A DNA stretch of 64,000 bases from Promethearchaeota archaeon (lineage in GTDB: Archaea > Asgardarchaeota > Lokiarchaeia > Sigyniarchaeales > SOKP01). The stretch is taken from the NCBI GenBank assembly GCA_048938855.1, contig JBHLLT010000002.1:320001-384000 (forward strand). Direction: 5' to 3'. Position numbers and translations under genes: made by a program. A model generated the notes under the pieces. That model was given only the letters and a program-made list of their open reading frames with translations. It searched no databases and had not been told where the DNA came from. Each line of letters starts with the position of its first letter. Position 1 is the stretch's first letter. Positions 1 through 64,000 of this stretch are shown piece after piece.

Positions 1-864
1 GAAGCATTTGAAGAAGATAATGATACGACAACAATTGGAATCTATTTTGAAGCAGTAAGAAGAGGTAAAGAATTTATCGAAACTGTTGATAGAATAAACA
101 AAAAGAAACCAATAGTAATAATTCCAATCGGTCAGACAGAAGCAGGTACTAGATCCGCAAAATCCCATACAGCAGCTATAACCTCACCCGGTTATGTGAT
201 TGATTCTGTTTGTGAGCAAACAGGGGCTATAAAAGTAAAAAATAGTATAGATATGTTAAATTTACTGAATGCCTTTGATTCAATACCCCTTCCCAAAGGA
301 AATCGAGTAGCGATTCTTACATTAGGAGGAGGTCCAGGGACTTTAATGTCAGATTTATTTGAAAGTAATGGAATGAAAGTTCCTATATTAAGTAATAAAT
401 TACGGGATAAATTGAAACCTTGGATGCCAGAAACCGCGTCAACAATAAATCCAATAGATTTAACCTATTCAGATGATATGCAAAATTTCCTTAATGTTTT
501 ACCAGAAATTTTATTAAAAAGTGATGAGATTGATTCACTAATTTTTTATGGGTTAATGGGTACTGAATATTTTAAAAATCTTGTAAATGTTCCTGAGTAT
601 ATGAAAAATCATGAAAGTGTTGTAACAATGAGGAATTTTGGTGAAATGATGGAGGATTTTTTCATTGCTCTCTTTGATGAAATTATAGAATTTAGAGAAA
701 AATATCAAAAACCAATTATTTTAACGTGTTATAATACAAGAGAAGAAAAATTTGTGGCATACTTGCAAGATAATGGGATTCCTGTTTGTTATCCTGAAGA
801 AGGAGTATGGACTCTAATAAGAATGTGGCAATACAGTAAATTTTTACAATCAAAAAATCAATAA
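1..864 (+). CDS. acdA: ADP-forming acetate/acyl-CoA synthetase alpha subunit, 5'-truncated by the window edge
   Basis: Frame is open from base 1 (EAFEEDNDTTTIGIYFEAVRRGKEF...GTRSAKSHTAAI, with the phospho-His SHT motif), followed by GNRVAILTLGGGPG and NPIDLT. Confidence 0.85.
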   Translation, partial: EAFEEDNDTTTIGIYFEAVRRGKEFIETVDRINKKKPIVIIPIGQTEAGTRSAKSHTAAITSPGYVIDSVCEQTGAIKVKNSIDMLNLLNAFDSIPLPKGNRVAILTLGGGPGTLMSDLFESNGMKVPILSNKLRDKLKPWMPETASTINPIDLTYSDDMQNFLNVLPEILLKSDEIDSLIFYGLMGTEYFKNLVNVPEYMKNHESVVTMRNFGEMMEDFFIALFDEIIEFREKYQKPIILTCYNTREEKFVAYLQDNGIPVCYPEEGVWTLIRMWQYSKFLQSKNQ

Positions 865-891
865 GTTTAGCAACTTTATTCTTTTTAATTT

Positions 892-1026
892 ATGTTGAAA
901 AAATGCAATAAATGCGGAATGATTCGATCAACCAAAGATCTAGTTCTAAAAAAGGATGGAAAATATATTTGCTTCTCTTGCTGGAATGTTATCAATAGAG
1001 AAGAATCCAAGAAAAAAGAAAACTAA
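892..1026 (+). CDS. 44-aa zinc-finger microprotein (not in ORF track)
   Basis: ATG at 892 gives MLKKCNKCGMIRSTKDLVLKKDGKYICFSCWNVINREESKKKEN*, with two CxxC pairs. Confidence 0.7.
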   Translation: MLKKCNKCGMIRSTKDLVLKKDGKYICFSCWNVINREESKKKEN

Positions 1027-1035
1027 AATACTTGA

Positions 1036-1284
1036 TTAATCATAGGACACTAAAAAAGTGTATTTTTCAAGATCAAATTTCTTTATTTTAATATCGTCTT
1101 TTTTTCTTCTTCTTGGAGTAAGAGGTATTTTAATTACCATTTTATAATCTTGTAAATAAAAATTATTATAAAAAACATTCTTGAACTTATCCCAATCAAT
1201 AAATTTTTGAATTTCAAGTCCTTTATCTTCAATAACAGGGATCAGAGACATGTTTTTATATTTTATAATTTTAAATGATGGCAT
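1036..1284 (-). CDS. hypothetical protein
   Basis: ORF track gives 1036..1293 (TTG); first ATG at 1284; fills the gap; no motif recognised. Confidence 0.5.
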   Translation of the reverse strand: MPSFKIIKYKNMSLIPVIEDKGLEIQKFIDWDKFKNVFYNNFYLQDYKMVIKIPLTPRRRKKDDIKIKKFDLEKYTFLVSYD

Positions 1285-1305
1285 AAATTGCAAAAATTTT
1301 TTCGG

Positions 1306-1643
1306 CTAACCCTATAGTGATTATGGATTAATTCTAAAATAACAAATAACTAGTTATTTCTGAACAATCGCTTAATATTGGTCCCATTATAATATAACAG
1401 ATTGTATATTTAAATGTTTCTTTAATGCTTTTTAAAGCAAAATTTACATTTTACATTCATTTTATACATTACCTACAAAGAACCGCTGTACTCTACCCAA
1501 ACGTGTGATTAAATAAAGAATTGAATTTTATTAGTATTTAAGAATTGAAAGAAAAGCTATTTGTTAGGGAATTAAAATTAATTTAAATAATTTAAAAAAA
1601 GTTAAACTTAATTTAAAATTCTTTATATTCATTATAGGGTTAG
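1306..1643. repeat. imperfect ~35-bp inverted repeat bounding the divergent intergenic region
   Basis: Left CTAACCCTATAGTGATTATGGATTAATTCTAAAATAA (from 1306) vs reverse complement of the right end CTAACCCTATAATGAATATAAAGAATTTTAAATTAA (ending 1643). Confidence 0.65.
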
Positions 1644-1752
1644 TTTTTTAATTCTCTATTGATATTAGATTAAGAGAATATAACTAGAATTGGGAAATAT
1701 CCAGAATTCAATTAGTCTATAATTTTATTTAAAAGAAATCTCAAAGTTAAAA

Positions 1753-3717
1753 ATGGCGAAAGGTTATTTTGGAAAAATTTTATGGGTTGACCTCACTGAA
1801 GAAGAATTTAAAGTGGAGACCCTTTCAGAAGAATATTATCATCATTATCTTGGAGGTTATGGATTAGCTGTAAAACTACTTTACGAAAACATGGCAGGCA
1901 AAGTAGATCCTTTAAGTTCTGAATCCATTTTTGGTTTTTTTCCAGGATTGTTGACAGGGACTCCTGCTCCATTTTCAGGGAGATATATGGTTGCTGGGAA
2001 ATCTCCCTTAACAGGAACATGGGGTGATTCTAATAGTGGAGGATCCTTTGGTCCAGAAATAAAAAAATGTGGATATGATGCAATTATTCTTAAGGGAGCT
2101 GCAAATGAACCAAAATATATCTCTATAATTGAAGATAAAAAGGAGATTCTAGATGCTTCAAGCATTTGGGGTTTAGACATAGTCCATGCTGAATTAAAAT
2201 TGAAAGAAAAGCATGGCAAATTTGTTAAAACAGCAGGAATTGGAAAGGCTGGCGAAAATATATCAAAAATTTCTGGAATTGCTAATGATAAGGGAAGAAT
2301 TGCCGCAAGATCCGGATTAGGAGCCGTTATGGGGGCAAAAAAAGTTAAAATGCTTGTTCTAAAGGGCACTAAAAAAATTAATATATATAATAGGGACAGA
2401 TTTTTGGAATTAGTAAAAATATACAATGAAAGTGGTACTCATGACGACGTAAGTAAATTTATCCGTTCAATTTTAAAAAATGTCCCAAATTTGGCAAAAA
2501 CTATTCGTAGATTTAGAATAGGGTTTACGGGGCCTCCTAAAATGATTAGAGAGATTTATAAATCTTTTGGAACTAGCGTAGCAAACACAATTTCTACAGA
2601 AACTAACGATTCTCCAATTAAAAATTGGGGTGGGATTGGTATGTATGATTTTCCATTTAAAAATTCCAAAAATTTGTCTGCAGTCAATATCCAAAAATAT
2701 AAAATTCGAGATTACGGGTGTTTTAGTTGTCCAGTTCAATGTGGTGGAATATTAAAAGTTCCTGAATTAAATTTAGAAGAAACTCATTTACCTGAATATG
2801 AAACTTGCTGTTCTTTTGGTGCTCTCTTACTTAATGATGATTTACTATCTATAATTGAAATTAATGAATTATGCAACCAAGCAGCTATAGATACAATATC
2901 CACAGGAGCTACAATCGCATTTGCTATAGAATGTTATGAGAACGGGTTATTAACTGAAGAAGAAACAAATGGCCTAGAATTAACGTGGAGTAATTCAAAA
3001 GCTATTATTGAATTAGTAAAAAAGATAATTAATAGAGAAGGGATTGGAGATCTTTTAGCTGATGGTAGTAAAATTGCAGCAAGCAAAATAGGCAAAGGAT
3101 CCGATAAATTTGTTATGACTTCATTAGGTTCTGAAATTGCTATGCATAATCCACGTATATTTCCCTCATTAGCTTTTACATATGCTTATGATCCAACACC
3201 AGGAAGACATACCGCGGCTAGTATTGATTTTATTGATATAGGCCCCATAAACAGGTTTCAGAAAGGCTTTAAGCTACCTAGAGAATGGAAAAGAAATGAG
3301 AATAGGAAAATAGAAGGGCAGAAATTAGTTTCGGCTTTTCATCAAGTCTTAAACAGTGTTGGTTTATGCCTTTTTTCAACATTATTTGGATCTTATCCTT
3401 TTATCGATTTGATAAATAATTGTATTGGATGTAATATCAATGTTGATGAATTATTAAAAATCGGATTACGAATTCAAACTTTGCGACAAGCATTCACATT
3501 GCGTGAAGAGATCGATATTGCAAATAATAAGTTGCCGGGAAGAGTTACTGGTCATCCTCCAGATAAAAGAGGCCCCACTAAAGGTATATCAGTTGAGTAT
3601 GAAGAGTTTTATAGAGGTTATTGTAAAGAAATGGGTTGGAATCCTGAAAACGGATACCCTTTAAAAAAAACTCTAAAAGATCTAAACTTGGAGTTTGTTA
3701 TAAAGGATTTATATTAA
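1753..3717 (+). CDS. aor: tungsten-dependent aldehyde:ferredoxin oxidoreductase family protein
   Basis: GYFGKILWVDLT, KSPLTG, AARSGLGAVMGAKK, CFSCPVQCG, EYET and DTISTG motifs. Confidence 0.93.
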   Translation: MAKGYFGKILWVDLTEEEFKVETLSEEYYHHYLGGYGLAVKLLYENMAGKVDPLSSESIFGFFPGLLTGTPAPFSGRYMVAGKSPLTGTWGDSNSGGSFGPEIKKCGYDAIILKGAANEPKYISIIEDKKEILDASSIWGLDIVHAELKLKEKHGKFVKTAGIGKAGENISKISGIANDKGRIAARSGLGAVMGAKKVKMLVLKGTKKINIYNRDRFLELVKIYNESGTHDDVSKFIRSILKNVPNLAKTIRRFRIGFTGPPKMIREIYKSFGTSVANTISTETNDSPIKNWGGIGMYDFPFKNSKNLSAVNIQKYKIRDYGCFSCPVQCGGILKVPELNLEETHLPEYETCCSFGALLLNDDLLSIIEINELCNQAAIDTISTGATIAFAIECYENGLLTEEETNGLELTWSNSKAIIELVKKIINREGIGDLLADGSKIAASKIGKGSDKFVMTSLGSEIAMHNPRIFPSLAFTYAYDPTPGRHTAASIDFIDIGPINRFQKGFKLPREWKRNENRKIEGQKLVSAFHQVLNSVGLCLFSTLFGSYPFIDLINNCIGCNINVDELLKIGLRIQTLRQAFTLREEIDIANNKLPGRVTGHPPDKRGPTKGISVEYEEFYRGYCKEMGWNPENGYPLKKTLKDLNLEFVIKDLY

Positions 3718-3783
3718 AGCTATATTTCTTTTACAATACATTCTTATTGTTCTAAAAGAATAAAATTTAATAAAATTCAAAAA

Positions 3784-4254
3784 ATGTTAAAATCAGACTT
3801 GACCGATTTAAAATCTTTTGTTAAACGTGAATTTATGAAGGAAGCTAAAAAAGTAAGAGGAAAACATTCTCCAATTTCTGAACGTGTTGATAATGTACCT
3901 CAATCTTTAAAAGTGAAGAAAATATATGATCTGAATAAAAAGGAAAGATACTCCTTCTTACTTATTACTAGAAATTATAATAAAAAGCCTAAATTAAGGT
4001 ACTTTTTAGCGATCTCATTAGCATATAATAGCTCTGATTTGTTAGTTCAGTTTGCGAGAGATTTTGCTCTTAAAGATGACTTAAAATTAATCCAATATTC
4101 AATATTTCCGAAAACCTTAAGAATTCAATTATTATTATTAAAGGAACTGAAAAAGGTTGAAGACTATGCTAATAGTATAAACATTTTGAAATCAAATAGA
4201 AAGCTTTTTCGTAGCACTTTATTAAAAGCGAAGACTATTATAGAAAATAAATAA
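3784..4254 (+). CDS. hypothetical basic protein
   Basis: 156-aa ORF between aor and pyk on the same strand; no motif recognised. Confidence 0.65.
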   Translation: MLKSDLTDLKSFVKREFMKEAKKVRGKHSPISERVDNVPQSLKVKKIYDLNKKERYSFLLITRNYNKKPKLRYFLAISLAYNSSDLLVQFARDFALKDDLKLIQYSIFPKTLRIQLLLLKELKKVEDYANSINILKSNRKLFRSTLLKAKTIIENK

Positions 4255-4347
4255 TTTTTAAGAAGAACTATAATAAATAATATTATTATTCATAATTTTG
4301 ATCATAAAATCGCAATTATTTTGAGAATAAAATATGGTTTTTAAAAA

Positions 4348-5820
4348 ATGTCATTTAGAGAAAATACTGTTAAAATTGTATCGACCATAGGTCCAGCTTC
4401 GAGTTCAAAAGAAATGTTGGAAAAACTGATTAATACTGGAGTTGATATTTTCAGATTAAATTTCTCACATGGAACTCATCAAGAAAAAAAAGAATTAACA
4501 GAAAGAATTCGCGAAATAAGTAAATTAACAAAACACACAGGAATTTTAGCTGACATTCAAGGTCCAAAAATTAGAGTTGGAGAATTTAAGGATGATGAGT
4601 CTTATAGTTTAGCAATCGGTCAAGAAGTTAGAGTCTTTGAAAAAGAAGTGTTAGGAGATCAAGATCAATTTTCAATTCCCTTGCCTGGTTTTCTTAAATC
4701 AATTCGAATTGGGGATGTGTTCTTTGTAAATGATGGAATAATAAAGATAAAAGTCATCAAAAAGGAGCAAGATCACATATTAGGAGAAGTTCTTGCAGGA
4801 GGAATGATTAGTAATAGGAAAGGAGTTAATATTCCTACTGGTGAATTAACTCAAAAAGTCCCTACTGAAAAGGATGTAAAAGATCTTGAATTTATCGCAA
4901 AAATTGATCCAGAATATGTAGCTATCTCATTTGTCGCAGGAGGAGATGATGTCTTACATGTAAGAAGAATCCTAGAGAATTATGGAAATTCTGAAATTAA
5001 ATTGATTTCAAAGATAGAACGTCCTGTTGCTCTTAATAATTTTGATCAAATATTGGATGTGAGTGATGGTGTCATGGTCGCCAGGGGAGACCTAGGGGTG
5101 GAAATAGATCCTGATAAAGTACCCTTGTGGCAAAAAGAAATGATTTATAAATGCAATCGTGAAGGAAAACCAGTTATTGTGGCTACTCAAATGCTTGAAT
5201 CAATGGTCACCAACCCCATTCCTACAAGAGCCGAGGCTAATGATGTATATAATGCTGTTATGGATGGGACTGATGCAGTTATGCTTTCAGCAGAAACCGC
5301 AGTAGGAAAATACCCAATTAATGCGGTCCAATATATGAATCAAATAGCAAAAACTGCAACGGAAAATATGCCTAAAAGGATTCCAGATGAATATGATTCA
5401 GATAGACTTACTCATACTCAAACTTTAGGACATGCTATACATTCGTTGGCAACAGAAATGCAAGATTTAAATTTTAGAGGTAAAATTCTTGTAATTACAA
5501 GGAAAGGATATGGTGCTCGAATGATTGCAAAATACCGCCCTCCCCTACCGATAATTGCGATGACACCATTTGAAAAAACTGCTAGAGAATTAAGTTTGGT
5601 GTGGGGAGTACAGCCAGTCCATATAGATAATATTGATTTCTTTAATATGGATGCTGAAGCGATTATCGAACAATCCGTAAAATTTGCTGTTGAAAACGAA
5701 CTATTAGATGAGAATGAACATGTTATTATTTTGCTAGTTTCAAGAAAATTTGAACTCAGAGGAAACTTAGTAGGGCTCTATTACGTGGGTGAGATTCTCG
5801 AATCCGAATCCAAAAAATAA
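4348..5820 (+). CDS. pyk: pyruvate kinase
   Basis: KIVSTIGPAS, RLNFSHG, DIQGPKIR, MVARGDLGVE, ATQMLESM, PTRAE, DAVMLSAETA. Confidence 0.97.
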   Translation: MSFRENTVKIVSTIGPASSSKEMLEKLINTGVDIFRLNFSHGTHQEKKELTERIREISKLTKHTGILADIQGPKIRVGEFKDDESYSLAIGQEVRVFEKEVLGDQDQFSIPLPGFLKSIRIGDVFFVNDGIIKIKVIKKEQDHILGEVLAGGMISNRKGVNIPTGELTQKVPTEKDVKDLEFIAKIDPEYVAISFVAGGDDVLHVRRILENYGNSEIKLISKIERPVALNNFDQILDVSDGVMVARGDLGVEIDPDKVPLWQKEMIYKCNREGKPVIVATQMLESMVTNPIPTRAEANDVYNAVMDGTDAVMLSAETAVGKYPINAVQYMNQIAKTATENMPKRIPDEYDSDRLTHTQTLGHAIHSLATEMQDLNFRGKILVITRKGYGARMIAKYRPPLPIIAMTPFEKTARELSLVWGVQPVHIDNIDFFNMDAEAIIEQSVKFAVENELLDENEHVIILLVSRKFELRGNLVGLYYVGEILESESKK

Positions 5821-5979
5821 GTTATTTTCTAAAATATATTATTTTCTATACTATTAAATAATAAATAATTTAAATTGGCATTATTTAAAAAACTTTAAAC
5901 ATAAATAGTTTAAAGCATTTTTTATAAAACAAAAATATTAAAAACTTAACCATACACAGAAAAGTTTAAGGTAAGATAT

Positions 5980-6420
5980 ATGAGTGATGAAATTAAAGAA
6001 GCTGGAGAATGGAAACATGCATCTTGGGTATCAACTCTAGGAAAATGGGCATGGGTTATAGGAATTGTAAGCGGAATTATCGATATTATAATAGTACTCC
6101 CTTCTCTTCTTTTAATACTAGCAAGTCTTCCGCTCAGTGCATTTCTTTTAGGATATCCAATATGGTGGATTATTAGTGGAGTGATAGTTATACTTCTCTC
6201 TTTTGTAATTATAAAACCTAAATTCTCAGACAGATGTGCCAATAAAGATTGGGATGGTCTACTTAATTGGGTGATGTCGGACAGTTTTAGATTCCCATGG
6301 ATGCTTTTTTGGGGTATAATAGTAGAAATTTTTGGTTATGGTTGGGGAGGATTTGCAATCATAATCCCTGCCTTAGTACTAATATTCGCTGGCCCTAAAA
6401 AATATGAGTGGAAAAAATAG
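5980..6420 (+). CDS. small membrane protein (about 4 TM)
   Basis: Hydrophobic Gly/Trp-rich helices. Confidence 0.75.
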   Translation: MSDEIKEAGEWKHASWVSTLGKWAWVIGIVSGIIDIIIVLPSLLLILASLPLSAFLLGYPIWWIISGVIVILLSFVIIKPKFSDRCANKDWDGLLNWVMSDSFRFPWMLFWGIIVEIFGYGWGGFAIIIPALVLIFAGPKKYEWKK

Positions 6421-6540
6421 ATTTTAAATCATTTAACTTCTTTTTTTTTTAATTATACAGAAAATTTTGAGACCTTAATTGTATTTAAATTATCCTAATT
6501 TTTCGAAATATGACATATCACCTTATTATAGATAATTTGT

Positions 6541-6945
6541 ATGTACAATTCTCTCAAGAAATTTAACAATAAAGTATATACTGGTATGAGAGTAGGACTC
6601 TCTCATAAATGGCATTATACAAATAGTAAATGGTTTGAAACTAAACAAGAGCCTGATAAATGGAGTTTTAAATTTGAGAGCTTAAAAACTAGAATCAACA
6701 GTGCACCTATTAATACTGGGGCTAGTACCTACACAAAATTTCATTGGTATATCATAGCAGATCAAATTGCTACTAAAATTAATGAGAACGCTTATCTGAC
6801 TTCTATGACAGGAGTCAAGTTTAAGATTGGTCATAAACGACCTTATTGGAAAACTTTTAGTTATAATTATCCAGAACAACTCTCATATAAAGAAAAAGTA
6901 ATAAAAATATTAGAACAAACTTTACTAGAATTAAAGAAAGAGTAA
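6541..6945 (+). CDS. conserved hypothetical protein (YTGM..G.SHKW.Y family)
   Basis: YTGMRVGLSHKWHY, FHWYIIADQ and MTGVKFKIGHKRP resemble an uncharacterised family I recall from bacteria. Confidence 0.7.
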   Translation: MYNSLKKFNNKVYTGMRVGLSHKWHYTNSKWFETKQEPDKWSFKFESLKTRINSAPINTGASTYTKFHWYIIADQIATKINENAYLTSMTGVKFKIGHKRPYWKTFSYNYPEQLSYKEKVIKILEQTLLELKKE

Positions 6946-7042
6946 ATTCTAACTTATCTTCTCTGCTATTCTACTGGTCATATAAAATTTCAGTTGCTTT
7001 ATTCATCAAATGCATTCTAGTCAAGAAAATTCAAAGAAAAAG

Positions 7043-7582
7043 TTAAAAATGTTCATAATGAACAAAATCATTGAGAGGTTTTCTATCTTTTACTTCACCC
7101 TTAGGTCTAATTGGATATCCTAAAGGTGTCAAACCCATTACTTTATACTTTTTTGGGATGTTCAATATATTTTTAATTTTTTCCTCATTAAACATGCCAA
7201 TCCAACATGTTGCCAAACCCTCAGCAGCGGCAGCTAGAATTAAATGTTCGAAACAAATTCCAAAGTCAACACCATAATATTTCTCACCACTTTTGTTTGT
7301 TCCAGATCCCAATGGAGAGATTAATCCTACAATAAACATTGGTGCATCTGTGAACTTAATTTCCTGTCCAATTGCTTTCCACACAGCTGTTACATTTTCA
7401 GGCTCTTTAACAATAATATATTGTACTCCTTGCATATTTGCCCATGTTGGAGCCAACCGAGCAGCTTCCAAAATTCTTTGAACTTTCTCTTCTTCAGGCA
7501 TATCAGGTTTATATACTCTAAAGCTTCTTCTTTTTTTTACTACTTCGTAAAATTCCATACTAAACTCCAATAATTTGTGCAT
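7043..7582 (-). CDS. nitroreductase family protein
   Basis: RRSFRVY, AARLAPTWANMQ, LAAAAEGLATCWIG, LTPLGYP; likely start is MEFYEVV. Confidence 0.9.
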   Translation of the reverse strand: MHKLLEFSMEFYEVVKKRRSFRVYKPDMPEEEKVQRILEAARLAPTWANMQGVQYIIVKEPENVTAVWKAIGQEIKFTDAPMFIVGLISPLGSGTNKSGEKYYGVDFGICFEHLILAAAAEGLATCWIGMFNEEKIKNILNIPKKYKVMGLTPLGYPIRPKGEVKDRKPLNDFVHYEHF

Positions 7583-7666
7583 TTTTTCTTAAACCAAATA
7601 TTGCTTGAATATTGAAATTTTCCATTTTTAAATATAAGTTATAGTAATCTTTGAGTTTAACTTAAA

Positions 7667-8446
7667 TTAATCATCTATCATTCTTTTATGCCCTTTTGGG
7701 CAAATTCCATATGTGCAATCATAAAAACCATCATCATACTCTTCTCTAGCATCATAATGCTCCCAACAATAAATTTTATCACATTCAGGGCAATAAGCAT
7801 CCAACCCTTCATATCCATGGTGTTTTTTCATAAAATTATGAACACCTAATAAATCTCTTTTAAGTAGGATTTCAAATAATTCATACGCTAATTTAATACT
7901 CATCGATCGTTCATGAGTAATCCCTCGAAAAACTAATGCTTCTTTTTCATCAAATCTTCCATAACCAATCTTAAATTCAACAGCAACTTTACCACACTCA
8001 GAACAGGGGAGATGATATTCTAAGTCAGAGATTGTGATAACTTTCTCGATTTTCTTTACAGTTTCTTTTTGAATTAATAGATTTTCAAATACATACCAAA
8101 ATGCATCCCAAGAATCCTTAAAAGCCTTTTCGATTTTAATTATAAGATCTAATGATTTGTTATTGTCGAAAATTTTAAGCTCACTTATTATTTTCGACAG
8201 TATATTTCTAGTAGCATATAAGTAATTTTTTGAACTGGCAATCTCATTTTTGCTTAATTTAACATTCGGGTTTAATATTTCTAAAGCAGTAAAAATATTA
8301 TAATAAAATTCTTTTACATCTGATATCCATAAATTTTTGGTTGTATCATCTAATTCTTTGAGATAATTAAAATAGTTAATAATTTCTTCTTTAATTTCTT
8401 TAATCTCAATAAGATGATTTCTAATATTCAATATTGGTTCTTTCAT
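7667..8446 (-). CDS. hypothetical protein: helical N-terminus plus Cys/His-rich C-terminal domain
   Basis: CSECG, CPECDKIYCWEH and CPKGH. Confidence 0.75.
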   Translation of the reverse strand: MKEPILNIRNHLIEIKEIKEEIINYFNYLKELDDTTKNLWISDVKEFYYNIFTALEILNPNVKLSKNEIASSKNYLYATRNILSKIISELKIFDNNKSLDLIIKIEKAFKDSWDAFWYVFENLLIQKETVKKIEKVITISDLEYHLPCSECGKVAVEFKIGYGRFDEKEALVFRGITHERSMSIKLAYELFEILLKRDLLGVHNFMKKHHGYEGLDAYCPECDKIYCWEHYDAREEYDDGFYDCTYGICPKGHKRMIDD

Positions 8447-8487
8447 AAGGATTATAATTAAATCCTTTTTATTTAACTAAGGTATTT

Positions 8488-8955
8488 TTATAGAATTTTA
8501 TTCTCATCTATACTATTAAATAATTCTGTCCCACAACGAACACAATTTTTTTCGTACCATGAAAATGGATAATTACATTTGGAGCACAGCCATCGATCTT
8601 TCTGCTTAAATAACCACTCTTGAACCCCAATTTCCTTTATTATATCTAAACTATGAATTGCGACTTTAAGATGAGCTAAGTTAGTATTTTCGAGTCTCTT
8701 TATATTCTCACAAGGAAATTCGGGACAATTATTGCAGAAATCGATATCTTTAGATTGAGCACAACTTCGAATTCGACATCCACGACAATTTTCAAATACT
8801 AATTCACTTTTACAACCATAGCACTTGATTTCCTTACCATCAAGTGGGTCAATCCAATCTTCTGGTAAACAATCATCACGGTTTTGTGTATAAGCATTCA
8901 TAATGAAACAAGCACCACAATAAAGTCCGCAATAGGCATCAAATCGAAATTTCAT
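8488..8955 (-). CDS. DUF3795-like Cys-rich protein
   Basis: YCGLYCGAC...CYGC...CRIRSCA...FCNNCPEFPC. Confidence 0.8.
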   Translation of the reverse strand: MKFRFDAYCGLYCGACFIMNAYTQNRDDCLPEDWIDPLDGKEIKCYGCKSELVFENCRGCRIRSCAQSKDIDFCNNCPEFPCENIKRLENTNLAHLKVAIHSLDIIKEIGVQEWLFKQKDRWLCSKCNYPFSWYEKNCVRCGTELFNSIDENKIL

Positions 8956-9208
8956 TATATTTTATGTTTTATTTTTATAAAAATAAATACAAAATAATTA
9001 GATAGTCTTTTAATTAATTTATTGAGACATTTTTATTTCATAATATTTTGATTTTTTGAAATATAAAATTATAATATAAATTCCTTATTTCTTAAATTCC
9101 GAATATTATATTTACTAATGATTAATAGAACTAATTAATAAATTCAATGTATAGAATTTATTAAAATAGAACTTATTTAAATATCAAATAAATAAAACAT
9201 ATGATAAA

Positions 9209-9985
9209 ATGAACAAAAAAGAATATTTACAGGTATTTAATCTGCTAGGTTTTATTGCAACAGTGATTGTTAACTTTTTGGCTATATTATTACCAATTGG
9301 GGGGATGACTACTCAAGAATTATCTGATGCCATACCTAACTTATTTGTACCAGCGGGGATTACTTTTTCAATTTGGAGTTTAATTTATATCTTTTTAGGA
9401 ATATTTTCTGTTTATCAAATTAGAGATATAACTAAAGAAGATAAAATTGAAATGAAATTTGTCGATAATATCGGATATTTTTTCATTATTGGAAGTTTAG
9501 CTAATATAGTGTGGATATTTGTATGGCATTATCAATTAGTTCCAATATCTCTAATCTTTATGATAATTCTATTGATTTCTTTATTATTTATATATCTGAA
9601 ATTAGATATAGGGAAATCAGAAGTTCGTAGAATCGAAAAAGTTGCTGTACATGTTCCATTCAGCATATATTTAGGCTGGATAACTGTTGCAACAATAGCT
9701 AATGTTACAGCAGTTTTAGTTGTCTTCGGTGTAGAAGGTTTTGGCTTAGTAGCAGAAATTCTAACTATTCTAGTAATTGCAGTTGCTTTAATCATTACAT
9801 TTGCGATGTTATTGATAAGAAAAGATTATGCTTACAGTCTAGTTATAGTATGGGCCTTATTAGGGATCTTTATAAAACAAAGTATTGCTGATCCTGCAAT
9901 CGCTATAACTGCTTTGATTTCGGGGATTTTAATACTAGTAGGAATTGTATATATTATTATTCGAGAAAAAGTATTGCGTAAATAA
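9209..9985 (+). CDS. TspO/MBR-related tryptophan-rich membrane protein
   Basis: FVPAGITFSIWSLIY, NIVWIFVWHY, PFSIYLGWITVATIAN. Confidence 0.8.
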   Translation: MNKKEYLQVFNLLGFIATVIVNFLAILLPIGGMTTQELSDAIPNLFVPAGITFSIWSLIYIFLGIFSVYQIRDITKEDKIEMKFVDNIGYFFIIGSLANIVWIFVWHYQLVPISLIFMIILLISLLFIYLKLDIGKSEVRRIEKVAVHVPFSIYLGWITVATIANVTAVLVVFGVEGFGLVAEILTILVIAVALIITFAMLLIRKDYAYSLVIVWALLGIFIKQSIADPAIAITALISGILILVGIVYIIIREKVLRK

Positions 9986-10004
9986 TTTTTTTCTTTTCTT
10001 TTTT

Positions 10005-11027
10005 TTAACAATAATCAGAGACTTTGACTCTAATTTTTTCATTAATGTCATACTCTTCATCAAAAGTTTTTTCTATATTCATTTTCTTTATGTTCTGAGA
10101 TTTTTTAAGTAATAAATATGGTAAATGAAAACCATAACGATCTTTTAATTGAGAAATGATTATTCTTAAAGGAATTTTAATTATCTCCGGAACACCACTT
10201 CCTTCAGTTAAAACAGTTTTACAATGCGTTGTAATAATGGAATTAATTTCTTCTGTGCACAAAACGCTTAAGTGTTTATCTGTGAAACGTGCTAATTTAT
10301 ATCCATTAATGTCTACACACAAAATTTTATAATTAGGTATTCTGCTAAGAATAGCACTTCTTTTATCTTTATAATACTTCTTATACCCAATATAATTATA
10401 ATTAGACTTTTTATGCTCAAAGAAAGGTGCAAAATGAAGTCCGTATGGTGGATCAATTATTTTCCTTCCTAAAACATTCATATAATAGATTCGCCCCCCA
10501 TATAAAGAATGAACGCGTTTCTCCATTCCTAACACCCCTAGTCCTTCTTCATTTTGAGGATTCTTTTTATACGAAACACATGTTCCATAGCCATTAAAGA
10601 TCCATAATGTATATATATCTTTATAAGAATAGCTATGTGTTCGTTCAATTAATTTTCTTTTACTAATTTGAGAGTTTTGACATTCAATAACAACCTTCTT
10701 TCCATTTTTTAATTCGAAATATACATCTGCGATTTGATCTCCAACCCTTAATTCAATTTTTTTTGAAGAAATTTGATTAAATTTTGGAAACATCATATAC
10801 CAGTATGCTTTCATGGTTTTGTGTTCTATAGTTTCTGGTTCAAAACAATAATTCCTACCTCCTTTATGCAAAAAGCAACCCAAGTCTGAATTATAAAATA
10901 AGGGCTTTTTACAAACTGTACAAAGCCAAGTATAATTTTGAGGATCAGAAGGTAAACCATCTAATATATTGAAAACATTTCCTAACTCAAAATTAAAAGC
11001 ATGAATTATTCTCTTTTCTTTTTCCAT
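10005..11027 (-). CDS. CoiA-like PD-(D/E)xK nuclease
   Basis: N-terminal CTVC..FLH...C..EPET.EH, then IADVY...VVIECQNSQIS...ERT.SY....IYTLWIF (CoiA-type AD...IECQ signature). Confidence 0.8.
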   Translation of the reverse strand: MEKEKRIIHAFNFELGNVFNILDGLPSDPQNYTWLCTVCKKPLFYNSDLGCFLHKGGRNYCFEPETIEHKTMKAYWYMMFPKFNQISSKKIELRVGDQIADVYFELKNGKKVVIECQNSQISKRKLIERTHSYSYKDIYTLWIFNGYGTCVSYKKNPQNEEGLGVLGMEKRVHSLYGGRIYYMNVLGRKIIDPPYGLHFAPFFEHKKSNYNYIGYKKYYKDKRSAILSRIPNYKILCVDINGYKLARFTDKHLSVLCTEEINSIITTHCKTVLTEGSGVPEIIKIPLRIIISQLKDRYGFHLPYLLLKKSQNIKKMNIEKTFDEEYDINEKIRVKVSDYC

Positions 11028-11162
11028 TTCTCATTAACAATAATTAAAATGTAAAGGATTTTTACCTAGATATCACAAATTTACTATTTAAACCTAAAAC
11101 TTATTAGTTATTCCACAAAATCTACACCCATTATAAGAAGAGTAAATATGACTAGAAATTTT

Positions 11163-11184
11163 TTGCACTGTAGTAGTTTAAAAA
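11163..11184 (+). promoter_or_regulatory. putative promoter: TGTAGTAG abutting a TTTAAAAA TATA box
   Basis: TTGCACTGTAGTAGTTTAAAAA; TATA begins 30 nt before the ATG at 11207; resembles 13812-13831. Confidence 0.45.
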
Positions 11185-11206
11185 TAACTTTGATTTTTTT
11201 AGTTTT

Positions 11207-11647
11207 ATGACAGAAATTCAAAAAAATCAGCTAAAAAAAATAATTTCTAATTCTTCAAAAGATAATCCATTGAAATATATCGATGGTCCTAAGGAAAAAA
11301 CGCATACCCAAAACAGTAAAATAAAAATTAATTACCAGCATGGACCCAAAATTTACAGACAAGGTGACATTTTATTCAAGAAAATAGAAAATTTCCCCAG
11401 TCAGTTAAAGCAAAAACCTGATAGAGTAGTTGCTGAAGGAGAAGAAACAGAACATGCTCATGTTCTTGTTAATGGTGCTCTATTCGAAGTATTAAATTCA
11501 GAGAAACTATATATAAAATCAGAACAAAATACGAGAATCATTCATGAGGAGCACCTACCAATCAAATTAGAATCTGGAAATTACCAAGTAATTAGACAGA
11601 GAGAATATTTAGGACCGGGATTAGAAACTCGAATTGTAAGAGACTAA
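11207..11647 (+). CDS. His-rich small beta protein of the YRQGD/HEEH/RQREY family (usual DUF6745 partner)
   Basis: YRQGDILF, AEGEETEHAH, IIHEEHLPIKLESGNYQVIRQREY...RIVRD. Confidence 0.8.
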   Translation: MTEIQKNQLKKIISNSSKDNPLKYIDGPKEKTHTQNSKIKINYQHGPKIYRQGDILFKKIENFPSQLKQKPDRVVAEGEETEHAHVLVNGALFEVLNSEKLYIKSEQNTRIIHEEHLPIKLESGNYQVIRQREYLGPGLETRIVRD

Positions 11648-11674
11648 GTTTATAAAAAAGATAGGATAATTGAA

Positions 11675-11983
11675 ATGACAGATGCAGATTATTATATAAG
11701 CTTACATGAAAAAAACAAGAATTATTTAGAGAGCTTAAACTTAGATTTTGGAGCAAGAGGGTCTACTAGAATTATAGATAGAGATGGGGAGAATTTATTG
11801 GTTGAACTAACCAAGAGAGGTTCAAATACAATTACTAGTTATCGATATATAAGAGTTAAAGATTCTTCAACTGGAAAAAATATTTTTTTAAGTGTGCCTA
11901 ATAGAATAAGTTCATGTCGAGAAGCAGTCTCATGGACTTTTGGTCTTAAGCCTTCAGAATACGATTTATTATTTGAAACATAG
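11675..11983 (+). CDS. DUF6745-like protein (C-terminal subdomain only)
   Basis: RYIRVKDSSTGKNIFLSVPNRISSCREAVSWTFGLKPSEY....ET matches the remembered LRVPP...AREAVAWTFGL...Y.P..ET pattern. Confidence 0.75.
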   Translation: MTDADYYISLHEKNKNYLESLNLDFGARGSTRIIDRDGENLLVELTKRGSNTITSYRYIRVKDSSTGKNIFLSVPNRISSCREAVSWTFGLKPSEYDLLFET

Positions 11984-12028
11984 TTCTTTTATAATTTTTT
12001 TAATTTTTTTGGAAGTTTTTAAACGATC

Positions 12029-13759
12029 ATGGTTGAAACAGCTTCTATTGTTGATTATTTTTACCAAAATGGTTATATAGATAACAAAAATTCATCTAAT
12101 TATGTTGAACTATTTCATGATCTTGTTATCCAATTGATTAATGAGGAGAAATACGAAGAATTAGTAGATTTATGTTATGATGTGTTTTCTTTTGATCCTA
12201 ATATAAAACTCATTCAAAAATTAATTTATACTTTAGTAAATCTTGAAGCAAACAAGAGTGTTGTTGATTTATGTGAACTATATATTAAAAATAAAAAAGA
12301 CGATGAAATATTCTATGATGCTATCAATGAATTTTTAAAATATGATAATTTTCTGGGAGCAATTGATTTATGCCGGATGTATATAAGAGTTAATCCAAAG
12401 GGCAATCTAGGATTTATTCGTACTATGATCTTGGCTTCACTTAAAAAAAATATTAAATACCCTAATGTTTTTGAATTGATTGAAGAACTCTTAGAACTGA
12501 ACCATGGAATCAACTTTATATATAATTTAATTTATTCGATGTTAGAGGTACAGAATTACGATACAATAATTAATATTATTAAGTTAGTTTTGAAATCTAA
12601 CTCTGAAGAAAAGCTTTCTTTATTGCATATTGTAAATATTCTATTTGAAAATGGAAAACATGGAAGCGCTTGGGAGCTGTGTAAGAAATTTCTGATATTA
12701 TATCCTTCTTCTGTAGATGTATTAACTTTATATGGGAGAATCCTTACAAAAAGAGGGGAATTTCAACAATCACAAATTCTCTTTAATTCAATATTAGAGC
12801 AAATTCCATCTTCTAAACCAAGATTAAAAAGCAGAATGCTTAATTTTATAGGTTGGAATTATATCCAACAAGGAGATTGGAAAAAAGCTACTAATCATTG
12901 TATCAAATCCACGAAGTTAAACCCACAATATCCAGAATCTCTAAATAATCTAGGTCTTATTTACTATAAAAAAGGTTATGTTGAAAAAGGAATAAAACTC
13001 GTTAAGAGAGCATTAAAATTAAACCCGAATCTATGTCAAACATGGGTTAATCTAGGAAAAATCAATCTTGAATTAAGAAATTATTATGATGCTTTTACAG
13101 CAAGTTACAATTGCCTTTCTATTAATAATCAAAATCAAGAAGGGATTTCACTATATAAAAACCTGTCAAATAATCCAGATATAAAAATACTTAGTTTTCT
13201 TATACCAAAATTGATAAAATTGGGGTATAGGTGTGTATTTGATTATTTGAATGAAACAATATTCCCACATAAATTGCTAAAAAATAATAGATATATAGTT
13301 TATTCCAGAGAATTCTTAAATTTCTTGAAAAAAGTAAGATTAGCACAGATGTACTTAAACGATTTTGTTGCTATTTATTGTTGGCTTCCAAAGTGCGAAA
13401 AGTGTGAAAGCTTGTTGAAAATTTATGGCGAAAGAATTAATTATAAAGATGGTTCTAAAACAAAAATGTATCGTTGTGAGAATTGCGGAAAAGAAAAAAG
13501 AAGTGTTGAACAGTTAGATAATGAAAACATACCTTACTTAAAATTACGAGTTATTTTACACTCTCCTTTACAAATCCCTAATAAAAGTACCCAATTCTAT
13601 TCTAAATTAGACTATGAAAGCATTTTTATAACCTATTCCAACTTAGATGTAATTCAGAACATTTCAAACTCCAAAACTGCAGAACTAATTGATAATTTAA
13701 AAAATGCAGTACGAATATATGGGGAAGACATTCAAAAAAGACTTTTAGAAATCTCTTAA
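12029..13759 (+). CDS. TPR-repeat protein with C-terminal zinc ribbon
   Basis: TPRs (LNNLGLIYYKKG...ALKLNP, WVNLGKINLEL) and CEKC...CENC. Confidence 0.85.
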   Translation: MVETASIVDYFYQNGYIDNKNSSNYVELFHDLVIQLINEEKYEELVDLCYDVFSFDPNIKLIQKLIYTLVNLEANKSVVDLCELYIKNKKDDEIFYDAINEFLKYDNFLGAIDLCRMYIRVNPKGNLGFIRTMILASLKKNIKYPNVFELIEELLELNHGINFIYNLIYSMLEVQNYDTIINIIKLVLKSNSEEKLSLLHIVNILFENGKHGSAWELCKKFLILYPSSVDVLTLYGRILTKRGEFQQSQILFNSILEQIPSSKPRLKSRMLNFIGWNYIQQGDWKKATNHCIKSTKLNPQYPESLNNLGLIYYKKGYVEKGIKLVKRALKLNPNLCQTWVNLGKINLELRNYYDAFTASYNCLSINNQNQEGISLYKNLSNNPDIKILSFLIPKLIKLGYRCVFDYLNETIFPHKLLKNNRYIVYSREFLNFLKKVRLAQMYLNDFVAIYCWLPKCEKCESLLKIYGERINYKDGSKTKMYRCENCGKEKRSVEQLDNENIPYLKLRVILHSPLQIPNKSTQFYSKLDYESIFITYSNLDVIQNISNSKTAELIDNLKNAVRIYGEDIQKRLLEIS

Positions 13760-13811
13760 AATATTAAAAATATTCACTCTGTCCGATTTAATAATCAAAG
13801 ATTATATCATA

Positions 13812-13831
13812 TTGTATTGTAGTACTTAAAT
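13812..13831 (+). promoter_or_regulatory. putative promoter: TGTAGTAC abutting TTAAAT
   Basis: TTGTATTGTAGTACTTAAAT upstream of the helicase; similar to 11163-11184. Confidence 0.4.
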
Positions 13832-13864
13832 CCATTCTACTAATATAGTTAAAACAAATCTATC

Positions 13865-15793
13865 TTGATTAATATGGTAACTAGCCTCTCGTATATGGAT
13901 TTTTTTCCATACCATTCATATCGTCCAGAACAACAGGAAATTATTCGCGAAATAGAATTAGGTGTTCGATTAAAAAAAAATATATTATTAGTTGCCCCTA
14001 GTGGAGCAGGAAAGACTGTCACTGCTCTAAGTGCAATTCTCCCTCAAGCCTATGAAAATGAATTAAAGATTATTTATTTATGTAGGACTCATACTCAATC
14101 TGATAGAGTTATTAATGAATTAAAAAAAATTCATTCCTCAAAATTAAAAATAATAGGGTTGTCTTTAAGAGGAAGAAGTGAAATGTGTTTAAATTCTTCC
14201 CTGTTTATTTCAAAACTCACACCTATGGATGCAATGTTGACATGTTCAGATTTAAGAATTAGTGAATCGTGTAAATATTTTAATAAATTCCATAATAGTA
14301 AAAATCCTGAAGATATTTCCCATTTTACAAGTCCACGAGATGCCCAAGAACTAATTGAATATTGTAAGGAAAAAGAATATTGTCCTTATTATTTTTGTAA
14401 ATATATTTTGAATAAAGCTCTAATCATTGTTTGTAACTTCCAATGGATGTTTAATCCCAGTATTCGCTTCCAAATTTTAAATTTATTAGCAACTTCTTTG
14501 GAGGACTGCATAGTAGTCATAGACGAATGCCACAATGTTGCAGATATGGCAACTAAAGTCAAATCTCATAGATTAACACTATCCTTTCTTGAGTCATGCT
14601 TTCAAGACCTAAAGAAAAGCGTACTTCCTCCTCAGTATTCCCAGGTTGTATACTTCTTGATAAATCTCCTCAAAAATAAATGCAATAGATATACAAATAC
14701 AATTAGTATTAAACTAGATCCATTCAAGTTATTTACCAAAATGTCTCAATCTTTAGAGATGAATATAGCTAACGAGTTTGAGAAATTAGATTTTTATTTT
14801 CAAAATCTACCGATAAAAACTCGAATCGAATTAAATAGAGTGCGGATATTAGCAAGGTTTTGGCAAAACTGGATTGAAAAATGCAAATCTGATAGATATT
14901 TCTTCTGTTACCATATAATTCGAAAAAGTAATGAAAAAGCAATTTCTTTAGAAGTAGTAGCATTGGAACCACGTGAAGTTACAATACCTCTCTTTAGGCA
15001 CACCCATGCCTGTATTAATCTTACTGGAACGGTTAATCCTTATATCTTTAAAACTTTAACTGGTTTAGATAGAAAGTATTCTGGATATAAAGAAATAATC
15101 GCTAATTCTCCCTTTCATAGTAAAAACATCAAAGCTTTAATAACTGAGGGAGTAAGTACTAAATTGAAAAAAAGAACACCAATGATGTACAATAAAATGA
15201 TTCAAAAAATCGAAGAAGTTATTGATGGTACTCCCGCTAATGTCGCTATATTCTGCGCGTCATACGAAATTCTTAAAGATTTAATCTTAAACGGTCTTGA
15301 AGAAACTGTTAGAATTTATGGAAAAAAACTCTTCATTGAAGAATCAGAAATGTCAGGATCTATGAACGCCACACTGATAAAGAAATATAAAAATTTTGGC
15401 AAATCCGGGAATGGTGCGGTATTACTTGGTGTATGTGGTGGTAGGAACTCAGAAGGGGAAGATTTCCCCGGCAATGATATGAATTCTGTAATAATAGCTG
15501 GTATCCCATACCATCTCATTACTCCCCAAGCAGAAGCTCGGATAAACTATTATAATAAAGCCTTCTTTGGTCAAGGATGGCTTCTAGGATATTTATACCC
15601 CGCTATGCAACGAGCAAACCAAGCAGCAGGAAGACCAATACGAAAAGAAAAAGACAAAGGCGCTATAATCTTTTTAGATTCTAGGTTTAAAACCAAAAAA
15701 AAATGGATTTCAGATTGGATAAGAAAGGAAATTGAAGTAGTACCAGATGAAATTAATGGTATTACTCGGCGATTAAAAGGATTTTGGCTATAA
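13865..15793 (+). CDS. XPD/Rad3/DinG-family Fe-S DNA helicase
   Basis: Q motif YRPEQ, Walker A APSGAGKT, four Fe-S Cys (MCLN, TC...SCKYF, YCPYY), DECH, SEGEDF, QAAGRPIR; likely ATG at 13874. Confidence 0.92.
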   Translation: MINMVTSLSYMDFFPYHSYRPEQQEIIREIELGVRLKKNILLVAPSGAGKTVTALSAILPQAYENELKIIYLCRTHTQSDRVINELKKIHSSKLKIIGLSLRGRSEMCLNSSLFISKLTPMDAMLTCSDLRISESCKYFNKFHNSKNPEDISHFTSPRDAQELIEYCKEKEYCPYYFCKYILNKALIIVCNFQWMFNPSIRFQILNLLATSLEDCIVVIDECHNVADMATKVKSHRLTLSFLESCFQDLKKSVLPPQYSQVVYFLINLLKNKCNRYTNTISIKLDPFKLFTKMSQSLEMNIANEFEKLDFYFQNLPIKTRIELNRVRILARFWQNWIEKCKSDRYFFCYHIIRKSNEKAISLEVVALEPREVTIPLFRHTHACINLTGTVNPYIFKTLTGLDRKYSGYKEIIANSPFHSKNIKALITEGVSTKLKKRTPMMYNKMIQKIEEVIDGTPANVAIFCASYEILKDLILNGLEETVRIYGKKLFIEESEMSGSMNATLIKKYKNFGKSGNGAVLLGVCGGRNSEGEDFPGNDMNSVIIAGIPYHLITPQAEARINYYNKAFFGQGWLLGYLYPAMQRANQAAGRPIRKEKDKGAIIFLDSRFKTKKKWISDWIRKEIEVVPDEINGITRRLKGFWL

Positions 15794-15944
15794 ACACCCT
15801 CCAATAGAGAATTCTCTTTTAAAGTATCATTATTTGGAAAAAGTCTATTCATTTGCTTTAAAAGATTAATTTAATAAATAAAATTTATTATAAAAGACAA
15901 TTCAAATAATATTATAATACGAGATTCTTTAGGTGCTATAAATT

Positions 15945-16169
15945 ATGAAAAAAAGAAATATTGGATTTATTTTGTTTGGCGTAGCAGGTGTTAATCTTAT
16001 CACACTCGCAATATCCCTACTAGTCTTTCCGAGATTATATACTCAACTGGGAATGCCCTTAGCAGCGGTTAGAATTGCAATGGCCACAATTCTAATAACT
16101 AGTCTAGTAGTAATATCTGTCTTAGTATGTGCTGGAATTATCGTACTTATAAAATTTTGGAATAGGTAA
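15945..16169 (+). CDS. small 2-TM membrane protein
   Basis: Two hydrophobic stretches; ends 12 nt before the GGR-family gene. Confidence 0.6.
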   Translation: MKKRNIGFILFGVAGVNLITLAISLLVFPRLYTQLGMPLAAVRIAMATILITSLVVISVLVCAGIIVLIKFWNR

Positions 16170-16181
16170 TTATTTTTAGTC

Positions 16182-17351
16182 ATGTATGATGTCATAATTA
16201 GTGGTGCTGGCCCCTCAGGTTCTCAATGTGCTAAAGTAATCGCTGAGGCAGGATATAAGGTTGCTTTGGTTGAAAAAGATGTGAACTGGAGGAAACCATG
16301 TGGAGGTGCTGTTCATTCTAGTGTTATAGATGTATATCCTCAGTTGAAAAAACTTATTAGCTCTAAAATACGGGGAGTTGTAATATATTCAGCAGATTAT
16401 CATAAGCTTGAATTTAAAGGAGTAAGTAGTGAGTATTCTGTAATTATGGATAGAATAGAACTTGATAACATAATGAGAGATAGTGCTGTTGATGCTGGAG
16501 CTGAACTTTTTGATAACCATATATCATTTGATTATCTCATGAAAAATCAAAAAAAAATTGGAATAAAAACAAAAATAAAAACTAACACTGAAGAGTTTCA
16601 TGGAAATATTATCATAGTAGCGGATGGTATGAGTTCTAAATTAGCTGTAAAATCAGGAATAAGGTCAAAATGGAATGTTAATGAACTGGCTATTGGAAAA
16701 TGTTCAATTATGGAGGGAAATCATGGATTAGATCCGGAAAGTGTTTATATCTACTTTAAACCTTTTCAAGGGTATGCTTGGATATTTCCAATAAACAATA
16801 AAAGATACAATATTGGTATTTTTACATTTGGTATAGATAATTCAAAATATAATATACATAAAATATACCACGAGTTTGTAAATAATTTAAATGTTAAACA
16901 ATATGTTTCCAAATCAAATAATAAAACCATATGGTCAAGTTCATATTCATTTCCCGCAGAAGGAGTATTGGAAAAAAGCCTTTATGATGATAATTTAATG
17001 CTTATAGGCGATGCTGGAGGATTTGTTTCTCCTATAAGTGGTGAAGGAATTCAAACTGCCGTCCTCTCTGGCAAAATTGCAGCAGAAACTGCTATAAAAT
17101 CTTTGCAAGATGAAGATTATTCACGAACATGTCTTAAAACGTATAGAACTAACCGAGAAATAAAAACAATTATTAGGAATTTCAAACAAAAATCTTCGAT
17201 GATCCATTTCTTCTATGAGAATGAAGGCAAAAATCTAAATAAAATGCTTGGATTGGCTGAGATAGATCCAGTATTTAGGGAACAAGTAGTAAACATGTTT
17301 GCTTTTGGAGAAATGCCTTCAAAAGATTTTATTTCAAAAATTAATGAATAA
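16182..17351 (+). CDS. geranylgeranyl reductase-family flavoprotein
   Basis: GAGPSG, KPCGG, VADG, GYAWIFP, GDAGGFVSPISGEGI. Confidence 0.9.
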   Translation: MYDVIISGAGPSGSQCAKVIAEAGYKVALVEKDVNWRKPCGGAVHSSVIDVYPQLKKLISSKIRGVVIYSADYHKLEFKGVSSEYSVIMDRIELDNIMRDSAVDAGAELFDNHISFDYLMKNQKKIGIKTKIKTNTEEFHGNIIIVADGMSSKLAVKSGIRSKWNVNELAIGKCSIMEGNHGLDPESVYIYFKPFQGYAWIFPINNKRYNIGIFTFGIDNSKYNIHKIYHEFVNNLNVKQYVSKSNNKTIWSSSYSFPAEGVLEKSLYDDNLMLIGDAGGFVSPISGEGIQTAVLSGKIAAETAIKSLQDEDYSRTCLKTYRTNREIKTIIRNFKQKSSMIHFFYENEGKNLNKMLGLAEIDPVFREQVVNMFAFGEMPSKDFISKINE

Positions 17352-17548
17352 ATTTCTATTATCAATTACTTTTGATAGATATGACATCCTTGGAGTATTT
17401 TATAAATAATATTTAAGAAAAAAATAATTTAGCTTCCAATAGAGCTATGTTTTAACTTTTCACCTTTCAAATATGGTTTTATTTATAATTTATTTATAAA
17501 CAAATAGTAATATTTATTTTAAAAAAAAATTCTATTCTTTGTTAATTT

Positions 17549-17565
17549 ATCACTCCTCTCCCTCT
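17549..17565 (+). promoter_or_regulatory. C-rich upstream element shared with 58744-58760
   Basis: ATCACTCCTCTCCCTCT vs ATCACCCCCCTCCGTCT, 14/17 identical. Confidence 0.35.
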
Positions 17566-17633
17566 GTACTCCTTTATTTCGTAAAAACACAACCTTTAAA
17601 TATGTCAGTTAATACTTATATAATAACGTATTG

Positions 17634-17667
17634 ATGTAAACCTTTGATTGACAACCAAAGTTTACAT
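17634..17667 (+). promoter_or_regulatory. 34-bp imperfect palindrome/hairpin in the grpE leader
   Basis: ATGTAAAC-C-TTTG-A-TTG-A-CAA-C-CAAA-GTTTACAT, downstream of TTTAAATA (17595-17602). Confidence 0.6.
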
Positions 17668-17704
17668 TTGAAAATTGGGGTTTAAAACTCAAAAAATTAA
17701 AAAT

Positions 17705-18415
17705 ATGACATATAATATTAGAAAAGAAATGGGAGATATAAGACCTATGGCATTTGAAGACTATTTTGACAGATTTATAGGTGATCGCGGTTCTCCTCGT
17801 ACAGGATCAAATCAAATTTTAGTTTCGCGGACTGAGTTTGAGAAGCTTAAAGCGAAAGCTGACAAGTATGAAGCGTTAGTGGAGGAGCATAAGAAAATTA
17901 AGACGCAAAATGATCGACTTCTTAAAGAACTCGATGATATGAAAGAGGATGGTCGCAAATTCAAAGAACTAATGGAAGAAAAGGAGAAATTTATGAATTC
18001 ACTTTTGCGAGTCCGTGCTGATTTCGAAAACTATAAAAAACGTTCGGAGCGTGAAAACAGCAGGTATCGAGCATATGTAATGGAGGGTATTTTAAAGAAA
18101 TTAATCGATCATTATGATGATTTAATTAGGGCTTTAAATTTATTAAAAGTCCTTGAGAATATGGATGGGATTAAGAATGGTTTTGAAATAATCGTTAATA
18201 AATTTGAAAAATTACTTGATGAGGAAGGTGTCAAGCCAATGAACTCGGAAGGAGAGAAATTTGATCCATATAAACATGAAGTAGTAATAGTAGAAGAAGG
18301 TCGAGATGATCTCCCTGAAAATACTATATTGGAAGAAATAGCTAAGGGTTATTACTTTAAAGATAAAGTATTACGGCCAGCAATGGTCAAAATCTCAAAA
18401 AACTCAAAGTTATAA
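17705..18415 (+). CDS. grpE: nucleotide exchange factor GrpE
   Basis: RVRADFENYKKR, FDPYKHE, KGYYFKDKVLRPAMVKISK; start uncertain (TTG 17675, ATG 17705 or later). Confidence 0.93.
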   Translation: MTYNIRKEMGDIRPMAFEDYFDRFIGDRGSPRTGSNQILVSRTEFEKLKAKADKYEALVEEHKKIKTQNDRLLKELDDMKEDGRKFKELMEEKEKFMNSLLRVRADFENYKKRSERENSRYRAYVMEGILKKLIDHYDDLIRALNLLKVLENMDGIKNGFEIIVNKFEKLLDEEGVKPMNSEGEKFDPYKHEVVIVEEGRDDLPENTILEEIAKGYYFKDKVLRPAMVKISKNSKL

Positions 18416-18471
18416 AATTTAAAATGAAAAATCAAAAATATTAAAATAACAATAAAAAAGAGTGATGAAAT

Positions 18472-20379
18472 ATGGCGAAAATTATAGGTATTGACTTAGG
18501 AACATCAAATTCAGCAGCAGCTGTTTTAATTGGCGGTAACCCAACAATTATTCCAAGTGCCGAAGGACTAACCTTAGGAGGAAAAGCTTTTCCTTCAGTG
18601 GTCGCCTTTACGAAAGATGGACAGAGATTAGTTGGAGAACCGGCACGAAGACAAGCTATATCAAATCCAGACCGTACAATTACAGCAATTAAGAGAAAGA
18701 TGGGGACTTCCTATAAAGTAACAATTGACGGGAAAGAATATTCTCCACAAGAGATTTCTGCCCTGATTCTTAGAAAAATCAAAGAAGATGCTAGTGCATA
18801 TTTAGGAGAAGAAGTTACTGATGCAATTATTACTGTCCCAGCTTATTTTAACGATAATCAAAGACAAGCTACAAAAGACGCGGGAAGGATCGCGGGATTA
18901 AATGTTAAACGTTTAATTAACGAACCCACTGCCGCAGCTGTAGCTTATGGGTTAGACAAAAAAAATATTCGACTAAAAATTGCAGTGTTGGATCTTGGTG
19001 GAGGTACTTTTGATGTCACTATAATGGAAATGGATAATCAAGTTTTTGAAGTGATATCTACTGCAGGTGATACTCAATTAGGAGGGACAGATATGGATAG
19101 GATACTTGTTGACTATATTATTTCAGAATTTCAGAAATCTGAGGGAGTAGATTTAAGGGGAGACTCAATGGCTATGCAAAGAGTAAAAGAAGCAGCAGAA
19201 AAAGCTAAAATTGAATTATCTACATCGATTACCACTGATATAAATTTACCTTATATAACTGCTACTAATGCAGGACCTAAACATCTTAATATGACACTTA
19301 CGAGAGCTAAATTAGAACAATTAATCGATCCTGTGTTGAAGAAATTAGATACTTCAATATTAAAAGCTTTAAAGGATGCAGGTATGGCGCGAGGAGAAAT
19401 CGATAAGATCATTTTAGTCGGAGGACCTACAAGGATGCCTGTAGTTCAAAAGAAATTCGAGGACTTATTAGGTAAAGCTCCAGAACGTAGTATTGATCCA
19501 ATGGAATGTGTTGCTATGGGTGCTGCTATTCAAGGTGGTATATTAACAGGAGAAGTTGAAGATCTTTTATTACTTGATGTAACTCCTTTATCATTAGGAG
19601 TTGAGACTTTAGGTGGAGTTTTTACCAAACTAATTGAAAGAAACACCACAATTCCTACAAAGAAGGCTGAGATTTTCTCAACAGCAGCAGATAATCAACC
19701 AGCAGTAGAAATTCATGTATTACAAGGTGAAAGACCAAGAGCAGCTGATAATATAACATTAGGTAAGTTTCATTTAACAGGTATTCCTCCAGCACCAAGG
19801 GGTATGCCACAGATAGAAGTAACATTTGATATTGATCAGAATGGAATTTTAAATGTTTCAGCGAAAGATAAAGGTACTGGAAAAAGTCAATCAATAACAA
19901 TCACGGCATCCACAAAGATGTCTGATGATGATATCGAACAAAAAATCAGAGAAGCTGAGAGAAATGCTGAAGAGGATAAAAAATTCAAAGAATTAACTGA
20001 GGCAAAAAATCAGGGAGAGTCATTAATTTATCAGACTGAGAAACTTTTAAAAGACAATGAAGCGGTAATTGGCGATTTAAAATCGAATATTCTTAACAAG
20101 ATCTCTGATTTAAGAAGTGCAATGGAATCTGATGATGTGAGTAGAATTAAAACCGCATCAGAAGCATTACAGAACTCATTACACGAAGTCTCATCTCGAA
20201 TGTATGGACAACAACCTGGACAAGGAGCTTACCAAGGTGCACCACCTGGAGGGATGGGGGATGTGCCACCAGGAACCACATATGGATATCAAGGAAAATC
20301 TCAAGATGAAATTGAAGAAGAGAAATTCAGAAAAGCCACAGGTCAAGATGATAATGTAGTCGATGCAGAATATGATTAA
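18472..20379 (+). CDS. dnaK: Hsp70 chaperone DnaK
   Basis: [44 protein letters not shown]. Confidence 0.98.
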
Positions 20380-20410
20380 TTTTTTTTTTTTTTAAATTAA
20401 TTTTTTTTAT
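20380..20410 (+). terminator. oligo-T tract (archaeal-type terminator) after dnaK
   Basis: Long T runs directly after the stop codon. Confidence 0.5.
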
Positions 20411-20452
20411 TCTTTACTTAAAGATTATTATTACATAAAGGGGTTGTAAAAT

Positions 20453-21463
20453 ATGGCAAAAGATTATTATCAAAGTTTAGGAATTAACAAAGGAGCTTCA
20501 AAAGAAGAAATTAAAAGAGCATTTCGTAAAATGGCTCGTAAATATCATCCTGATGTAAATCCAGATGAACCAAAATCAGGAGAAAAATTTAAGGAAATAA
20601 ACGAAGCGTATAGTATTTTAAGTGATGATAAAAAGAGAGAAATGTATGATAAATTTGGTGTTGTAGAAGGAGACTCTTCCACATATCAGAATTGGGGAGG
20701 TGCTCCAGGAGGCGCCAGAGTTCATAGAAGTCCAGATGGTACAACCTATTATTATTCCAGTTCAGGTTCTCCAGGAGGGTTCGATTTCGGCGATATTTTT
20801 GGAAATCGAAATAATTCTAGGAATGGTTCTGGGGGATTTGACTTTTTTAATGATTTGGGAGATATATTTGACGTATTTAATAAAAGAGGGGGAGGTAGCA
20901 CACGAGCGAGATCTCCCAATTTTAATAATCTCCCGAGAGAAGGAGACGATTTAAGATATGATATGGAAATAGATTTTATGGATGCGTTTTATGGAGGGAA
21001 GAAAAAAGTTCAATATAAAGATCCCACTACTGGTCAAATGAAGACTCTAAATGTAAATATTCCAAGAGGAATTAAGGATGACCAAAAATTACGTCTAAAG
21101 GGGAAAGGCATGTCAGGAGAAAATGGAGGGGTTCCTGGAGATCTATATATAGCAATACATATAAGAAAGCATCCAAAATTTGAAAGAAGGGATGATGATA
21201 TTTATATAGAACAAGAAGTTCCTTATACAACTGCTACACTCGGTGGAAAAATTCAAGTACAAGGGATTGAAAAAATATTGAATGTAAATGTTCCCGCGGG
21301 AACAAATGATTCATCATTATTAAGATTAAAAAATCAAGGATTTTATAAAATTAATTCAGATCAAAGAGGAAATTTATTAGTTAAAATCAAAATTAAAATT
21401 CCTGGTAAATTGAACAAGAATCAAAAAAATTTATTAGAAAAATTACAAACTGTGGGTTTATAA
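20453..21463 (+). CDS. dnaJ: class B J-domain protein (DnaJ without zinc finger)
   Basis: J domain with HPD, G/F-rich linker, C-terminal domains; no CxxCxGxG repeats. Confidence 0.93.
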
Positions 21464-21579
21464 ATAAATATGGAGAAATTGCATAAAATAGAAAATCAAG
21501 AACTTGAGGGGAATGAAGAATTGGTCTCCATATGATTTATTATTTGTAAAAAAAAATAAGTTAATGAGGATATTAGAAA

Positions 21580-22479
21580 ATGGTAGTAAAAACACAAAGT
21601 AATGAATATGCAAATTTATGCCCAGAATGTGGGGGTTCAGTGATTACATTAATTAATACTGGAGATGTAGTATGTAATCAATGTGGATTAGTGATTAATG
21701 AAAAAAGTGTTGATTTCTCACATAATGGTAGGAGAGCATATACTAATCAAGAAAAAACAAATAGAGAGCAAACGGGGGCTCCAGTTTCTATATTACTACC
21801 TGACATGGGGTTAAGTACAGTTATAGATAAAAGTAAAATTAGCAATCCTGATTTAAAAAGGGCTGCTAAATGGAATACACGCATAACATGGCAGAAAAGA
21901 AATTTATTGATTGCCTCTACAGAATTAAAAAGAATTAGCACTATTTTAAACTTACCCAATTATGTAAAAGAAGATGCTATGCGTCTTTATATCGAAGCTT
22001 TTAAAAAGAAATTGTTAAGAGGAAGATCAATTAACGCTATGGTTGCGGCGTGTTTATATCTCGCATGTAGGAGGAAAAAACTTCCTAGGACTCTACAAGA
22101 AATTTTAAATGAAGCATCAGTAAATGCTAAAGACGTCAGAAGATGTTATACCACATTAGTTAGAGAAATGAAATTAAATCCGCCATCTACGGATCCAATA
22201 TCCCTTATTCCAAAATATATGACAGATTTAGGGTTAAATTCAGATATTGAACAACTAACAACTAAAATTCTTAATGCTTATAGAGGCAAATTCTCTATTA
22301 GTGGTAAAGATCCAAAAGGTTTATGTGCCGGAGCAATATATTTAGCCTGTCGACTTAAAAATAAGGAAATTACCCAACAACAAATTGTACAAGCGATTGG
22401 AGTTACCGAAGTTACACTTCGCTCACGATACAAAGAATTAAAAATTAAATTGAACGTTAAAGTGCCAATGAAAATTTAG
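21580..22479 (+). CDS. tfb: transcription initiation factor IIB
   Basis: CPECG...CNQCG zinc ribbon, LLRGRSI, RTLQEI, GKDPKGLCAGAIY, GVTEVTLRSRYKEL. Confidence 0.95.
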   Translation: MVVKTQSNEYANLCPECGGSVITLINTGDVVCNQCGLVINEKSVDFSHNGRRAYTNQEKTNREQTGAPVSILLPDMGLSTVIDKSKISNPDLKRAAKWNTRITWQKRNLLIASTELKRISTILNLPNYVKEDAMRLYIEAFKKKLLRGRSINAMVAACLYLACRRKKLPRTLQEILNEASVNAKDVRRCYTTLVREMKLNPPSTDPISLIPKYMTDLGLNSDIEQLTTKILNAYRGKFSISGKDPKGLCAGAIYLACRLKNKEITQQQIVQAIGVTEVTLRSRYKELKIKLNVKVPMKI

Positions 22480-22579
22480 AATTTAGTTTAAGTTTGAATA
22501 TAATAAAACTCTATTCTTTTTTTTAAAATTAAATTTAAATATATTTTGTCATCTTTATTAATATTACAATAGATTTTAT

Positions 22580-23569
22580 TTGATACATATGGTATCTTAT
22601 AAAGAGTTGGGTTTATCCAATACAAAACGAATGTTTGAAGTTGCCTTAGAAAGAAAATTTGCGATTCCAGGTTATAATTTCAGCAATTTAGAACAATTAC
22701 AAGCGATAATCATCGGTTGCGGAGAGAGTAAATCACCAGTTATACTTCAAAATAGCCCTAGTGCTGGAAAGTATGCGAATCCTATTATGGTCCGATATAT
22801 GGCTCAAGGAGCTGTAGAATTGGCAAAAAATTTAGACTATGATATTCCAATAGCTCTGCATTTAGATCATGGAAATTCTTTTGAGTTGTCAAAAAATTGT
22901 ATAGATAATGGATTTTCAAGCGTTATGTTTGATGGAAGTCATCTTAAATATGATGAAAATGTAAGTATCACAAAGAAAATTGTTCAATATGCTCATGAAA
23001 AAGATATAACTGTAGAAGCTGAATTAGGAGTCATTGCGGGCGTTGAAGATCATGTTAAGTCAACTAAACAATACTATACTGACCCAGAACAAGTTGAAGA
23101 TTTTGTAACCAAGACAAATTGTGATTCTTTAGCCATTGCTATCGGTACATCACATGGAGCTTATAAATTCAAAGTTGAAAAGGAGGACGACATACCTGAA
23201 TTACGTTTTGATATACTTGAAGAGGTAAGAGAACGATTAGGCAAATTTCCAATAGTATTACATGGTTCATCCTCTATTCCTAAGAAATATGTAAAGATTA
23301 TTAATGATTACGGTGGAAAAGTAGAGAAAGCGTTTGGAATTCCTGAGGTTCAACTTAAAAAAGCAACTCAGTATGGAGTATGTAAAATAAATATTGCAAC
23401 TGATTTCAGAATTGTATTTACCGCTATAATACGAAAATATTTAGTTGAACATCCAGATCATATTGGTCCAAGGCAATATTTGGGTTTAGCGCGTCAAGAG
23501 TCAATTGAAATGATTAAACAAAGAAATACAGAAGTACTTGGTTCTGCCAACCAAGCTCGATTCATTTAA
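22580..23569 (+). CDS. fba: class II fructose-bisphosphate aldolase
   Basis: ALHLDHG, SSVMFDGS, VEAELG, AIGTSHGAYK, VLHGSS, KINIATD. Confidence 0.93.
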   Translation: MIHMVSYKELGLSNTKRMFEVALERKFAIPGYNFSNLEQLQAIIIGCGESKSPVILQNSPSAGKYANPIMVRYMAQGAVELAKNLDYDIPIALHLDHGNSFELSKNCIDNGFSSVMFDGSHLKYDENVSITKKIVQYAHEKDITVEAELGVIAGVEDHVKSTKQYYTDPEQVEDFVTKTNCDSLAIAIGTSHGAYKFKVEKEDDIPELRFDILEEVRERLGKFPIVLHGSSSIPKKYVKIINDYGGKVEKAFGIPEVQLKKATQYGVCKINIATDFRIVFTAIIRKYLVEHPDHIGPRQYLGLARQESIEMIKQRNTEVLGSANQARFI

Positions 23570-23735
23570 ACCATTTATATTTAAATTAAAACAACTTCAT
23601 ATAGTCAAAGATTATACAGTTTCATTTAACCTAAATCAATCACTTTTAAAAATGTGAATTATATAATGGAATTCCAAATTCTTTATCATCTGTATGAGGG
23701 TTGATATTCAGTTTTTTTGAGTATTTAAGAATTAT

Positions 23736-24680
23736 CTATATAGTAGATTTGAATTGTGGAAAAAGCAATAATGCATTTTTCCTCTCAATATCTAAGAATT
23801 TTTGTTTATCAACCATACTGTAGTTTACAATTTCTCGAATCATTTTTTTTACAGCAATTTCATGAACGAATGGAAAATCACTCCCAAAGAGGATATGGGA
23901 ATGATCTACTAATTCCATCAAAGAATGAAAAACATTCCTTGTAGCTGACAGTGCTGTACCATAGTAAAGATTTTTAAATTGTTTAATTAATTTCTTGTTT
24001 CCAAAGGAAATCCTCCATGCAATATAAGGTGCTGTTCCTCCGGCATGTGCGAAAATAAATTTGATATTAGGATACCTTTTAAAAATACCATGATGCATGA
24101 GATTTGCTATTGCTCGTGTTGTATCAAAAACAAATTCTAAAATAGCGGAAGGAAAATTAAGATTAGGTAAATTCTCTTCGGGGGGAATATCTGGATGGAT
24201 GAAAACTGTTGTATTTCGCTGATTAAGTTCAAAAAAAAGATTTTCAAATTCTGGATCGCCGATATATTTACCTTTATAATTGGTTAACATTCCCACACCA
24301 TTTAATTCTAATATATCCAATGCGTACTCTAATTCAAGCAGTGATGCTTTAATACCAGGAAGAGGCAAAATAGCAAATCCTCCAAAACGTTTTGGATAGT
24401 GACTTATTAAATTAGCAGAAAATTCATTACAAAGACGTGCGAGTTTTTTTGTGAATTTGAGATCTCCAAAATAAATTCCTGGAGAAGATATTGAGGTTAT
24501 AGCTGTTGCAATGCTTTGTCGATCCATAAACTCAAGGCTATATTCTGGATCCCATTTTGGGAAAGGTGCATTAGTAACAGTAGTAATACCAATCTTTGCT
24601 AATAATGATAGATAGTTAGGAGGGAGAATATGATGATGAATATCAATTCGATGTGGTTTAGTTATCAAATTTAAACTCAC
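23736..24680 (-). CDS. amidohydrolase_2-family decarboxylase/hydrolase
   Basis: IDIHHH, VFIHP, FDTTRA, AHAGG, FGSDFPF. Confidence 0.88.
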   Translation of the reverse strand: MSLNLITKPHRIDIHHHILPPNYLSLLAKIGITTVTNAPFPKWDPEYSLEFMDRQSIATAITSISSPGIYFGDLKFTKKLARLCNEFSANLISHYPKRFGGFAILPLPGIKASLLELEYALDILELNGVGMLTNYKGKYIGDPEFENLFFELNQRNTTVFIHPDIPPEENLPNLNFPSAILEFVFDTTRAIANLMHHGIFKRYPNIKFIFAHAGGTAPYIAWRISFGNKKLIKQFKNLYYGTALSATRNVFHSLMELVDHSHILFGSDFPFVHEIAVKKMIREIVNYSMVDKQKFLDIERKNALLLFPQFKSTI

Positions 24681-24719
24681 TTTTATGAGATTGGTAATAT
24701 TTAGGCTTTCAAATTTAAT

Positions 24720-25001
24720 TTACCCTTTTTCAATGACTATTCCTGTACCACCTTTAGGATATTGAAATATAATTGCACCAGCATCACAAACTTGGTAACA
24801 AGCAGCACATTCTAAACATTTTGATTGATAATCTTCACTAATATAGATTTTTCCTTCTTTTTTGCGCCATAAACTCATAACACATATAATTAAACAACGT
24901 CCACAATTATTACATTTATTAAAATCTATTGAAATAAAGTTACCTGTACCTGGAATTCGTTTGGTTAATCCTTCTAGTTCTATATTCATTTTTTTAAACA
25001 C
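24720..25001 (-). CDS. FixX-like ferredoxin
   Basis: CNNCGRCLIIC, CLECAACYQVC and FQYPKGGTG; overlaps the end of the upstream flavoprotein gene. Confidence 0.85.
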   Translation of the reverse strand: MFKKMNIELEGLTKRIPGTGNFISIDFNKCNNCGRCLIICVMSLWRKKEGKIYISEDYQSKCLECAACYQVCDAGAIIFQYPKGGTGIVIEKG

Positions 25002-26394
25002 CTCTCTTCTTCTTTTTCTGTGGCAGTAAATCTAAAAGTTTAGGTAAAGCTTTCATAATCTTCTTCGGATCCATTAATTTATCTAAATCATCTTCAAAAA
25101 CCTTGGTCAATAAAGGAATTACGTATGCCATTATAAATGGCGTTGCTTTAGGCAAATATGATCTTATGTGCCCTATAATTTGACGTACTCTTAAAGCATG
25201 AGGTTGTGACCAATCAAATATTCCTCCAATGATTTCCATTATCATTGGTACAAACCATGACATAGTTTCTTTTGGGCTAAATGGCAAAGCTTTCCATATA
25301 TTCCATAATTCAAAACCCGCCTCAAACTCTTTTCCAATACTAGTTTTTTGCCATTTTTCATCAAATTTATTAAGGTTTACCCTCGACACATCTCCATAAG
25401 GTATTACATTAGATGCGACCTCTGCCGCTATTTTTCCTGTTACCATAGCAGGATATATCCCTTCTGCTTCGAGTGGACATGGAAACCCACCAGCATCACC
25501 AATCAATATAACTCCATCGGTATGAGTATTATGAGGATAATCTAACCAAGGAAGAAGGTGTGCTTGAAGCTCACGTGGTTTTGCATTAAGTATTTTTAAC
25601 AATCTTTGATAATATTTGAGATTAACAACACGATTTAAATAATATAATGGATTTTTATCCCACCAATTCATCCAGTTGCCCAATCCCTGATGAAAACCAT
25701 CGTTAAAAAAAACTTGATATGATGCAGGAAAGGTTGATCCCCACCATATACCTAATGTCTCATCACCCATAATATCATCAATTCTTTCTGAAGGCGCTTG
25801 AAAATCATACTGTGGTACTAATGTAACTTGATTTTGTGGCCATTTTGTTCTTAATCCAGATTTTTGTGCTACAATCGATATAACACCATCTGCCCCAATG
25901 ACAATTGGAGCCCTATATTTATCTCCTTTTTCATCAATAACACCACACACATTGCCATTTTCTTTTAATAAATCGACAATTAAAGTTGAAGTCTTTAACT
26001 CAGCACCAGCTTCAATAGCAAATTGAGCAATCCAAGGATCAAACTCGCTACGATATATATTCATAGTAATCCATGATTTTGCGGGTTCATATGAAACAGA
26101 TTCTGTCGGTCGAGCCATAATATAACCTGCCACAATGTCATCTTCATTTATAAAGTAATTACGAGAGGCAGTTCCTGCTCGCATAGAAGGACATTTATCA
26201 GGAGTTAAACTTTTCATCATCTTAGGAAAATCTCTGAACATTCGGGGTCCTAATCCACATCCTGAAGAATTTTTTTGACCTGGTTTACCACTACGTTCAA
26301 AAAAAATAGTCTTTAAACCATTTTCTGCTGCTGTTTTAGCTGCGACAGAACCTCCGGGTCCAGCACCCACTATTATAAGATCATAATTTTTCAT
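24994..26394 (-). CDS. FixC/GGR-like FAD-dependent oxidoreductase
   Basis: GAGPGG, PGQKNSSG, RSEFDPW, GADG, GDAGG...EGI. Confidence 0.85.
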   Translation of the reverse strand: MKNYDLIIVGAGPGGSVAAKTAAENGLKTIFFERSGKPGQKNSSGCGLGPRMFRDFPKMMKSLTPDKCPSMRAGTASRNYFINEDDIVAGYIMARPTESVSYEPAKSWITMNIYRSEFDPWIAQFAIEAGAELKTSTLIVDLLKENGNVCGVIDEKGDKYRAPIVIGADGVISIVAQKSGLRTKWPQNQVTLVPQYDFQAPSERIDDIMGDETLGIWWGSTFPASYQVFFNDGFHQGLGNWMNWWDKNPLYYLNRVVNLKYYQRLLKILNAKPRELQAHLLPWLDYPHNTHTDGVILIGDAGGFPCPLEAEGIYPAMVTGKIAAEVASNVIPYGDVSRVNLNKFDEKWQKTSIGKEFEAGFELWNIWKALPFSPKETMSWFVPMIMEIIGGIFDWSQPHALRVRQIIGHIRSYLPKATPFIMAYVIPLLTKVFEDDLDKLMDPKKIMKALPKLLDLLPQKKKKRGV

Positions 26395-26542
26395 TAGAAT
26401 TCCCTTTTACTTGCTCTTTCATTAAATATAATTGTTTAATAATACTTATCTATTAAATAAAGTTTTATTTTTTTGAATGAAAATATCTTAATAGATGCTA
26501 ATATTTTAAAAAGAAAGGAACATCTTAATTTTCTTATCAAGT

Positions 26543-28003
26543 ATGAGCGAAGAACAAATTTATACCGAATTAATTAAAATTTGCGGTTCAAAAAATATTT
26601 CAAACGATTCTAATTTACTTAAAAAATACTCAGAAGATTTAAGCATCTTTCCCAAAAATGAACCAAAATATATCATCTGGCCTGAGAATAGAAAGCAAAT
26701 TCAACAAATATTGAGATTAGCGAATACTTTTAAATTTGCAATTGTTCCAGTTAGCTCTCCAACAGGGCCTAGGCACCATGGTGATACAATACCACGTAAT
26801 AACAATACAATTATATTAAACCTTTCCAAATTGAATAAAATAATTAGTATTGATAAGAAAAATAGAGTAGTTATGATTGAACCGGGAGTTACCTTTGCTG
26901 ATTTAATCCCACTCTTACGGAAGAGAGGTTTAAAGCTATTAATGCCGTTATTCCCACGAGCCTCAAAGTCTGTTCTTACTTCGGCACTCGAGCGTGAACC
27001 TATTACAATCCCTCGATATATGTGGGATAGTTCAGATCCATTATTATGTACTGAAGTTTTCTTTGGAAATGGTGAAATGTTTAGAACAGGAACAGCAGCA
27101 GGTCCAGGTAGTATTAAACAACAAAAAAAATCAGGACAAGCACAAGTAAATCCGATGGGACCTACTCAATTTAGTCCATTCAGGGTTATACAAGGAGCAC
27201 AAGGGAGTATTGGAATAGTTACATGGGTAACGCTAAAATTAGAATTGCTTCCCTCAGCGCATAAGATTTATCATTTACAATCAGAAAACATTGAACAACT
27301 CTTAGAGTTTCAACATGAATTATTAAAATATCGTTTATGTGATGAATTACTCATTTTGAATAATCTTAACTTAGCCTGTTTAATTGAAGAAGATCCAAAC
27401 AATATTTTAGAATTAGCTAAGGAAATGCTTGAATGGAATTTAATATTTGTTATCTCTGGAAAAGGGACATTAGCAAATGATAGAATAACATATTTAGAAG
27501 GCGACATTCATGATATTAGTAAGGAAAAAAAGCTCACACTAACAGAAAGTAGCTTAATACCCGAAAATGATATCTTACGCTTTTTATATCAAGCTAATAA
27601 AAATCCATGGAGGTTACGATTGAGCGGAGGATATCAAGATATCTTTTTTATTTCTAACTATGAAAAGATTCCGAATTTCATTGAATTAGTCAAGAAGCAA
27701 ATCTCAAACAATTTGGGAATATATATTCAAGCAATTAATCAAGGAACATCTTATCACTGTGAATTTGACATATTTTATAATCCCAAAAATGAAAGAGAAA
27801 CATTAGATGTTAAAAATAAATTTATAGAGACTAGTACTAATTTGATGGATTCAGGAGCTTTTTTTAATCGTCCATATGGTCTTTGGGCTAAAGAGGTTTA
27901 TAAGAGACATGAAAATTCGACACAGAAAGCATTAAAAAAAATTAAACAGATTTTTGATCCTAATAATGTATTAAACCCTGGCGTATTATGTTTTGATGAT
28001 TAA
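26543..28003 (+). CDS. FAD-binding oxidoreductase (VAO/PCMH, GlcD-like)
   Basis: WPENRKQIQ, IEPGVTF, GAQGSIGIVT, KQIFDPNNVLNPG. Confidence 0.88.
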   Translation: MSEEQIYTELIKICGSKNISNDSNLLKKYSEDLSIFPKNEPKYIIWPENRKQIQQILRLANTFKFAIVPVSSPTGPRHHGDTIPRNNNTIILNLSKLNKIISIDKKNRVVMIEPGVTFADLIPLLRKRGLKLLMPLFPRASKSVLTSALEREPITIPRYMWDSSDPLLCTEVFFGNGEMFRTGTAAGPGSIKQQKKSGQAQVNPMGPTQFSPFRVIQGAQGSIGIVTWVTLKLELLPSAHKIYHLQSENIEQLLEFQHELLKYRLCDELLILNNLNLACLIEEDPNNILELAKEMLEWNLIFVISGKGTLANDRITYLEGDIHDISKEKKLTLTESSLIPENDILRFLYQANKNPWRLRLSGGYQDIFFISNYEKIPNFIELVKKQISNNLGIYIQAINQGTSYHCEFDIFYNPKNERETLDVKNKFIETSTNLMDSGAFFNRPYGLWAKEVYKRHENSTQKALKKIKQIFDPNNVLNPGVLCFDD

Positions 28004-28146
28004 AGTTATTTTGAATTGATCAAAAAACATAATTTTGAATAAATTGGAAGGATTTAAGACTCTTTTTCGATTTCATAAATATTAAATATTTCTATTTTTA
28101 TTATAGGTGAGAATAATAATTTCAAAATCAAGTAATTGAATGAGTA

Positions 28147-29034
28147 ATGATGAAACCACTAGTATTTTTAGTTGAAGATGATGAAGTTCTTGTAAAAAAT
28201 TTTAAGATCTTCTTAGAAATGAATGATTATGATTTTATATCCGCTCTAAACGGAAAACAGGGGCTAGAAATTCTCTCAAATCTCGAGAATCCACCCGATA
28301 TTATAATTTCAGATATTCTAATGCCGATCTTAGATGGATACGATTTCTATATGAAAGTTTCAGAAAAAGCTGAGTGGTCAAGAATTCCTTTTTTCTTTCT
28401 CTCAGGAAAAACCCAACCTGATGATGTGAGATTTGGAAAAATGCTTGGCGCTGATGATTACATCACTAAACCATTTAGTCCAATGGCATTATTAGAAAAA
28501 ATCTCAAAAAAAATCAAAGAGAGTAGAGAAATTAAAAAAAGCTCGAAAATACTTGAGGAAAAGCTAAAAGACATTTTAAAGTATGAAGAACCTTCTCTAG
28601 GAACTCTTAGTAAAGCAGATTTTTACTATATATTTCATATGAGCTGGGATGATGAAAAGGGGCCAATCATCTTAGATTATTTCCCTAAAAACCTAATTCC
28701 ATCACTTAATCTTGAAGAACTTACAACTCAATTGTATTCTACTTTAATAAAAATATATGAGTTTGAACAAGTGCTTGAAAAAAATCAATTTATTATGAGA
28801 ATCGTAAAAGATTTAATTGATGCTTATGGCTTAATTGATAAAATTGAAGAAAATTCAGTTATCGCTCCTAAAAGTGGAAAAGGAACATTTATGGTTTGTG
28901 CTATAACTCCAAATTTTCATTATCTAAATTCTGAAAGAATTAGAGATATCTTAAAGAAGATCGCGTTTAATATAAAAGCAAAAAGAGATTGGAATATTAA
29001 AGAATATTGGGAAAAACTTTCTCAAATTGTTTAA
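28147..29034 (+). CDS. response regulator: REC domain plus putative longin/uDENN-like output domain
   Basis: REC motifs LVEDD, ISDILMP, FLS, TKPF; C-terminal YIFHMSWDDEKGPIILDYFP. Confidence 0.85.
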   Translation: MMKPLVFLVEDDEVLVKNFKIFLEMNDYDFISALNGKQGLEILSNLENPPDIIISDILMPILDGYDFYMKVSEKAEWSRIPFFFLSGKTQPDDVRFGKMLGADDYITKPFSPMALLEKISKKIKESREIKKSSKILEEKLKDILKYEEPSLGTLSKADFYYIFHMSWDDEKGPIILDYFPKNLIPSLNLEELTTQLYSTLIKIYEFEQVLEKNQFIMRIVKDLIDAYGLIDKIEENSVIAPKSGKGTFMVCAITPNFHYLNSERIRDILKKIAFNIKAKRDWNIKEYWEKLSQIV

Positions 29035-29196
29035 AGCTTTCTTTATGATCAAACTTTTTTTATTTAACTTATTTCAATATTTAAACTAAAAGGTACAATT
29101 TCTTAATAGATATCATTTTATGTGATTCATCACTGTTGAATTAAAAGATTTAGTTTTCGTCCGCAATATATTATAAAAAGGGGATTTTATACTTTA

Positions 29197-30501
29197 TTGA
29201 ATGAGCAAGAATATAACCAGATGATAAAACGCTGCTTACGTTGTTCTATTTGCAAGTGGATACCACAATTGCAAATTAAAAGCCAAAAATTTGCAACTAT
29301 TTGTCCCTCAATTGATATGTTTAATTTTCATGCATATAGTGGAGGTGGACGTATAATTATCGCTTTAGCACTAGAAATGGGAAGACTTAAACCGTCAAGA
29401 GAACTAATAGAGATCGTTTATAAGTGTACCGAATGTGGTGGATGTGCCATCGCTTGTAAATTTCTAAATACTTTAGAACCATTAGAGATCATTGTTAAAC
29501 TTCGAGAAAAATTAGTGTCTTTGGGGTATGGACCAATGCCAAAGCAGCAACAGTATATTGAATCTATAAAAAAAAACAATAATCCATATAATGAACCACA
29601 CGAACAAAGACTCGATTGGTTACCTGATGATATTAAAATTGATCCAAATGCAAAGACGCTTTATTTTGTAGGATGCACCTCATCTTATAGAAGAAAAGAA
29701 ATAGCGATTGCTACTGCTCGAGTGATGAATGCTGCAAATTATCCATTCAAAATTCTTAGTGAGAATGAGTATTGCTGTGGAAGCCCTATCCTAAGAATTG
29801 GAGATAAAGAATCATTTATAGCACAGTTGAACAAAAATCTTGATACAATTGAAAAAGAAGGAATAGAAACTGTTGTTTTTAGTTGTGCTGGATGCTATGA
29901 TACTTTTAAAGTTGATTATCCACTAGAAAGAGACTATAACTTTAAAACACTACATACTACAGAATTATTCAATGAATTAATCGATAATGGACAATTGAAT
30001 TTAGAACATGAAATACTACATACAGTAACTTATCATGATCCTTGTCATTTAGGGCGAAATTCTGAGCCATATGAAGAATGGGAAGGTGATGCCTTACAAA
30101 TGATGCCTCTCGTATCTATTAATATGCCTGAAAAGCCAAAAAGATGTGGACAATATGGAATTTATGATTCTCCACGTAATTTGCTAAACAAGATTCCTGG
30201 ACTAAATTTTGTAGAAATGGAAAGGATTAAAGAATATTCCTATTGTTGTGGTGCTGGAGGAGGTGTAAAATCAGCCTTTCCTGAATTTGCTCTTAGAACA
30301 GCTAAAACTCGGATTGAAGAAGCTGAATCTACTGGTGCTGAAATAATCGTATCCGCGTGTCCCTTTTGTTCTACGAATTTAAATGATGGAATAATTGAAA
30401 AAGATTCCAATCTTAAATTTTTTGATATAAGTGAACTTTTATTACTGGCACTCTCCCCAAAACATAAAACTATTAAAGAATCGTCAACGGAGGTCTCATA
30501 A
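29197..30501 (+). CDS. HdrD/GlcF-like Fe-S oxidoreductase with CCG domains
   Basis: CLRCSIC, CTECGGCAIAC, YFVGC, YCCG, YHDPCHLGR, CCGAGGG, SACPFC. Confidence 0.9.
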   Translation: MNEQEYNQMIKRCLRCSICKWIPQLQIKSQKFATICPSIDMFNFHAYSGGGRIIIALALEMGRLKPSRELIEIVYKCTECGGCAIACKFLNTLEPLEIIVKLREKLVSLGYGPMPKQQQYIESIKKNNNPYNEPHEQRLDWLPDDIKIDPNAKTLYFVGCTSSYRRKEIAIATARVMNAANYPFKILSENEYCCGSPILRIGDKESFIAQLNKNLDTIEKEGIETVVFSCAGCYDTFKVDYPLERDYNFKTLHTTELFNELIDNGQLNLEHEILHTVTYHDPCHLGRNSEPYEEWEGDALQMMPLVSINMPEKPKRCGQYGIYDSPRNLLNKIPGLNFVEMERIKEYSYCCGAGGGVKSAFPEFALRTAKTRIEEAESTGAEIIVSACPFCSTNLNDGIIEKDSNLKFFDISELLLLALSPKHKTIKESSTEVS

Positions 30502-32070
30502 ATGGTTTTGGAGAAAAGTGTGTTTAAAGAATTTGAAGATATTGTTGGTGTTGGAAACATTGATGATGGCGAAGTTATAACAAATATTTATGCTTATAAC
30601 TGGTGCATGGAAATTTTTAATTACATGGAAGGCAAAGATCCTATTCCGTTTTCTCCAATTCCTAAAGCAGTCATATTACCCTCATCTACTGAACAGGTTC
30701 AGCAAATAGTAAAATTATGCAATAAATATGGGATTGTATTTAAAGCCCAAAGTACCGGACTTGGTCCTTGGAACCAACCTTCGGTTGATAATTCAATAAT
30801 TATAGATCTTCGTAAAATGAATAGGATTATTAAAATTGATGAGAAGAATCTTTATGCTGTTGTTGAACCATATGTTAGTGGGGCACAATTACAGTCAGAG
30901 ACTATGAAATATGATCTTAACTGTCATATGCCGGGAGCAGGTCCTCAAGTATCCCCATTAGCAAGCGCTACAAGCATGAATGGTCCTGGATTTACTTCTC
31001 CTTCTACGGGTCATAGTGCTCGAAATGTTTTAGGAGTAGAATGGGTATTACCAGATGGAGAGATTATGAAATTAGGATCTTATGGTTTAAAAAATAATCC
31101 AGACTGGTTTCATGGTGATGGACCAGGACCAAGTTTAAGAGGTATCATGAGAGGTTGGGCAGGTACAAAGTCAGGATTAGGTATTTTTACGAAGGTTGCT
31201 GTAAAATTATTTCCCTATCCATGTAATACGGACTTTAAGGTTAAAGGAAATTCTCCCAATTATGATTTCGATATTCCTGATTTTATGAAATTATACGTTA
31301 TGGATTGTGGAAGTTTTAAAAGACTCGAGAATATTATGTTGACCATTGAAAAGGAAGAAATATCTTTTATGTGCAGTTTTTTATCTGGATTTGCTGTCAT
31401 GGCTATTTTTTCCAATTCAATCGAAAGTTTAATGGATAAGATACCTATTGGACAATTAAAAGCTCCCTTAGTGGTATTAATCGTTGGTCGTACAAAACGA
31501 GAATTTGAATACAAACAAAAAGTAATGAATCTTATCCTTAAGAATTTCAAATTAAAAAACATAATTGGAAAGATTTACAGACCTAATCCAATTTTTTATG
31601 CTGAGGCTCTTCGTTCAAACTTAGGTCTACATGGATTTATTGCCACAGGAGGATTTCAATCTTCTAAAGGAGTTGCTGACACTGCTGCCGTATGTCTTCG
31701 GAGTACTAAATCCAATATTCAATTAAAACAGAATTTCATTAAGAAAGGAGCAATTGCTAACGATTTTGGCGAGGGTACATGGATGTCCTCATATGAATCA
31801 GGTCACTATTATCATATGGAATCCCCCACCATGTTTGATCAAACTGAAGAAAATAGTGTAAAAGGAATGGCCGAATATATGGAGAATAGTAATCAGTTAG
31901 ATTTATTAAAACATCTTGGAGCTCCATTTTTCGTAGAAGGCACACGTTTGCATGAATTATTTGGACCTCATATGTCCAACTATCACATATGGCTAAGAAA
32001 AATTAAAGAAACGTTTGACCCAAATAATATATCTGATTCTGGATTTTACATTTCACCACAAAATAAATAA
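30502..32070 (+). CDS. FAD-binding oxidoreductase (VAO/PCMH family), abutting the Fe-S partner
   Basis: LPSSTEQVQ, IDLRKMNRI, VEPYVS, GVEWVLPDG, GIFTKVAVKL, FDPNN. Confidence 0.88.
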   Translation: MVLEKSVFKEFEDIVGVGNIDDGEVITNIYAYNWCMEIFNYMEGKDPIPFSPIPKAVILPSSTEQVQQIVKLCNKYGIVFKAQSTGLGPWNQPSVDNSIIIDLRKMNRIIKIDEKNLYAVVEPYVSGAQLQSETMKYDLNCHMPGAGPQVSPLASATSMNGPGFTSPSTGHSARNVLGVEWVLPDGEIMKLGSYGLKNNPDWFHGDGPGPSLRGIMRGWAGTKSGLGIFTKVAVKLFPYPCNTDFKVKGNSPNYDFDIPDFMKLYVMDCGSFKRLENIMLTIEKEEISFMCSFLSGFAVMAIFSNSIESLMDKIPIGQLKAPLVVLIVGRTKREFEYKQKVMNLILKNFKLKNIIGKIYRPNPIFYAEALRSNLGLHGFIATGGFQSSKGVADTAAVCLRSTKSNIQLKQNFIKKGAIANDFGEGTWMSSYESGHYYHMESPTMFDQTEENSVKGMAEYMENSNQLDLLKHLGAPFFVEGTRLHELFGPHMSNYHIWLRKIKETFDPNNISDSGFYISPQNK

Positions 32071-32086
32071 AATTCTGGAAAATATC

Positions 32087-32503
32087 ATGGAAAACACAAA
32101 CCAACAAGACAACAAAGTAAGAGGTTTTGCAGTTTTAATTAAAAGTATTTTAATGCCTCTAAATGAAAACAAGAAATTTAAAGAAAGTTTTAGAAATGTT
32201 AAAGCCAAAATTCTCTTAAATGCCTCGAACTTAAATTATGCGGCTATAATTAATGTTGAAAATGGTTTAGTGAGAGTCGATAGTATTCCAAATAGGCCCG
32301 AAGAAAATTTAAAAAAAAAAAAGTTAGGATGGGATGGCTTTCTTGAGATGGATACTCAAACATTCCTAGCTGTTGCGATGAATCGACTCTCATTACTGGG
32401 AGTTGCAAAAATGTGGTTAACAAGGAGAATTAAGATGCGTGGAATCAGAAAACTTTTGATTTTATTAAAAATGTTTAGATTTTTAACAAATTATAATAAT
32501 TAG
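32087..32503 (+). CDS. SCP2 (sterol/lipid carrier)-like protein
   Basis: MDTQTFLAVAMNRLS....MWLTRRIKMRG...L..L resembles the SCP2 C-terminal pattern; ATG 32087 avoids overlap with the upstream gene. Confidence 0.6.
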   Translation: MENTNQQDNKVRGFAVLIKSILMPLNENKKFKESFRNVKAKILLNASNLNYAAIINVENGLVRVDSIPNRPEENLKKKKLGWDGFLEMDTQTFLAVAMNRLSLLGVAKMWLTRRIKMRGIRKLLILLKMFRFLTNYNN

Positions 32504-32536
32504 CTTTTATTTCAAGAAATTTAAGAATTTAGAAAA

Positions 32537-33592
32537 TTGTTAATTATGAGTGCAAAAATTATAGAAGCTTGGCTCGGACCAGGTAGAAAGGATGGTAAAA
32601 TTAAACCAATCAAGCCAAAAGATGATGCATTACATATTGATATGAAAAAGAAAGGCACTAGAGAATGGTGGTATTTTGATGCTCGTCTGGATAATGGATA
32701 TACTGTAGTTGGATTTTTTCGAGCAAAACACGAACGAACTGGTAAAACTGGTGTAGAGATTGCGATTTATAAACCGAATGGAGAAAAAATCCAGAAAGTA
32801 ATAGATTACCCTCATTCTGATCTTATTGCTTCTCAGGATTTGCCAGAAGTTCAAATTGGAAAAAATTATATCAAAATTGATTATTCTAATAAAGAACTTC
32901 CAACTTATGAAATTTTCCTTGATGAAGGTGAGTTTGGTCTTCATCTGAAATATCTTGCTCAAGTCCATGGTTGGAAACCTGGAAAGGGATATATTGAATT
33001 TGGCAAATCAAATCAATTTGGATGGGTTGTAGCTATACCTCGAGCAAATGTTGAGGGTACAATTAGGGTTAACAATGAGACTATTCAAGTAAAGGGTCTT
33101 GGATATCATGATCATAATTGGTTGAATTTTAATTTTGCAATGATAATAGACTACTGGTATTGGGGCAGAATATACTCTGATAATTATACAGCCATTTTTG
33201 CTTATATTAAATGTAATAAGAAAATGGAAAATTATCCAATTAAAGTTCTGATGTTAGCAAAAAATGAAAACGTAAATATCAGTACAGGGGAATATGAATT
33301 AATGCAAAATAATTTTGAATATAATAATAAAGCAGGAAATAAATATCCAAAATTTTTAAAATTTAAATTTAATAATCGTTATGAATTAATCCTCGAAGTT
33401 CAAGAGATTATTGATGCTGATAATTTACTCTATGAGTTGGGACCGATTACACGCTTCTTAGCGAAAAATCTACTAAAATTAAATCCTGGATATTTTCGAT
33501 TAAATTCTAAATTTCAACTTAATATTCCAATAGATGGGAAAATTTATACAGAAGAAGGTACTACACTTCACGAAATGGTAATAGCAAAATAA
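32537..33592 (+). CDS. CrtC/AttH-like (hydratase/cyclase) beta-barrel protein
   Basis: EWWYFDA.LDNG, GLGYHDHNW, WYWGR. Confidence 0.8.
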   Translation: MLIMSAKIIEAWLGPGRKDGKIKPIKPKDDALHIDMKKKGTREWWYFDARLDNGYTVVGFFRAKHERTGKTGVEIAIYKPNGEKIQKVIDYPHSDLIASQDLPEVQIGKNYIKIDYSNKELPTYEIFLDEGEFGLHLKYLAQVHGWKPGKGYIEFGKSNQFGWVVAIPRANVEGTIRVNNETIQVKGLGYHDHNWLNFNFAMIIDYWYWGRIYSDNYTAIFAYIKCNKKMENYPIKVLMLAKNENVNISTGEYELMQNNFEYNNKAGNKYPKFLKFKFNNRYELILEVQEIIDADNLLYELGPITRFLAKNLLKLNPGYFRLNSKFQLNIPIDGKIYTEEGTTLHEMVIAK

Positions 33593-33616
33593 AAAATTAG
33601 CTAATAATAAACACTT

Positions 33617-34312
33617 CTATTTTTTTTCTTCTAACGCCTTTTTTGGAAACAATCGGTTTTTCAATTTGACCGTACCTGTATCCATGTCATATTCCACTAA
33701 TCCTACTTTAGCTAATTCCTGTATTGAATGTAATACAAATGCACCACCAATCCCTAATGTTGTTTTTAATTCTTCTCTAGACATTACTTCTTTATCTCCA
33801 TGTAATGTAAGAAGGATCCTGTAATGAGCTTGCCCCGCCCATATTTCAGAAACTAGTACTGTATATATGGAAAGTAAAGCGCGAACCCTATCAAAATTAT
33901 ATTCTGCTTCTTCGGCTTCTTCCGCAACTTTCATAAATTTAGATAATTCAACTTTAACTTTTTGATATTCATCTAATAATTTTAATTGTTCTTCTGTTAA
34001 TGAACCTATTTTTTGATCTCTTTCTTGCTTTTCTAATTCAAGTTTTTTCGTTGCTTCTTCCAAATTAATTTTCTCTCCCTGTAAATTTTGTTTCTCGCTT
34101 TCTAATTTGGTTTTTTCTTCTTCCAGTAGCCTTTTTTCATTTTCAAGCGTTCTTTTTTCTTTACTTAATGCTTCTTTATCACTTTCAAGTTTTATCAATG
34201 CTGTTCTCGATGTCTCCAAGACTTCAATAAAATCCTTAAAACTTGATTCAGCAGCTCGGATTGTTTCATCAAGAATGTCCAAAGTTTTTTTATTATCAGA
34301 CATTAGAATCAC
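33617..34312 (-). CDS. coiled-coil protein with C-terminal winged helix
   Basis: Heptad LExEK repeats, then HYRILLTLH...MSREELK...IQELAKVGLVEYD...VKL. Confidence 0.75.
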   Translation of the reverse strand: MILMSDNKKTLDILDETIRAAESSFKDFIEVLETSRTALIKLESDKEALSKEKRTLENEKRLLEEEKTKLESEKQNLQGEKINLEEATKKLELEKQERDQKIGSLTEEQLKLLDEYQKVKVELSKFMKVAEEAEEAEYNFDRVRALLSIYTVLVSEIWAGQAHYRILLTLHGDKEVMSREELKTTLGIGGAFVLHSIQELAKVGLVEYDMDTGTVKLKNRLFPKKALEEKK

Positions 34313-34370
34313 AATTTATTTTATTCAATTATTTTTATTATATTTATTCTATTAAAAAAATTTATCAAAT

Positions 34371-35585
34371 ATGGCAGAAGAAGAAAAACCTTCTCAAGCT
34401 ATTAAACTTATATTAGGAGTTACAGTTCCAATCTTTATAATGGGACTTGTATCATTTTTTACTGATATTTCAAGTGAAATGATTCAAAGCATATTACCCT
34501 ATTTTATTTATGATGTTGGCGGAACTGCATTAACACTAGGATTAATTACTGGCTTTACAACCGCAATAGCAAATATATTCAAAGGAATTTCTGGATGGAT
34601 AAGCGATAGAATTAATAAAAGAAAGCCTTTTGTTGTTGCAGGTTATTCAATATCAAATATTTCTAAACCATTCATGGCATTTAGTCCTTCTTGGGGATTT
34701 ATATTAGGATTAAAATCTATTGATCGCTTTGGTAAAGGACTTAGGACATCTTCTAGAGATACATTAATATCTTATTATGCTAGAGAACAAGGAAAATCGT
34801 TTGGAGTGCATAGGGCTATGGACACTTTAGGTGCTGTTCTGGGTTCTTTTTTAGCGTTTTTATTTTTATTTTTGAGTTGGTCTTATTCTCAAATAATTTT
34901 TTTCTCGATAATCCCCGGTTTTCTAGCAATAATTCTAATCCTATCTATAAAAGATGTAAATCCAAACGAGTTAGAAAAAAAGCTTAGAAAAGTTGATGAA
35001 AAACCAAAAGTGGAAAAGCTGAGCAAAAATTTTATTAAATTAATTATTATCTTAGGAGTTATTGAATTTGCTAGTTTGGATATTGCCTTTCTTCAAATTA
35101 GAGCTGGATCGTTTATCAATGTGTTGTTCTTCATACCAATATTGTATATGTTAAGCAATATTGTTTATACAATATTTTCTCCTATTACAGGAATATTATC
35201 TGATAGAATCGGGAGAAAAAAAGTGATAGATATTGGGTTAATTATTCTTCTTGTCTCATGTGTTATTTTAGCAATTCCAGTAGATTTTTCTCTCTTTTCA
35301 TTTATTATCATTATCATCATATTTGCAATGTATGGCTTTTACCAAGCTTCTGTAGATCCAATATCGAGAGCTTACATTGCTGACTTAGCAGGTAAAAAAA
35401 AACGAGGTCGGGCTTATGGTTACTATTATCTCTCTGTGGGAATTATATCTTTATCAGAGTCTCTAATTTTTGGGTTTATATATGATTTATCCCCTACTTG
35501 GGCTTTTACCTATATTTCAATCCTCCTATCAATATGCATTATTATATTTACTATCACCGATTTTACTAAGATTCTTAAGAATTGA
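34371..35585 (+). CDS. MFS transporter
   Basis: FTDISSEMI, GWISDR..KRKP, DRFGKGLR, GILSDRIGRK; about 12 TM. Confidence 0.92.
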   Translation: MAEEEKPSQAIKLILGVTVPIFIMGLVSFFTDISSEMIQSILPYFIYDVGGTALTLGLITGFTTAIANIFKGISGWISDRINKRKPFVVAGYSISNISKPFMAFSPSWGFILGLKSIDRFGKGLRTSSRDTLISYYAREQGKSFGVHRAMDTLGAVLGSFLAFLFLFLSWSYSQIIFFSIIPGFLAIILILSIKDVNPNELEKKLRKVDEKPKVEKLSKNFIKLIIILGVIEFASLDIAFLQIRAGSFINVLFFIPILYMLSNIVYTIFSPITGILSDRIGRKKVIDIGLIILLVSCVILAIPVDFSLFSFIIIIIIFAMYGFYQASVDPISRAYIADLAGKKKRGRAYGYYYLSVGIISLSESLIFGFIYDLSPTWAFTYISILLSICIIIFTITDFTKILKN

Positions 35586-35666
35586 TTTTGATATCAAGAT
35601 TTCCTAAATACTTCACCTAAACAGTTAAATAAATTTGATTATTGATTGTTTTTGGTGAAATAACAA

Positions 35667-36449
35667 ATGAAAGAAAATTATTGTCTTACTTCTAAAGATG
35701 TAATTCAATCAGCTATGGCTACCAGTAATAAAACTATGAAAGACTTTGAAGTCGATCCAATATTAATCATTCTTTTCTCTGGTGGCTTATTGAATTATCT
35801 AAAAGAAATCATTAATCTAAAAGAATCAGAGTGGTTATTACAATACCATCCTTACGGTGGTGGGGAACTATATCGAGGTAAATATGAAGATATTTCCCTT
35901 TCTGTACTATTACCACCAATGGGTGCTTCAATAATGGCCTCAAATGCAGAGGATTTGATCTATTGTGGAGCTAAAACAATTCTTCTTGTTTGTGGTTCGT
36001 GGGGTATAGGTGAAAAAGTAAAATTGTTCGATTACATTATTCCTACGCACGGTTTTGGATTAGATGGAACATCCTTACATTATGGAAGAAAGTTAAATGA
36101 AGAAGTTGAAATAAATAAAGAAATTGTTAACATATTCACTGAGGAGACAAAAAAAAAAGCTGATAATTATCATTTAGGAAAAAATTATAGTAAGGAGGCG
36201 TTCTATCGCATAAATAAACAAGAAATATTTGAATTACGGAAAAAGGGATGTGTCTCAATGGAAAATGGAGAGCTTAATGTATTAGCTACTATATGCAATA
36301 ACTATGACATTAAATTTGGGGCGATTTTTTATAGTTATTATAATCCAGTTGACGGCTGGAATATTTCTTGGAAAGATGATATGTATAAAAATTGTGTTAA
36401 CCTAGAAGGAGAAATTGCATTAGCTACCATAAAAAGACTGATAAAATAA
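35667..36449 (+). CDS. nucleoside phosphorylase (PNP/UDP family)
   Basis: PMGAS...EDLIYCGAK, DGTSLHY, AFYR, VSMEN. Confidence 0.75.
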   Translation: MKENYCLTSKDVIQSAMATSNKTMKDFEVDPILIILFSGGLLNYLKEIINLKESEWLLQYHPYGGGELYRGKYEDISLSVLLPPMGASIMASNAEDLIYCGAKTILLVCGSWGIGEKVKLFDYIIPTHGFGLDGTSLHYGRKLNEEVEINKEIVNIFTEETKKKADNYHLGKNYSKEAFYRINKQEIFELRKKGCVSMENGELNVLATICNNYDIKFGAIFYSYYNPVDGWNISWKDDMYKNCVNLEGEIALATIKRLIK

Positions 36450-36469
36450 AAAAGTAAAGAATTCTTCGA

Positions 36470-37726
36470 TTATTGAGTCCAGAGATCAGCTAAGTATATT
36501 AAAACTTCAGACGCTTTTTGTAAAGCTATAGTTGGGATGTACTCTTTTCTAGAATGAAATAATAAACCTCCAGAAAAAATGTTCGGTGTTGGAATTCCTT
36601 TAGCACTCAACCGGGCTCCATCCGTTCCTCCTCTTATTGGATGATTTATCACATCTAATCCCGCTTTTTCGATTGCTTGTTTTGCTAAATCAACAACTAC
36701 TGGTTTTTTTTCTAAATATGTATACATATTTTGATATTGATGTCTATAATCAATTTCAATCTTTAATCCAGGATAACGAATCTCATAAGCTTTCTTTAGA
36801 TTATTTAAATATTCAATCCGTCTTTTGTTGTTTTCTTCTTTAAAATCTCTAATTAACATTCTGGAGGTGGCTTCCTCTGCTTTTCCCTGTAATTTAGTTA
36901 AATGAAAAAATCCTTCTCTCTCTTCAGTATGTTCAGGTGATTCAGATTCAGGAAGTTCACTGAAGAATCTAGTAGCAATTTGTATTGCATTGATCATCTT
37001 ATTCTTTGCATGTCCAGGATGAACACTTAATCCTATAAATTTAGTTTGAGCTAACCACGCATCAAAACATTCAAATTCTAATTCACCCATTTCACCACCA
37101 TCAATAGTATAGCAAATTTTAGGAAGTTTTTTCAAATCAGCCTTATCAATTCCTAATCCAGTCTCTTCATCTGTAGTGAAGCAGATTACTATTGGGCCAT
37201 GTTTTAATTCATCGAATTTTTTCCATGCGGCGCAGGCAGCCATAATTTCAGCTACTCCTGCTTTATCATCTGCTCCTAATAAAGTGTCTCCCTCAGATGT
37301 AATTATATCAAGACCTACGTATTCTTCTAAATTGGGAGAATCTTCAGTACTTAGGACTAAATCCTTATTTTGAGAATATTTAATCTCTTTACCATCATAA
37401 TTTTCGTGAATTATAGGTTTTACATCTTTTCCGTTTACTGCTGATGACGTATCAACATGAGCTAATAAACCAATAGGTTTCACTTTTTCAAAACCTTTAC
37501 TTGCTGGCAAAAAAGCATAAACAAAACCATATTCATCATGGATTATATCTTTAAGGTTTAATTGTTTTAATTCCTCTACCAAAAGCTTTCCAAGATCAAA
37601 TTGAACTTTTGTGGAGGGAACAGTCTCTATTGTCTCATCTGAAGTAGTCCAGACTTTTACATACCTTAAAAATCGTTCTAAAGCTTCATCTAATAAAAAT
37701 TCTTGTATCTCTTTTGATAGTTCCAT
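36470..37726 (-). CDS. pepT: peptidase T
   Basis: ERFLRYV, AHVDT, LGADDKAG, DEE, HPGHAK, IRGGTDG, FHS. Confidence 0.95.
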   Translation of the reverse strand: MELSKEIQEFLLDEALERFLRYVKVWTTSDETIETVPSTKVQFDLGKLLVEELKQLNLKDIIHDEYGFVYAFLPASKGFEKVKPIGLLAHVDTSSAVNGKDVKPIIHENYDGKEIKYSQNKDLVLSTEDSPNLEEYVGLDIITSEGDTLLGADDKAGVAEIMAACAAWKKFDELKHGPIVICFTTDEETGLGIDKADLKKLPKICYTIDGGEMGELEFECFDAWLAQTKFIGLSVHPGHAKNKMINAIQIATRFFSELPESESPEHTEEREGFFHLTKLQGKAEEATSRMLIRDFKEENNKRRIEYLNNLKKAYEIRYPGLKIEIDYRHQYQNMYTYLEKKPVVVDLAKQAIEKAGLDVINHPIRGGTDGARLSAKGIPTPNIFSGGLLFHSRKEYIPTIALQKASEVLIYLADLWTQ

Positions 37727-37785
37727 ATCAATGAAAATTAATCTTAAATTTTAAATTTGAACAAAATATCAAAAAAAAAAAACTA

Positions 37786-38583
37786 TCATTTGCCCTTGAA
37801 TCTTGGTTTTCTTTTTTTCATAAATGATCTCATTCCTTCGCCAAAATCATAAGTTTTTATATTTTTACAGTATAATTTAAATTCATTTTGTAATGAAGGA
37901 AATAACTCATTAATTTGTGAAAAATTTAGCATAGCTTTATTATATCCAAGACATTTAGTTGGCAAATTTGCTAACTCTTTTACAAACTCCAAAGATTTTT
38001 GTTTAAATTCTTCATTGGGGTATACTTGGCTTACTAATCCGATCTCTAAAGCTTCTTTTGCATCAAGATGTCTTCCAGTTAAGATTATCTCTGTTGCCCG
38101 TCCAAAACCAACAATCTTTGGAAGAAACCAAGTCGCTCCACTTAACACACAATGAGCTCTACTTGTTCGATGATCTCCAATCTTCAAACTTTCAGCTGCT
38201 AATCGAAAATCACAAGCGAGAGCAATATCAAAACCTGCCCCTAAACAATATCCATGTAATAAGGCTACAACTGGTTTTTCTATTTCTCGTATTAAACGAA
38301 CAAGTCGATGATGTGGCATTTGAGATCCATCTTCTAAAGGTGAGAATTTAACTCCTTCTGGCCCCATACTTTTCATGTCATCACCAGAACAGAAACTACT
38401 GCCACTTCCTTCAACCATTATTGCTCGAATCGATTTATCCTTCTTGGCATTTTCCAAAACATCCACAATTTCCATTAGTAAAGGATATTGTAATGCATTC
38501 AATTTATCTGGACGGTTAAGTGTAATACTACAAATTCCATCTTCAAGTTTTAATATGATGTGTTCAAAATCCTTGTCTAACAT
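37786..38583 (-). CDS. enoyl-CoA hydratase/isomerase family
   Basis: LNRPDKLNAL, FCSGDD, GAGFDIALACDFR, KRKPRFKGK. Confidence 0.92.
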   Translation of the reverse strand: MLDKDFEHIILKLEDGICSITLNRPDKLNALQYPLLMEIVDVLENAKKDKSIRAIMVEGSGSSFCSGDDMKSMGPEGVKFSPLEDGSQMPHHRLVRLIREIEKPVVALLHGYCLGAGFDIALACDFRLAAESLKIGDHRTSRAHCVLSGATWFLPKIVGFGRATEIILTGRHLDAKEALEIGLVSQVYPNEEFKQKSLEFVKELANLPTKCLGYNKAMLNFSQINELFPSLQNEFKLYCKNIKTYDFGEGMRSFMKKRKPRFKGK

Positions 38584-38710
38584 GATGATACAATCCTAAT
38601 TATCTAAATATTAGATTGAATAATTTAAAGTTAACTTATGATTAAAAGGATATAAATGAAATTAATATAATATTTATAGGTTTAAATTAAAAATAAAAAT
38701 TGTAAATTAT

Positions 38711-39385
38711 CTACCAAATTTCAAACTTTTCATCAAGTCTAGTAGAGAAAACTAATAAATATGGAATTAATAGATCTAAAGCACTCTGCCAAGCATTGAT
38801 CAAAGGCGCACCAATCAATATTGCCATCATACCTGTTATTTGAGGTAACCCTAAGAATTCCAAAGTAATCATATCAGCATAAACTGAGAAGACTGTTAAA
38901 TATGCAATAATATTCAAAACTTCCATAACACTAATACGAAGAACAGTACCTATTAAGCCATAAATGACGTAATTTTTTGGTACTTTCAATTTTTTACTAT
39001 TTAATTGTCCAGGTTCTCTTTTATATAATTTTAAAAATAGAATTGGAATAATTATTAAAGAAATCGTAGCAGCGAATTTCATTGAAGGTCCAATCCATCC
39101 TGTAGAATCAAAAGGCATTAATCCAACAGTTCCAACAGCGCTACACAAAATACCCGCTTTTACTCCAAATATTAATAAACAAGCAATCCATATGATTGAA
39201 ATTGGATCTACAATTGCAATAAACCATCCCGGGATTCTTGGTATATTTGGAGCAAGGAATGCCCCTACAACTACAGATAAAGCTCCAAAAATAGCAGCTC
39301 CAGCTATTTGTATCAACAATTGTGAAGAACTACTCCTTATTGCTTCTTTTTCTCCAGGTCTTATTTCAGACATCTTAAATATCAA
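38711..39385 (-). CDS. ECF transporter S-component-like membrane protein
   Basis: IAGAAIFGALS, IVDPISI...LIFG..AG, GPSMKF; about 6 TM. Confidence 0.65.
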   Translation of the reverse strand: MIFKMSEIRPGEKEAIRSSSSQLLIQIAGAAIFGALSVVVGAFLAPNIPRIPGWFIAIVDPISIIWIACLLIFGVKAGILCSAVGTVGLMPFDSTGWIGPSMKFAATISLIIIPILFLKLYKREPGQLNSKKLKVPKNYVIYGLIGTVLRISVMEVLNIIAYLTVFSVYADMITLEFLGLPQITGMMAILIGAPLINAWQSALDLLIPYLLVFSTRLDEKFEIW

Positions 39386-39464
39386 AATCTTTATTCAATA
39401 TTCTAATCTTATTAGGTAGATTAGGTTTTAATATTTAAATTGTTTTAGTTGAATCATAACTTTT

Positions 39465-39497
39465 ATGTGTACACATGTCATTTTGAGTGTGTACAGA
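39465..39497. promoter_or_regulatory. tandem palindromic sites upstream of the S-component gene
   Basis: Perfect palindrome ATGTGTACACAT (39465-39476) and TGTGTACAGA (39488-39497); the TGTGTACA cores are 22 bp apart. Confidence 0.5.
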
Positions 39498-39632
39498 AAT
39501 TTGAAAGTTATTAAGCTATTAAATCGATCTATAGGAATATCTATTTAATTTAGAGAAAAATTATAATTAATTCTGTCCACTAACTTACATTTTTTAATTA
39601 ATGATCTACTCATTTTTGGAGATGAAAAATCC

Positions 39633-40817
39633 TTAAGAAAATTTCTTTCCTAATCCTCTGTAAGTATAATATTTATCTATAAATGTACCTTTTGAATAAA
39701 TATTTACGTCATTAAAATGTTCTAATGGTTCACCTGCTTTTCCAAATCTACAAAAAATTGGATCACCAAGATCAATAGTTATTTTTTTTGGATCAAACTT
39801 AAGAGGTGTTTGAACTTCTCCAAATTCTTCATTTTTAAATGGCTTTAGGTTATTAGGTTTAATTACAATGGGGTGAGCTCTTACCGAACCAGAACTGACG
39901 TAACCCCCAGAAAAACACGTTATAATATTATCTTTTGGCTTTCTAACAACTTGAAGTACAAAAAAAAGAGAAGGAATAAACTCTTGAAGAGATATAATTG
40001 AATCGAAGATATGAGATTTAAAGAGTAAAGATCCGATACCAATTTCTGTTATTGAGGGTTCATTAGCAGTTTCTTGAAAACATCCAGAACCGCCTCCATT
40101 CACTACTTCAGGTTCTAATCCTTCTGAGATTAAATTATTCACTACTTTTTCTCTTAATTCATTTACATGCATTCGTGAACGCTTTTTAATCCATCGTATA
40201 AATACACTGGTATCCCCTAGACTTGCATTTTGAGCTTCGTAACCCATAATCCCTTTGTACTTTAAGTTTTTACATTTCTCAATATCTCTCGCGAGTTTAA
40301 TTATATCTTCAGAGGTTCTTAAAGGACTTCTCAGAACTCCAACATTTTGTCCTAAAAAATGATCTGCTACATCCAATTCAATTAGTATATTAAACTCTAC
40401 ATCGTGTCTTATTGCTGCCTTTTCCAATTGGTTTATATGATATTTAGAATCTATCATGACAGATATCTCTACTCCTTCTATTGAAGCGGCTCTACATAGT
40501 TCTTCAATATCAATAGGAGAGATAGTAGGATAACCTAATAATATATCTCTTATTTTGTAATTTTCAGCAAAAAACAATGTTTCAGCGGAATTATAAGTAA
40601 ATATACCATTAACAAAATCTTTTTCTTCTACAATTTTTATCAATTCTGGCACACGTACTGATTTAGTACATAATCGCATACTCTTTTTTGATGTTCTTAA
40701 AAATTCTCCAACTCTTTCCAAGTTTTGGTTAAAAGCATCAATATCACATATGACTAATGGAAATTTACAATTTTTTACTAAATCTTTTAAATCCTCATAA
40801 GATGATGAAAAAAACAT
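39633..40817 (-). CDS. PLP-dependent alanine-racemase-fold enzyme (DSD1/amino acid deaminase-aldolase type)
   Basis: RLCTKSVR (PLP Lys), GVLRSPL, GIMGYEAQ, VNGGGSG, EFGEVQTPL. Confidence 0.85.
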   Translation of the reverse strand: MFFSSSYEDLKDLVKNCKFPLVICDIDAFNQNLERVGEFLRTSKKSMRLCTKSVRVPELIKIVEEKDFVNGIFTYNSAETLFFAENYKIRDILLGYPTISPIDIEELCRAASIEGVEISVMIDSKYHINQLEKAAIRHDVEFNILIELDVADHFLGQNVGVLRSPLRTSEDIIKLARDIEKCKNLKYKGIMGYEAQNASLGDTSVFIRWIKKRSRMHVNELREKVVNNLISEGLEPEVVNGGGSGCFQETANEPSITEIGIGSLLFKSHIFDSIISLQEFIPSLFFVLQVVRKPKDNIITCFSGGYVSSGSVRAHPIVIKPNNLKPFKNEEFGEVQTPLKFDPKKITIDLGDPIFCRFGKAGEPLEHFNDVNIYSKGTFIDKYYTYRGLGKKFS

Positions 40818-40948
40818 TTATAATCTACTTCTTTTTTGAGATTATTTTGTATTTATAATTTTTCTTCTTTTAACTCTAGTTTTAGCAAATATCACATAAC
40901 TTTTTTTTTTCATTAATTAGAAATAATTTTTTAATTACTACTATAGTA

Positions 40949-41353
40949 TTGGTGCTTATCATGGTAGAGAAAATAAAATTTAAGTTAACAGCAGAGAAAG
41001 AGCTAGAAGAAGAATATTATAATGTTAAACTTTCACCAGAACAAGAGAGAAGCATTAAAATTTTATCAGAAATATTAGCAAAACAATTACCATTATCATC
41101 AATGGCTATTCAGGGGAATGCGAGATTTACTATGAGAGATTGGCAACAAAAGAATCATGAAATAGCTGCAAATATTTCTAAAATGCCAATGGAAAAAAAA
41201 CTTAAAGTTGCTAAAGAAATCACAGACTATGGTAAAGAAAGGATGAAAAAACTTTTAGCTTTTCCAGAAAAGCATAAAGAACTCATAGATAAGGCTTATG
41301 ATGAAGCTTGGCAAATATATGTTGAGCAGCTTTCAAAATATCAAGCTAGCTAA
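40949..41353 (+). CDS. hypothetical helical protein
   Basis: 134-aa ORF; no motif recognised. Confidence 0.65.
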   Translation: MVLIMVEKIKFKLTAEKELEEEYYNVKLSPEQERSIKILSEILAKQLPLSSMAIQGNARFTMRDWQQKNHEIAANISKMPMEKKLKVAKEITDYGKERMKKLLAFPEKHKELIDKAYDEAWQIYVEQLSKYQAS

Positions 41354-41366
41354 CTTTGTTTGTATC

Positions 41367-42722
41367 CTATTTTAATATTTTTTTTTCTTTTGCATCTAAT
41401 TCTAGCCAGTCAGATACATTTTTGAGTTGTTTTCTTGAGGATGCACTTAAAACTTTTAGAAAAGGAAGTAAATCTTGAATGAAATCAACTTCAGAGATCT
41501 CGTATTTATTCTTGATTTTTTCTAAAAACTCTTTTTCAACATTTGTTAAAGAGAAGTAACTCCCAGAAGCATATCGTGGAAAAACAACTCTTTGAAAACC
41601 TTTAGATATTGGAGTTTCCTTCCTTGTTAAAGCTACTCCTCCAGCAAAAAGGTCAAAAAAATATGGTAATAAACCCCAATATTGGTTAGTTCTAATCCTT
41701 CCAAAAATTTCATCTGCCAGTGAAAGATTTTCAAAAGCGTTAATGAGTTCTCTATTAGTTTTTATAAAAGTAAGGAGATTCTCATTTATCCATTTGTATA
41801 GGAAATTGTAATCCACATCAGATTTATCAGTTAAATTTCGTGCTTCTTTTAAAGAAGTAACTTGAAATAATTCTCTAATTAGGGTGAAAATTTCTTCTAG
41901 ATTATCACGCCGAAGACTTCTAATTAATTCTTTTACATCTCCTTCAACTTTTCCTTGCCCAATTCCTTGAATATCGTTTATAATTCCTCGCAGATCTCCA
42001 TTATTTCTATCAATAATTAAATCTATATCTTCCTCTTGAAGAGTGGTGATCTTCTCTTTCTTTATAATATTATCTACAATTTTAAGTACTTCCCTTTTCG
42101 GTAAAGTGTGAACTTCATATCGTTTAATTTTATTATAGAGTGGCTGCAAATTTGTTTTATACTCATTGGAACACATTATAATGGGAAATTGCGTGTTTTG
42201 GATTAAATCTATCACTGTAGGAATAGCTCCTCTATCTTGTACTCCATAAATTCCATCGATTTCATCAATTAAAATCAATTTTTCTTTGGATTCAGTAATA
42301 AAATCCATAATTCCTCGAGATTTAGTAGTTTCTTTCAACCTTCTTTCTAATGCATCCCTAGTTCGTGTATCAGATGCATTTGTTTCTACTACTTCCATAT
42401 TAAAATCATTAGCAAGGGCATAAACTATAGAAGTTTTGCCAATTCCTGGTGGTCCCTCCAATAAAACAGCCGCTTTTTCAGAGGGTATTCGATTTTCTTC
42501 CTTCTGCTCTTTTTCACTAGCGGTTCTATTGAATTCTCGAATCCTCTTATTTTCTCTATTAATTCTTTCTCTTTCTTCAAAGAATTGGTTTAAAAAGTTG
42601 GTTAGTTCTTCATCCAATTTTACACGTTGCCTTCCAAGCCTGGCGGTGGGCAAAGCCATATTTTTAATGCTTTTTGGGCGATATTTCTCAACCCACGGAA
42701 TCTCAGGATTACTTTTTGACAT
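41367..42722 (-). CDS. rfcL: replication factor C large subunit
   Basis: PWVEKYRP, GPPGIGKT, ETNASDTR, LIDEIDG, GDLRGIINDIQ, WINEN. Confidence 0.93.
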   Translation of the reverse strand: MSKSNPEIPWVEKYRPKSIKNMALPTARLGRQRVKLDEELTNFLNQFFEERERINRENKRIREFNRTASEKEQKEENRIPSEKAAVLLEGPPGIGKTSIVYALANDFNMEVVETNASDTRTRDALERRLKETTKSRGIMDFITESKEKLILIDEIDGIYGVQDRGAIPTVIDLIQNTQFPIIMCSNEYKTNLQPLYNKIKRYEVHTLPKREVLKIVDNIIKKEKITTLQEEDIDLIIDRNNGDLRGIINDIQGIGQGKVEGDVKELIRSLRRDNLEEIFTLIRELFQVTSLKEARNLTDKSDVDYNFLYKWINENLLTFIKTNRELINAFENLSLADEIFGRIRTNQYWGLLPYFFDLFAGGVALTRKETPISKGFQRVVFPRYASGSYFSLTNVEKEFLEKIKNKYEISEVDFIQDLLPFLKVLSASSRKQLKNVSDWLELDAKEKKILK

Positions 42723-42735
42723 TTGCTTTACACAC

Positions 42736-43821
42736 TCACATATATTCTGAAAATAGACAAATTTTAGATAATAAAGCAGAAACTTGGATATCTATATCTA
42801 ATCCATCCAATGTGCGAAAATCAGAGTCTGCAATCAAGTTAATAAATTTAATACGAGTAAATTTACTTATAGGTAATTTGTTAATCTCAATAAGAAGTAA
42901 TTTATACAATTCATGAGCGCTATATTTGTAACTAGAAAGAATATTCCTTGCTAAATCTCGGGTTTTTGGAAAATCACCTTTAAGCGCTACCATTAAAAGG
43001 CTTCTTATAAGATCATTATGAAATTTCTGAGACGTTTCATATAATATTTCTTCATTGATCGTATTATCAGAGACGCTGCTTAGTTGAAGGATATCTATTG
43101 CTCTTGAAATTCTACCTTCTGAAATTTTATATAAAATCTCAATACATTCATCTGATATCTTTAGCGTCTCTTTTTCGGCAATGGTTAGAATCAATTCTCT
43201 AAAATCATTTAATTTAACCCGAGATACTAGAATAATTTGACATCTACTTATTATAGGATTAATTATATTCGAAATCTTAGTGGTTATTAGGATCATTCTA
43301 CAATTTGAACCATAGATTTCCATTAACCTTCTAAAGCCTTGTTGATTTGAGCCTAAAGATTCGAAATTTTTTACTATAAGTATTTTAAATGGCGCTCCTC
43401 CCAAAACCTTTAATTGAACGAATGGTTTTATTCTTACCTGAATAAAAGCAGGTGTAGTTATCTTTTTCCCCGCAATACTGCCTATTTTACTTGTAGATAC
43501 ATATGCATCTGTTCTTGCTTGTTTTCTTTCTTCCTCATTTAAAGGAACATTTGCATAAACTAATTTAAAATTCGCATCATAAGTTTTCCCAAGAAATTCC
43601 TTTGAAAAAAGTTGGGCAATCATAGTTTTTCCAATGCCTTGAGAACCAACGAACAGTAGATGTGGGAAATTACCTTGCTGAATTATAGATTTCAAGGTTT
43701 CCTTAACCTGATGTCTTCCACAAACTTGATTTAGATTCATTGGATGATACTTTATGCGCCAAATAGGAATTTCTTCATTCAAATCAATTACCTTATCTCT
43801 ACTCTTATAAATATAATTCAT
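42736..43821 (-). CDS. rfcS: divergent RFC small subunit with degenerate Walker B
   Basis: IWRIKYHP, PHLLFVGSQGIGKT, ILIVKNFE in place of ILDEAD, FRRLME, ISRC. Confidence 0.85.
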   Translation of the reverse strand: MNYIYKSRDKVIDLNEEIPIWRIKYHPMNLNQVCGRHQVKETLKSIIQQGNFPHLLFVGSQGIGKTMIAQLFSKEFLGKTYDANFKLVYANVPLNEEERKQARTDAYVSTSKIGSIAGKKITTPAFIQVRIKPFVQLKVLGGAPFKILIVKNFESLGSNQQGFRRLMEIYGSNCRMILITTKISNIINPIISRCQIILVSRVKLNDFRELILTIAEKETLKISDECIEILYKISEGRISRAIDILQLSSVSDNTINEEILYETSQKFHNDLIRSLLMVALKGDFPKTRDLARNILSSYKYSAHELYKLLLIEINKLPISKFTRIKFINLIADSDFRTLDGLDIDIQVSALLSKICLFSEYM

Positions 43822-44789
43822 TAAGATTGGACATTCTCTATAATCATTGCTAATAGGGCCGAAATTTGTATTTTTTCATCTGCTCCTTGACTTATTCGAT
43901 AATCAATTTCTCCAATAAAAACTCTTATTTTAATAATATTTTCAGTGTCTAAATTTAATGATGGAAGAATTTCTGAAATCTGTCTAATAAAGTTACGACT
44001 GTCAAAAATTTCAATAGACTCTACAATTTCTCCAGCTCTCATAAAACCTTTACTTTTTAAAGATTTAATTAATTCATCTAGGGTTTTTTCTTCCAAAAAA
44101 CCTGAAATCTTCATAACTTCATTTATATCTAAATTCTCTAATAAATCTAGAGCAACAGCCATTTGTAAGGTATTTATTGCTTTTCTTAAGTCCCCCCCTG
44201 AAATAAAAAATAATTTATTGAAAAAATCTTCAGCTTTATCAGAAGGTATTTTTAATTTCTCTTTTTTTACGATTTCTTTTAGCCTTTCAATAATTCTCTC
44301 TTTCGGCAAACTTACAAACCTAAACACAGCACATCTGGATACTATTGGATCAATAATTCTATTAATATAATTACACAATAAGATGAATTTTATATTATTT
44401 GAAGACTTTTCTATTATTCTTCTAAGCGCTTGTTGAACTTGGCCCGGTATATTATCCGCCTCATCTAAGATTACAAATTTAATGGTCCCATCTTTTATTA
44501 TACTCTGGTCTACAAAATTCTTAAGAATGTTTCTCACAAATTCTATTCTTACCGTATCAGAAGCATTTAATTCTAAAAGATTTGTATCAAGTTGATCTTC
44601 TCTAAGAAAATGTCTAGCAATGATTAAAGCTGTACTAGTTTTTCCAGTTCCCGCTGGACCTGTAAAAATGAGATGAGGAATATTTGTAGTTTGAACGAAT
44701 TTTTTGAGGTTGTTGATAGCAATGTTCTGGCTTACGATGTCGTCAAATGTAACCGGACGATACTTTTCTGTCCAAGGGATCTCTAACAT
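43821..44789 (-). CDS. rfcS: replication factor C small subunit
   Basis: PWTEKYRP, GPAGTGKT, ELNASD, ILDEAD, QALRR, SRC, GDLRKAIN. Confidence 0.95.
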   Translation of the reverse strand: MLEIPWTEKYRPVTFDDIVSQNIAINNLKKFVQTTNIPHLIFTGPAGTGKTSTALIIARHFLREDQLDTNLLELNASDTVRIEFVRNILKNFVDQSIIKDGTIKFVILDEADNIPGQVQQALRRIIEKSSNNIKFILLCNYINRIIDPIVSRCAVFRFVSLPKERIIERLKEIVKKEKLKIPSDKAEDFFNKLFFISGGDLRKAINTLQMAVALDLLENLDINEVMKISGFLEEKTLDELIKSLKSKGFMRAGEIVESIEIFDSRNFIRQISEILPSLNLDTENIIKIRVFIGEIDYRISQGADEKIQISALLAMIIENVQS

Positions 44790-44819
44790 GTTAGTAATCC
44801 TATTAGTATTATCACTTAC

Positions 44820-45296
44820 CTAATCTTTTGCGTCTTTTTCAGTAAGATTTAACTCTAAAACTTCGTAAACTTTTTTAAAATTCATTTTTTCATAAAGCTT
44901 AGAAGCTTCCAATGCTTTCTCTTTAATATTAACTCTTATTCTCTCAACTTTTATTTTCTTTAAATGCTCTAAAGCTTTTTCTAGTAATAGACTTCCTACT
45001 CCTTTTTTTCTATAAGGTTCTTTTAAAAAGAACTGTTTGATATATCCTTCGGATGATCCAAAGGGATCAATTCGAAGCTCCGCTATAATCATTCCAATAA
45101 TCTCATCAGAATCTTCATCAATAGCTATTAATATACCATGTCGTTGGAGTGGATCATATAAGCGCCGTCGGATACCCCAATCAAATCTTTTTGGATCGAA
45201 TTCTTGCCCCAAACCTTCTACCAACTGCTGTGTCAATTCTTTTAAAATATCAATCTGATCCGGACTTGCTACGTTTACTTTTATATTTGAACTCAT
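44820..45296 (-). CDS. GNAT-family acetyltransferase
   Basis: YRKKGVGSLLL (motif A) and A.KLYEKMNF. Confidence 0.88.
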   Translation of the reverse strand: MSSNIKVNVASPDQIDILKELTQQLVEGLGQEFDPKRFDWGIRRRLYDPLQRHGILIAIDEDSDEIIGMIIAELRIDPFGSSEGYIKQFFLKEPYRKKGVGSLLLEKALEHLKKIKVERIRVNIKEKALEASKLYEKMNFKKVYEVLELNLTEKDAKD

Positions 45297-45468
45297 ATTT
45301 CATCGTGAATGTTTATTCTAATAAAATAATTATTGCTATTTTATAATTTAAATTTTCTTGACTTAAAATTAATAAAATAACAAATGAGATGTTAATTAAT
45401 ACACCCTTTAATTAAAACAATCGCTTTTAAAAAAATTAAAATAAAATAAATATATACACACAAAAATG

Positions 45469-45768
45469 TTAAAAATGGCGAGCTGATGTGCCATCCCAAG
45501 CCCTTACCGTCTCATTTACCCATCCGCATTTTGGACATTTATCTGGGAGTTCCCAACTTTCAAGTGCGGGGTGTATACGACAATATAATCCTCCACATTT
45601 TGCACAAACAAGATATTTAGCTCCACAACCCGCACACATCTTTAATTGTCCCTCTTCAACAAAGGGAAAGGCTCTTTTCATCCATTCATCATGAGCAAGA
45701 GAAAAGTTCTCTTTTCCACACACAATACAATGAACACCATCTTCTTCATGACTCATAAATTTCACCAA
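45469..45768 (-). CDS. multi-zinc-finger small protein
   Basis: CIVC, CAGC, CAKC..YCRIH, CPKC. Confidence 0.75.
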   Translation of the reverse strand: MVKFMSHEEDGVHCIVCGKENFSLAHDEWMKRAFPFVEEGQLKMCAGCGAKYLVCAKCGGLYCRIHPALESWELPDKCPKCGWVNETVRAWDGTSARHF

Positions 45769-45924
45769 ATATTATACCTAATGATTGAATTACTTGAAAT
45801 TAATACTTTTACAATGTAATAATATTAAATAAATAATAAAATTACAAATTATATATTTTCTTATATGTAAAAATTGATTAAAAAATAAAAAAAAAATTAA
45901 GGAACTACAAAGACATTTTTAATA

Positions 45925-46248
45925 TTACATTTTTAGTTTCTTAGTCCCTGTGCCACCTTTAACTTCTGGATTGACAGCCTCAAGATTTTGCAGTATTGTA
46001 AATATCGCATCTTCTTCTAAAGCTTCTTTAAAAGCGAGGTACATCTCTTTGTCTCTGATAAATAATCCCTTTCTTTTCATTGGACCACCATCGCTTTTTA
46101 ATGGGTTAACTTCTATAAATAGAAGTGCAGGTCTTGTTTTTGTTCCAGGAACTTTTACTACATACACACCAGGAACATCAGTTTCCATTTTTTCCCAATC
46201 CGCACCATTTTTTAAATGGTCACTCAATTGTGCTTGAATATCTGCCAT
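45925..46248 (-). CDS. hypothetical protein
   Basis: 107-aa ORF (PGVYVVKVP, EVNPL...PMKRKGLFI), divergent from the RHH gene. Confidence 0.7.
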   Translation of the reverse strand: MADIQAQLSDHLKNGADWEKMETDVPGVYVVKVPGTKTRPALLFIEVNPLKSDGGPMKRKGLFIRDKEMYLAFKEALEEDAIFTILQNLEAVNPEVKGGTGTKKLKM

Positions 46249-46516
46249 TATAAATCATTTTTATATTACATAATGTGTTACGTCTTACATACAATACATG
46301 TATAAAAATTTTTTGAAATATGAGTTTCCATTATAAACTAGATATTTTAAGAATGTAGCCAACTATTAAAAAAGTTTGAAGAAATCATTTTAATTTCAAA
46401 TAAAAGGAAAATTATCTCTTTTGTCGGATTTCTTGGGGTTAATTTCCACTAAATCTTTATATATTACTAAGGTGATATGTATATTCATCAACAACTCAAA
46501 GAATTTTGTGATTTTA

Positions 46517-46738
46517 ATGAAATTAATATCTGTAAATTTACCAGAATCGTATTTGAAGGTCTTGGAGATACTTGTACTTAACGGAAAATTTCCGAATCGC
46601 TCTGAAGCTATAAGGGTAGCCATCCGAGACTTAATTAAGACCGAATATTTGATTGAAGAATCCGTAAATAGAAATATTGCACCAAGTCTAATAGAATCTG
46701 AAGTAGAAAATGAAATTCAAGAAAATTTGGTCATTTAA
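46517..46738 (+). CDS. ribbon-helix-helix regulator, CdrS-like
   Basis: MKLISVNLPESYL..LE.LV..GKFPNRSEAIRVAIRDLI; ATG 46517 is in frame with the ORF-track call. Confidence 0.85.
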   Translation: MKLISVNLPESYLKVLEILVLNGKFPNRSEAIRVAIRDLIKTEYLIEESVNRNIAPSLIESEVENEIQENLVI

Positions 46739-46781
46739 CTTATCATTTTATTTTTTTAAAATAAGGTGATAAAGAGAATAT

Positions 46782-49700
46782 TCAATCTCTTTTTTTTAAT
46801 AAGTCCAAAACTTTTTTCCTTCTTTCTTCTCTTCTAGCAGCGATTCTAGTCCGCAATTCTGCTGTTGTATCTTCAGAAGGGGTTCCTACTTTTGCTTTTT
46901 CAGGTTTTAGTCCGAGTTTTTCTCTAAGATTTGAAATAATTTCATTGATTTTAATAGTATATCTTGTACCGATAGTTAAATTATTAAGTTGAAAATTTGC
47001 TTCATTTAACTCTGAAATTGCTCTCTTGATTTGATTCTCACTTATAGCTTCTTGGGCATTATCAAGAGCCTTATAGGCCTCTTTAAAGTTTTTATTTTGT
47101 AAAACATCATCAGTGACATCTAAGATGATTATAGGAATATCAGCTTGATTTTTTACATCTTCAACTTGTTCATTAATTTTCATAATTTCTTCTTCTTTGC
47201 CCAGATTAGATAATCTTTGGATTTCTTCTATCATCATTAAGATTCCCTCATTATATCGGAAATTTTCGATTAATTTACTTGCTTTGTCTAACTTAGCTGA
47301 AATTTTTCTCAGAACTTCTTCTTGTACGAATCTACGTTTCTCCTCCTTCTTTCTCTTAGCTTCTTCCTCTCGTTGTCTTTTAGCTTCTTCTTTAATTAAC
47401 ATTAATTGCTTTTCTTCTTCAATTTTTTTTGCTCTTATATCTTCTAGAATCTGCACTTTTTTTTGTTCCCTTTTAAGCTTAAATAAAAGATCATTATTTA
47501 TACGTGAAACTTCCCTTTGCCATGATATTTGTTGAAATAAATCACGAGCTTCAACAAATTTCTCATAAGCCTCAGTAAATTTTCCTTTATCCATGAGTAA
47601 TGTTCCTTCTTCTAGAAATTTATAAGCATTCTCTGAGATTTGATGTTCTTGTTCTTTTGCATGTTGAATTTTTAGAAATTCTTTTCTCTTTTCGTCTTGT
47701 TGCTGTTTTCTTAATATTTCAGCCTCAGCTAATTTTTCCTCTAATTTTTGTTCTGTTAATTGTTTTTCAATTTCTCTCTGTTCCAGCGTTTTTTGTTCCA
47801 TTTCAAATGCTTCTTTCTTGCTTTTGATCATTGAAATTGAATCTAGGACCATTTTAATTCCTTCTTCCCATTCAATTTCTTCAAAGATAATCTCACTTTC
47901 TTTGTAATATTCAATTGCTTTATCAAAATGATTCTGCCTTAGTTCACGTTTAGCTTGATCCATTAAACGAAATGCTTTATCTTTTTGACTTTCGAATTGT
48001 GCTACACGTTCTTTCTTGAGATCAAGGGATTCTTTTCGTTGTTTTATTAGTTTTTCTTGCTCTATTTTTGCTTGTTCTAGTAATCTTTGTTGAACTAGTA
48101 ATTCTTCTTCTCTTTTTCTTACCTTTTCAGCTTCTAAAGCACGAATTCTCTGATCTTTGGTGGCTTTTTCCTTATAAAAGTTAATTGTATTTTTTAGCTT
48201 CGCTGACTCTTCTATCCATCCTATATCTTCAAAACTTTTTCTAGCATCTCGATAGATTTCTATTATTTTTTCATAAGGTGCTTCATAGTCAAAAACACCA
48301 GCTTTAATTTTTAGCTCGTATTCTTGAGCCATTCTTTCTGCATTTTGAATCATATTAAAAATCTTGGCAGTAATTTCATCTGATTCTTTTTCCTTTTGTT
48401 CTATTTCTAATAAACGTTCCTTTCTTTCGAGAAAATCCCTATCTGGTTCAGCTCCCGCACCTATTAATCCAATACCAGGTTTCTCTAATTTTTTTTTCTC
48501 AATTTCTCTTAATTTATCATCTTTTTCCTTCTTTTCCCTGTAAAATTTAATGGTTTCAATTAAACGACTAGCTTCTTCTTTCCATCCAATTTTGTTGAAC
48601 ATATCTCGAGCAAGTTCATAATTAGCTATTGCTTCACTATATGGACTTTCATAAACTAAAATATCTTTTCTGATGCTTAATTCATAGCTCTTGACGGCTT
48701 TTTCTGCTTCATTAATTAAATTCATAGCTTTATCTAAAAGGATATCTTCTTCTTTCTCTAATTCTTCAACTATTTCTGGTCTAGCAGGGATGGTTTCTTT
48801 TTTACCCAATTTATGAAGATCTTCAATTTCTTTATCTCTTTGAGCTTTTTTTGCTTCTACTTCAAGTAATTTTTCATGCTTATCTTGTTTTTCTTGGTAA
48901 ATCTTGACTTGGTTAGCGTAAATTTGTGATTGGTCTATCCAACCTCTTTCAACCAATTTATCTTTGAGTTCAGAATAAATTTCAATAATTTCAGAATATG
49001 GAGTATTCTCCAACACTTCACCTTTTTTTATTGCTTTTTTCATAGCAGAATCAAATTCTCTTTCCAATTTTTCTGCTTTGTTTAAGTTTTCTGTGATATA
49101 ACTTTCAAACTCTTTTTCCTCTCTCTTTTTTTGTAGACTACTTAATTTTTGTTGATCTACCTCACCTATTTTATCTCTTTTATGCATATCTTCTATAGCT
49201 TTTTCTCTCTGAGCTTTTTGTAATTCAACTTCTAACAATTTTTTGTGATTCTCTGATTTTTCTTCATAAATTTTAATCTGATTTGCAAATACTTTTGCTT
49301 GTTCTATCCAACCTCTAGCATACACTTTGTCACGTATTGATTTATAAATCTCAATGACATCAGCATATGGAGTATTTTCAAGGATTTTACCTTCTTTAAA
49401 AGCCTTCCTTTTTTCTATTTCATAGTCTCGTACCATCTTTTCTGCAATATTTACATTTTTGGAAATTAATTTCTCAAAATCTTCTTCCTCTTTTTTTCTT
49501 TCAATAGCTTTTAATCTTTTTTTGTCTATTTCCATTTCTTGATCAACTTTGTGCATATCTTCAAGTGCTTTTTCTCGCTGAGCTTTTTCTAATTCAACTT
49601 CTAACAATTTTTGATGGTTCTCTAATTTTTCTTCATAAATTTTTATTTGGTTTGAATATATTTCTGCTTGTTTTAGCCAACCCCGAGCATATACTTTTTC

Positions 49701-52058
49701 ACGTATTGACTTATAAATTTCAATAACTTCAGCATATGGAGTATTTTCAAGGATTTTACCTTCTTTAAAAGCCTTCCTTTTTTCTATTTCATAGTCTCGT
49801 ACCATTTTTTCTGCAATATTTACATTTTCGGAAATAGATTTTTCAAAATCTTCTTCTTCTTTTTTTCTTTCAATAGCTTTTAATCTTTTTTTATCTACTC
49901 CAATTTCTTGACCTATTTTATGCAGTTCTTCAAGATCTTTTTCTCTTTGAGCTTTTTTAGCCTCTACCTCTCGTAATTTGTTATCTTGTTCTAATTTTTG
50001 AGAATAATAATTTATTTGACTATTATATACTTCTACTTCTTCTCCCCTTCCTTTTTCCAGCAACATACGTTTAATTCTTTCATAAATTCCGATAATCTTT
50101 AAAAAGGGTGGATTTTTTGCTAATGTTCCTTTTTTAATGGCTTTTTTCATATTGGATTCATATTCTCTTGCCATTAATTCAGCTCGATTTATCATTACCT
50201 CAAGAACGCTGTCAAAATCTTCTTTCTCCTTTTCCTTTATTTTTTCTTCTTCTAAAATTTTTAATTTTTCAATATCAAGTCCTACAGTTGGTTTTTCTTT
50301 AACTTTAAGTGATTCTTCAATCTCTTCCTCCTTTTTCGCCTTATCAGCTTCGATCTGACGTAAGTGATTATCCTTTTCTAACTTTTGGTTATAAGTATAT
50401 ATCTGACTTGAAAATATTTTGACATCTGTTTCCCAACCTCTTTCTAAGGCTATTTGTTTAGCCTCTTTGAAAATTTTGATAATCTCAGAATAGGGGCATT
50501 TTAATTCGAATTTCCCTTGTCTTAATGCAACTTCATATTCTCTTGCTAAACGTTCAGCTCTTTTTGTTTTCTCTTCAAGTTGACTTCGAATATTTTGAAT
50601 CTCAAGTTGTTTTTGACGCTGCTCTTCCAATAATGCTTTCTGTTTTTCATCCAATTTCTCTTCTACTGGTACTTCCTTAACTTTTAATAATTCTTCTGCT
50701 TCTTTCTGTTTTTTCTTTTTATCAGCTTCAATTTGTCTTATCTTTTGGTCTTTCTCAAATTTTTGGATGTATACATTTATCGTGTCATCATAAATAGCAG
50801 CTTCATTATACCAACCCTTATCAATAAGTAAATCCTTAATTTTTTGATAAATTTCAATTACTTTAGGGTAAATACACTCTTCTACCACACTTCCCTCTTT
50901 TATTGCTTTTTGCATCGCTAATTCATATTCTCTACCCATTCTCACGGCTTCTGTTGCCATATTATCAATTTGGGCTTTAAAAAAATCCTGTTCCATTTTT
51001 TGAAACTCAATTCCTCTTAACCTTTCCATTTGTGCGAGTCTCTCTTGGTCACTTATCTCTTTAACATGCTCTTCAATAACTTTTTCCTTATGGATTTCAG
51101 TTTCAATTTTTTGTTTAATTTCTAATCTTTCTTTTTCTAATCCTTTAAAATGTTTAATTTTCTCGTTCTCTAAAAGTGCGATTGTTTCTAGAATTCTTTG
51201 AACTTCATATTTCCAGTTTAGTTCTTCAAATAAACTTACACCTTCTCTATATAATTCAATAGCCTGATCATATTCATTTATTTTAGCATATTCTACAGCT
51301 TGATCTAATATCTCATACGCTTTAGAAGATACTTCTTCCTCTCTTTTTTTAGTCTCAAGAAATTGGGTTAATTTTTCTTCTTTTTCTTGTATCTTCTTTG
51401 GAGGTTCTTTTAATTCTATGGATTCTTCTGACTCTTCTTTCTTAATAACTCGTAAAAATTCTGCTTTTTTATTATAACATTCTTCAATCAGTACATAAAG
51501 TCTTTTTATTTCATCAGATTTGCCAAGATTTTCTAAAAATTTTTCAGCTTCATCATATTTATCAAGGGCCTCTTCAAATTTATTGCTATTACTTAACTCA
51601 TGAGCCTGTACTATCAATTGGTTTGCTTTACTAATTAAATCTTCTTCTATTTTTATGTCTTCAATCACTTCAGGTTCTTTAGTAATTTGAACCTCCTCAG
51701 TTGTTTCCAGATTGTCAACTAACTCAACTTTCTCTTCTGGTTTTGTTTCGATTTGTCTAAATGCTTCTTCTTTTAGCAGATATACTTCTGAAATCTTATC
51801 ATTAATAGCTTTAATTTCTTCTGTTCTATTAATTTGAGTATACAACCCAATTGCTTGACGTAAGATTTCAATACTATCATCATAATACTGTGATTGTATT
51901 AGATTAATAGCATGTTCTACCAATTCATAAGCTTCGGAGGCAATTTCTTCCTCCATTTCCATTAAATCAGAAAAAAAAGCATCTTTTGTTAAATCCAATT
52001 CATCATCGTCGAATTCCTGGTCAAAATCTTCTTCTCTTTTCTCTTCCATAAACTTCAT
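46782..52058 (-). CDS. giant (1758 aa) helical-repeat/coiled-coil protein with MIT/TPR-like units
   Basis: About 15 helical units separated by E/K-rich coiled coils. Confidence 0.85.
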   Translation of the reverse strand: MKFMEEKREEDFDQEFDDDELDLTKDAFFSDLMEMEEEIASEAYELVEHAINLIQSQYYDDSIEILRQAIGLYTQINRTEEIKAINDKISEVYLLKEEAFRQIETKPEEKVELVDNLETTEEVQITKEPEVIEDIKIEEDLISKANQLIVQAHELSNSNKFEEALDKYDEAEKFLENLGKSDEIKRLYVLIEECYNKKAEFLRVIKKEESEESIELKEPPKKIQEKEEKLTQFLETKKREEEVSSKAYEILDQAVEYAKINEYDQAIELYREGVSLFEELNWKYEVQRILETIALLENEKIKHFKGLEKERLEIKQKIETEIHKEKVIEEHVKEISDQERLAQMERLRGIEFQKMEQDFFKAQIDNMATEAVRMGREYELAMQKAIKEGSVVEECIYPKVIEIYQKIKDLLIDKGWYNEAAIYDDTINVYIQKFEKDQKIRQIEADKKKKQKEAEELLKVKEVPVEEKLDEKQKALLEEQRQKQLEIQNIRSQLEEKTKRAERLAREYEVALRQGKFELKCPYSEIIKIFKEAKQIALERGWETDVKIFSSQIYTYNQKLEKDNHLRQIEADKAKKEEEIEESLKVKEKPTVGLDIEKLKILEEEKIKEKEKEDFDSVLEVMINRAELMAREYESNMKKAIKKGTLAKNPPFLKIIGIYERIKRMLLEKGRGEEVEVYNSQINYYSQKLEQDNKLREVEAKKAQREKDLEELHKIGQEIGVDKKRLKAIERKKEEEDFEKSISENVNIAEKMVRDYEIEKRKAFKEGKILENTPYAEVIEIYKSIREKVYARGWLKQAEIYSNQIKIYEEKLENHQKLLEVELEKAQREKALEDMHKVDQEMEIDKKRLKAIERKKEEEDFEKLISKNVNIAEKMVRDYEIEKRKAFKEGKILENTPYADVIEIYKSIRDKVYARGWIEQAKVFANQIKIYEEKSENHKKLLEVELQKAQREKAIEDMHKRDKIGEVDQQKLSSLQKKREEKEFESYITENLNKAEKLEREFDSAMKKAIKKGEVLENTPYSEIIEIYSELKDKLVERGWIDQSQIYANQVKIYQEKQDKHEKLLEVEAKKAQRDKEIEDLHKLGKKETIPARPEIVEELEKEEDILLDKAMNLINEAEKAVKSYELSIRKDILVYESPYSEAIANYELARDMFNKIGWKEEASRLIETIKFYREKKEKDDKLREIEKKKLEKPGIGLIGAGAEPDRDFLERKERLLEIEQKEKESDEITAKIFNMIQNAERMAQEYELKIKAGVFDYEAPYEKIIEIYRDARKSFEDIGWIEESAKLKNTINFYKEKATKDQRIRALEAEKVRKREEELLVQQRLLEQAKIEQEKLIKQRKESLDLKKERVAQFESQKDKAFRLMDQAKRELRQNHFDKAIEYYKESEIIFEEIEWEEGIKMVLDSISMIKSKKEAFEMEQKTLEQREIEKQLTEQKLEEKLAEAEILRKQQQDEKRKEFLKIQHAKEQEHQISENAYKFLEEGTLLMDKGKFTEAYEKFVEARDLFQQISWQREVSRINNDLLFKLKREQKKVQILEDIRAKKIEEEKQLMLIKEEAKRQREEEAKRKKEEKRRFVQEEVLRKISAKLDKASKLIENFRYNEGILMMIEEIQRLSNLGKEEEIMKINEQVEDVKNQADIPIIILDVTDDVLQNKNFKEAYKALDNAQEAISENQIKRAISELNEANFQLNNLTIGTRYTIKINEIISNLREKLGLKPEKAKVGTPSEDTTAELRTRIAARREERRKKVLDLLKKRD
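49179..49916 (-). repeat. intragenic tandem duplication, 369-bp (123-aa) unit
   Basis: TCAATAGCTTTTAATC at 49501 and 49870; near-identical peptide KKRLKAIERKKEEEDFEK...ENTPYA occurs twice. Confidence 0.9.
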
Positions 52059-52171
52059 CTACCTTTAAGGAGAATTAAGAATGAATCTAAATTATAAATC
52101 TCTTTACAAATTCAAAATAATAATTTAGTGTTAATTAAAAAATCATTACTCAAAAATAAATATTTAATTAA

Positions 52172-52567
52172 TTATATCTCGAACTTTCCTAAATTTCTGT
52201 TAAGAAAATCATCGCAAATTTTACCTCCCTCATTTGTTAAACTCCATCCACTAGTATCTCTTTTTACAAGATTTAATTTTTCAACACTAGCTAAAACCGA
52301 ATGAACTTCATCCTCAGTTTTACGAACACCAAAATCTACTCTCAAACTAAAAACAATTTCATCAATTGGGACAGATCCTCCTAACTCATCTTCCATTACC
52401 CCTAAAGCTGCAATAATTCGATTTTGTTCTGCCATCCCTGCATCCAGCGAATGCGAAACTTCATCAAGTAGCCATGGATTCTTTTCTAACATCTTTTTAA
52501 TTCCCTTTTCATCACCTTTCTCAAATAAAATGTCAAATTCTTCACGGATCTTTTTCTTCTTAGCCAT
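52172..52567 (-). CDS. winged-helix protein
   Basis: VPIDEIVFSL...EVHSVLASVEKLNLVKR...WSLTNEG. Confidence 0.7.
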   Translation of the reverse strand: MAKKKKIREEFDILFEKGDEKGIKKMLEKNPWLLDEVSHSLDAGMAEQNRIIAALGVMEDELGGSVPIDEIVFSLRVDFGVRKTEDEVHSVLASVEKLNLVKRDTSGWSLTNEGGKICDDFLNRNLGKFEI

Positions 52568-52676
52568 AAAAATAGCCTATCTATCTGTTTAATTAGAAAA
52601 ATTCTAGATAATTTATTATTATCTATAATATAAATTTAGATAATAAAATCTTTTATGATGCTATTTAAAATAAGAT

Positions 52677-53396
52677 TTATGTTAGTTTTGTTAAAAATTC
52701 TCCGACTTCTTGAGCATTACACATATGGAACTTTTTATCCTCGCCCTTAATATATGCTACTCTTATATTTTCTTTTGTTGCCTCCTCATCAATTGATTCC
52801 TTAAGAGCTTTTAAAGTAAAATTCACGAGCTCATCAAAAGTCATGTTTTCATTATAATTTTCGAGTAAATATTCTCTAGCAGTCGCTTCTCCTGTTCCAA
52901 TTGCATAGGCTTTGAATGAACGGTAAATTCCACTTGGAGATGTTGTGTAAATTTGTGTTCCACTAGCATCAATTGCTACAAAGAAAAGCGCACATCCCCA
53001 CGGTCTTACACCCCCAAATTGCGTATATTGCTGCTTTAAGTCGGCAACTGCCTTAGCTAGCATATTTAAGCGAACTGGCTCATCATATGTCAATCTAAAT
53101 GATTGAGCTTGAACTCTTGCATAATTGATCAACGCTCTCGAATCTGCATGCAGTCCTGAAATAGCAACTCCAATATGTTCATCCACTTGGAATAATTTAT
53201 CTATTGAATCCGCATCCATTAATGGGGAAGCAATCTTGATTTGTGCTGCTAAACACACATCTTCTTTTGATTTAACTGCTACAGCGAGTGTACCTCGTCT
53301 AACTGCTTCTAATGCATACTCTACCTGGAATAGACGCCCCTCAGGACTAAATACAGTTAAAGCACGATCATATGCCCTACCTGCTGCTCCAAACAT
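52677..53396 (-). CDS. psmA: 20S proteasome alpha subunit
   Basis: YDRALTVFSPEGRLFQVEYA, SGLHAD, QYTQFGGVRPWG, PSGIY. Confidence 0.97.
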   Translation of the reverse strand: MFGAAGRAYDRALTVFSPEGRLFQVEYALEAVRRGTLAVAVKSKEDVCLAAQIKIASPLMDADSIDKLFQVDEHIGVAISGLHADSRALINYARVQAQSFRLTYDEPVRLNMLAKAVADLKQQYTQFGGVRPWGCALFFVAIDASGTQIYTTSPSGIYRSFKAYAIGTGEATAREYLLENYNENMTFDELVNFTLKALKESIDEEATKENIRVAYIKGEDKKFHMCNAQEVGEFLTKLT

Positions 53397-53478
53397 TTAA
53401 TTTACCTATTATTATTTGATTTTATTCTAATAAAATATACAACAAAATTTTAATTTATGGTTTATAACAAATAAAAAG

Positions 53479-54033
53479 CTATATCTTTTTAGTCTTTTCT
53501 AAAATAGCTTTAGTCAAATCTTTAAAAACAGGTTCAACAAGCACATCTTCTTTAGCACTTGTTTCAAGATAGGCTATTGCGTTTAGTTCTTCCTTTAAAG
53601 CTTCTCCTTCACTTGTTCCAACTTCTCTTTGTCCCTTTTCTGCCAAATCGATCTTATTACCAACTAAGATGGACGGTTTACCATCACCAATTACTCTTTC
53701 CACCTCATTCTTCCAATTTAAAATATTTTGAAAGGAACTTCTTCGCGTTAGATCAAATGTATATACTGTTGCGCTACTTCCCCGATAAAAAGGTGGACGT
53801 ACGAAACTAAAATGTTTCTGACCTGCTAAATCCCAAAGCTGAAGTTTAACCAAATAATTTGGATACTCGTCTAGGTCAACTTTTTTAGTAGAAAAGTTGG
53901 ATCCAATCGTCATGATGTAATTTTCTTTAAACGTGTTCTCACAATAGCGGAGAACCATAGACGTCTTTCCCACACCACCGTCACCTACAACGCATATCTT
54001 ATAGATAAATGACTTGATTGCTCCATCCGTAAT
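53479..54033 (-). CDS. Rab-like small GTPase, apparent ATT start
   Basis: G1 KICVVGDGGVGKT extends upstream of the ORF-track GTG; TIG, WDLAGQ, NKID, ETSAK present. In-frame TGA at 54045-54043; GGTGA SD followed 9 nt later by ATT (54033). Confidence 0.9.
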   Translation of the reverse strand: MTDGAIKSFIYKICVVGDGGVGKTSMVLRYCENTFKENYIMTIGSNFSTKKVDLDEYPNYLVKLQLWDLAGQKHFSFVRPPFYRGSSATVYTFDLTRRSSFQNILNWKNEVERVIGDGKPSILVGNKIDLAEKGQREVGTSEGEALKEELNAIAYLETSAKEDVLVEPVFKDLTKAILEKTKKI

Positions 54034-54067
54034 TTTCCCGTCTCACCATTCTGGCTAAATTATTAAA

Positions 54068-54138
54068 CTCAATATCAACAATCATTCAAGCTTTCCATTT
54101 TTTTATCGATAAAAAATATTGAAAGTTGCATTATTGAG
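54068..54138 (-). promoter_or_regulatory. long hairpin/palindrome in the GTPase leader
   Basis: CTCAATA/TATTGAG, CTTTC/GAAAG and perfect TTTTTTATCGATAAAAAA (54099-54116), nested around roughly the same centre. Confidence 0.55.
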
Positions 54139-54266
54139 AATTATTTATAATATTATATTATATTGCATACATAAAAATAATCGTTAATATTTGTTTTTTT
54201 TTTGAATCAGAATTTTGGGATAATATACTTATATTTTGATATAGATCAAGGTTAAAAAAAATTGAC

Positions 54267-55112
54267 TTATTTACCTATAAAAACGGGATCTCTTTTATCC
54301 TTCAGAGCTTTTAAGGATTCTCCAAAATCTATACTTCGAATCGCTTTAGTCCACACTTTATTTTCCATGTCTAATTGAGTCTCTATAATATTCCTAAAAT
54401 ATGTATGCATAGTTGTTTTAATTAATTTAATAGAAAGGGATGGTCCTTTTGGAGGAATTAACCTTAAAGCTTGCTTTCTTGAAAAAGACATTAATTCTTC
54501 TTTAGGTAATACTTTATTAATCAGCCCTAATCTTTCTGCGTCTTGAGCAGTCATCCGATCGCCAAGATAAAATAGTTCTTTTGCCCTATTTAAACCTATC
54601 ATTAATGGAAAAAGAACTGTAGTTGCAAAGTCAGGTATAACTGCTCTCTTTATAAAAAATAATGCCCACCATGCGTCTTCAGCCATGTAGATTAAATCTG
54701 AACAAATTACAGGAAGTGTAAATCCTCCTCCTACGGCGAAACCATTAATTACTGATATGACTGGTTTTGAAAAATCCCAAAACTTAAGGCATAATATCTT
54801 TGATGCCATGTCTCTTAAATTGATTTCCTTTCTATAGTTTTCAGGTATATCATTCAATACATCATCTGAAAAATATCCTCCTGAAGAGAAAGCTCCCGCT
54901 TCTTCACACCCCGTTAATATCATTACTTTAACTTCTTCATCCTTTTCAGCATGGTCTACAGCATACCAAAGTTCTAAAAGCCCCAATGGAGAAAGAGCAT
55001 TTTTTTTAGAAGGCCAATTTAAAGTAACAGTTAGAATTCCATTTTCTTCCTTTTCATATTTAATCTGTTTAAAATCTTCGACTAGCATAAATACAATAAA
55101 ATCATAAAACAA
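54267..55112 (-). CDS. enoyl-CoA hydratase/isomerase family
   Basis: LNWPSKKNAL, FSSGG, KPVISVINGFAVGGG, KRDPVFIGK. Confidence 0.9.
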   Translation of the reverse strand: MFYDFIVFMLVEDFKQIKYEKEENGILTVTLNWPSKKNALSPLGLLELWYAVDHAEKDEEVKVMILTGCEEAGAFSSGGYFSDDVLNDIPENYRKEINLRDMASKILCLKFWDFSKPVISVINGFAVGGGFTLPVICSDLIYMAEDAWWALFFIKRAVIPDFATTVLFPLMIGLNRAKELFYLGDRMTAQDAERLGLINKVLPKEELMSFSRKQALRLIPPKGPSLSIKLIKTTMHTYFRNIIETQLDMENKVWTKAIRSIDFGESLKALKDKRDPVFIGK

Positions 55113-55179
55113 TAAAATATTTTATAAGGTTATGTTGCGATAAAGAATTTTTAATTTATAGTATCAGTGCTATTAGAAA

Positions 55180-55956
55180 ATGAGTTCTATAGAAGATAAG
55201 ATTAGAAAATTAGCAAAATTAATTCTAAATTCTAATAATATCATTGCATTAACAGGCGCAGGGATGTCAACTGAAAGTGGAATTGCGGATTTTAGGACAC
55301 CAGGTGAAGGGCTATGGGAAAAAGTTGATCCATATGAGTTCGCATCGATTCATTCTTATATAGCTAACACGAGTAAGAATTTAGAATTTATGTTGGAAAC
55401 TGGAAGAAATATTTTTAGAGCACGCCCAAATAAAGGTCATAAAGCTCTAACCAGACTTCAAAAGCTTGGAAAGCTAAAAGGAGTATTAACTCAAAATATA
55501 GATAGACTGCATCAGAAAGCCAGAACTAAGAATATTGTTGAATTTCATGGAAATGCTTATGAAGCAAAGTGTATGACCTGTGGGCAAGTTTATGAAATAA
55601 CAGTTATGGTTAATCAAGTAATGAGAGGGAAAACCTCTCCATCTTGTGATAAATGCAGAGGTTTGCTTAAACCAAACGCAATATTTTTTGGGGAATCACT
55701 TGAGTCTCAAACGCTTGAAGCTGCAGATAAAATGCTTGAAGCATGCGATTTACTTCTAGTTTTAGGGTCATCTCTTGTAGTCTATCCGGTAGCGTGGTAT
55801 CCTTCTCGAGTTCTATCTACTGGAGCTAAACTGGCTATCATAAATATTCAAGAGACTGATATGGACTCAGCTGCTGAGGTTGTAATTCATGAAAAAATAG
55901 GAGACGTGCTTCCAGAAGTAGTTTCCATTGTTGAAAACAAAATGAAAATAAACTAA
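55180..55956 (+). CDS. cobB: NAD-dependent protein deacylase (sirtuin)
   Basis: TGAGMSTESGIADFR, TQNIDRLH, EFHG, two CxxC, GSSLVVYP. Confidence 0.95.
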   Translation: MSSIEDKIRKLAKLILNSNNIIALTGAGMSTESGIADFRTPGEGLWEKVDPYEFASIHSYIANTSKNLEFMLETGRNIFRARPNKGHKALTRLQKLGKLKGVLTQNIDRLHQKARTKNIVEFHGNAYEAKCMTCGQVYEITVMVNQVMRGKTSPSCDKCRGLLKPNAIFFGESLESQTLEAADKMLEACDLLLVLGSSLVVYPVAWYPSRVLSTGAKLAIINIQETDMDSAAEVVIHEKIGDVLPEVVSIVENKMKIN

Positions 55957-55966
55957 AACAACTATT

Positions 55967-56701
55967 TTATCGATTTTTTAAAGAAGTTTTATTATTTATT
56001 ACTGAAACGATTGCTATTATGAAAATTGTAAGTATTATTAATAATAAATTAAAATCCCCAATATCGTTATTTTGATTAGCTGTATATGATATAAATGTTA
56101 AAACTGATACTGATAAATTATTGTTTTTTACATCTTCTTTTATCAATAATCCTTGTTCATCATAAGTCAAAATAAGTTGATCATTACCGATGTCAATAGT
56201 GACTGTGTTATTCTCAACAGTTACGCTCCAATTTGTAGTCCCTTCAATAAAATCTTTTACAACATTTACATCTACGGGATCATTCGGAATAACATAATAT
56301 CCTCCATAACCATTTAATAACAGATTATCCATGGATTGATTATATCTAAAATACTGAAGAGTTTTATTATAAATTAAGCATGCTTGGTTTTGATATTTTT
56401 TTGAATCAACAATAGAAACTTGATATTTATTAGTAGTAGAATTATACTCACTAACAGTTATATTGGCTCCCAATGCTTCAATTGGCTCATAAATCTTTGA
56501 TAAATCCACAAATTCTACTTTGAGTCTTAATGTTCCCGGAGCCGTATAATTGTCAAAATCATATTCTATGAAACCTTCCTCGTCTACGGGGAGGCAAGAA
56601 TCCCCAAGTTGAAAATCAGCAAAAATAGAACTCACTATGCAAGAAAAAGTTAAAAAGAATATTACTATGTCCCCCAAAATATACTTTTTTAATTTCATCA
56701 A
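55967..56701 (-). CDS. secreted, C-terminally membrane-anchored protein
   Basis: N-terminal signal-like helix, several NxS/T sequons (NYT, NIT, NST, NKT, NQS, NWS), C-terminal TM and basic tail. Confidence 0.7.
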   Translation of the reverse strand: MMKLKKYILGDIVIFFLTFSCIVSSIFADFQLGDSCLPVDEEGFIEYDFDNYTAPGTLRLKVEFVDLSKIYEPIEALGANITVSEYNSTTNKYQVSIVDSKKYQNQACLIYNKTLQYFRYNQSMDNLLLNGYGGYYVIPNDPVDVNVVKDFIEGTTNWSVTVENNTVTIDIGNDQLILTYDEQGLLIKEDVKNNNLSVSVLTFISYTANQNNDIGDFNLLLIILTIFIIAIVSVINNKTSLKNR

Positions 56702-56807
56702 AATTTAATGGCCTACATTCATAAAAAAATTTTTCCTAATTAGGTTTCTAAGGGTTATATTCTCAAAAAGAAATAAGAAAAAAATTATTAATAATATATC
56801 TTCTAGA

Positions 56808-58523
56808 TTAGCCGGATCTTAGAACCTTCTTGTCAATTTTCCCAACAACGGTTAAAGGAAGCTCTTCTGAAAATTCTATTAATTTGGGAACTTCATATGG
56901 GGCTAAGTCATCTTTAGAGAAATTTATTATATCTTCTTTCAAAGCTTCTTTATTTCCATCGAATTCATAATCTGGGGAGATTTGGATGAATGCTTTTACA
57001 ATTTCAGACCCAGGTCTATCGGGGTTTGGGACTCCAATTAATGCGATCATACCAATTGCTGGATGTTTTGCAAGGGTATCTTCAACTTTTGCTGAAAAGA
57101 CTTTGAATCCTCCAACAATAATCATATCTTTGGTACGATCGACAATTCGAATGTAACCATCTTCATCCATAATTCCAACATCCCCGGTATGCATATAACC
57201 ATCTTTGTCTATGGCTTTTGCAGTTTCTTCTGGTTTATTATAGTATCCTTGCATAACTAATGGACCACTTACACAAAGCTCTCCAGGTTCTCCTAATGGG
57301 ACGATTTCATTCGTTTCAGGATTCACAATCTTTAAATCGACATTTAAAAAGGGTAAACCTACTGTACCTAGCTTTTTTGTACCTATAGAAGGGTTCATAC
57401 TCGCAACTGGTGAAAGTTCAGTCATTCCCCAAAGTTCCAGTAATTTTCCTTCACCAACTATGCTTTCTAAAGTTTCTTGAGACTCTTTTGGGAATGGAGC
57501 CGCTGCAGAGATGCACAATTTTAAATTTGAATGATCTAACCTTTTAAATTTGCGAAAATTGATCAAAATTTGATATAAGGAAGGTACATTTACTAGCATT
57601 GTTGGTCTATATTTTTTCATTTCATTACAAATATGCAATGCATCACGAGGATTAGCAATAATAATTTGACTCATCCCATTATAAAGAGCTCCTTGACATA
57701 CTGTTAAACCAGCAATATGAAACATTGGAAATCCTGATAATAATACTCCCTTTCCTCGTTCCCATTGGAGCCAAGTAATTATCCCCTTCATATTTGAAAC
57801 ATAATTCCTGTGACTTAACATTGCACCTTTTGGTGGCCCTGTAGTACCTCCAGTGTATTGGATCCAGCCTATATCATCGGGGCTTAAATCAACTTTAGGA
57901 AGATCGGCTGAAAAGTCCGTCAAAACATCATCTTGATAATTATAAACGATTTTCCCTTCCAAGGGAGTGATTTCACCTGAGGGAATTTCTGTTACAGCTT
58001 TAATTTTTGCTTGATCCTCCTTAGAAAATGAACCAATTACACTTGTTTCAACAACAACTTTAAGCTGTGGTAATTTATCAGCAATTTTTGTTAACCTATG
58101 TTGAAAAATAGCATCTAGAGTGACTAAAGCCACTTTTTTACCACCCTTTCCAAGATCATCCAATTGATAATGCAATTGAACATCAGACATTAAAGGGCTG
58201 ACTCCTGAAACAATACATCCTGCTTTAAGTGTGCCTAAAACAGAATATACGTATTCAGGAATATTTGCTAGATTAATACCAACTACATCACCTTTTTGAA
58301 ATCCATTTTCAATCAACATATTAGCAAATTGATTAGAATATTTATCTACTTCACTAAAACTGATCTCTAATCCTTGATACGCTAGTGCCATTTTATCAGA
58401 GAAATTTTCAAATGTGGGTCTTATCATTTCTGGATAAGTAGTTTCGAATTCTTGAGGGGCAATGTCTTCCATTCTAGGATCCCAGTTTTTCTTCCAAAAG
58501 CGACTTTCATATGGATTTGACAT
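56808..58523 (-). CDS. long-chain acyl-CoA ligase (AMP-binding)
   Basis: QYTGGTTGPPKG, PMFHIAG, WGMTE, HTGDVG, DRTKDMI, VGKIDKK; likely ATG at 58523. Confidence 0.93.
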   Translation of the reverse strand: MSNPYESRFWKKNWDPRMEDIAPQEFETTYPEMIRPTFENFSDKMALAYQGLEISFSEVDKYSNQFANMLIENGFQKGDVVGINLANIPEYVYSVLGTLKAGCIVSGVSPLMSDVQLHYQLDDLGKGGKKVALVTLDAIFQHRLTKIADKLPQLKVVVETSVIGSFSKEDQAKIKAVTEIPSGEITPLEGKIVYNYQDDVLTDFSADLPKVDLSPDDIGWIQYTGGTTGPPKGAMLSHRNYVSNMKGIITWLQWERGKGVLLSGFPMFHIAGLTVCQGALYNGMSQIIIANPRDALHICNEMKKYRPTMLVNVPSLYQILINFRKFKRLDHSNLKLCISAAAPFPKESQETLESIVGEGKLLELWGMTELSPVASMNPSIGTKKLGTVGLPFLNVDLKIVNPETNEIVPLGEPGELCVSGPLVMQGYYNKPEETAKAIDKDGYMHTGDVGIMDEDGYIRIVDRTKDMIIVGGFKVFSAKVEDTLAKHPAIGMIALIGVPNPDRPGSEIVKAFIQISPDYEFDGNKEALKEDIINFSKDDLAPYEVPKLIEFSEELPLTVVGKIDKKVLRSG

Positions 58524-58743
58524 TTTTTTATTCACATTTTTCTTCTTTTCAATACAATTTAAAATCGAATTGTGATATTTAATAAGCCATTTTTTATTAA
58601 AAAGGTTTATCAAAATTATATGTTCTTTAATAATTCAATAAGATTTTTCTTAGAATTGTATAATTTTTTTAAAAATTAAAAATTTGAAAAAAAGTATATA
58701 AAAAATATAGAATTCTCAAACTTTTTTTTTATTTTTACTTCCA

Positions 58744-58785
58744 ATCACCCCCCTCCGTCTTCATAGAACAATACTACTTTAAAAA
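58744..58785 (+). promoter_or_regulatory. putative promoter of the RadA-like gene (C-rich element, ATACTAC, TTTAAAAA)
   Basis: ATCACCCCCCTCCGTCT...ACAATACTACTTTAAAAA. Confidence 0.35.
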
Positions 58786-58825
58786 GAATGCTTCTTCTTA
58801 TAAAATGGAATAAAATTTCTTTCCA

Positions 58826-59650
58826 ATGGAGAATCTGCAAAGATTTCAGAAAATTGTCGGTGTATATTCGTTTTATTTTGAAGAATTGCTATTTCACATG
58901 ATGACTCTGAATCAGACAGGATTCACATTATATAAAAAGAACAACAATATTTCTCTAATCTCAAGTGGTGATAGCACTTTAGATGAACTGCTTTCTGGAG
59001 GATTTCATCGGGATTTGGTGTATTTACTCTACGGAGATAAGAAACTAACAACTAATGTTTTATTGACTACGGCAGTTATCGCCCAAAAAGCTTTTACCAA
59101 TGGAGGGATTGGAGAAGGTATTAGAGTTGCTTTTATTGATGGAAATAATAGGTTTAATCCATATAATGTAAGTAAGTTTGCCGTGTCTCAGAATCTTTCC
59201 CCTCAAAAAACATTGGAAAACATTCTTATTTCACGGGCGTTCACATGGGATCAAATGGTCGAGATTTTGGAAAATAGACTTTCCGCACTAGAAGATGTGA
59301 AAGTTGTGCTAATATCTGGGATCACAACTATGTTTGAAGGTTACGAAAAACAGACATTCGAAGATCTCTTAAGAACTATAGACGGAATTAAACAAATACT
59401 TTGGAAAACAAATCCTCTCATTATCATAACGGCACCCTTACACGAAAACTCCCTTTTTAGACCGAAAGGTGGAAAAATCCTTTCGCATTTTGGAAATGTG
59501 CTCGTGATGATAAATGATGATGAAAGGTATGTAGAATATGTTCTCGTTCAGCACCCATATCTTCCAGAAAATCGGTTGTTGAAGTGGAAACCTCGTACAT
59601 CCAAGAAGAAAGTACCCTTAAAAAACACTACATTAGATTATTGGGTTTGA
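58826..59650 (+). CDS. RadA/RecA-fold protein with inactivated Walker A (PolB2-cassette type)
   Basis: ISSG...LDELLSGG, LLYGDKKLTT (no GKT), FIDGNNRFNPY, ILISRAFT.DQ; C-terminus KNTTLDYWV; start may be 58898. Confidence 0.85.
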   Translation: MENLQRFQKIVGVYSFYFEELLFHMMTLNQTGFTLYKKNNNISLISSGDSTLDELLSGGFHRDLVYLLYGDKKLTTNVLLTTAVIAQKAFTNGGIGEGIRVAFIDGNNRFNPYNVSKFAVSQNLSPQKTLENILISRAFTWDQMVEILENRLSALEDVKVVLISGITTMFEGYEKQTFEDLLRTIDGIKQILWKTNPLIIITAPLHENSLFRPKGGKILSHFGNVLVMINDDERYVEYVLVQHPYLPENRLLKWKPRTSKKKVPLKNTTLDYWV

Positions 59651-59654
59651 CAAA

Positions 59655-60077
59655 TTACCAAAATGCTTTTTCGAATTTGTCTATTGTATCCTGTAAACTA
59701 TCTTTAATTTGATTTTCGAAATCAACAAAAATACTTACATCATTATCCCAGTTATTAAAAAACTCTTTGGGATATATAGTGAAAAACTTATTTACAATTT
59801 TAGCAAGTTCTTCCTTGATCTTTTTTTCTTTAATTTTTTTTGGAGCATTTACTATAAATGAAATCCCAAATTGTTTCATAATGATATATTTGTTATCTTT
59901 AATTTCAAAACTAGATAAACCGCCACTTTCTAATTCTTCTGCTATTAGATTTAAAGCAGACATCAATGCCCCAATTAACTGTTCATCGACTTTTTTTTCA
60001 AGAACACGGTGAAATAAGACCGCTCCTGCATCATTTAGTATCCAAATGTCTTGTATTATTTTTTCCACTGAAATCAC
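59655..60077 (-). CDS. stand-alone longin-like domain protein
   Basis: DIWILNDAGAVLFHR...DEQLIGALMSAL..IAEEL...F..FENQI, the Asgard longin pattern. Confidence 0.75.
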   Translation of the reverse strand: MISVEKIIQDIWILNDAGAVLFHRVLEKKVDEQLIGALMSALNLIAEELESGGLSSFEIKDNKYIIMKQFGISFIVNAPKKIKEKKIKEELAKIVNKFFTIYPKEFFNNWDNDVSIFVDFENQIKDSLQDTIDKFEKAFW

Positions 60078-60167
60078 TGCTAAAATTATACCTAATTTTC
60101 TATATGATAATTAAAAAAAAAATATAAATATATTTTTTAATGTTAGGTTTAAAATAATAAAAAGTAT

Positions 60168-60902
60168 CTATTCTCTGGATTTGGGTCTTATATATCCATA
60201 GTATGCGCCAAAGATTCCAACAATGGCAGAAATCCACGCTAAATAATAAAAAGCTGTAAAACCGGGGTTTCCCAAAAGTACAAATACTCGATCTATTGCA
60301 AACCAAAGAAATATCAGCATAAAGCTAAAGGACATGATCGCTAATGACAAAAAAGCCTGTTTATACGCTTTTTCCTTTACAGCTCGATAAGACTCTATCG
60401 ATCTTCTCAAAAAAGGGCCATAAACCAAAACCATATAAATAAACACAAACAAGAACGCAAACACATCTAAAAGATGATTATCATTTAAATAGATGAATAA
60501 TACATAGAAACAACAAAATATTCCATAAATTATTACAACAATTCTTTGCCATTTGATATACCCTTTTTCAAAAACGCCTACTTTAAGGATATAAGACAAG
60601 AAAATCGCAATTGTTACAAAGAATTCGCTTAGTCGAAAATCTACTGTTATATTATACATCCAAGTAATTATAGATCCATCTTGTATTATACTTACCTGAG
60701 CGATAACAAATACTTTTGACAACCAAGAAAAAATTATTGCTATAAAGTAACAAAAGAAAATTAAGAAAAGCAATCGGGTTAATCTATGACGCTTTACGTA
60801 ATATTTTTTTAATATCAACCCCAATAAAATTGCTGCGAATAAGAGTATAAAAGATTCAAAGACCATACCTATAAAATTGAGTTGTAAATCATATTGAAAC
60901 AT
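60168..60902 (-). CDS. 7-TM membrane protein
   Basis: Seven hydrophobic segments counted by eye; no soluble output domain. Confidence 0.75.
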   Translation of the reverse strand: MFQYDLQLNFIGMVFESFILLFAAILLGLILKKYYVKRHRLTRLLFLIFFCYFIAIIFSWLSKVFVIAQVSIIQDGSIITWMYNITVDFRLSEFFVTIAIFLSYILKVGVFEKGYIKWQRIVVIIYGIFCCFYVLFIYLNDNHLLDVFAFLFVFIYMVLVYGPFLRRSIESYRAVKEKAYKQAFLSLAIMSFSFMLIFLWFAIDRVFVLLGNPGFTAFYYLAWISAIVGIFGAYYGYIRPKSRE

Positions 60903-61155
60903 GTTATTATTATGAAAATCTGCTCATTTAAAGTTTTATTTTAAAGAGAATTTTGTGCAAAAAAGAATTTTCTCTATAATTAGCTTGTTTTGTTTTCTTT
61001 AAACTATCCTTATCTCTCTATTTTTTATTTATTAAGAAAATGTGAATTTATCAAGGTTTTAAGATTAAATATATAAATATGTTTAGCCTTTAAATAACGT
61101 AAAGAATATTAGTCTAAATATAAAAGGAAAATAATTTTTGGAGGAGTGAAGAATT

Positions 61156-61506
61156 TTGGACATGAAAACATTTAAAAAGACATTTAAATTAATCTGTGAC
61201 TCATGTGGAGAATTTACTCATACAGATACTCAATATTGTGAAAAATGTGGGGCAGAAGCGGTAAGAACCGCAACGAAAGAAGATTATGAAAAACATAATA
61301 AAGAAGCAGATGATAAAGTTAAGGAATCTAGGAAAGTCGCTGATGGATTAAGAAAGGAAGCCGATAAAGTTAAAAAGAAAGCTGATAAAGTTAAAAAGGA
61401 AAAAAGAAAAGCTGAAAAGGAAGCTGAAGAAGCGGAGTGGGAAGCTGAAAGGGAAGCTGAAGAAGCAGAGTGGGAAGCAGCAAGAATTCAGAAGAAATCA
61501 GACTAA
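61156..61506 (+). CDS. zinc-ribbon protein with charged coiled-coil tail
   Basis: CDSCG...YCEKCG, then K/E/A repeats; GGAGGAGTGA SD upstream. Confidence 0.75.
   Translation: MDMKTFKKTFKLICDSCGEFTHTDTQYCEKCGAEAVRTATKEDYEKHNKEADDKVKESRKVADGLRKEADKVKKKADKVKKEKRKAEKEAEEAEWEAEREAEEAEWEAARIQKKSD
61360..61479 (+). repeat. in-frame 21-bp and 33-bp tandem duplications
   Basis: GCYGATAAAGTTAAAAAG twice; GCTGAAARGGAAGCTGAAGAAGCRGAGTGGGAA twice (61411-61476). Confidence 0.85.
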
Positions 61507-61597
61507 AAGTAACACAATTTTTAGAAAGATTAACGTTATTTAAGAATCGTTGGTTGGGGTATTACAGGATGTTTTAAATTTATAAATGTATCTATTC

Positions 61598-62011
61598 TTA
61601 TTTTTTCTTTTTTTTATACATATTTGGGTCTTTTTCCTCAAGTGTGAGAGGGTCTCCTCCATATTGTATCTTTCTGGCTGAATAATATAGAGTTGATTTT
61701 TCATCACAAATTTTATCCCATTCTTCTAAACCTAATTTTTGAATCATTACTGAGTTATAAACTTTTGAATTATGGGGAGTAAAGATCTCAAAATTTACAA
61801 TTGGTTGTAATTTCTCACAAGGAAATTCAGTACATTCGTAACAGAAATCATACCCTTTATTTGTTATACACTCATATGTCTTACAGACAGGAAACTTAAG
61901 GATTTGTCCTTGTTGCTCTCGACATCCTTTGCACCCAAACGATTCTACTCCTGGACACCTTTTACAATAAATTCCACATGGAGCATGCCAATTTTTTCTT
62001 TCTTCAGTCAT
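61598..62011 (-). CDS. DUF3795-like Cys-rich protein
   Basis: APCGIYCKRCP, CKGCR, CKTYEC, FCYECTEFPC. Confidence 0.82.
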   Translation of the reverse strand: MTEERKNWHAPCGIYCKRCPGVESFGCKGCREQQGQILKFPVCKTYECITNKGYDFCYECTEFPCEKLQPIVNFEIFTPHNSKVYNSVMIQKLGLEEWDKICDEKSTLYYSARKIQYGGDPLTLEEKDPNMYKKKKK

Positions 62012-62193
62012 ATTTCAAATCTTTCGTATATTAAAATAGTTTTTAGTTAAAAATTTTGGGTTTAATTTATAATCAATATATCTTCTCATTTTTCAAAAAG
62101 CATGAAAAGATTTAAATAGGTTATTTTATAATTAAATGATGGATTTCCCATATTTCAAATATCATGAAGTATAAATAGAGTTGAAAAAATTAA

Positions 62194-62334
62194 ATGTGTC
62201 ATTTTGTATATCCTAAAGGAGATATAAAAAAATGTGAATTATGTGAAGGTAATGGTGTTATTTATGTTTGGAGAAGTGATTTGGAAGAATTTGAGATGAT
62301 AATATGCCCAGAATGTCAAGGTACAGAAGATTAA
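62194..62334 (+). CDS. 46-aa DnaJ-type zinc-finger microprotein (not in ORF track)
   Basis: MCHFVYPKGDIKKCELCEGNGVIYVWRSDLEEFEMIICPECQGTED* contains CxxCxGxG and CxxCxGT. Confidence 0.7.
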   Translation: MCHFVYPKGDIKKCELCEGNGVIYVWRSDLEEFEMIICPECQGTED

Positions 62335-62348
62335 TTATAAGAGTTTAA

Positions 62349-63317
62349 TCACTTCAAACCCAAAAATCTAGCTGCATTCTTATAGATCCATTTTTCCTTT
62401 ACCTCTTCTTTTAGAGGCAATTTCATGACTTCATCAGCTAATTGCTTTATTGACATCCCCATAAAGAGCCAAGTGGATCCAAATAGAATTCTATCTTGCA
62501 GGACTGAATTTCCGTAATGGATAAGAGATTCCCACCCGGTTCCTTTCATACCAATATATTTTGGTAGATAAGAAGCAATATCAACGTAGATATTTGGGTT
62601 TCGCCATGCAACTGCAACAATTTCATTCACCCATGGCCATCCACCATGTCCAGCAATAATTTTTAAATTGGGAAAATCTTGAGCAACAATATCAAGATAT
62701 ATCGGGCGTTCTACTTCCATTGAATTAGTAGAATAATTAATAGATATATGAAACCATACTGGAATATCAAGTTCTACACAAACAGAATAAATAGGGTACA
62801 TCTTTTTATGGGATGGTGGAATTTGAAACATAAATGGTCTGAGAGCAATTCCTCTAAGGCCTAAATCATATGACCGTCTAATCTCTTTTAATGCTTTCTT
62901 TTTTTTTAGAGGATCTATACCCGCAAAACCTATAAACTTCTCAGGAAATTCTTTTACAATATTAGCATAGTAATCATTTGGCAGTCCGGCAATACTGCTA
63001 GGAGTTTCTTCATCTAAATTGAATATAACTGCTTTTTCAACACCCATTTTATCAAGCTGTTCCACAAACTTTTCAACGGGCATAGTTAGTTTTTGTATTT
63101 TTGCTAAAAGAGGTTCAATTGCCTTTTTTAGCTCAGATGTGCTCAGGGTTGATTTCATTTTGTATAGCTCTTCTGGTGTAATGCCTAAAAGAGGTGCTAC
63201 TCTTGGACCAAAAACATCCCTAAGATATCTTGCCATTTGAGGGGGCAACGAAACTAAAAGATCGACAAAAACCTCCTCTGTAGGCACATAACACAGAGAA
63301 TCAATTATCTTATACAT
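62349..63317 (-). CDS. amidohydrolase_2-family protein
   Basis: FAGIDP, PVWFH, IAGHGGWPW, NIYVDIA, ILFGS, NAARFL. Confidence 0.9.
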   Translation of the reverse strand: MYKIIDSLCYVPTEEVFVDLLVSLPPQMARYLRDVFGPRVAPLLGITPEELYKMKSTLSTSELKKAIEPLLAKIQKLTMPVEKFVEQLDKMGVEKAVIFNLDEETPSSIAGLPNDYYANIVKEFPEKFIGFAGIDPLKKKKALKEIRRSYDLGLRGIALRPFMFQIPPSHKKMYPIYSVCVELDIPVWFHISINYSTNSMEVERPIYLDIVAQDFPNLKIIAGHGGWPWVNEIVAVAWRNPNIYVDIASYLPKYIGMKGTGWESLIHYGNSVLQDRILFGSTWLFMGMSIKQLADEVMKLPLKEEVKEKWIYKNAARFLGLK

Positions 63318-63469
63318 ATCTTACCATCTCATAATTTCTATATAGTATTATAATTGGGATTATTCTCAATTTTTCTTATTAAGAAAAAAATCAGAAAACT
63401 AGTATTGTATTTTTGTTTTAATTTGTTAAATTACTTTCTTTTTTGGATTTATTAGATCAAGTGTCAAAT

Positions 63470-63736
63470 ATGGGAAGAACTGTACCCTCTTTTAGACCTG
63501 CATTAGAGCATGAAATTGAAAGCTGGAAAGACTTCAAAAGAGCATTACGTCCTAAAGAGCAGAAGATATTTGATAAATTGATGAATTTTGCTCGAATACA
63601 TGCTGATGCTGGGAGTATGAGCGCACGTCCAATGTTATCAGAAGTATTGTTTATTTCCTTTGCAATTGAACAAGAAAAAAAAATTGGTTTGTTAGAAGAG
63701 AAAGTAAAAGAATTAGAGAAACAATTGAAGGAATAA
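63470..63736 (+). CDS. small helical PolB2-associated protein (arCOG07300-like)
   Basis: MGRTVPSFR...W..FKRALR...FDKL...AR.HA.A, the gene type found directly upstream of polB2. Confidence 0.8.
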   Translation: MGRTVPSFRPALEHEIESWKDFKRALRPKEQKIFDKLMNFARIHADAGSMSARPMLSEVLFISFAIEQEKKIGLLEEKVKELEKQLKE

Positions 63737-63737
63737 T

Positions 63738-64000
63738 ATGAAATCTGAATTTCAAGAGCAATTTGATGGGTGGCTTTTAGATGTATCCACTTATGGCAAT
63801 GGAGTCATTCTTTGGGTTAAAACTGTAAAAGAACAACAAGTTATAAAAATTTTTCACGATTTCTGTCCTGAGTTTTTTGCTGTACCCCAAAAACATGTTG
63901 GCAAAGATTTTAAGAGATTAAAGCAGATTCTCAAATCCCACCATAATGTTAAAGACGTAAGAATCTGTGAAAAATATGTGACGCTCGAAGATCAAGAAAA
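63738..64000 (+). CDS. polB2: family B DNA polymerase (PolB2 type) N-terminus, truncated by the window edge
   Basis: ATG 1 nt after the upstream stop; MKSEFQEQFDGWLLDVSTYGNGVILWVKT...FCPEFFA open to the edge; call also relies on gene context. Confidence 0.7.
   Translation, partial: MKSEFQEQFDGWLLDVSTYGNGVILWVKTVKEQQVIKIFHDFCPEFFAVPQKHVGKDFKRLKQILKSHHNVKDVRICEKYVTLEDQE

Follow-up and report, generated by a model that had tools for sequence, protein, structure and literature searches.

Five adjacent genes of a Lokiarchaeia genome as a probable composite of a CoiA-family nuclease gene, a three-gene cassette, and an XPD paralog

The five adjacent intact genes at positions 10005 to 15793 of the window, i.e., of the whole 64,000-nucleotide stretch of DNA analyzed here, are probably a composite whose three units have had separate histories: a gene for a CoiA-family nuclease, a three-gene cassette, and a gene for an XPD paralog, designated XPD2. 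We put the probability of this reading at about 0.68. The cassette and XPD2 would then lie side by side only because, in a minority of genomes, both fill one variable slot located between CoiA and GGR. The features of the locus are as follows.

10005..11027, minus strand: CoiA-family PD-EXQ nuclease, 340 aa (PF06054)
11028..11206, no strand: divergent intergenic region with the first copy of a 16-nt motif
11207..11647, plus strand: small1, 146 aa, first gene of the cassette (phrog_27831)
11675..11983, plus strand: small2, a 102-aa mini-DUF6745 (C-terminal end of PF20530)
12029..13759, plus strand: TPR protein with a C-terminal Zn-ribbon domain (TPR-Zn), third gene of the cassette (TPR families)
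13760..13873, no strand: intergenic region with the second copy of the 16-nt motif
13865..15793, plus strand: XPD2, Fe-S XPD/Rad3 helicase paralog (probable start ATG 13874)
15945..16169, plus strand: 74-aa two-TM protein between XPD2 and GGR

Layout of the locus and its variable slot

The ORF coordinates, the gaps between the five ORFs (179, 27, 45, and 105 bp), and the profile matches agree with the ORFs, domains, and spacings reported in an earlier note on this DNA. XPD2 more likely begins at ATG 13874, as called in the L046 ortholog, which yields a protein of 639 aa and consequently a gap of 114 bp between TPR-Zn and XPD2. The block was also correctly described as lying between unrelated membrane and lipid genes, the flanks being a multi-pass membrane protein as well as the 74-aa TM protein and GGR. 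The 74-aa protein is present in only some of the insert-bearing genomes and is missing from L046/G065 and from the empty sites. Purifying selection acts on all five genes, with dN/dS values between 0.07 and 0.30 that are similar to those of the flanking genes (0.17 to 0.19 for CoiA, 0.11 for small1, 0.07 to 0.30 for small2, and 0.10 to 0.18 for XPD2). The GC content of the block (0.27 to 0.28) is slightly lower than that of its neighbors, and Rfam gave no match within positions 8000 to 18000 of the window.

The four-gene insert formed by the cassette and XPD2 was found in 6 of 54 genomes of the genus and on 3 metagenome contigs, always between CoiA and GGR, and its gene order and tight spacing are kept in the six genomes down to 54 to 65% protein identity. 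The empty slot measures 178 bp in G020 and G023, and alternative contents are an M29 peptidase (G006 and G009) or unknown genes (G003 and G005). As every instance of the insert is located in one slot of one genus, a single origin and vertical inheritance are indicated. In a backbone tree of the genes adjoining the slot, calculated with FastTree only, the insert-bearing genomes are not monophyletic, since G065 clusters with G006 and G009, which lack the insert. The intergenic DNA of empty and filled sites is too diverged for alignment. Insertion of a mobile element or genomic island was considered and rejected: there are no terminal or flanking repeats, no integrase-like family among the genes, and no tRNA in positions 1 to 30000. 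CoiA, which borders the slot, belongs to the resident backbone of the genus and lies outside the insert. It occupies the same syntenic position, with unchanged flanks, without the insert in at least nine genomes (G003, G005, G006, G009, G014, G015, G020, G023, and G024), and CoiA-like genes were found in 23 of 24 genomes of the genus.

Properties of the three units

The CoiA-like protein matches CoiA_nuc (PF06054) with 40.8 bits versus a cut-off of 20.3, with positions 1 to 81 of the 158-position profile aligned. The CoiA family features a PD-EXQ active site and a conserved Arg (PMC1189080), the catalytic D being located in β2 and the E in β3 (PMC13663708); in the present protein, D101, E115, Q117, and R129 correspond to this pattern. 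These four residues, together with E65, H69, K73, and E92, are invariant in 15 CoiA-like sequences representing three paralog types. A CxxC motif with a downstream His, a candidate for the small N-terminal zinc finger of the family, was seen, in the sequence alignment only, in types a and b, but not in type c. Searching the PDB with the protein sequence gave no match at E ≤ 1. In Bacillota, CoiA acts as a transformation D-loop resolvase working with the RadA helicase (PMC13663708; PMC1189080). Because it is homologous to this protein, the archaeal nuclease is most likely a structure-specific recombination endonuclease, which would act independently of its neighbors.

The first two cassette genes form a pair that was probably derived from a gene pair of phages and bacteria. 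Small1 is β-rich, displays an invariant RQGD...GE-x3-H-x-H...H-x-EH...QRE signature in the alignment, and may bear a His/Glu metal site. It has no Pfam family and matches phrog_27831; most members of the small1 family are viral. The core of its structural model reaches pLDDT values of 80 to 93, and searches with this fold gave no PDB match, only faint yippee/CULT and cupin rows (Foldseek E ≥ 0.3, VIA Z ≤ 3.1). Small2 scores 21.7 bits against DUF6745 (PF20530), short of the cut-off of 27, and its match is confined to positions 138 to 203 of 206; it has retained only the C-terminal approximately 70 residues of the domain. The DUF6745 partners in other Asgard families are 182 to 202 aa long and score above the cut-off, and those in phages and bacteria span 331 to 567 aa; a Pfam check confirmed 5 of 5 partners tested. 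Small1 and DUF6745 genes are adjacent on the same strand at 156 of 160 loci from bacteria, archaea, and viruses, here with a gap of 27 bp, and since the genes are almost always adjacent in phages and bacteria, their products most likely form a complex. CoiA, XPD, and the present TPR protein accompany the pair at only five loci, all from this genus, and about 150 loci carry the pair without any of them. Both the family survey and the literature, in which no paper mentions DUF6745, bear out the earlier description of the pair as uncharacterized and mainly bacterial or phage.

The third cassette gene encodes a protein of 576 aa with TPR repeats and a CxxC...CxxC region, the C-terminal Zn-ribbon domain extending from about residue 385 to residue 576. 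This domain was detected in 7 of 154 genomes of the order and in 14 cluster representatives among 1.84 billion proteins. Its model (mean pLDDT 66) weakly resembles a Pol-β-NTase-like fold plus an NrdR-like Zn ribbon, the best Z scores of 7.5 and 7.2 being within the range that the tool calls common for unmatched models, and the alignment of the domain shows no invariant Asp triad of the nucleotidyltransferase type. TPR-Zn may serve as a lineage-specific adaptor, and its gene is probably cotranscribed with small1 and mini-DUF6745, given the gaps of 27 to 45 bp. The order small1, mini-DUF6745, TPR-Zn recurs at another, unrelated locus in G046, without XPD or CoiA, with identities of 56, 48, and 31% and gaps of 32 and 39 bp; this cassette is flanked by genes for an EamA transporter, an M50-like peptidase, and a UPF0182 protein. 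More distant relatives of TPR-Zn, P0154 to P0159, show 38 to 50% identity, and a metagenome scan yielded only two distant TPR-Zn loci, both on contigs of less than 2 kb.

XPD2 matches PF06733 (DEAD_2, 103.7 bits), PF13307 (Helicase_C_2, 124 bits), and TIGR00604 (rad3, 289 bits versus a cut-off of 247). Alignment with core XPDs revealed intact motifs, specifically Walker A APSGAGKT, a DECH box, four aligned Fe-S Cys, and motif VI QRANQAAGRPIR, so that domains and motifs alike confirm the intact Fe-S XPD/Rad3 helicase recognized previously. The protein shares 51% identity with the core XPD encoded on contig C34. In the tree, the XPD2 clade is sister to the core XPD clade of the genus (support 99.6/100); the core clade, with the C34-type copy, is represented in nearly every genome of the genus, G011 being a possible exception, and the window copy falls outside it, in the XPD2 clade. 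The phylogeny that the earlier note had suggested as a check thus identifies the window copy as an extra paralog, separate from the core copy. XPD2 arose from the housekeeping XPD by a duplication about as old as the genus. A segmental duplication of the core XPD locus was rejected, as the core and XPD2 loci have no neighbors in common.

XPD2 was kept in 8 of 54 genomes of the genus. Without the cassette and with other neighbors, it occurs in G003 and G067. In G003, it adjoins TPR proteins of different architecture, and a CoiA paralog is located 6 kb away; the 93%-complete assembly G067 contains XPD2-B and neither a type-a nor a type-b CoiA, and a conserved proximity of XPD2 and CoiA was rejected on this ground. 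XPD2 is predicted to be catalytically intact and to possess its own promoter region, and it would most likely serve as a dispensable specialized or back-up 5'-3' repair helicase. In eukaryotes, whose closest known relatives are the Asgard archaea, XPD belongs to TFIIH; a genus-old, selectively retained XPD duplicate shows that this helicase family is evolutionarily plastic in Asgard archaea.

The two copies of the 16-nt motif are located at positions 11163 to 11178, directly upstream of a TATA-like TTTAAAAAT box, and at positions 13812 to 13827, upstream of a TTAAAT box. Even with the degenerate positions opened to N, no further occurrence was found in the 3.95-Mb genome. G007 and G011 have a different sequence in place of the GTAGTA core; only the motif flanks and the TATA-like box are kept in the divergent region between CoiA and small1, and the two motif sites agree with each other at only 8 to 9 of 16 positions. 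The motif, previously taken as a sign of coregulation, is thus not conserved in the orthologous intergenic regions, and a shared operator was rejected because, although the motif is unique in the genome, phylogenetic footprinting in these two genomes does not support it. The region from 13760 to 13873 is probably XPD2's own promoter.

One system or separate units

The earlier interpretation holds in that the XPD is an extra paralog, the small pair is mainly bacterial or phage, and the set corresponds to no named defense system. Its central proposal is not supported, and we regard it as very improbable: a single coregulated five-gene system in which CoiA and XPD would together be the effector, TPR would be the sensor, and the small pair would have an accessory, metal-binding role. 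The adjacency of the genes, the divergent promoter region, the restriction of the 16-nt motif to these two genome sites, the CoiA paralog 6 kb from XPD2 in G003, and the recorded helicase/nuclease pairs RadA/CoiA and ComM/YraN (PMC13663708) would fit such a system. However, the distribution data largely refute it, the five genes having proved separable when their neighborhood was followed across genomes as the earlier note had advised. At least nine genomes carry CoiA at its usual position but have none of the other four genes, the cassette stands alone in G046, and XPD2 lacks the cassette in G003 and G067, the latter also being devoid of type-a and type-b CoiA. CoiA-like genes occur in 23 of 24 genomes of the genus versus 8 of 54 for XPD2, the type-b CoiA loci of G005, G018, and G022 have no XPD close by, and G007 and G011 have not kept the motif. 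What had been presented as an undescribed five-gene defense system is thereby removed as a false lead, leaving three separately testable units. An artifact, in which the block stems from mis-assembly or contaminating DNA, has a negligible probability: an estimated bin contamination of 7.05% and the slightly low GC content might hint at it, but the same block with its flanks is present in five other genomes of the genus (independent assemblies) and on three metagenome contigs, and the window is embedded more than 300 kb deep in its contig.

The cassette and XPD2 may be functionally linked. Order and spacing are kept in six genomes, which such a link would likewise explain, and in G003 XPD2 is again found beside TPR proteins, 6 kb from a CoiA paralog. 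The four-gene insert could constitute one accessory module that serves in DNA surveillance, repair, or antiviral defense, with TPR-Zn as sensor or adaptor, XPD2 as motor, and CoiA as a mere neighbor; we consider this unlikely. It would account for an arrangement that is held in 6 genomes and 3 metagenome contigs with TPR identity down to 54%, for the patchy occurrence within the genus in a slot with turnover, for the partly phage-derived content, and for purifying selection on every gene, and the model of the TPR C-terminal domain bears a weak resemblance to nucleotidyltransferases, among them the defense protein HalB (Z 7.2). Against this stand the derivation of every instance from one slot in one genus, the cassette without XPD2 in G046 and XPD2 without the cassette in G003 and G067, the promoter-like region of XPD2's own next to a shared motif that is not conserved, and a TPR fold match no stronger than is common for unmatched models. 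In PADLOC-DB 2.0, CoiA-like, small1, small2, and TPR-Zn had no match at E ≤ 0.1, and XPD2 hit only the generic DinG/XPD model PDLC01439, which the housekeeping XPD matches equally (298 and 283 bits, respectively). More doubtful still is the specific version in which the cassette and XPD2 jointly make up a hitherto undescribed Lokiarchaeia module with an accessory role in DNA surveillance, combining a minimal, domesticated phage-derived RQGD/DUF6745 pair, a TPR protein that is specific to the lineage and senses through a Zn-ribbon/nucleotidyltransferase-like domain, and a dedicated XPD-family motor.

Comparison with known systems

With regard to the three units of the composite reading, XPD2 resembles archaeal and eukaryotic XPD (Rad3, TIGR00604) in possessing all helicase motifs, the four Fe-S Cys, Arch/HBB, and Helicase_C_2, but differs from core XPD by its long branch and a short deletion in the Arch region. 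It belongs to the same helicase superfamily as the DinG protein (Csf4) of type IV-A CRISPR, but scores only 17.3 bits on the curated model TIGR03117 (cut-off 400), and none of the neighboring genes has a Cas-like family match.

The CoiA-like nuclease shares with Bacillota CoiA the PF06054 match above the cut-off, D101, E115-x-Q117, the conserved Arg, a Cys/His cluster near the N terminus, and a long extension at the C terminus. While CoiA is reported to be restricted to Bacillota among bacteria (PMC13663708), the present homolog is archaeal, its genus carries three paralog types, and, unlike CoiA with RadA, its gene has no conserved linkage to any helicase gene. As a full-architecture homolog that is core to an archaeal genus, it broadens a family whose Bacillota members were recently shown to resolve recombination D-loops.

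The small pair comprises the same two families, adjacent and on the same strand, as the phage and bacterial pair phrog_27831 plus phrog_31813/PF20530. In phages, the DUF6745 partner is located beside replication or terminase genes, whereas in the present locus DUF6745 has shrunk to 102 aa and is followed by the TPR-Zn gene, and archaeal small1 carries an extra N-terminal extension of approximately 45 aa. Paired almost without exception in phages, bacteria, and archaea, small1 and DUF6745 define a widespread uncharacterized two-gene module, whose conserved core is delimited by the archaeal mini-DUF6745 version.

Composition of the locus

All five open reading frames were found at the exact positions reported in the earlier note, separated by gaps of 179, 27, 45, and 105 bp, and its domain assignments were borne out by family searches for all five proteins. 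In the source bin, the Lokiarchaeial (Promethearchaeota) genome G000 (97% complete, 7% estimated contamination; window at C49:320001-384000), the genes are as follows.

10005–11027, minus strand: CoiA-like nuclease gene, CoiA_nuc (PF06054)
plus strand: small1, 146-aa RQGD/His protein, match to phrog_27831, no Pfam family
plus strand: small2, 102-aa mini-DUF6745, last third of DUF6745, match below threshold
plus strand: TPR-Zn, 576 aa, TPR repeats and a Cys-rich C-terminal region
plus strand: helicase XPD2, DEAD_2 and Helicase_C_2, TIGR00604; ATG at 13874 more likely the start than TTG at 13865

The dN/dS values of all five genes (0.07 to 0.30) are comparable to those of flanking genes. The idea that they constitute one five-gene system is contradicted by their distribution, as the CoiA gene is resident without the other four and the small pair is autonomous. 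With a probability of roughly 0.68, the locus is a composite of a resident CoiA-family nuclease, a cassette formed by a phage-type pair (small1 and small2) and the lineage-specific TPR-Zn, and a dispensable XPD paralogue; cassette and XPD2 are most likely co-occupants of one variable slot.

The resident nuclease and the variable slot

CoiA-like genes are present in 23 of 24 sampled genomes of the genus versus 0 of 16 genomes of the order's other genera. An orthologue on the same backbone (nitroreductase, DUF8328, DUF3795, membrane protein, CoiA on the minus strand, then GGR, GrpE, and DnaK) occurs in genomes G003, G005, G006, G009, G014, G015, G020, and G023, and G024 has a diverged copy; none of small1, small2, TPR-Zn, and XPD2 is present at this site in the nine genomes. 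CoiA presence is independent of its neighbors. Since the PD-EXQ signature known from CoiA (PMC1189080; PMC13663708) is retained in the protein as D101, E115-x-Q117, and R129, along with a Cys/His cluster at the N terminus and a long region at the C terminus, the label "CoiA-like nuclease" is well founded. The CoiA-like paralogues of the genus fall into three types (a, b, and c); the type-c copy of the source genome (G000:C34:214797-215417, locus L004) is 35% identical, lacks the N-terminal Cys cluster, and is broken by an in-frame TAA. Also conserved in the backbone, beside DUF3795 and the nitroreductase, is a protein of 259 aa containing multiple CxxC pairs (7667–8446, minus strand), called DUF8328 on locus L046.

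The content of the slot between CoiA and GGR/GrpE differs among genomes: in G020 and G023 it is a spacer of 178 bp, G006 and G009 have an M29 peptidase there, and G003 and G005 have unrelated uncharacterized genes. The block small1-small2-TPR-Zn-XPD2 occupies it in G000, G007, G011, G055, G059, G065, and three metagenome contigs, with identical flanks in every instance and no terminal repeats, tRNA, or integrase at its borders; its conservation is largely due to vertical inheritance. In a FastTree tree of backbone genes adjoining the slot, the insert-bearing G065 grouped with the peptidase-bearing G006 and G009 (support 1.00), which suggests that the slot turns over and that the block is dispensable.

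The 16-nt motif noted previously upstream of both small1 and the helicase gene is indeed present, and opening its degenerate positions revealed no further site in 3.95 Mb. A shared operator for the two genes is not supported: the orthologous small1 sites of G007 and G011 have other bases in place of the GTAGTA core, and within either genome the two sites agree at only 8 to 9 of 16 positions. Across orthologues, each of the two sites conserves its particular flank and, immediately downstream, a TATA-like box, and both are plausibly promoters.

The small pair and TPR-Zn

Scanning the small1 alignment against one genome per species and IMG/VR yielded 160 loci (L055 to L214) from Actinomycetota, Omnitrophota, Ktedonobacteria, Melainabacteria, Planctomycetota, Asgard archaea, and viral contigs. 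At 156 of these, small1 has a DUF6745-like ORF next to it in the same orientation, and all five full-length partners tested were confirmed by Pfam; CoiA, XPD, or TPR-Zn accompanies small1 only at five loci of this genus. Where it occurs on viral contigs, the pair neighbors the terminase or replication genes, and the small1 clusters in the protein atlas are mostly viral. Small1 (phrog_27831) and DUF6745 form a widespread, uncharacterized, near-obligate two-gene module, and the small pair is autonomous of CoiA, XPD, and TPR-Zn. The small1 alignment displays the invariant signature RQGD...GE-x3-H-x-H...H-x-EH...QRE; structural searches with its β-rich predicted model gave no convincing relative, and no paper mentioning DUF6745 was found. 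Insertion of an HNH endonuclease gene separates small1 from DUF6745 at locus L135. In another Asgard family (L041:12770-16702, G033), some 2 kb separate small1 and a full-length DUF6745 from a TPR and SIR2_2 protein of 1310 aa with a defense-like architecture. A stand-alone small2-like gene (121-aa ORF, 49% identical) is located at L043:9527-9892 (G004:C113); no small1 was found in that genome.

The C-terminal Zn-ribbon domain of TPR-Zn is rare, with twelve close relatives in a word search, fourteen cluster representatives in an exhaustive HMMER search, and occurrence in 7 of 154 genomes of the order. In the seventh genome, G046, the cassette (L215:8125-10571, G046:C124) preserves the gene order; its gaps are 32 and 39 bp, and identities are 56% (small1), 48% (102-aa mini-DUF6745), and 31% (TPR-Zn). 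It is flanked by unrelated genes (EamA, M50-like, UPF0182), XPD and CoiA are absent from its vicinity, and the single XPD of G046, a core copy, is on another contig. The linkage of TPR-Zn with the pair is the sole one beyond the pair itself seen again in an independent setting, although locus L060, which has a mini pair but no TPR-Zn, shows that it is not obligatory. A 143-aa ORF without family match follows the cassette in L215. The predicted fold of TPR-Zn residues 385 to 576 (13181–13759) has a weak likeness to a minimal Pol-β-type nucleotidyltransferase (3c18, Z 7.5; Hailong HalB, Z 7.2), with an NrdR-like Zn ribbon inserted; mean pLDDT is 66, and just one model in five was decent.

The helicase paralogue XPD2

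On the question raised in the earlier note, the helicase is an extra paralogue: a second XPD, 51% identical, lies on contig C34 of the source genome, and this core type is carried by nearly all genus members. Walker A, the DECH box, the four Fe-S cysteines, and motif VI are all kept in XPD2, the sole visible departure in the alignment being a short Arch-region deletion. In maximum-likelihood trees the window copy falls into a long-branched clade, XPD2, with members XPD2-A (G000, G007, G011, G055, G059, and G065) and XPD2-B (G003 and G067). Because the better-sampled tree places the core-XPD clade of the genus as sister of XPD2 (split 99.6/100), both inside a 100/100 split from other families' XPDs, XPD2 is a duplicate whose age roughly matches that of the genus. 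It is retained in 8 of 54 genus genomes and is diverging somewhat faster than core XPD (identity 65 versus 76% in G065 and 74 versus 83% in G055); the two loci have no neighbors in common. XPD-family content varies within the genus. A search of the 97%-complete G011 gave XPD2 but no core-type XPD, reflecting either an assembly gap or XPD2 being the sole XPD. Many genus genomes, G000 not among them, also have a third XPD/DinG-like family, with open frames of some 810 to 850 aa and 25 to 27% identity (e.g., G002:C9:16569-18365 and G004:C130:6441-8240).

Outside the slot, XPD2-B of G003 is flanked by two TPR proteins with an architecture different from that of TPR-Zn, and XPD2-B of G067, which contains an in-frame TGA, has no adjacent TPR gene. 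Conserved order and spacing in the slot would speak for the four inserted genes being one functional module; with the G046 cassette apart from XPD and XPD2-B apart from TPR-Zn, we consider this reading possible but clearly less likely than the composite one. At both XPD2-B loci (L008:1-13400, G003:C2, and L048, G067:C57), an uncharacterized gene of 183 aa precedes XPD2-B and an RPA-like OB-fold gene follows it. In G003 a CoiA paralogue (CoiA-b) lies 6 kb from XPD2-B, the intervening region holding an Arf-family GTPase gene and two uncharacterized genes, one of 570 aa. This proximity was rejected as a conserved feature, since the 93%-complete G067 assembly contains no type-a or type-b CoiA and no XPD lies close to the type-b loci of G005, G018, and G022.

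With respect to known systems, the curated Csf4 model fails on XPD2 and core XPD reaches 283 bits on the PADLOC "type IV DinG" model, so that the strong match of XPD2 to the latter (298 bits) is generic.
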